DNA from: Craspedostauros australis
Lineage: Eukaryota
Direction: 5' to 3'
Assembly (NCBI GenBank): GCA_030167865.1
Contig: JALAGF010004261.1
Span: forward strand, 1 to 39,182
Length of the DNA: 39,182 bases
Every line of letters begins with the position of its first letter. The stretch's first letter is position 1. The translations under genes and the position numbers were made by a program. Below are positions 1 through 39,182 of this stretch, piece by piece. The notes under the pieces are model-generated. The model had not been told where the DNA came from. It did no database searches and saw only the letters and a list, made by a program, of their open reading frames with translations.

Positions 1-12
1 AAAGTTATCATC

Positions 13-726
13 ATGACACCAACACCAACATCAACAAGACCAAGCGTCGCAACAATGACAATGATGAGCCAAGCAATCCAACCAAAGAAGAGCGACATGG
101 ACATCAGAAATCAACCGCAGGACAGAGCGATCTCAAACTAGAAAGCAACAGCAGCAATCCTGTCTGCACTCACAAGAACAGAGGAGTCAACGAACACCAG
201 CACATCGACAGTCGGCGAACCAACGATGCCACTGTCCACAAGACAAATGAACCTCCCAGCACACGACACATGCACAAACACACAGAGAAATGCGCACATC
301 AACGAGCAAAGCCAGAGCACAACCAAGATGACAACGAAGCGCTCCATGCTCTCGCCTCCACCACCACCACGCAAGAGGAGCTGGAAGAGAGTCAAGGTCC
401 ACCACACTGGGGCTGACGATGTGAGCTGCAGCCAACAGAGCATCAGCAGCTTCCCCTCGTGGAGACAGCAGTTGGAGAATGTGATCGTCCGCCCTCTCGC
501 AAGCAAGTTCGTCATCCCAGACCTCCCGGACACCCCAGCTGGCAGCAGCAACACCAACCTGCCGGCCTGTCTTTCGAAGTTCTGACGCAGCGGCGCCGTC
601 CTTCCTCTGCGTCGGTTGGGGCTGCTGCTCCCATTCCTCAAGGAAGACCCTGTCTCTCCCATCTCTATCATGGACATCACTAGAGAGCAGGTGTACGACA
701 GCATACCTACCTTTGACCTCTTCTAA
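13..726 (+). pseudogene. Probable pseudogene of a low-complexity hypothetical protein (may begin before the window)
   Basis: Frame +1 reads as continuous protein-like sequence (MTPTPT...SPPPPPRKRSWKRV...FVIPDLPDTP...DPVSPISIMDITREQVYDSIPTFDLF) up to TAA 724-726. It is broken only by TAG 139-141 and TGA 583-585, each one C->T change from CAG/CGA. Confidence 0.45.
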
Positions 727-1236
727 GAGAGAGAGAGAGAGAGAGACAACCACGGACAAGGCAGAGCAGAGCTATCCCTGACATGGCTCTCAGCGCGACA
801 CAATGCCTGCCAACGTCCACTGTATCATACCCAAACACGTACTTGCCATCACGGATGCAGCAGTTGCGGACCACAGGTGCGAGTACCGAGATAATCCGCA
901 ACGGCGCACACCGTAGCATGCCATGCCACACTTACACATTCATAGCAGTAACGACAGCACGACGACAGGGGCACTTGGAAAGAGAGAGAGAGAGACATAG
1001 ACATGACCCTTGTACCATACGACCTACAGTAAAGATGATAAATGCCATACATAGCCGCACCGGTACAGTAAACCTGCGATGACGTCGTGCAACGAAGCGA
1101 ACGGTTGCCACACACTGGACTGACCGATCCATTCCTTCATTGACTGATTGATACAATGACTGGCGCCTCGGCTGATCAATCGTTCCAAAGAGGCTGGTTC
1201 CTTCCAACCATTTACATCCATTGACACAAACAATGG

Positions 1237-2030
1237 ATGCGGTGTGCGTCACGCGGAGTCACATCCTTTCCGCTCTCTCTGCCTCTCCTCGGTAAAGTGG
1301 AGCACTTTATCCGTAAAGTGATCCAATGCAGCAACGTCCCGGACACGAACAACAGTAACAACCAAAACAACACCGATGACGATGGCAGCAATGGCGAACT
1401 ACTTTTCGCGATGATAAAGATGACCGAGTGACAAAGAGTCTTGCGAATACTCGCAGTACCGCGATCTACTATACTAGTCGTATGCTCTATGCAGTCGGAC
1501 GCACTTCGCCCTGGCTGCGTCATGCTCTACTCGTACGCGTACGTACGTACAAACTTTCCCATGATCTGCAAGCTCCTGCATTGGTTCTTGGTTGGGCATT
1601 GCAAGGTGTTATCCTGTGGAACCGCTCGGACGGCAGGAGCTTCGCCACACGAGATCTCTGGCGAGCTATTATACCCCTGCGAGAGAGACGTCATTGCCGT
1701 TGGCGCGCACACCCACTCACACGAACCTCCTTTCGCCCAGCCCCGACAGATGGAGGATCTGGAGCAGCTGCAACTGCGCGAGCCTTTTATGTCTGCGAAT
1801 GCAAGTATGAGTTGGTAATTGGGAACATGAATGATGCGGATCTTGCGGCCCTCCCAGTTGGTCGTGGATGCAATGGAATCATAGCAGAGCAGCCGAGTGT
1901 GGTGGCTCGGACTGCGCTCAAGTCCTCCGTTCGCACGAGCTTGTTGCACCTTGCCCACCTCGCAGTTCGTTTGCCTGCTGTTCAGTGTCGTGGGAGCCGC
2001 GGCAATTTTAGAAAGAGCCCCTCGGAATGA
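1237..2030 (+). pseudogene. Possible decayed gene fragment of unknown family
   Basis: ORFs 1237-1431 and 1441-1818 share a frame, separated by one TGA (1429-1431; CGA->TGA plausible). Globular-looking sequence seems to continue in another frame after ~1790 (FYVCECKYELVIGNMNDADLAAL). No family recognised. Confidence 0.25.
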
Positions 2031-2699
2031 CGTTCCCAACAAGCCTGATAGGTTGTCACGTTCTTGGACATGATGACGTAGGGTGACACGTGCGCGAGCT
2101 CTGAACTCTCTTCGAGCTCTGATGTGCATGCCATATACTGAGTACATTGGTATGATACTGCAGATTCGATGTGATATCATTCATATAGAGCATCCAACTC
2201 ATCCCACACAGTCAGTCTATCTTCAATAGTGAATCGGGTTCTCCACTATTCTCCTATGCGTGTTCATATGACGAAGTAGACTACAATACATAGACGTGTC
2301 AATACACACAGCGTGCTGCTCATCGTGCACTCCTACCTTTGACAGACTCAACTGAAAGACAATGCATCACTCTGCACCATACTATAATTGTTGATGGTAT
2401 CCATGTTGGCATCTGCTTCCTGCTCGTGCCATCCTCGTTGTCTCCTCATGCTTCGTCATGCAGAGCCTGCTAGTTGTTGCTCCCTTGCTCTCCCCTCTGC
2501 TCCTCCACACATTCGTACTCGCGGTTGCGCCAATGCCCGTGTCTGTGGTCCAGTACTTGTCCGCATACTCTTGCAATTCATCACACTTCATTTTCCTCCA
2601 TCCAATTCATCAGTAAGCCACATGTGAAGCAGATGTTCCACTAACATTGTTGTGCTGCTGTCTACTGTACCTATCATGGTCCTGCATGCCACTTGTGGA

Positions 2700-3374
2700 T
2701 TGCGATATCATTTTCTTTGTCCTTGTATGCTGCAACTTCAGCACCGGTGCAAGAAAGACCATCTCTTGGATTGTAGTCGTTGCTGTGTTTCCGTATCGGG
2801 CCGGAGGGTCTTCACCCACAACGCACCATCGCTCACATGAGGTTAAGTGAACAAAGAACCACTTCTCATTCAAGTAGACAATATCATCCAAGCTCTGGAG
2901 CAACCCATCATCAGCCATGTGATTGATACAGAAGCGAAGGCTATCGGCCTTGTGCTTCTCCAAGAGTCCGAATATGTTTTTGATGCAGTGCTTTGTTGCG
3001 ATTCGCATTTCGTGTAGCATAGTTGGCAGCACGCCAAGGGCAGCAGCAGCTGTACAAAGGGTTGCAGCGTCATTGCGGTTAAGATGTCATAGACGTTCTT
3101 TCAGGTCCTCTCTGTCCCATTTGCGCACACCATGACATGCATGATACTGTGGCAGCAAGCTCCAAGATGATTGGAAGTTGCTGGCCACAGCCTTTCTAAC
3201 ATTGATCATGATTCTCTGGATTGTGGTGCGATGAACGTTGTAGCGTGCTGCCAGATGATCGAGCACCCTGCCCTTGCAACGGCTGTCAACTTGCAACAGC
3301 AACAGCGTCACCAAGATCTGAATCTGTTGGTCTGTAGATAAGTGTTTCTTCTTTTTGCGTTCTGTTGATTCCAT
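2700..3374 (-). mobile_element. Degenerate, truncated Tc1/mariner (plant/stramenopile DD39D-like) transposase
   Basis: HTH-like N-terminus (KKKHLSTDQQIQILVTLL...LAARYNVHRTTIQRI), then ATLCTAAAALGVLPTMLHE, LLEKHKADSLRFCI, DDIVYLNEKWFF (cf. 'VHIDEKWF'), GEDPPAR and EMVFLAPV (cf. 'KVMFLAAV'). Stop at 3087-3089 plus a frameshift; first catalytic Asp reads Asn; C-terminal half not seen. Confidence 0.85.
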
Positions 3375-3523
3375 TGTCTAGATGACACTTGTGACAACAC
3401 ATACATGAAGGGGTCTCATTCAAAGCTACACACTGAGGAATTGGCAAGGTGCATCACAGAGACATTGATAACAACATGTCAAAACAAAACGAGCAAATTC
3501 CAGCATGCAACGCACAGCCTTCA

Positions 3524-4240
3524 CTAATTTATGCATACAAGAGCGTTGGGCGAATGCAACTGGAATGTGGCAAGCCCTGTAAGATTGAGAGCACCTTGAT
3601 AGTGGCAGTAGGTATTCCTGCATCCTGATGCAGCGCAGATTAAAATGCTGTAGTTGCGATCATGATACACAGCAGGGCACTCCCAAAAGTGATGACTTGT
3701 AGACCATGACGAGCTACACCTTTGTCTATGCCCAAGGCTCGCATCGACCCACATGATCACCACGAACAGAAAGTAAAAATGGACAAAGGTCTGATACTGA
3801 GATGGAGGTATCTCCTTGAGCAACTCAGAGAAATGGCGTCATATGATGACACAGTATTGCGACATCGTGCAGACAACAAGGAGTCTGTTGATGACATGTT
3901 CGCGAGCCAGTGGCACTCAGGAAGAGGTATTGAGAATAACAGGAACATAGTTTACCGCAGCTTCCAATATAACCCTTTACTATTAAGTACAGTCCCAGCC
4001 CATGTTCCACAGAAAGCTTGTACAAACAGAGGAGTACTATTCAACTATGCTTTGTCTCTTTCCATCTCACAGAAAGGGCACCATGATCACTATCGCCACC
4101 TTCTGTGGCCCAGCCGGATCTTGGCGTTTCGCTCCCCTCTTGGAGTATTGCAATAGTTCAAGAACTGCTGCTTCATCCTCCTTGTGGCTCACAGGCATAG
4201 TGTACTGGAGAGGGATCCTCTGTGCAGAGAACAAAGAGAA
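3524..4240 (-). pseudogene. Stop-riddled relic of a possible armadillo-repeat-like gene
   Basis: Minus-strand ORFs 4067-4303 and 3524-3823 share a frame. Reading through stops gives EDEAAVLELLQY...VCTSFLWNMGWDCT***RVILEAAVNYVPVIL, resembling the ARM consensus 'ACxALWNL...IxEAGGVPxL'. Confidence 0.35.
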
Positions 4241-5185
4241 GCGATGGCGATATCGGAAATGGGAGGGGGTGTGCAGAGCAACAAGAAAACAGCGAAGCCA
4301 CAAAGACCACAGCCAGAGCAGACTCCCAAAGTGGATGGTACCAACACCAAGTTCAACTTGAGAGAGGAGGCCCAGGAGAGGGAATGGAACTCACATCAGC
4401 ACTGCACTGTCCACGACGAGCACCAACACCGCACCAATGATGCAGAACCAACACAACAGGTATGGTAGGTCCCTCGACAAAAAGCAAGGCAACAACTTGC
4501 GAAGTGAGGTGGCGTATGTAACCAAGGACGGGTGTGGCCTGTGGTATGCTGCCTCCTCTCTCTCTTTCTGTGCTTCACTGTGCTGTTTTGAGGAGCTCTG
4601 TGTTGCCCTGTGCAGCACTCTGATGTTGCTGGTTCGTCATTGCGATCACAATGAATCATAATACAAATGGTGCGCTCGAATAGCTTGCCCACCCGCTCTC
4701 TCCTTTTTTGCTCCAAACTGGATGGAATGTTGTGGCGGAAAGTACGAAAAGGCCCCTCCCGCACGTGGTTGGAGTGAGAGGATGCGAAAAGGTTGGGCAG
4801 GCTGGTCTTGCATAAGTTTGGTTTGTTGTGGTACATAGGGACGGAGGATATCGCTGGCGACGTTTCACTCTGGGTTTGCGTTGGAAGCGTCCAACGTTCA
4901 CGTAAAGCCCCTCACAATTGTAGGCCTTCGAAACATCAGCCCCATCTGCTTTGTGACAACCCTCCTGACATGTCGAGTACCTCCCAATCATCAGCCATGG
5001 TAATTTTTTGTTGAGAAGCAGATGGAGTCAGCAACCGACTGGCAAGGAAGCAGGAAGGAAGGAGGGGGAAGGAGACAAAGCGCACAGAACAACGCGAACA
5101 ATGATCGAGTTGCTCGGGTTGTCAAACTTGCAAACGCCCACAGAAGACGTTCCGTGCCAGTGACGCACATTCCTTCTGTTTCTAT

Positions 5186-5210
5186 GTTGTTGTTGTTGTT
5201 GTTGTTGTTG
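5186..5210 (+). repeat. (TTG)n microsatellite
   Basis: Tandem GTT/TTG run seen directly. Confidence 0.9.
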
Positions 5211-5731
5211 CTGCTGCTACTGTGCGTGGTGTGTGTGTTGTCAGTGGCAACATCCACCATTTGTGGCGATGGAGCGAGAAAGTTGGAGTTGCGCCTTCTT
5301 CGTTCCCATTGCGGAAAGATGACAGATGGCACGATTCTTGGGGGTGATGATGGAACCTCGATGAACAAAGTGGCCACCTCTGAGGAGAGTGGAATGCTCT
5401 GTCGTACTTGGCTCCCTGGTATTGCACCCACGCCAAGAGACGGGCCGATTGCACGAGAGAGGCAGGAATGAGAAATAGGATTGGTTTCTCTCTTGTCGGA
5501 GCGCAATCGTGCTTGATGATACAACCATAAATGGTATGCCCCAAGGACACAACTCTATCATCCAGACACCTACATGCACATGGAATGTGCGTGCAACTTG
5601 TGGAACGTAAGTCTCGTGGTCTGAGGAGGATGAATCCCAACTGCACATGCATACGTATGTGTGTGGGAGTTGTGTGCAATGGATGATTTGTCATACGCGG
5701 TTTGCAAATTCGTCTCTCACTCCCACAATTC

Positions 5732-5732
5732 C

Positions 5733-5827
<95 letters not shown>
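5732..5827 (+). repeat. Perfect (CAA)32 microsatellite
   Basis: 96 bp uninterrupted CAA tract. Confidence 0.98.
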
Positions 5828-5829
<2 letters not shown>

Positions 5830-5859
5830 TCACTCTTGCCATCACCATCACCGACAACA

Positions 5860-7000
5860 AGAATGACAACATCAACAGCATGCATTCACAGCAACAACCA
5901 AGACAACCCAAGGAAGCTTCCCATTCTATCAATGACAACAGCAATGGCAACAGCAGTAGCACCACCAGTGCAGGACAGTATCACCATCTGCTGGCACAGG
6001 GACTACCAACATCACAATCACAAGGCAGGGCATCTGCACAGGCACTCTCAGGGCATCACCACTACTCTACGTTCAGAGGTTTCCAAGCAACAAGACAAAG
6101 AGCATGCTGAATCCCATCACACCATGCGACGACAGCTACTGCAGCAACAGCAGCATCAAGACCAGCATCACCATGAACTGAATGACTCTGCTCACAAATG
6201 CGCATTGGGTGGGGTTGCCACCAAAGAGGAAACACCTGTCCGATCTGGACGATCCATCATGTGTGATCTGCTGCGAACTCAAGGCCAGCCTGTGCATTTC
6301 ATCAATCGTTGCATTCGATGAGGACGACTGCAGCGCCAGCGACCCCTTTGCTTCTGCAGAGGTGCGCTCATTCCATTGTCGCTGTCTTGCAAGCAGAGAT
6401 GGGGCCACAAATGGATGTGCAGGTCAGCACATGAGCAACCACAGCCACAGCTACTCTCATAACTTCCATCCACACACATTCCCACCAGCAGAGAGTGAGG
6501 GCCCATCAAGGCACAATCCAGCTGCAACCACACACAACAACACAAGCACGAGCACCATGGACGAACATGTGCACACAGAGATCGTTGAGACCATGAGCAG
6601 GGCCCCAACACGCAATGGCAACTGCAATCAGCAGCAGCCACAGCCCAAGTGCAAACAATCAAACCCGTTCCAGGCTCTCAAACAGCGACCAATGTCCATG
6701 CCACGCCCATTGCCCCATGTAAACAGGCTCTCCTTTTGGCCCATCCAGAGTCAAGACTCGGATTCAACTCTGTCTGTGTTTTTGCTACTGCCCCTCTGCT
6801 GCCTCCTGCAGCTCGACAGGTAGACAGCTATGCACCTACACAGCTCTATGGAAATGCCGGCATCGCGCCAGTGTATCAGCCTGGAGAGCAAGCCATCTAC
6901 AAGGACTATCACAAGCACGAATACCTCCACGGACCTCATTTTCCATGTTTCGCATCAACTATCTTTGCCACTACATGGAGTAGTTCTGCTGTGATCGGTG
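5860..7000 (+). pseudogene. Frameshifted RING-finger (RING-H2-like) gene relic
   Basis: SCVICCEL (~6257), then LLLQRCAH and FHCRCLAS in two different frames around 6350-6395. A frameshifted CP-C-x-PI-like segment lies near 6692-6715, after a Q/H/T-rich insert. Boundaries approximate. Confidence 0.45.
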
Positions 7001-7806
7001 ATCATTCAATCTGCAGGCCAAGCAAGCCTCGGCGATGGTGGTGATGGTGTCGGTGTTGATACACATTGGTGGCAGCACAAGCTCCTCCCTTCGCGGAAAC
7101 AGACCGGAGTGAAGCAGAATTAACGGATGGCATCATCACACGATGAAGCGAACGTTGAAGTCCATGCTGTTGCAAACTTCTCATCAAGGATGCTCCACAT
7201 GAATCTTCACATGAACGAGCAAACCTACTCTCTGCCACCAAATGCAAATACACAACCAAAGACACGCCAATGCACCCATGCGAGCACACAAGCCATGCCA
7301 AGCCCCACGGACAACGAAACATCGACTTCGCTTCAGAGCAAGGGCAGATTGGCTTGCATCGAAGTGTACTCACATGAAACACGACACACGTCACCTTGGC
7401 AACAGCAGAAGAAGAAGAAGAAGAAGAAAAAGAAGCTGCAGCTGGAGTACTGCATACATGGAAAGGCGCAACCATACCATCCTCACGGACAGCGCAATGG
7501 CGGAATCACTTGGACCATGATCATGACATGTCTTCGATGGATGACAACATCAACGTCAAGGCTGGCAAACAACACGAACTCATGAACCATGGAATTGTTC
7601 GCACACACGTCATCAATTGGTTCCATGGATTCACTCATCCCTCGATCGTCGTCATCGGCATCACCGTTCGTCATTCCTGTCATGCGCACTCAGTGTCGCT
7701 CGTGGTTCTGTTTCTCGCATGCGCGATGCAATGGAGTACTCGTGACATGTTCGTTTGCTCGCAATAGTCTGACACTTTCGAATACAGAATTGGTGGGACA
7801 AGCGCT

Positions 7807-7829
7807 GAGAGAGAGAGAGAGAGAGAGAG
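7807..7829 (+). repeat. (GA)n microsatellite
   Basis: Tandem GA run; similar runs at ~727-746, ~24771-24792 and ~35487-35512. Confidence 0.9.
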
Positions 7830-9180
7830 TGGAGAGAGGGAACAAGCCCTTGCCGCACACATGCATTCCCACGAACCTCCTCTTCCACCCATACTGATGA
7901 TTAGATGTATGATAGCAGAGCCGGGCGCTCTCGTTGCTGCTCGCACCAGTGTTGCGGTTCCACATCTTCGAAACGAAAACGTGGACGCGGACAGCCACAG
8001 AGTCACACGCAGCGAGACGCGCAGATCGGAATGATGTTGCCACGGGCAAGCAGAAGAATCACAACAGTCACAACCAGCACCACAACTCACGCCACCCTTC
8101 ACCTTCAACAGCAACAGCAACGTCACCGCCGCAAGTGAAGAAGGTGTGAAGAAAGTGATGAGATGTTGCAGTTGCGAACGTGGCCAACGTCGCAGCGCAT
8201 CGAGTCGCTCATTTTCTCGCTGCCTGTTTCGCTTGATGTTGTTTTCATTGATACGCCTCCGCGAATCTCCAAACGCGAACGACGAGTACCGCGGAAAAGA
8301 AGGAGGAGTTGAACCAACAGACATCGCCATGAATTCGAACATTCGTTCGCCATGTCCGTTGCGTTGGACGTTTGATAATTGTGGTTGTTCCCGTCCAAAC
8401 GTGTACCGTGGAAGCCAAAAAGAGCTCGATTAGTTTCTTTATGACATGATCGATTCGCGAGGTCGATAGAGGAGCTCGTGTTCATTCTTTGGCGATGACA
8501 CAAATCCGTGATTGAAGAATGAGCATACCCGGGATTGAATGGGAATTGTGTCTGACTGAAGTGACATCCCAGTCACGACCCAATCACGCAGAGAGGCGAG
8601 ACACGAACTGCGCGACCAAATTCAACGGTTGCGATCGCTGCCATTCGCGTGGGGTGCGTGATCTGTCAAGGCATGACGTGATGTGACCAAAGAAACAACA
8701 TGGAAGAAGGTGCTGTGCGAACAACGAGAATGGGAACGAGAACAGAATCCAGCGATTTCAATCAAAGCACGACACCAAGAACAGAGATTCTTGCGCATGT
8801 AACCTTCTTGCTTGGGACACACGAAGGGGCTCACATCATACTCGCACCCCTCTCTTGGAAGATATCACACGACTACTCTCCACCTTATCGCAGTGCTCTT
8901 CGTGTTGGTACCAATACGATCCCCTCCACTCTCTCGTATCTTGGATGACACAGGAAGCGAGGAGCTGTTTCGACTTCATTTGAGGTCTTGATCGCGGAGG
9001 CGCTGAAGCAAGAACCAACCGCACGACCCAAAGAAGCACCAACAGAAGGTTTGAGAAAGTCAATTGCATCAATTGCACCAATCACATCCTTTGTGCCCAT
9101 CGCACCCCACCCATCGTTCTCATCGTTCTCATTGCAATCAACTCCATGAACGAAAAGGAGAGTGGTGAAGTGAGGACCTC

Positions 9181-12100
9181 ATGAAACTCTCATTCCTGTC
9201 GCGATTGCGTCCGCACAAACGATCTGCCAAGCAACAGCAGCAACAACAACAGGAAGAACATCAGGATCAGCTGGGAGCACCTCAAGCAACGTACGAAGGA
9301 GTCGAACGAAGAGGACGATCTCCGCGCAAGCCGACCACAAGCAGCAAAGAAGGCAAACAGGACAAAGAGCAATCGCTGCAAGCTCCGACAGACAGCGAGA
9401 CTCAGAGCAGCGGCAAGTCCAGAAGCAAGAGTCTCACCAGAACGAGGAGCAAAAGCAGGAGCAAAGGAAGCGGCAGCGGCAGAATCAAAAGGAGGGGTGA
9501 CCTTGGAAGCAGCGACCACGTCAGTTCGAGCACCAGAACCAGGAGGAGGAGTAAAAGCAAAGGCAGAGTCCGTCGCAACAGCAACAGCAACAGCAACGGC
9601 AACGACAACAACGCTGCCAGCAATACAGGCAACGGCAATACAAGCAAGGGAAGCACAAGGAGAAAGGCCAAGAGCAAGTCTGCTGACTTCGATTCCATCA
9701 GAACGGCTCCAGCGCGGATGGCATCGGAACCCGTGTTGAATACCATTGCTACTCCCCTTCTTGACAACTCCAGAAGGAGCGACGGAAGCTACCTCGACAG
9801 TCAAAGCAACCACACCACCAGCAGTGCCGCCAGCGACACAGGCAACAACGGCAACGGCGGCAAGCCAAAGAACAAGAAAAATAAGAAGCGAAACTCCAAG
9901 AGGAAGCAGAAACGTGCCCTCGAACGCAGAGCTGCCGCGGAGCGAAACCTACAATTGCAAATGTTGAACCGAGGCAACCGTTCCTTCGTCGCGGACGACG
10001 GCGATGACATGCCGACAGACCCGCTGCAGGGTGCCAAGATATACGTCCTCCCGGTCTACAGCGAACAGGACCTTGCCGGCAGCACCCACACCAACAACCT
10101 GAATTCGGAGATTGTGGAGATCGACAACGCCGCGGATCACATCGAGGTGTCCTACATCGAGAAGCTATCGCATGACAAGGTGGGGCATGATGTCGCGTCC
10201 TTCATCTCCTCGCTTGGCGGATCCGTCGCCAATTCATTGAACGACGCCACGCACGCCGTGTGGCCACCGCCCGTCACCAATGATCCGACGGTCCGCAACA
10301 CCTACTCCTCGCTGCACCTTCAAACGACCTGGGCGCAGGCCGAATCGAATCAGGTTCCGATCCTCGATGCCGGCACGTGGTTGGAAGCCGTGGCGTGTCT
10401 GCGTGTTGGACAGCATTGGTCGGAGATCGATGTGTCGAAGCATGTTCCGGCCGTCTTTCGCACCTTCATGCCACCACCGCCGACAACAACAACAACAACA
10501 CATGCGGCATCGTCTCTCAATATGCAACGATCGTCCTTCGCGGAGTCTGCCATGTCTGCCGCGATCTCTCCCATGCCAGTGTCCATGCCGATGGAACCTA
10601 CTGCTGTCTACGAACAAGGGCACAAGCAGGCGCGTCTTCCGACCTCCCTATTCGGCATCGGACTTCCATCCAACAACAATAATCACACCAACAACAGCAA
10701 CAAACGCAATGCCAGCAGCCGCAATAATGCCAGCAACCGCAACAATGCTGGCGGCGACCAACAGCCGAGGAGATGGTTCCAAGGCTGGCAAAAACCACGC
10801 ATGAAGCATCGCAGGGACAACAACGAGGCGGAGCAGATGCAGATGAATCACTCCATCAACCAGACCTTCTCCTACCTTGCCCAATCCCATCCGGAGCAGT
10901 GCGAAGAGGAGGCCTTGAAACGGGCCATGGAGCTGTCGCTGTTGGATTGTGCGTTGGTGGTGCGACGTCCCGGTTCTACCCAAGCTCCGTGGATGTCCGG
11001 TTCCGCATCGAGGCAGTCTGCCACTCACAATGCCAGCACCGGCTCAAGGTATCCAGCGGCATCGGCACCAGGAAAGTCCAACACAGGGGCCAACGGCCGA
11101 ACTGGAAAGTCGCCTCAGGAGATCTTGGGTCTGCCCACGAAATCCCACACCTTCCCCACGTTGGAGGAATGCAAGGCAGCGTACCGCAAGCTGGCGCGCG
11201 TGCACCATCCCGACAAGGGTGGGTCAGCAGACACATTCTTCAACATCGCCAAGGCCTACCGCACGTTGCTTGCCCAGATTGCGGAACAGGCCGAGGCCGC
11301 ATCCGCCACCAGCAAGTCCAACGGCAACAGCAACTGGAACGATCCGGCCACCATGCCGGACAAGCTCGCGCTCAAGAGCACGTCCCATTGGGATTCGGAG
11401 CTGCAGGATCATCGCAGGCTCGTGGAGGAGCTCTTCACCAGCCACGGCACCAACCTCAACGACACGCTCGACACGCAGGGCGACATCCTGCACAACGTCC
11501 TGTACCTCATGGCCTACGATGCCGGATCTACAAACCACAACGAAGAAGAGGAGCTCATCCACAACTCCTGCTTCTACCTCTCCCTCGCCGCCAGCTACCT
11601 CCATGGCATCGGCGCCCTCCTCGCAGATGGTAGCGCAAGTGCCAAGGACTCTCCCGATGAATTGCGCACGGCCTACACTGCGGACACGCACGATGGCTCG
11701 CTGTCCGACGCCTCCGGCGCGCCACCCAAATTCGATGACGAGGATCTGTACCTCATTCGTGCGACGGCGTTGCAGCTGAAGCGCGTCATCGAAGCCGCTG
11801 TCGTGCGAGCGCATCCCGAATGGGCGGCCGCCGGCAAGGTCGGCGAGGAGGTGCAGGCCTTTTCCGACTTCCTCGTCTACCTCCTGGATTCGCCCGATAC
11901 GCTGCTCAGCGATTGGGCCGTCGTCGTCTTTGATACGGTGTCCGGCATTTGCGACGTCTACCAAGGCAAGTTCTTCAAGGAGCAGTCGCCGGAGTGGCAG
12001 TCCACCAACACCATCACCATCCAGTATTTGCCGGGGCACTACCAACCCCTGGTGCCAATGTCAAGAAGCATCGATGGTCGCCCAGGTAGTGCCGAACAGC

Positions 12101-12183
12101 AAAGCAGACCGATGCTGTCGGAAGTGCTCAAGGCTCTGGATGAGAAGGGTGCCTACTACGTCGTGACGGATGGCGCGGGGTAG
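9181..12183 (+). CDS. 1000-aa multidomain protein: basic low-complexity N-terminus, BRCT-like region, UIM, J-domain (HPD), C-terminal OTU-like cysteine protease domain
   Basis: Single uninterrupted ORF with GC3-rich codons. J-domain: PQEILGL...EECKAAYRKLARVHHPDKGGSADTFFNIAKAYRTL (11110-11271). UIM: EEEALKRAMELSL (10903-10941). BRCT-like: ISSLGGSV...ATHAV...PILDAGTWLEAV. OTU-like: NSCFYLSL (Cys 11569) and IQYLPGHYQPL (His 12037). Confidence 0.9.
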   Translation: MKLSFLSRLRPHKRSAKQQQQQQQEEHQDQLGAPQATYEGVERRGRSPRKPTTSSKEGKQDKEQSLQAPTDSETQSSGKSRSKSLTRTRSKSRSKGSGSGRIKRRGDLGSSDHVSSSTRTRRRSKSKGRVRRNSNSNSNGNDNNAASNTGNGNTSKGSTRRKAKSKSADFDSIRTAPARMASEPVLNTIATPLLDNSRRSDGSYLDSQSNHTTSSAASDTGNNGNGGKPKNKKNKKRNSKRKQKRALERRAAAERNLQLQMLNRGNRSFVADDGDDMPTDPLQGAKIYVLPVYSEQDLAGSTHTNNLNSEIVEIDNAADHIEVSYIEKLSHDKVGHDVASFISSLGGSVANSLNDATHAVWPPPVTNDPTVRNTYSSLHLQTTWAQAESNQVPILDAGTWLEAVACLRVGQHWSEIDVSKHVPAVFRTFMPPPPTTTTTTHAASSLNMQRSSFAESAMSAAISPMPVSMPMEPTAVYEQGHKQARLPTSLFGIGLPSNNNNHTNNSNKRNASSRNNASNRNNAGGDQQPRRWFQGWQKPRMKHRRDNNEAEQMQMNHSINQTFSYLAQSHPEQCEEEALKRAMELSLLDCALVVRRPGSTQAPWMSGSASRQSATHNASTGSRYPAASAPGKSNTGANGRTGKSPQEILGLPTKSHTFPTLEECKAAYRKLARVHHPDKGGSADTFFNIAKAYRTLLAQIAEQAEAASATSKSNGNSNWNDPATMPDKLALKSTSHWDSELQDHRRLVEELFTSHGTNLNDTLDTQGDILHNVLYLMAYDAGSTNHNEEEELIHNSCFYLSLAASYLHGIGALLADGSASAKDSPDELRTAYTADTHDGSLSDASGAPPKFDDEDLYLIRATALQLKRVIEAAVVRAHPEWAAAGKVGEEVQAFSDFLVYLLDSPDTLLSDWAVVVFDTVSGICDVYQGKFFKEQSPEWQSTNTITIQYLPGHYQPLVPMSRSIDGRPGSAEQQSRPMLSEVLKALDEKGAYYVVTDGAG

Positions 12184-13478
12184 CGTACATACCACGAACA
12201 GTATGATACAAGCACGTATGCACACGTCGATGCAGTCGAATTCAATGTATTGGCATTGCAATGCAATGTTTGTGAGTGTCGGTATCCGCAGTTAATGGAT
12301 ATAGTCGGGGGGAAGCGACAGAGATTGTCTGGTACCATGTGCTCACTGCATGAACACCAAACAGCGAATAAGTGATAGTGTTGCATGCTCTGTAGTATTA
12401 TACTAGAGTATTCTATGATATTGTAGAATGATAGAGAGTGCCCTGGAGGGTGATGCGCTCTTGATCCCTGTGATGCAATCAAAACAGATTGGAGAGTCAG
12501 AGAGTAGAGCTGGACAGACAGGCTACCCCTGCTCTGTTATCCACGTTTCACGATGCCACGCGCTCATCGCGGACTCGTTTGACACGTCTGGCGACTTCGA
12601 TCACACCAGCGAATCCCGTCACAATGAAGATGGAGAAGTGTGTGGCTGAAACCGGTGGCTGCTGATGTGTCCTCCTCTGTGTTCGCAGCACATCATCGTC
12701 GTCACCGTCGTCACCGTTGCCACCATGTTTGGGATCCACAGACACAAACGCCCAGAACGGCACGAACAAAAGCAAAGACAGCGAACGCAGGAAGACACCC
12801 ATCATCCCCTTCTCGGATCTTCTCTTGGCTTCCTGGTCAACAAGATTCAAACTCGGAGACATCAAGTATGTGCACAACAACCAGCGAGAACATTGCGCGC
12901 GTTCCACGTATGACATTTGGTGACATCAACCATCTCCTCTCCCCTCTTATCCGCTCTTATCCGTCGCCATGGATGACGCTTCAAGACCTGCCTTTCGAAG
13001 CAGCCCCTTGCTGACGACCACAAAGTGCTTGTGCTCAAGTACGAGTGTGAGGTGGGCAGAGCTGCATCATGCGCGCACAAACATCCACTCCATCTGTCCT
13101 GTTCTGTTGACCACGACAGAACAAGACCCGCGCTCAGAGGTATAAAACTATACCACGACTGCGAACTTCAAACCGCAGGATGCTGCTTCTCTATCCTCAC
13201 CCGCACTTCTGATTGCGCCACTTCGGCCTGTCTTGGCCATCGTCTCCACGCAATCATCGTCGCACCCGATCGCTATGCTATCCTCGCTGTCGTGGTTGCA
13301 GCTGTCGATACTATCGGCGACAGTGTTGGCGATCGTGATCGTGATCGAGTTGATGGCTGAGCTCCAGAGCAACTTCCACGATTGACGGCAGCCCTGCTCT
13401 CCACTTGGACTAGCACCACACTCGTACCGTCCCATACCCACGCATACTCGCACTTAGTGACGACTCTCTCGGGCATTG

Positions 13479-14621
13479 ATGAGGCGTGCATCCAACTTGT
13501 TCCCATCGTTGATGCCTGTTGCGCTCATCGCAACATCATCAATACAAGGCAACCCATCGCAAATGCATTCTGTTCTCACAACGGCGCTTCTTGCCTCCTT
13601 TCCACGCAATCCTCATCGGCCACGCCTGCGAAGAGTCCAACGCTTCGGCCATCCTCTACTCTCCAATCTATCGACCAGCATATCCACCATGGCCCTCTTC
13701 TCGTCGCTCTCATCGTCCGCGGCCAATGAAGATGGCAAAAAGCAGAGACCCAAGTCACACAACCGTCTGGTGTACGGGAAGGACGACATTCTATTCGGCA
13801 GCATCGAGGAACGGCAGGGCGATCGTCCGTTCGGGCGCGTCCTGGATGCCGGCACGGGCATGCATTCGTTGCGATGGATCGCGACGTTGAGCGAAACCCT
13901 CGGCATGGAGCACGTCACCTGCATCACGGCGGACGAGACCATGAGGAAGAACGTGCAGCGCGAGGCGGATGATCTGGAGATCACCGATGTCAGCAAGGTC
14001 ATCATCGGCAACTGGTTCGGCCCCGATGGCACGACGTCCATCAACCTGAAACCGGAATCGTTCGATGTCATCCTGGCGGATTATCTGATCGGTGCCATGG
14101 ACGGCTTCTCACCGTACCAGCAGGACCTCATGCTGCCCAAGTTGGTGAGGTATCTCAAGCCTGGCGGTCGTCTGTATATCGTGGGATTGGAACCGCTGCC
14201 GGACAAGGCCCCAGGCGACGCCAACATCATCTGCAAGGTGCGCCAGGTCCGCGACGCTTGCATTCTGCTGGGCGGCCATCGATGCTACCGCGAGTACCCC
14301 ATGCAATGGATGGAGCGCCAGATCGAGCACCGCTCCTCCCACCTCAAGCTCATCCACACGAGCACATTCCCCATCTTGTACAGGCATCAAACCATCGTCA
14401 ATCAGATCAACGTGGGGCGTTCCAAATTCTCGCTCTTTCCAACGAAGGAGTTGGCCGCTTCCATGAAGAAGGTGATGGACGATCTCGAGGCCCAGAGTCT
14501 GGAGGCGACGTCAAGGGCGCCGAATGGGAGAATCCGATTGGGTTTTGATTACGTCATAACGGCGGAGAAGACAGACGATGCAAAGGCAGTCACGATGGAA
14601 GGAGTATGCATCGAGCGCTAG
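13479..14621 (+). CDS. Class I SAM-dependent methyltransferase, possibly organelle-targeted (alternative start ATG 13689)
   Basis: Motif I VLDAGTG, FDVILADYLIGA, and LKPGGRLYIVG. S/T/R-rich N-terminal extension. Confidence 0.88.
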   Translation: MRRASNLFPSLMPVALIATSSIQGNPSQMHSVLTTALLASFPRNPHRPRLRRVQRFGHPLLSNLSTSISTMALFSSLSSSAANEDGKKQRPKSHNRLVYGKDDILFGSIEERQGDRPFGRVLDAGTGMHSLRWIATLSETLGMEHVTCITADETMRKNVQREADDLEITDVSKVIIGNWFGPDGTTSINLKPESFDVILADYLIGAMDGFSPYQQDLMLPKLVRYLKPGGRLYIVGLEPLPDKAPGDANIICKVRQVRDACILLGGHRCYREYPMQWMERQIEHRSSHLKLIHTSTFPILYRHQTIVNQINVGRSKFSLFPTKELAASMKKVMDDLEAQSLEATSRAPNGRIRLGFDYVITAEKTDDAKAVTMEGVCIER

Positions 14622-17548
14622 AGACAGAGACAGGCAGAGGGAGGGAGGGAGACTCATGTGCATGAGAAGTTGGGAGGCCCTTTTGCGTTGCTCCACGTTG
14701 CGGCATGGCAAGGCAAGACTTGGCAGACCTGGAGGATTCAGCAAACGACATTGATCATGGATCATGAATCATTAGTGTTGGCACTGACTATTATACAAGC
14801 GCAAATACAGGTGCAGATGAACATATTGATGTGGGTAGATGCAGTTTCGAAGCGCTTCCGAGATGTCCTCATGACGTCAAGCGCAATGCAAGCTACCAGT
14901 ACAACACAGTAGCAGAACAGTGGTGACGCTAGAACAAGATCAACGGCTAGGAGCATGCTCTATGGAGACTGTTGGCAGAGCACATGCTCATAGTTGCAAT
15001 GTTAAAGAATGGTGCATGAATCAATGACTTGAAACCAAATGTGCTATAATACTAAAATCGCAATCAAAACGACGGGAGGGTGTTCAGTTGTGTATGTATT
15101 GTACATGGCGTGTGTTGGAGAGAGCGTTTGCGGTTGGAAAGAATGTGGTTGGAGTCTTGGGGTGTTTGGCGCTTGGGCAATTGTCACACGAGTGTCTGTG
15201 TGTGTGTGCCAATCCTCCAAACCACGACTGGACGATTTCAAACCACGGCGAGAACATGCGAACTTGGCGCCCAGGATGCCCGATGAGAGCAGGAGAGATC
15301 GCAATTGCTCCAGTTGCAGGTACTACGATCTGTTGGCATTCCGGAGGCACACCGGCATTGTTTGATGATGGATGTGTTCTTTGAGGTTGCTGTCGCTGCT
15401 TCACACAAAACATCGCGGAGTGTATCGCATAATCGCATTGCCACAGAATGGTTTGCGCATTGTGTGTGCATGAGAAACGAAGGCTGCGCTTGTGCCATGT
15501 GCATGGTCTTTGTGTGTTCACTGTATAGTACAATACTCGTGGAATGGAGTTGGAGGTAGAGAGCAAGGTCAAGGTGAAGTACGACCCAGAGTGCGATCTA
15601 ACACACAGATCAAACACCGAAGGCATCGCAAAGAGACACGAATTCTGGTGATGACATGCGCTCGCCGAAGAATGTGATCTGGATCGATTTGGCCTCCACT
15701 ACCAAGGAAGGGAAGAAGCTTTTCGGCTCTCGACGAAGCCTGATTGCGCCAACAAAAAGGCCATTGTGATCAATCAGAGAGCAAAGTTTTATTCCGGCCA
15801 CGAACACTTCCGCAGATCACAGAGAACTCTCATGACATGCGAGGAAAGATACCATCGTCCAAACACTATCCGTTCGATGCTGTGATACACCCTCTCTTCG
15901 ACGTTGCGATCCCCACACCCCCGTGACATGACACGACACGACATAAAACACAGCACGGGAAGATGTTGTTGTCCAGGACATGAGATTGTGAACGTGCAAG
16001 AGTTGCCTCCAACGGACAGCAAAGAACCGACGCACATGGCGTGGAAATTGGCATCGCATACACGTTCACGATCGTGTGCGTTCCAACGGGGAGACAAGAC
16101 CCGCTTGTGGTCCAGCAACTGATTGCCGGAGAAAGGAGAAAGAATGAAAAAATGGAAAATCGTGTCACGCTGCCGATTCACTCGTGACTTGTGAGTCGTA
16201 GATGCAGAATTTGTGAACGGAAAGATGGTTCGACTGGCTCGGATTTATGTCCATGTGTGATTATGGTTTGATAGGGGAGTCATTTCGAATCCGTGTGCTC
16301 GCGAGAATGTGAGGGGCATTATGTCTATGTGCAAATCATGTGTCAACCGTTGTAACCGTCAGACGAAATTTTGGACGAATTTTTGGAAAAACCCGAGGTC
16401 ACAACAGAGCGAGCATCGATCGAGAAAGGGAGAAAACACGATAAAAGGGACAGCAAGGCGTGGCGCAGACAAGACAGGACAGCACAGGACAGCATGGGAC
16501 ATGGTGTGACAGAGCGGCGCGGGCAAACAGAGGAGAGAGAGGCAGCAAGTGGGTGCAGCTCTGTGACAGCATGGCGGGATGTGTTGCACAACAGAATAGG
16601 TACACTATCACACAGGCAACCACCAACGCTGCGCGAGGAGCACGCGAAGGATACATCGTGCTATACTCTGTGGTTTGTGCAACCAAGAGACGTGCATCAA
16701 GAACAAGAGTCGGAGGCCACCATCACAACAAGAGTCAAAGGGAGAGACGGACGCAAACGCATGCACAAGGGCAAAGACAAGGGGGGAGCGCAACAAACAA
16801 AGAGAGAGAGGGAGAAAGCAAGACAGAAAGATTGGGAGAAAGACCAAGGGCGCGCAAAATACACAGGCAACGGTAACGGCAAACGGCAAAGACTCGCTCC
16901 ATACTCTGCCAGAGTTCCCATACAGACGCCACACACGCAGAGCTCCATACCATACAATACCATACCCAGAGACGACAAGACAAGACAACCCCAACAGAGA
17001 GCAACAAAGACGGAGGAGATCACAATCGTAGAGCACTCATACATGTACATGTACACGATCTTGAGTTGGACGCATCAGATAGACACCGTTCGCAGGTAGC
17101 CTCTCATACCCACAAAGTACTCATACTCGCGTTCCATCGGCATCAGCAGTAGCATCAGCAGAAGCAGAAACTGCTTTGATACTCGCTACGGGAGACCAAT
17201 CAACTACAAGTGCGATCACAGCTACTCTACGCAGACTGTGCACAACTCATCACCTCATCAACTCATCAACTGAGCACATCATAATCTTCACTGTCCTCAT
17301 CAGCATCGGCATCTACACCGCCATCGGCAATCAGCTACAGCCATCCAAGAACTGAGAGATCCGCACACCTTGCTTGCGTTAGACTACGCTACCATACACC
17401 ATCACACACTACCATACATCATCATACACTATTTCACATCATCAACTACCACAATCTACATTCACATGCATCGCGCTCCACATACATCACACTCCATATA
17501 CCCCATCAATACACAACAACGCACAACAACACACAACAACACACGACA

Positions 17549-18945
17549 ATGAGAAACCCACGACCGACTCGTAGCCTCCTGACGTTCCTGCTGTCTTCAG
17601 CAGCGCTCATCACAGGCGTCAGCTCGCAGACGGGCGGAATCGATGTCTGCGCATGCACACCGGCCACGTACGGCCTGCAGTTCAACTTCTCCGCCGTGTG
17701 TCCGGGAGCCTTCACCGGCGACGGTCTCGCCGCGGCACCCACCTGCCTCATCGAAAGCACCGTCAACGTCACAGACGTCACGCCCGTCATCGTCCGCAGC
17801 ATCAACATCCTCGAGCTCAACATCTTCAACCAGCAGCTCGGCCCGTCCAACAACATCGTCCAGAACATCATGGATGGAGGCTCCGTCAACTTTGACTCCG
17901 TCACGAAGACCAACTTTGACAACATCCCAACAACCGAGATCCCCACGTTGCTGCAGATATCGGTCTTTGCCGAGAACGTGGCAGGCGAGACCGTCATCAA
18001 CAACGTCCTCATCGCTTTCAACAACGACTGCGACGTGCATCCCGCATTCGAAGATGGGGCGACGGTTGGTTGGATGATCTTTGTAAGTGCGATGCTCTGT
18101 CCGTTCTCTCTAGTTGCGACTTGACAATCGTTGTGCTGGTCTGCATGCTCTTGACAATGGATGTTGGGTACTGCAGCGCTGTATCTCACCTACTCGCTCT
18201 CTCTCTCTCTCCTCTTCTCCAATCACATCACATCACACGTAACCCAACCCAACGCAAACCAACGCATCGGAACCCACCGAACATGTTCTTCTGGACACAA
18301 CAGAGCACGGTACAGGACGCAGAGAATGCCATCTGCTCATCGGCACCAGTGCCACTCACCTCGACACCCACCACGGCACCCACCACGGCACCCACCACGG
18401 CACCCACCACGGTACCCACCACGGCACCAACTGCAGCACCAAACCCCGTGATCACGGCAATGCCAACGGACACAATCTCGCCCACGGATCCTGACATGTC
18501 GCTATCCATGTCCATGTCCATGAATACAAGAGCCTTGTACGAGATCGATCTCGATCAGCTTGACAATATCGATGACCTCGGCGCGCCACTCAACAACGAA
18601 CGTCCTTCGTACCAGTATGAGGAACAACCGTCCGAACTGCACGACGAGATGGATGCGGAGATCGAACTCACTCAACGCGCCAGCGACATTTCCACGATCG
18701 CTCTGCAACAACAGCAGCAACAACAAGTGTCTCAGCAAAAGCCAGCCAAGACCATCAAGTCCACCAAGGCACACAGGCCAAACAAGGCAGCAAAGAAAGA
18801 CACTGTCTACAACAGACACAGCGTCAACAACAACAACCAAGACATCATCTACGGCATGGAGTTTGGCCAGCCAATCGCAGCAACGCAGAATGCCAACACG
18901 GCGACTGCCCGAAAGCTCCGGATAAGGCGGGACGGTGTCAACTAA
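17549..18945 (+). CDS. Secreted Cys-domain / PT-repeat (mucin-like) protein, paralog A; exons 17549-18082 and 18304-18945
   Basis: Signal peptide MRNPRPTRSLLTFLLSSAALITGVSS|QT; DVCACTPATYGLQFNFSAVCP domain. Phase-0 intron GTAAGT(18083)...CAG(18303) joins the two ORFs. Followed by PTTA repeats, MSLSMSMSM and a K-periodic tail. Confidence 0.88.
18367..18426 (+). repeat. Five tandem 12-bp units CCCACCACGGCA (PTTA), coding
   Basis: Tandem repeat seen directly; one unit has GTA. Confidence 0.95.
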
Positions 18946-20121
18946 ACCTGTTGCTTGAATCGCTCAAACAGCAACAGCATGCATCACATCACATCAAAAC
19001 CAACTGGTTGTGAAACAGATGAAAGCAGAGGCAGACAATCGCGCACACACTCCCTGTATCATCCGTGCCGTCCGCATCATCTCTGCTTACTTGTCCCTTT
19101 CTCGTTCGAGTACTGTACCGGATACCTGCGTCTATCTGTCTCTTCGTATCGTGAGAGAACCATAGAGTAGAACGCTCGGTCTCTCCCCTTTTGTGACGCA
19201 GTCGTAACTACTCCACGAGTACGTACGTGCAATAAGTAATCAGCACCATGTTTCATGTTTCATCCCAACTTCCTACTCTTGTTCATTGCATGTGCATGAT
19301 GTCTATTCCTTGGCTGTGTGAACTGCATTGGCATCGGTCACATGATGGGTTCGATTGTGCATGGAATGCATTCCGTGTCATCAAAGTCAATAGCATTGGC
19401 GTCTGCGCAAACAACGAAAGGACAATTTGAGGTAGATGTGCAAGAAACGACACCAACAACGCGCGATGTCAGCGATGTCCCCCGATGTTGCCTTGATGAG
19501 ATACAGACAACTCAATAGAGTACAGGTCAACCATCTGCGGTATTGGCCAGCGTGCAAGACACTCAACTGGAGTATAACTCTATAGTAGTATAGTATGTAA
19601 GCAGCAGTTCTATCCTCTTCTAATCGCATCATAGAGAGATCGGAAGCACTCAAAGCAGTATAGGACTCTGTACGAGTATACCACATGAAGGCACACTCAT
19701 CTCGCGATGGTCGCATTGGGAACACGGACATGGTGGATCGAAATCATACGATGGAACCATGAGCAGTGCGATCCACTCCTACTCGTAGGTGCTCGTAGGT
19801 ACTGTACAATACAACAACAACGAACTCTCCCATCAACAACCAACACCGCCATGGTCGCCATGGTCGACACCAGAGCCCATCAAACGAACGAACGAGCGGA
19901 TCATGTCGTCTCCCGCAAGGACGAAAGAATCCCAGGTGAGGCACACGACCTCGGGATGGGTATGGCATGGAATGAGTATTGCAGCAGCAGCCCCTGCGTC
20001 CTTGTCTACGTTACACGACAGGCTGGAGGTGTAACGGCAAGAAGGCAACGGACAGGAACGTACTTAAGTTCGCTTCGCCATCACGCATGTCGTGGAAGGT
20101 TGTCGCTTTCTCTCTCGCTGT

Positions 20122-20175
20122 GTTGCGTTGCGTTGCGTTGCGTTGCGTTGCGTTGCGTTGCGTTGCGTTGCGTTG
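20122..20175 (+). repeat. (GTTGC)~11 pentanucleotide microsatellite
   Basis: Perfect tandem repeat seen directly. Confidence 0.97.
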
Positions 20176-21535
20176 AGGTATGTTGACACATGTTGAGGTG
20201 TGGTGAGTATGTGCACGCAGTGGAGTACTATTACTGCATAACATAGTAGTGGAGTAGAGTAGAGCAGGTATCGCAGTGGTCGCCCTCACAGAATCGTGCT
20301 TGTCCTCACCCTTGTGCCCCTCTTGTTGATGTGTTGCACTCTGGTCTGCTCCGTTTCGTTTCGCATTGTGTGTGGTTGTGGCTCGTGTCCAAATCGAACA
20401 AGGCCAATCCTCGAAAAATCAGTCTGAAAAAGTGACGGTTAGCATCTCTCCGTTCATCTCCGGATTTTTGGCGTTAATGATTGGATAGTGTCTAAGTGTG
20501 CGATAAATATTCCATGTGATAAATTTTATGGAGATTAACGTCTGAAGGGTTTAGTTAGACTTTGGGCATGTCACAGATGACAACCTCGGAAGGCCTCACA
20601 AATTTTTACCCAGGCAAGAGCCGCTTCAAATTTTTGTGTCAGGGACATCTGCGCTCTCGCGTGACAAGATGATGGAACCGAGAGCCGAGTTGTAACGGGC
20701 CAAGCTGGGTGGAGTATCTACCATGGCAATGGCGTGCAGTGGAGCGTAGTGGAGCCCAACAGAGCGTAATGAGGTGAAGCAGAGAAACAGGGTGAAGCGA
20801 GGCAGAAGGACAAGAGAGAGACTTCCTTGTGAATGCTCGACAAAAAACAATTTAAATTCTCCTTTTTTCGTCGGCCTCGATCACCATTTGACCTCATGTT
20901 CTCATTACCGTTACTATACTCCAGGAAAGAACATAGCACCGATCTGCGACAAGAGATAACAACCCGCAACAGACACCATCATCGTATCGCATCGTATCGT
21001 GTTGCAAGGCACAGCTTGATTGATTTCGATTGATTTCGATTGACTCCATAGAAGTTGGGAAGTACATCTGTGAGGAGAGTACGCGGACATTGGAAGCAGG
21101 GGAGCATCTGTCGTTGCAGCAGTCGATCTCTGGGAGGTGGGACATTGTCGGCTCACAGAGAGGTTGTCCACAGAGAGGCCATTGGCAGAGAGGTTGTTGA
21201 CGGAGGCCTGTGTTCATACTCTTGGCGTACTTTCACACTGCTCATACGACGATACACCACGACACACTGCGATACATTGCGATACGTTGTAGCACACCAC
21301 GATACGTTGTAGTACACTACTCCAAACTGCACTGTGCATGCGTACGAAAACATAGAAGCAGAGTGGCTGGGACAACTGTGGAGGAGGACAGCAACCAACA
21401 AGGAGGTGTCAGGTCGATTCGGATTGGCAGAGAGACAGCGTTGCTGGTGTTGCTGTGCTCACAAGGCAGGCAGGCGAGGCAGGCAGGCAAGGATTGGAGG
21501 GCCTGTTGTGCACAACGCGGACGATCCCCAGGACG

Positions 21536-24076
21536 ATGGGCAAACCGAGATCCCAGATGACGATGATGTCTCGATTCTGGTTGCTGGCGATCGCGGTGCT
21601 ATCCCACCACTTGGTCAAGGGACAGACAGTTGGATTCGATATCTGCGCATGTTCGCCGACGTTCTACGAGCTCGTCTTCGATTTCAACCTCACATGTCCT
21701 GTGGCGTTGCGACAGGGATCCGGGGCCATTGGGTCCATCTGCGATATTGTCACTAATGACCCCAACACGACCGATGAAGTTCCAGTAAGTGCCTGTCTGA
21801 TGGGCTGAGTGCTGTGAGGCGGCCTATTGGTGTTGAGGCCCGTCTCCCTGGAGAGGTGTGCAGCGGGAGGGAGATGGACAAAGGTCACCGAAGTTCATGA
21901 TGGGAGAAGTATAATGGGCTGTGCAGAAAGAGCGAAGGAGCAGCGGGAGAGCACAAGCTAGCACACACTATCGCCAGCTCTGTACAGATATGTGCCGAAT
22001 CTTTCCGCTGGGGTTACTCTACGGATGGGATGCTTCGTTTTGACATGATCTACCATCCCTTGTCTATCAGCTTCCATCAACTCTGCTCCACTAACTCTAC
22101 GAGTACGGGTCTGAGGAGCTGCCCAACGAGCTCTCCTTCCTCGTCCCTCCTTTCATCATCTAATCTGTGCTTTGTTCCTCTGCTCCATTTGCTTCACGCC
22201 ATCCATCACACATACGTTATCGGCTTCCATCGATCTGTCATCGACTTTGCATATCGTTGCATGCATCATGCTCTACCGTACACATCCGTTCTTCATGCAT
22301 GCACAAACAAACAACAACCCGTGCCCATACCTACACGCATACACACGCATACCTACACGCACACACACGTGTAAACAGGTCGAGGTCCAATCCGTCGAGT
22401 TCTTGGAACTGAACCGGACATTCGACTTCATCAAGACCGAGATCGTCAGCGGCAACTTCGTGGACGGCGACGCCATTCTGTTCCAGTCCATCACGGGCGA
22501 TCTCCTCGAGCAGACGACGATCCAAGACATCCCCAGAGCCTTTCAGGTCAACATCCGGGCAGTTAATGCTGCGCGGGAGAACATCATCGCCACCTACATC
22601 ATCGCCTTCTCCAACGACTGCTTCAACTACCCCGTCATCGATTCCAACACGACGGGGCCTTGGGCGGGATATGTAAGTGTTTCCTGTTGCTTCATCTCAT
22701 TGTTCTCTCTCTTGTGCTGAGTATTTCGATGTGCGAGAATGATGCCTCATCTAAACGCACCAATGTGCATACATGCGCATGTGGATGTACGCATGCAACT
22801 CACTCTTCTCAACACTCTTCATGTTCCATCTCGCACAACATAGAACCGTCTTGGCGTGCCGCCCAGAGCGATCTGTCCGCTGGCACCAACCCTCGAGCCA
22901 TCCATGGAACCATCCCAAGAACCCACTCCGTCTGGAACATTCGAACCGAGCATGACAATCACCGATGCGCCCACAATTGCACCCACAGCTGTACCCACGG
23001 TTGCACCCACAGTTACAGCTGCACCCACAGTTACAGCCACACCCACAGCTGTACCCACCGCTGCACCCACGGATGTACCCACGGTTACAGCCGCGCCCAC
23101 AGTTACAGCCGTGCCCACAGTTGCACCTACCGCTGTTCCCACGGATGTACCCACGGTTACAGCCGCGCCCACGGTTACAGCCATACCCACAGCTGCGCCC
23201 ACCGCTGTACCCACGGCTGCACCCACGGTTACAGCCGCGCCTACAGTTACAGCCGCGCCCACAGTTACAGCCACCGCTGTACCCACAGCCGTGCCCACAG
23301 TCACAGCTGTACCCACAGTTACAGCCGTACCCACAGTTACACCCACCGCTGCACCCACGGTTGCACCCACGGTTACAGCCTCGCCCACAGTTACAGCCAT
23401 ACCCACAACTGCGCCCACAGTTACAGCTGCACCCACGGTTACAGCCGTACCCACAGTGACAGCTACGCCTACAAGTCTCCCGACGGTAGTTGGAACCACA
23501 TCAAGCCCGGCAGCGCCTACGACGCCCGCTCCAGCAGCCGCGCCATCACCATCCATCGCCCCATCGCTCCTTCCCACCCTGTCCATGTCTATGTCTATGT
23601 CCATGTCCTTCTCCATGTCGATGGACACAAGGTCTATCTTCGGCCTCAACTACCGCGAGCTGCATGAGCTGTTCGATGAAGATCTGGAGGAAGAGATCGC
23701 CTTGGCGGCGCCCTCTCCACGCGTGAGACCGGATGTGCGTCTCTCTGATGCCGAGGAGGAGGTAGTCGCCGTGTCGACACGGAGCTCCGCCATGGATCTG
23801 GAACCACGCGCAGCTTCGGAGACGATAACGAAGAAGCGGACGGGAATGAAGACGCCCAAGATGGGCAAGAAGCAGAAGATGAAGGGAAGCAGCAAGGTAT
23901 CCAAGACCCGCAAGCAGGCGGGGCATCGTGGTCAACTCGGAAACGTCCTCACACACAGGCAAGAAGCCCCCCGTATCGATAGCTCGATCCCAACGGAGTT
24001 TGGAAGACCGATGTCGAAGGAGGGTGCCAGCGCGCTGAGACGTCTTCGCGCGGCGATGAACGCTGCTGCTGCTTGA
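21536..24076 (+). CDS. Secreted Cys-domain / long PT-repeat (mucin-like) protein, paralog B; exons 21536-21784, 22379-22672, 22844-24076
   Basis: Signal peptide (MSRFWLLAIAVLSHHLVKG|QT) and DICACSPTFYELVFDFNLTCP. Introns GTAAGT 21785..CAG 22378 and GTAAGT 22673..TAG 22843 are both phase 0. The spliced product aligns to paralog A (DEVP|VEVQSVEFLELN vs DVTPVIVRSINILELN; IAFSNDC vs IAFNNDC). Start could instead be 21557. Confidence 0.88.
22965..23475 (+). repeat. Coding minisatellite of mixed 12-bp (PTxx) and 18-bp (PTVTAx) units
   Basis: Recurrent CCCAC(A/G)GTTACAGC units encoding PTVTAA, PTAV and PTDV. Confidence 0.95.
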
Positions 24077-25379
24077 ATAGCGGAGGAAGGGAAGGGAAAG
24101 AAAGCAAGGCATGATCGGAGCCGGAAGACCAGAGTGAACAGCGCAAATACCAAGGGAGGAGGGGCAATGAAGGCGACGCACTTTTCATGTACGCGATGAG
24201 AAAAAGTCTTGAAGCAAACAACGGAGCACCCAATCAAGCAAGCATGCAAGCAATCAACCGACTGTGGAGTCGTACAGCCACACGCTTGCGGAGATCTGTA
24301 TTGGAAGGCACACCTGCAACTGCACATGTAGTTGCATGGGCATCCACTAGGTGTACTGGTGCGAACATCATGTGATCGGATAGAATGTGAAAATGAACAA
24401 AGAGAGAGCGAGAGAGGAGCAGAGAGGTTGAGCTGCAGCATGCAATGCGCGTATGCGTCTGTGAAACGGCAGCAGCAGCAGCAACGGCAGCGGCAACAAC
24501 AAGATCTGTTCCGTGGACAGAAAGAGGGAAGAACGCGGCGATGCTCCACGCACGTGTCCGTCCATGGGAGGTGAAAGCGTGTGGCTATGGATACGAGTAC
24601 TCGTACACTACAATACAATTCATGAAGTAAAATTATCGATGTCAATCTGTGTAGAGCAGACTACTCTCTCTGAAGTAGACAACGTAGAGTATCTGCTTGG
24701 TTGCTTGCGCTCTCAGGGCGTATCGGTGGGAGTCCTGTTGCGAGCGATGTGACTATTCTTTGAGAGAACGAGAGAGAGAGAGAGAGAGAGAGCAACATGA
24801 ACATTCCCCATGAGCGCAGATAGCTGATGAGAGGAGCCCTGCCTCCTTGTGTGATGGTCACGATTTGTGCTTTCGCGGGCGCCACCACGATCGTGTTGAA
24901 ATTGTGGAGAAGGCGCCCAAATGTCAATGACCGCCATCTTGTCACGACTCAAGTTGACACACGTTTCTCTTCACATCAATTGATGACACATGAATGTGAC
25001 GTCATGTTGACGTCAACTTCAAGGTGTCGTCCAAGATCTTGTTCTTTCTGTTTTGCCGTTGTGGATACTCATACAAGGCGCTCGTGTGCGTAATACTCGA
25101 ACAGGCGCCACACCACACTCATGAACGTGAGCTTCTCTTTCCACATCTTCACACATCTTCCCACATCTTCAGTAGCATCTCCAACAGCATCATCTTCATA
25201 CTTGTAGAGTAGTTGGGAATGCTGCCATAAAAACACCAATACAACACAACAGAGCAGAGCAGAGAGTCGGATTGAAGCAGTCGCTCAAGACTTGCTCATT
25301 GCTTTCGCCGTTGCCACCGAGTGCATCGTGGAGGTCGCATCAGATTGCAGCTGAGCGACTCATAGTCGTACACGTATAG

Positions 25380-29615
<4,236 letters not shown>

Positions 29616-29776
29616 TGAAGACGGCAGTGTGTCTGTTCCTTGCATGCAAGAGTATCGTCGTACTCTTGCGTGGACACGTAACATACTGTAATATATTCTA
29701 ATATAATAGTACGGTGCCCGTGTTTAATATTATACCCATTGTATTCATACCTACCTGCGCATGGTGTTGAACTGTT

Positions 29777-29784
29777 GCGCCAAA
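29777..29784 (-). promoter_or_regulatory. E2F-like site TTTGGCGC about 310 bp upstream of ARP4
   Basis: Matches the TTTSSCGC consensus; a single 8-mer could be chance. Confidence 0.3.
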
Positions 29785-30094
29785 CCAGTTGAGACCTCGC
29801 AATGTCATCGTACGGAGCTCGTGATAGACATGTTTTCCCGCATCCCCCTCATGATTTGACACCAACACCAAATCGCGGACCAACACCAAACACACCAAAA
29901 CGAGATGGTCAACACAAACTGTGCGTGTTGTGCATCATCACTCCATTCCAACCACTGAAACCATCATCATCATCGCCATCATCATTCGGAGGAACCTCCC
30001 ACCAACACGCTGAATCACTTCTCGTCGGTTCCATCCTCATCATCTCCCACACAAAGAGGCGTAATTGAAGTGATTCCACGATTGCAGGACGACC

Positions 30095-32175
30095 ATGTCA
30101 GTGTACAGTTCTGGGACGATCATCCATTCGGTCGTCGCCGACGTCGGATCCTACGCAACGAAGATCGGCTTTGCTGGTGAAGAGTATCCAAGGTCCTACT
30201 TTCGTTCTGTAAGTCTAGTCCAATGACATGATGTTGTCTCTCTACGAGTGGAGAAGACAAGTGGAGAAGGCGAGAGAGAGTGCCTGCGTGTGTGACCTTA
30301 CCCCACCATGCTTGCATTCATTGTGCGAGCCTGGTGAGGCATATCGTGAGATTGAGCGCCATGGCTCGCATGATACCATTCGTGCATAGATGCAAGTTTC
30401 TCAAGGCTCGTTACTCACCGCTGGACTCACTACGACCCCATGCTTATCGTTCTACTCAGAATGTGGCTGTGCTGAGGGAGGAAGGCGCCAAATCTGACGT
30501 AGATGCCGATGCAGATGAATCGACCACCACGGCAGACAATGAGTCCATGAACGCCAACACGGACACGATGACAACCGATTCCCGCAAACAGCAGCAACTG
30601 GGACACCGCCGACGGATCGAGAGAGTTCATTACGACGCCTACAATCGACCACTTTGCGGGGAGGACGATGGAGGTTGGGAGCTGGGAAATCCGGTGGATC
30701 CGACGACAGGTCTGTGGTACGATGCCGAACACCATCACGGCAAGTCGGGTGCGGATTGGGCGGATCTTCTGCCCGTGTTCTTGCGTCATGGATGCAAGAC
30801 TTCGTTGGGAATGCAGGATACCAACGAGAATCCCCTGCTGCTCATCGAACGATCCTACAACCCTCCGCCACTGCGCCAGCAGCTCCTGGAGATATGCATG
30901 GAGGAGATGGATGTGCCAGCGGTCTTCTTCGGACGCGACGCCACGATGACGTGCTACGCGTGCGGTCGAACCACGGGGACAGTGGTCGATGTGGGGTATA
31001 ATCAGACGACGGTGGCGCCAGTCTACGATGGCTACGTCGAGCAGAAAGGAATCCGTCGCTCGCCCATCGGGTCGTTGGCCATGGATCAGACGGCGCTGGC
31101 GCATCTGGAGAAACTGGCAAAGGGCAAATCGTTGAAGACTCTGTCGAGCATCAAGTACCCGAAGGCAGCCAAGAACCCTGCCTTCCTCCGGCTGGCGCGC
31201 CTGGAGGTTGCGAGAGATTGCAGAGAATCAGGAGCGGGTCAGTGCGTCACAGCCGCAGCCAGCAAATCGCTGCACGTGCCAAGCATATCGTACACGCTGC
31301 CGGATGGTCAGAGCGTCGACGTGCCGTCACCGAACAGGTTTGAGATCGCGGAGCTGGTCTTGGGCCGTCCCTCTGCCACGACGATGGCGTCAGTGGCGGC
31401 AGCATCTTCGAATGCCGGCGGCGGTGGCTCTGGAGCTGGTGGTCAGGAGGAAATGCAACAACGTCATGCACGAAAACGAACGGAGATGGTGGAGAAGCAA
31501 CGGGAAAAGTACGCGGAGTACATGTCCAGAGCTGCAACCTCACCGGAGGATGACAGCAACGGCGCCGACAACGAAGGTGGCGGCGGAAATAGCACCAGCC
31601 AGGATGACATGGAACTCGCCGCTGAGAAGTACAACGAAGCGACGGCCGTGGGCATCTCATCTCAGCGCCGGACCAAGCGCAGCAGTTCGGCTCGGAACCA
31701 GGCCCAGAAAAAGGCGGCCGCCGCAGCAGCAGCGAAGTCCAAAAGCAAGACGAACAAAATCAACTTCAACAACTGGCAGCTGCAGCATGCGTGCAACACG
31801 TACTTCCAAGCGCATCTGGATCAAGTGACGGATTCGCCCATCGCGTCCATGATCTGCGACGCTGCCTACCGCTGTGATAGAGACCAGCAGGCCTCGTTGC
31901 TCGGCAACGTGGTGTTGGGCGGAGGTGGCGGATGCATCGGTCCCACGGATCAGGCAGTGCCGGACCTGCTGCGCGAGCAGGTCGAGGCCATCATCCACAC
32001 CCACACGCCAGGGTGGAGAGTCAAGGTGTTGAGTCCCGGGATTCAGGAACGGTCCGTTTGCAGCTGGCTTGGTGGCAGCATCCTTGGGAGTTTGGGAACT
32101 TTCCATGACATGTGGATCACAAGGGCCGAGTACGAGGAGTGCGGAACCGCCATCATCAACCGGAAGTGTCCGTGA
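30095..32175 (+). CDS. ARP4: Actin-related protein 4 (BAF53/ACTL6-like); exons 30095-30208 and 30460-32175
   Basis: Exon 1 gives the actin phosphate-1 motif VVADVGSYATKIGFAGEEYPRS. Phase-0 intron GTAAGT 30209..CAG 30459. Also VVDVGYNQTTVAPVYDGYV, YTLPDGQ, and ARP4-type C-terminus WLGGSILGSLGTFHDMWITRAEYEE. Confidence 0.9.
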
Positions 32176-32434
32176 GCAGACGTCAAAAGCATGACATCTT
32201 ATGGTATATCAAGCGTTGGTAGTCATGGAGGGGTCGGATGGAATTCAATGAAATGGAAGAAAAGACGGAATTGAATCGATTTGAATTGAATGGAAGATGC
32301 TAGTAGATGTTACCATGCTCAAGTATATCCTCTTATCATGTGCAACCTGAGACTTTATTGCAAAGCTTCCGTGGTGTTCACAGAACACAAGAATCGCGTG
32401 AAGAACACAATGTCTTTGTTGAGAGCAACTTCAT

Positions 32435-34986
32435 TTACTTGACTTCCAGTTCCAAGACGACAGGGCAATGGTCGCTCCCTTCCTGCTCCGGTAACATGAA
32501 GCTGTCGCGGACGATGACACCGCCATCATCCTCGAGCATGTCGGAGGAGCAGATGAAGTAATCGAGCCGAAGGCCCTTGTTGGGTGCGCGATTTCCCGCG
32601 CGTTGACTCCAGTAGGAGTAGTGCCCCTTCGCGGTGGGATGGAGATGGCGAAAGGCATCCACGAAGCCTGAATCGAGCTGACGCTGGAAGCTTTCACGTT
32701 CCTGGACCGTGACGCCCGCCTGCTTGGCCAAATGCTTGGCACCATCATTCCAAACCTCCAAGTTGGTGTGCGCGACGTTGAGGTCGCCCAGCCACAAGAC
32801 CGGCACGCCTCGATCGGCGTGCTTGGATTGCATGAATTTGAGAAAGTCCACGTCCCAGCCTTCCGTGCGGTAGTCGAGACGCTCGAGCTTCTGGCCACTG
32901 TTTGGTACGTAGACGTTGGCGACGGACATGCACGGGAAGTCCAGCTGGACCATGCGTCCTTCGTTGTCCACTTCTGTCCCAAACTTGTACGTGGTTTGTT
33001 GCGGGATCAGCTTCCGAAGGACTTCGGGCGGTATTCCCTGCGTTCGATGTGACGAGCTACCTGATTTGGCCGACGCCGATGAACCGTGCTTAGTCTTATC
33101 ATCGTCAGGATCTGCGGTGCCCCCCTTGTTCTTGGAAGCTGCTGCTTTGCTCTTGGATTTGGTTGTTGAGAAGAAGCTGCCGATGCTGGTCTGCTTCGCC
33201 TTGGACTTCGCCTTCGTCTTGGCCTTTGTATCTGCCGTTGAGCCTGACGATGATGCAGCTGCTTCGTCAAACTTGCGGACAAACACGGCAGTGCCAGAGT
33301 AGCCCTTCTTCGTGGTGGAGTAGCTGAAATAGGACTCATAATCTGCATCATCTAACAGATGATCGCGGAGCTTGAGTTTGGGATCGTCAAGATGAGTTTC
33401 TTGCAACTTGGTCTCCTGGAGACAGAGCATGTCAAGATCGTGCTTTTGACAGAGATCCTTGATCGCTTCAGGTTTCTTCTTGAGGAGGCCACGGATGCCT
33501 GCCACGTTCCACGATGCGATTCTGTAGGCTGCGAACGAAGGAGGATGAGTGTGTGCAGAATGTATAAGATTGAACGAACGTTGCATGGAGGGAATGGATA
33601 TGCGTGAGTGATCAAGTGATTAAGTTGATGGCATGTACCAACACAAGCACCAACATAAGCACCAATGTAAGTTCTGACACAAGCTTCACTCAAATGACAC
33701 GCAAACGTAGCTGCTGCTGCAGCAGCTGCGGATATGGAAAACTTACTGTAGGACCCCTTCTTCCTTCCATCCTCTTCGTTCCACAGCTTCTGTATTTCAT
33801 CTTGTTCCGTCTGCTGCTGATGACTGGCAGCCTTCTTAGCAGGCTTGGCTTTGGCGACTGTCTTCGCTTCGATCTTGGCTGCTGGCTTCGTCTTCCTGCT
33901 GGCGGTCGCCTTGGACGAATCCGGTTGGCTCTCCTCGTTGTCGTCGCTGGTCACCTGCTTGCGCGGACGACCCCGTCTCTTCTTCTTCGGCGTGGCGTTG
34001 CTGCTGTCATCGCTCGCAGAGGCATCATCCGCAACCTCCACAATCTCAGTCGACTTGGCCGCCTTTCTCTTTGGAGGTCTGCCTCGCTTCTTTGGCTTGG
34101 CAACGACCTCGACCTCATCAACTTCATCAGTTGGTTCAGAAGCAGCCTTCGTCGAGCCTCTCGTTCTTCGTTTGATGGAAGAGACCACGGGCGCATCATC
34201 CCCACTGACCATTTCCTCGTCGCTGCCTTTGACTGCCATGAGTGCCGTACTGGTTGTCGAATACGCCCTGGACTGCCGCTCGAATGCGCAATGCCGCACT
34301 CGTGCTTCTGATCTACCTCTGCCTGCGCGTTCGGTGAAGCTGTTGGCGACGGTCGTGGACAGTGCCGAAACCAAAGGGATTGGAGCGGGCAGCAGAGTGT
34401 TCGTAATCGTGTTTGCACGAGCGAGTGTTGCTGATAGCCGTTCCAGTCTTCTTCCCGAATTGCCTGCGTTTGAAGCAGTGTCTCTCAGAGCCAGAGTGCC
34501 AGTCTCCGAAATGAAACCGATGTTCGACGGAGCGAGGAAGCTGAGCGATCGCAGGTTGCAATGCGCTGATCTGGCAACTGCTGCTGCACGACTTGCGAGG
34601 GAGATGGAAGTTGGAACAGCCGCGGTCACAGCAGACAGCATGTGGATGGTCTGATTGCAGTCGGCGGAAGCTCCAGTGATCGTATAACTGACAACAGCAG
34701 CAGCAACAACAAGAGCAATGATGGTCAAGACAGCGATGGTCAAATAAATGGCGATCCCTGTTCGTTGCCGAATTCGTGCCTTCTGGTGAACGTTGCTGTT
34801 GATTGTCCTGCTCCTTCCACTCCTACTTGTACTTGTAGTTCTGCTCGTACTTGTACTTGTACGTGTAACACAAGTATGAGCCTTGTGAGCTTGTCGATCG
34901 CAGCAACGAGGATCTCCGGTCAGCTCCTTCCTCATTGCTCTTGTGTGAGACGAGCAAATCAGAGCGACTCGTGCGCAAGATGACAC
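32435..34986 (-). CDS. ExoIII/APE1-family AP endonuclease with long N-terminal extension; exons (start 34986 or downstream)-33747 and 33528-32435
   Basis: IASWNVAG, LCLQETK, KKGYSGTA, EGR, NVYVPNSG, LGDLNVAH, GFVDAFR, YSYWSQR, GLRLDY, GSDHCP. Phase-1 intron 33746-33529 (GTAAGT...CAG) gives KGSYTYRIASWN. Start codon uncertain. Confidence 0.93.
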
Positions 34987-35065
34987 TCGAGGAGCGCTCC
35001 TTTGTTGCTGGTATCATCATTCATCTCCCAACCCCCATCACACATCAAGCAACAGTTTTCGACAC

Positions 35066-35148
35066 GTTGGCGCCAACCAAAGTTTTGGCGAAACACGAAC
35101 ATCACCACGTTGTTGTCGCCAACTCGCCAGATCGCCGTTGGCGCCAAA
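35066..35148. promoter_or_regulatory. Cluster of E2F-like TTGGCGCCAA / TTTTGGCG sites in the divergent APE / ankyrin promoter region
   Basis: GTTGGCGCCAAC 35066-35077 (perfect palindrome), TTTTGGCGAAA 35083-35093, TTGGCGCCAAA 35138-35148. Confidence 0.5.
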
Positions 35149-36005
35149 TCCATCTTCCAAACACACGCAACCGCCCACAAACGTGCACATGTCGAAGGTA
35201 CACAGTTAGTCTCTTGATTCATTCGTGCGTCAATAGTGAATCGATTAACACGATCACTCTTCGCCAGAAAGAAGCAGGAACCAAAAAGACCACGGTAACC
35301 CGGAAAAACGAGGATTCAGAGATTCGGTTCAAGAGGTGGGCCAACAATGCTGCCTCAACAATCAGCCACACCTACTTGCACGAACTTTGAGTTACTGCGT
35401 TCGCTCGTCCCAACACAACCATGGCGCTGCCACACCGGCTCCATTCCCGACAACATTGCGCACATCATTTTCCCTCTCACACTCAATAGAGAGAGAGAGA
35501 GAGAGAGAGAGAGGTGGTATTGCCGCAACAGCGCAGCAACAGTCCAACAGAGTATGCACAGAGGAGAGTAAGATAGAGCACTCCAATGCTCTACATGCTT
35601 CCAGCGACCTTCCCACCCAAGGTTCAACAACAACAACATCACCCGAAGCAACATGAGCTCTTCTGACAGCGACGACGATTCATTATCATACAGGCACGTA
35701 AGCGAGATGACTGCTTCTATTCTTGCTGCTTGCGTTCATATTTGCCTAATCTACTCCATGATGAGTTGCTGCATGTGACAAAGCACGCGACGGTGTGCCG
35801 CAGAGAACTCTCAGTGTCACACGAGGATATGATTTCGTTCTGTGGCGTCATCTCTTCTCCAACTGGTACCAGAGCAGGTCGTATAATACCCACACTCCTT
35901 CTCACATTTGCTCTGACTCATTGCTTCGTCTCATCCATCCAATCCGGATTACATATGTTGGGATCAACATGGGCATTAACATGGAACTGAAATGAGAGCA
36001 GCGAA

Positions 36006-37613
36006 ATGGATGTCGAAGACCAGGTTGATCTATTCCTAGAAGCATGCGAAAGTAATAACTTGGAACGCGTCGAAAGGTTGGTCGACGTGTTTGATGATGA
36101 CACATTTTGCAACCTTATGCACCATCCCGGCGATTCGCCACTCCACCATGCTTGTCGCTATGGAAGTACCGAAGTCGCGAAGTACTTGCTGACATTCGTC
36201 TCAGATGCCACAGACACAAATAACGACGGCGCAACACCACTCCACGATGCATGCGAAGGCGGGTGCAGGGAGATTGTGGAGTGCCTGATGGGGTCAGATA
36301 AAGTTGATGTGAATGCCAGCGCTCAGGACGTTCGGGGCCAGACACCGTTGCACCACGCCTGCAGCCTAGGACATCGAGACGTCGTCGAGTACTTCCTCCA
36401 GTCTGATCGAGACGATGTTGATGTCAACATCCCAGACAAAGATGGGATGACACCACTTCATCGCGCCTGTGTGTACGGATCCAAAGATGTGGTGAAATGT
36501 TTGGTGGGATCTAGTCGAGTTCAAGTCATGGCAGAAGACAACGATCGCAACAACTTACTCCACCACGTTTGCGGAGGATATCAGAGTGATGTGCTGGGGT
36601 GTCTGGTGCAATCAAGCCGAGTTGACGTTGACGCGAACATCAACAAGCAGAACAAGCACGGAGGCACCCCCTTGCATTCAGCATGTTCTCGGCACGACCT
36701 GAGACTAGTCAAATACTTGATGGAGTCGGATGATATCGGTGTTGAAGTCGATGCCAACATTCAAAACCATGACGGCAACACGCCTCTGCACTCTGCATGC
36801 TTGCGTCCAAATCTCGACCGCATTCAGGACTTGCTCCAGTTCCACAAGATCTGTGGTAGTCTCCACATCCAAAACAACAAAGGTGACACACCACTCCATG
36901 TGGCCTTCAGCGCAGAAGTGTTCGCAACCTTCAACCACACCAACAGATTCGCCAACCTCTTCGGCTTTATTCAACAGCAACTCATTGCCACAACCAGACT
37001 CAGCGATCTCTCTCATCCAAACAACCGCGTGAAGGATGCACCCATCATCCAACGATTGATGGACGCGGCTAAACCGATCGCAAACATCCAGAATCGTCGA
37101 GGCGAAACACTCCTCCATCTTGCATGTCTGAGTGAGAAGTGCAATGTATCCATCCTTCGAGATTTGGTGGGACATGACTCGGTGGATGCAACGCTTCAGA
37201 ACAGCGACGGTGACACTGCCCTGCACTGCATTTGCAAAGCCAAAGGCGAAGGTGAAGGCGACAATGATCGCAAAGACCGCGTGGAGAAGATGAAACTACT
37301 GATCGAATCGAGCAACGTCAAGGTGGACATGAACATCAAGAACAAGCAAGGGGACACAGTCCTGCACTGCGTGGCCAAGCACACTCGGGATTACTTCGAG
37401 CTGATCGAGCATCTGATGTCGCTGGAGGAGATGGATCCGCAGGTGAAAAACGAAGCTGGCAAGACGGCGTTGGGGTGTGCGCGGAACAAAAGACGTCGTG
37501 CGAAGATGGCGAAGCTGCTTGAGTTGAGGTCTGCTGGTCATGCCTCCGCGAAAAGGGGACTCGGTTCCGACATGACCCTGCAGGCCACACGAAACAAGAA
37601 ACGGCAACGGTAG
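36006..37613 (+). CDS. Ankyrin-repeat protein with basic C-terminal NLS-like tail
   Basis: About 10 repeats of G(D/A/Q/M/N)TPLHxAC...DVN; C-terminal RNKRRRAK and RNKKRQR. A short upstream exon (35653-35697) is possible. Confidence 0.95.
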   Translation: MDVEDQVDLFLEACESNNLERVERLVDVFDDDTFCNLMHHPGDSPLHHACRYGSTEVAKYLLTFVSDATDTNNDGATPLHDACEGGCREIVECLMGSDKVDVNASAQDVRGQTPLHHACSLGHRDVVEYFLQSDRDDVDVNIPDKDGMTPLHRACVYGSKDVVKCLVGSSRVQVMAEDNDRNNLLHHVCGGYQSDVLGCLVQSSRVDVDANINKQNKHGGTPLHSACSRHDLRLVKYLMESDDIGVEVDANIQNHDGNTPLHSACLRPNLDRIQDLLQFHKICGSLHIQNNKGDTPLHVAFSAEVFATFNHTNRFANLFGFIQQQLIATTRLSDLSHPNNRVKDAPIIQRLMDAAKPIANIQNRRGETLLHLACLSEKCNVSILRDLVGHDSVDATLQNSDGDTALHCICKAKGEGEGDNDRKDRVEKMKLLIESSNVKVDMNIKNKQGDTVLHCVAKHTRDYFELIEHLMSLEEMDPQVKNEAGKTALGCARNKRRRAKMAKLLELRSAGHASAKRGLGSDMTLQATRNKKRQR

Positions 37614-39182
37614 GCAATGCACACATACATACGAGTATTCTACAGTTGACATCATATGCCACATCTATGTCTGGCAGTCGTCAGATCTCTCTATCGTACT
37701 CTATTCCAAACGCTACTCTAGTACGTTCACGCCCTGTGTTCGTTTGCAGCACATTGAATCAGCCTGTGCGCACATGAGCAACACATGTGGCGGGTGTGGA
37801 AGTGGCCACCGCGGGAACATCTCAGTTTTTTGCCAAACAATGTATCATGCGGCAGCATAATACCTTTCGTGGCATACTCGCCGCATCAAACTCTTCTTCA
37901 TTCCACCGGATTCCCAGCCTGGCATCGGCGCTGACATCAGAGTTTGTGGCCGTTGAGTGATGATTTGCGACGGCTTCGTTGGAGTTCGCACCAGACCTGT
38001 TGTTACGATTGGTCGATGCAATTGATGCTGTGAAGCGCGGCGTCTTGTGTCGTTGCCAGCATTTGCTTCAGCACGGCGCCTCCTTCGTGTCCACGTTAAT
38101 GATGTTGTTGTGATCCTCAAAGTCTGTCGCCGCAGTGCGCGATGTGCGTGCATGCGTGCCTTCCCACGGCAGTGCATGGACCCTGCAGTTCGACACTGTA
38201 CTCTTCAGCAACTTCAGTCGTCTTGACTGCACGGAATTTCGATCAGAGTATCAGCCTGGAGGCTTTGCAACGGCAACTGCTCATGGAAAGTTCCATGATC
38301 GTCGAGTTGTCGCAGACCAACCAGCGGGGCCTTCCCACAATGTCTCTTGGAAGTTGATGCCTCATCATCTTGTCCCACTGTTTGTGTTCATGATGTGAAA
38401 ACGATGCGGCGAGACCACGAGTAATTTGACGAAGAGGTGTGGGTTGTTCCTCGAATTCTCCATCGTGGAGCTTCACTTCCTCATGTTGTCTCCTGCTCCG
38501 CTCTGCGATCCCAGCGTTGGGTCTCATTTCCGGCCTTTGGGAGGGTCATCATCGCCATCATCGCCATCATCGCCATCGTCGAACAGAGCTGAGTGACAAC
38601 AAAAATGACCGTTCCAGCTTGAGCATGTGTTTGCGTCCTCGTCATCGTTGATTTTCCAGCCGCACAATCGTGGCAAATCGAGACCCGCCATTTTTGAGAG
38701 GAATCAGCCACGGATGACATACAGACGAGTGAAGCGCGCCAAAATTCTTGACACCGCCCGAAAAAGAGATCTTTGGTTCGGCGAAGTTCCCACCAAATGA
38801 CCATGACCACGTTTGCGTTGATGGAAGTGTCGCCAACATGGAAGCAGCGCCAGCCAAGCAACGAAGCGGCGAGGCAAGCAAGCGGCTGCGCGAAATGCGG
38901 TGGGGTACGCCGAACAGATTGAACAGAAACGACCAAGGTAAGAGATGATGCCACCACCATGTACACCATGACCCACGCTTGCTTGTGTGATCGTGGCATC
39001 TGCAAGACCGCTGACGCTTGTCCGCCTGCCATCGCAAGCACCAACTTGTGGTGCGAGCCAATGCCTCGAACAAAGATGAAGCCACTGACGTGACTGCGTT
39101 TGTTGGTTGCCTTTGTTGCTTGCGACCCATCTCATTTGGACTTGGCTGGTTGCCATCCCACCGCATTGCAAGCATCACCATC

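What the first reader, a model, noticed from the sequence alone, without database searches (positions are those of the whole stretch)
9181..12183. Apparent BRCT-UIM-J-domain-OTU fusion: an Hsp70 co-chaperone joined to a putative deubiquitinase
Seen: an intact HPD J-domain (HPD at 11206-11214), a typical UIM about 55 aa upstream, and a C-terminal domain with NSCFYLSL and, 156 codons later, IQYLPGHYQPL. Established: OTU/otubain DUBs have 'DGNCFYR' and 'YRPGHYD' motifs at similar spacing; UIMs bind ubiquitin; J-domains recruit Hsp70. J+UIM proteins (DNAJB2) are known, but I do not know a J+UIM+OTU protein. Inference: one polypeptide that binds ubiquitylated clients, removes the chains and hands them to Hsp70 (rescue versus degradation triage).
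Basis: partly seen in the sequence, partly recalled or inferred. Interest (0 to 1): 0.85.

Follow-up and report, generated by a model that had tools for sequence, protein, structure and literature searches.

The report
J-domain co-chaperone fused to OTU-like protease
This diatom gene encodes one protein that joins an Hsp70-recruiting J-domain, a ubiquitin-binding motif and a BRCT-like module to a previously unannotated domain that looks like a divergent OTU-type deubiquitinase, a combination we found in no paper or database name.

Summary
ORF 9181-12183 (+) is an uninterrupted 1000-aa frame. HPD sits at 11206-11214, a UIM-like motif lies at aa 575-589, and Cys797 and His953 are 156 codons apart.

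- **J-domain:** passes Pfam's cut-off.
- **C-terminal domain (aa 732-1000):** matches no Pfam family. It defines a small family of 181 representatives among 1.84 billion proteins. In that family the Cys is invariant (207 of 207) and so is the His (191 of 191).
- **Fold:** the AlphaFold2 model (pLDDT 80.8) puts Cys at the start of a helix and His at the start of a strand. In Foldseek, 31 of the 32 listed PDB matches are OTU-type deubiquitinases, but none reaches E<=0.001. Family profiles hit otubains only at E 0.14-0.28, on the PGHY strand.
- **Triad:** it reads C...H-Y-Q, not the canonical C...H-aromatic-D/N/E.
- **BRCT:** supported only through homologs (15 of 65).
- **Distribution:** named relatives are from diatoms and one haptophyte, and are labelled only as DnaJ or hypothetical proteins.
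- **Literature:** seven searches found no J-OTU fusion.

Verdict: a real, conserved, unannotated architecture and a new variant of known kinds. Deubiquitinase activity and the triage mechanism remain inferred.

The parts
9181..12183 (+). Whole ORF, 1000 aa plus stop. The conserved core is aa 277-1000.
   Evidence: An in-frame stop lies 4 codons upstream.
9181..10008 (+). N-terminal S/R/K/N-rich low-complexity extension (aa 1-276). Whether it is translated is uncertain.
   Evidence: Composition is S 16%, R 13%, K 10%. The frame-0 coding score is 0.067, still the best of six frames; the other four segments score 0.16-0.43. Homologs in the printed alignment start 2-160 aa before the BRCT-like region.
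9862..9915 (+). Basic stretch KPKNKKNKKRNSKRKQKR (aa 228-245). It looks like a nuclear-localisation signal, by inference only.
   Evidence: No predictor was run.
10009..10455 (+). BRCT-like region (aa 277-425), with an insertion of about 40 aa after the first strand.
   Evidence: No Pfam hit in the window protein. It aligns with the BRCT regions of P0117 and P0152, which score 24.2 bits against a cut-off of 21.3. BRCT is found at E<=0.1 in 15 of 65 members. ESM Atlas gives a BRCT cluster at 0.91, which is a lead only.
10903..10947 (+). UIM-like motif EEEALKRAMELSLLD (aa 575-589).
   Evidence: Pfam UIM E 0.3, 11.4 bits against a cut-off of 21. The motif residues are invariant or nearly so in 65 members. 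UIM is found at E<=0.1 in 8 of 65 members.
11107..11316 (+). J-domain (aa 643-712), with HPD at 11206-11214.
   Evidence: Pfam DnaJ E 4.2e-07, above the cut-off. Helices flank the HPD in the model. Foldseek matches J-domain structures at prob 1.00 and rmsd 1.2-2.5 A over 54-70 columns. HPD is present in 56 of 57 orthologs.
11374..12180 (+). OTU-like cysteine-protease domain (aa 732-1000), with a low-confidence insertion at about aa 820-850.
   Evidence: AF2 pLDDT 80.8, pTM 0.81. Foldseek PDB and BFVD. Profiles against PDB sequences.
11569..11571 (+). Codon of Cys797, the putative nucleophile, at the N-terminus of a helix.
   Evidence: 207 of 207 non-gap sequences have Cys. The helix spans model residues 66-78, in blocks with pLDDT 90-93.
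12037..12039 (+). Codon of His953, the putative general base, at the start of a beta-strand and followed by Tyr954 and Gln955.
   Evidence: 191 of 191 non-gap sequences have His. Tyr is 184 of 191. Position 955 is Gln 162, Glu 11, Lys 7, Arg 5. The strand spans model residues 222-228.

Best explanation
The ORF encodes a modular nuclear or cytosolic quality-control protein, conserved in diatoms and found in at least one haptophyte. From N to C it carries a basic low-complexity tail, a BRCT-like module, a single UIM, a canonical HPD J-domain, and a C-terminal domain that is a divergent member of the OTU superfamily of papain-like cysteine proteases. The C-terminal domain is closest to otubains.

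Proposed mechanism:
- The UIM and the protease domain hold ubiquitin on a modified client.
- Cys797, activated by His953, cleaves the ubiquitin (or ubiquitin-like) isopeptide bond.
- The J-domain docks on ATP-bound Hsp70 and triggers hydrolysis, so that Hsp70 captures the same client.
- The BRCT-like module and the basic tail set where this happens, plausibly on phosphorylated or chromatin-bound partners.

Shown here: the domains, their order, their conservation, and the fold resemblance. Inferred: catalysis, the ubiquitin substrate, Hsp70 stimulation, localisation, and any coupling between these activities.
For: - **J-domain.** It scores above Pfam's cut-off and gives J-domain fold matches. 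HPD is kept in 56 of 57 orthologs, and DnaJ is found in 65 of 65 full-length members.
- **C-terminal family.** It has 181 representatives at E<=0.001 among 1.84 billion proteins. Cys is 207 of 207, His 191 of 191 and Asn(-2) 208 of 208.
- **Model.** pLDDT is 80.8 and pTM 0.81, with Cys at a helix N-terminus and His at a strand start.
- **Foldseek PDB.** 31 of the 32 listed rows are OTU-type deubiquitinases: SnOTU, OTUB1, OTUB2, OTUD2, OTUD3, DUBA, A20, TRABID, yeast and viral OTUs, Wolbachia OTU and LotA.
- **Foldseek BFVD.** The top hit has E 9.7e-04 and prob 1.00. Eight of the 50 rows are named OTU, ovarian tumor protease or ubiquitinyl hydrolase.
- **Family profiles against PDB sequences.** Four of the 6 hits at E<=10 are otubains, aligned on the catalytic-His strand (LLYRPGHYDVIY against LLWYvPGHYqalv).
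- **Pfam Peptidase_C65.** It appears sub-threshold in three scans (P0143; the members are not identified and may overlap), at E 0.0069-0.054. In P0143 the match falls on profile positions 181-242 of 243.
- **Triad order.** The order C...H-aromatic-X matches the OTU threading described in PMC7396840 (passages seen).
- **Independent ubiquitin link.** Relatives without a J-domain carry one or two UIM-like motifs just upstream of the same domain (P0171, P0206).
- **Expression.** Homologs are found as complete MMETSP transcripts with J and C-terminal domain in one ORF.
Against: - No OTU-related score is significant on its own. PDB Foldseek gives 0 matches at E<=0.001, TM 0.12-0.42, and often rmsd above 10 A.
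- Profile E-values are 0.14-0.28, and an unrelated ATP-synthase subunit scores the same.
- Neither the window protein nor its C-terminal domain alone hits Pfam OTU or Peptidase_C65 at E<=10.
- The ESM Atlas feature search reached only 0.81, a score that shuffled proteins reach a third of the time.
- The residue at His+2 is Gln, not Asp/Asn/Glu.
- The Cys motif is N-[S/Q]-C-F-Y, not the D-G-N-C that I recall for OTUs.
- Cys-His distance was not measured.
- One source names a paralog 'Ubiquitin-like protease...' (P0091). This is unexplained.
- BRCT and UIM both fall below Pfam cut-offs in the window protein itself.
Confidence: 0.6

Rival explanations
1. The C-terminal domain has an OTU-like fold but is not a ubiquitin isopeptidase. 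It may act on a ubiquitin-like modifier (NEDD8, SUMO or another), or it may work mainly non-catalytically, as OTUB1 does when it inhibits E2 enzymes (recalled).
For: The best sequence-level resemblance is to otubains. The triad is non-canonical, with Gln at His+2. One paralog is named 'Ubiquitin-like protease...' by a source.
Against: Cys and His are strictly invariant, which argues for catalysis. UIMs, which are ubiquitin binders, co-occur repeatedly with the domain.
Confidence: 0.17
2. The domain is a papain-like Cys/His enzyme with a different chemistry (a peptidase, deamidase, or acyl- or transglutaminase-type enzyme). On this reading the OTU matches only reflect the shared clan CA core.
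For: TM-scores are low (0.12-0.42) and no match is significant. No Pfam family matches. Further conserved residues, H878, D896 and D918, have no assigned role.
Against: Non-OTU clan CA families (USP, UCH, Josephin, papain, NlpC/P60) do not appear among the 32 listed PDB matches, whereas OTUs fill 31 of them. The H-Tyr strand motif aligns with otubains.
Confidence: 0.12
3. The domain is not an enzyme. The conserved Cys, His and Asp residues bind a metal or only stabilise a binding module.
For: Several conserved potential ligands exist: C797, H878, D896, D918 and H953. No activity data exist.
Against: H878 is replaced by Arg or Asn in 24 of 222 sequences. A Cys at a helix N-terminus and a His at a strand start form the classical protease arrangement.
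Confidence: 0.06
4. The 1000-aa fusion is a gene-model artefact, with two genes read as one or a frame that is open by chance.
For: The N-terminal 276 aa have a weak coding signal. Long antisense and off-frame ORFs overlap the region.
Against: BRCT-like, UIM, J and C-terminal domains lie in one uninterrupted frame. The same order recurs in 65 full-length homologs, including complete transcripts. Frame 0 has the best coding score in all five segments.
Confidence: 0.03

Closest known systems
Otubains (OTUB1/OTUB2; Pfam Peptidase_C65, PF10275) within the OTU superfamily
   Same: The Cys...His-aromatic order is shared, with Cys at a helix N-terminus. The PGHY catalytic strand aligns with C. elegans and rice otubains. 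OTUB1, OTUB2 and rice OTUB structures are among the top Foldseek matches. The size is similar, at about 230-270 aa.
   Different: No score reaches a family threshold. The Cys motif is N-[S/Q]-C-F-Y. Gln stands at His+2 where otubains have Asp or Asn. A low-confidence insertion of about 30 residues follows the Cys helix. The domain is fused to J, UIM and BRCT-like modules. Identity to PDB OTUs is 8-18%.
DNAJB2/HSJ1 (J-domain plus two UIMs; recalled, not from a call)
   Same: A J-domain and a UIM lie in one polypeptide, linking Hsp70 to ubiquitylated clients.
   Different: DNAJB2 has no protease domain and no BRCT, and its order is J then UIM. Here the UIM precedes the J-domain and a Cys-protease-like domain follows it.
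UIM-bearing deubiquitinases: ataxin-3 (Josephin plus UIMs), OTUD1 and OTUD5/DUBA (OTU plus UIM) (architectures recalled; the DUBA structure 3tmp is a Foldseek match)
   Same: A Cys-protease DUB domain is combined with a UIM. Ataxin-3 also cooperates with the Hsp70/CHIP triage system (recalled).
   Different: None of them carries its own J-domain or BRCT, and their chaperone coupling runs through separate proteins.
Uncharacterised giant-virus proteins (Moumouvirus goulette M1PBJ4; Mimivirus LCMiAC01 A0A481YZR9)
   Same: These are the best structural matches of all: E 9.7e-04 and 3.5e-03, prob 1.00 and 0.99, over 231-247 aligned columns.
   Different: They are predicted structures of unknown function with 11% identity, and no J-domain is reported. 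I did not examine their sequences.

Membership tests
J-domain proteins (Pfam DnaJ PF00226) | Profile match above the curated cut-off | tested here: met
   E 4.2e-07, 30.4 bits against 27.8, aa 647-696.
J-domain proteins (Pfam DnaJ PF00226) | HPD tripeptide between helices II and III | tested here: met
   HPD is aa 676-678, between model helices 661-675 and 683-712. It is conserved in 56 of 57 orthologs.
J-domain proteins (Pfam DnaJ PF00226) | J-domain fold | tested here: met
   Foldseek matches solved J-domains at prob 1.00, for example 2lo1 at rmsd 1.6 A over 57 columns and 6jmg at 2.4 A over 70 columns. E-values are 0.017-0.25 because the query also held the second domain.
J-domain proteins (Pfam DnaJ PF00226) | Stimulates Hsp70 ATPase | not testable with these tools
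   Needs a biochemical assay with an HPD-to-QPD control.
UIM (Pfam PF02809) | Profile match above the cut-off | tested here: not met
   11.4 bits against 21, E 0.3. Eight of 65 members reach E<=0.1, best E 0.0063. The motif is too short for strong scores.
UIM (Pfam PF02809) | Consensus of an acidic run, hydrophobic-x-x-Ala-x-x-x-Ser-x-x-acidic (consensus recalled) | tested here: met
   E575 E576 E577 A L579 K R A582 M E L S586 L L D589. S586, L588 and D589 are invariant, and E575, R581, A582 and E584 are at least 90% conserved, in 65 members.
BRCT (Pfam PF00533) | Profile match above the cut-off | tested here: inconclusive
   The window protein gives no hit at E<=10. The aligned region of the homologs P0117 and P0152 scores 24.2 bits against 21.3. 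Fifteen of 65 members hit at E<=0.1. ESM Atlas gives 0.91, with 8 of the ten best named clusters in the BRCT family or clan; this is a lead only.
OTU superfamily (Pfam OTU PF02338 / Peptidase_C65 PF10275; MEROPS clan CA) | Profile match above the curated cut-off | tested here: not met
   The window protein has no hit at E<=10. Peptidase_C65 appears only sub-threshold, in three scans whose members may overlap (15.9 bits against 24.3 in P0143; E 0.0069-0.054).
OTU superfamily (Pfam OTU PF02338 / Peptidase_C65 PF10275; MEROPS clan CA) | Catalytic Cys at the N-terminus of a helix, and conserved | tested here: met
   Cys797 is model residue 66, the first residue of helix 66-78, in blocks with pLDDT 90-93. 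It is Cys in 207 of 207 sequences.
OTU superfamily (Pfam OTU PF02338 / Peptidase_C65 PF10275; MEROPS clan CA) | General-base His followed by a large aromatic on a beta-strand, C-terminal to the Cys (C...H-aromatic threading, PMC7396840) | tested here: met
   His953-Tyr954 lie at the start of strand 222-228. His is 191 of 191; the next residue is Tyr in 184 and Phe in 7. The definition comes from passages seen.
OTU superfamily (Pfam OTU PF02338 / Peptidase_C65 PF10275; MEROPS clan CA) | Acidic or amide third residue (D/N/E) two positions after His, or before the Cys as in A20 | tested here: inconclusive
   Position 955 is Gln in 162, Glu in 11, Lys in 7 and Arg in 5 sequences. Gln is an amide but is not among D/N/E. 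Invariant E788 and N795 upstream of the Cys could stand in, as in A20, but no geometry is available.
OTU superfamily (Pfam OTU PF02338 / Peptidase_C65 PF10275; MEROPS clan CA) | OTU fold | tested here: inconclusive
   31 of the 32 listed PDB matches are OTU-type deubiquitinases, but E is 0.068-0.63 and TM 0.12-0.42. The best BFVD hit has E 9.7e-04 and TM 0.38/0.41 and is uncharacterised.
OTU superfamily (Pfam OTU PF02338 / Peptidase_C65 PF10275; MEROPS clan CA) | Cys and His side chains adjacent in the active site | not testable with these tools
   Model coordinates are not exposed to the script machine.
OTU superfamily (Pfam OTU PF02338 / Peptidase_C65 PF10275; MEROPS clan CA) | Ubiquitin isopeptidase activity | not testable with these tools
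   Needs activity-based probes and diUb cleavage assays.
Ulp1/SENP-type proteases (clan CE, His-Asp-Cys order) | Catalytic Cys C-terminal to the His and Asp | tested here: not met
   The only invariant Cys (797) lies N-terminal to all conserved His and Asp residues. There is no Pfam C48 hit in P0091 at E<=1. No CE-clan structure is among the listed Foldseek rows.

The most novel reading that the evidence does not exclude
This would be a previously unrecognised clade of the OTU superfamily, with no Pfam model and a C...H-Y-Q triad, that diatoms and haptophytes have hard-wired to a J-domain. One polypeptide would then both deubiquitylate a client and load Hsp70 onto it. It would be targeted by a BRCT-like module and a basic tail to phosphorylated nuclear or chromatin-bound substrates. 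This amounts to a built-in 'rescue' arm of chaperone-ubiquitin triage that other eukaryotes assemble from separate proteins.
Probability: 0.25. Interest if true: 0.75.

Novelty: new variant of a known kind. Interest (0 to 1): 0.55.

Why it matters
Hsp70 co-chaperones and deubiquitinases are known to decide together whether a damaged protein is refolded or degraded. In the systems studied so far, the two activities sit on separate proteins, for example DNAJB2, CHIP and ataxin-3 (recalled). A conserved natural fusion would show that the two steps can be obligatorily coupled. It would also give a single-protein handle for testing how deubiquitination and Hsp70 loading are ordered.

The finding also flags a protein domain family (181 representatives) that current family libraries leave unannotated. 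Its members are labelled only 'DnaJ' or 'hypothetical' in diatom and haptophyte genomes. Diatoms are ecologically dominant algae whose proteostasis machinery is little studied.

Tried and rejected
- **Single-sequence searches against PDB sequences.** aa 721-1000 gave one low-complexity hit at E 0.11. aa 261-500 gave ten ATP-synthase hits at E>=0.39. Neither was informative.
- **Foldseek with the J plus C-terminal model.** J-domains swamped the results and OTUs appeared only from rank 27. I therefore spent the second structure job on the C-terminal domain alone, and the BRCT-like region was never folded.
- **ESM Atlas on aa 725-1000.** The best score was 0.81, with a 19%-OTU cluster at rank 9. 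That is too weak to count.
- **Pfam scan of all 98 members of A1.** I redid it on 65 members.
- **The listing of cluster members for six proteins.** The accessions and the full name of P0091 therefore stayed unseen.
- **A first hmmalign run with --trim.** It broke my coordinate mapping. I repeated it without the option.
- **The search for related loci in genome contigs with A5.** It reported no stretch conserved enough to search with, and I did not try again. Bacterial and archaeal relatives therefore stay unchecked.
- **Clan CE/Ulp reading** (prompted by P0091's name). Rejected because of the residue order and the absence of any C48 hit.
- **Metal-site reading.** Considered and ranked low, because H878 is not invariant.
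- **Unavailable resources.** No InterPro architecture search and no HHpred were available. No supplementary files were consulted.
Full report
**1. The observation**

The window holds an uninterrupted ORF at 9181..12183 on the + strand, 1000 codons long and starting at ATG. An in-frame stop lies four codons upstream.
- HPD is aa 676-678, nt 11206-11214.
- EEEALKRAMELSLLD is aa 575-589.
- NSCFYLSL starts at aa 795, giving Cys797.
- IQYLPGHYQPL starts at aa 947, giving His953, which is 156 codons after the Cys.

Pfam finds the DnaJ domain above its curated cut-off (E 4.2e-07, 30.4 bits against 27.8, aa 647-696). The UIM scores only sub-threshold (E 0.3, 11.4 bits against 21). Even at E<=10 there is no BRCT and no OTU or Peptidase_C65 match.

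**2. Gene model**

All five segments of the ORF score best in frame 0 with a codon model trained on four other long ORFs of the window. The first 276 residues score only 0.067, against 0.16-0.43 for the other four segments, and their GC3 is 0.64 against 0.68-0.79. They are S/R/K-rich and hold a basic stretch at aa 228-245.

Homologs in the printed alignment start 2 to about 160 residues before the BRCT-like region. Met codons lie at aa 1, 180, 261 and 277. The conserved core is therefore aa 277-1000, and the 1000-aa length is an upper bound.

The long antisense and off-frame ORFs over the gene have lower coding scores. I take them as by-products of composition.

**3. Relatives**

I searched with aa 700-1000 among proteins of 550-1750 aa. 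This gave 97 hits at E<=0.01, with 32-57% identity. Nearly all carry PF00226.

Reading aa 725-1000 against all 1.84 billion cluster representatives gave only 181 hits at E<=0.001, of which 131 were at <=1e-10 and 66 at <=1e-30. This is a small family.

A profile of 36 shorter members found 287 proteins at E<=0.001 among proteins of 90-721 aa; the best 120 were listed. Sources that give names point to:
- centric and pennate diatoms: Thalassiosira, Skeletonema, Cyclotella, Cyclostephanos, Ditylum, Cylindrotheca, Nitzschia, Seminavis and a Bacillariaceae MAG;
- one haptophyte, Prymnesium parvum.

The names given are 'J domain-containing protein', 'DnaJ protein', 'DnaJ-domain-containing protein 1', 'expressed unknown protein' or 'hypothetical protein'. 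One paralog, P0091, has a name cut off after 'Ubiquitin-like protease'. Several hits are MMETSP transcripts marked complete, so the fused form is expressed in relatives. No hit was near 100% identical to the window protein.

**4. Conservation**

I aligned all 234 stored sequences to an HMM of the C-terminal domain. The counts over non-gap sequences are:

| Position | Count |
|---|---|
| Cys797 | Cys 207 of 207 |
| His953 | His 191 of 191 |
| Asn795 | Asn 208 of 208 |
| Tyr954 | Tyr 184, Phe 7 |
| Gln955 | Gln 162, Glu 11, Lys 7, Arg 5, other 4 |
| Asp896 | Asp 211 of 215 |
| Asp918 | Asp 196 of 210 |
| His878 | His 198, Arg 19, Asn 5 |

In 65 full-length members, H676 and D678 of the HPD and S586, L588, D589 and A591 of the UIM region are invariant.

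**5. Fold of the C-terminal domain**

The AlphaFold2 model of aa 732-1000 used a 98-row alignment. It has mean pLDDT 80.8 and pTM 0.81. Low-confidence segments lie at model residues 1-5, 89-92 and 99-114. Cys797 is model residue 66, the first residue of helix 66-78. His953 is model residue 222, the first residue of strand 222-228. That is the classical papain-like arrangement.

Foldseek against the PDB listed 32 rows. By their descriptions 31 are OTU-type deubiquitinases or generic 'ubiquitin protease/deubiquitinase' entries. They include SnOTU 8cmr, OTUB1 4ddg/2zfy/4i6l, 3von, OTUD3, rice OTUB 6k9n/6k9p, A20, yeast Otu1, TRABID, OTUD2, OTUB2, DUBA, nairovirus OTUs, Wolbachia OTU and LotA. The one exception is a spliceosome chain. 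However, E-values run from 0.068 to 0.63, none is <=0.001, and TM-scores are 0.12-0.42.

Against predicted viral structures the best hit is an uncharacterised Moumouvirus protein (E 9.7e-04, prob 1.00, TM 0.38/0.41). Eight of the 50 rows are named OTU domain-containing, ovarian tumor protease or ubiquitinyl hydrolase.

**6. Sequence-level link to OTUs**

Two family profiles made from members that mostly lack a J-domain were run against PDB sequences. Each gave six hits at E<=10, and four of the six were otubains. C. elegans otubain scored E 0.28 and then 0.14. Rice OTUB scored 1.9 and then 0.27. All aligned on the catalytic-His strand. An unrelated ATP-synthase subunit that lacks the His scored equally, so these E-values carry no weight alone.

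Pfam Peptidase_C65 appears below its cut-off in three scans: P0143 at E 0.0094 on profile positions 181-242 of 243, one member of A3 at E 0.054, and one member of A4 at E 0.0069. The members are not identified, and A4 shares four proteins with the set scanned, so these need not be three different proteins.

Schubert et al. 2020 (PMC7396840, passages seen) describe the usual OTU threading as C...H-aromatic-D/N/E. They also note only about 15% identity between bona fide OTUs outside the active-site motifs. The window has C...H-Y-Q.

Taken together, these lines point to the OTU superfamily, otubain-like. I put that at about 0.8. The points in favour are the a priori predicted family recurring in three independent kinds of search, the invariant Cys and His in the right structural places, and the repeated company of UIMs. 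Formal membership criteria are not met.

**7. The other modules**

*J-domain.* The model shows helices on both sides of the HPD. Foldseek matches solved J-domains at prob 1.00 and rmsd 1.2-2.5 A. HPD is kept in 56 of 57 sequences of the window's own clade.

*UIM.* The motif fits the consensus I recall, and it is conserved. Pfam UIM reaches E<=0.1 in 8 of 65 members.

*BRCT.* The window's aa 277-425 align with regions of P0117 and P0152 that pass Pfam BRCT (24.2 bits against 21.3). The window has an extra insertion of about 40 residues after the first strand. BRCT is seen at E<=0.1 in 15 of 65 members. The ESM Atlas feature search gives a BRCT cluster at 0.91, and 8 of the ten best named clusters share that family or clan; this is a lead only. 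The region was not folded.

**8. Variation in the family**

A second clade of 40 proteins, including a second Thalassiosira profunda protein, keeps Cys (40 of 40) and His (39 of 39 non-gap). None of the 40 shows HPD at the aligned column. Its DnaJ scores are mostly sub-threshold. The alignment there may be imprecise, since P0077 does have an HPD inside its J-domain.

Among 118 more distant representatives, 37 have DnaJ at E<=0.01. Others carry C2 or PDZ (above cut-off), FYVE or PB1 (below cut-off), or UIM-like motifs directly upstream of the domain. The Cys/His domain is therefore the constant element, and the UIM is its most frequent ubiquitin-related companion.

**9. Mechanism**

Shown here: domain order, conservation and fold resemblance.

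Inferred:
- The UIM and the OTU-like domain bind ubiquitin on a client.
- Cys797 and His953 cleave the isopeptide bond.
- The HPD J-domain triggers ATP hydrolysis on Hsp70, so that Hsp70 captures the same client.
- The BRCT-like module and the basic tail direct the protein to phosphorylated or nuclear partners.

Rivals are an ubiquitin-like-modifier specificity or a non-catalytic otubain-like role, a non-DUB papain-like enzyme, a non-enzymatic domain, and a gene-model artefact. All are ranked in the structured fields.

**10. Novelty**

Seven full-text searches found no paper describing a J-domain fused to an OTU or other deubiquitinase, and none cataloguing this diatom protein. Only search listings and abstracts were seen for those hits. 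An otubain review (PMC12808915, term search only) does not mention DnaJ, J-domain, UIM, diatoms or algae.

OTU plus UIM (OTUD1, OTUD5) and J plus UIM (DNAJB2) are known; both architectures are recalled, not from a call. The new elements are the J-OTU-like combination, the BRCT-like module, and the unannotated OTU-like clade with Gln at His+2. I rate this a new variant of a known kind.

Left unchecked: InterPro architectures, HHpred, the closed metagenome and viral contig collections, cluster member names, and bacterial relatives.

**11. Surroundings**

The neighbouring ORFs are a methyltransferase-like protein, a GH2 beta-galactosidase-like protein of 1410 aa, an actin-family protein, an endonuclease/exonuclease/phosphatase-family protein and an ankyrin-repeat protein. 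They show no evident functional link, as expected for a eukaryotic chromosome.

Noticed in passing
related proteins P0059-P0098 (no window coordinates): A paralogous clade is seen in Thalassiosirales, for example a second Thalassiosira profunda protein. It keeps the invariant Cys and His, but none of its 40 members shows HPD at the aligned column and its DnaJ scores are only sub-threshold. The protease-like domain seems to be the constant part and the J-domain dispensable. The alignment of the J region may be imprecise.
   Followed up: partly
related proteins P0125, P0137, P0160, P0171, P0189, P0206 (no window coordinates): The same Cys/His domain occurs without a J-domain behind other modules. 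These are C2 and PDZ (above the Pfam cut-off), FYVE and PB1 (below it), and one or two UIM-like motifs. The taxa of these forms are unknown.
   Followed up: partly
related protein P0091 (no window coordinates): A source name for this Cyclostephanos tholiformis paralog begins 'Ubiquitin-like protease' and is cut off in the listing. Pfam gives it only a weak DnaJ hit at E<=1. The full name could not be fetched.
   Followed up: partly
window 25383-29615 (+): A 1410-aa ORF carries a full set of glycoside-hydrolase family 2 beta-galactosidase domains (Glyco_hydro_2_C at E 6.4e-87, Bgal_small_N at E 8.7e-54). It has about 250 extra residues at the N-terminus.
   Followed up: no
window 30280-32175 (+): A 631-aa ORF matches Pfam Actin (E 7.4e-59) in two stretches. 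It is longer than a normal actin, so it is probably an actin-related protein with insertions.
   Followed up: no
window 36006-37613 (+); 32435-33586 (-); 13476-14621 (+): Three further ORFs were seen: an ankyrin-repeat protein of 535 aa, an endonuclease/exonuclease/phosphatase-family ORF, and a methyltransferase-like ORF just above the Pfam cut-off.
   Followed up: no
window 9001-10000: AT skew is very high here (0.49). It coincides with the A-rich codons for S, K, N, Q and R in the low-complexity N-terminal extension. Long ORFs on the opposite strand over the same stretch (9190-9813, 207 aa) look like composition artefacts.
   Followed up: partly
window 9181-12183: No protein near 100% identity to the window's ORF was returned among proteins of 550-1750 aa; the best was 57% over the C-terminal region. 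Either this organism's copy is absent from the collection or it is stored with a very different gene model.
   Followed up: no
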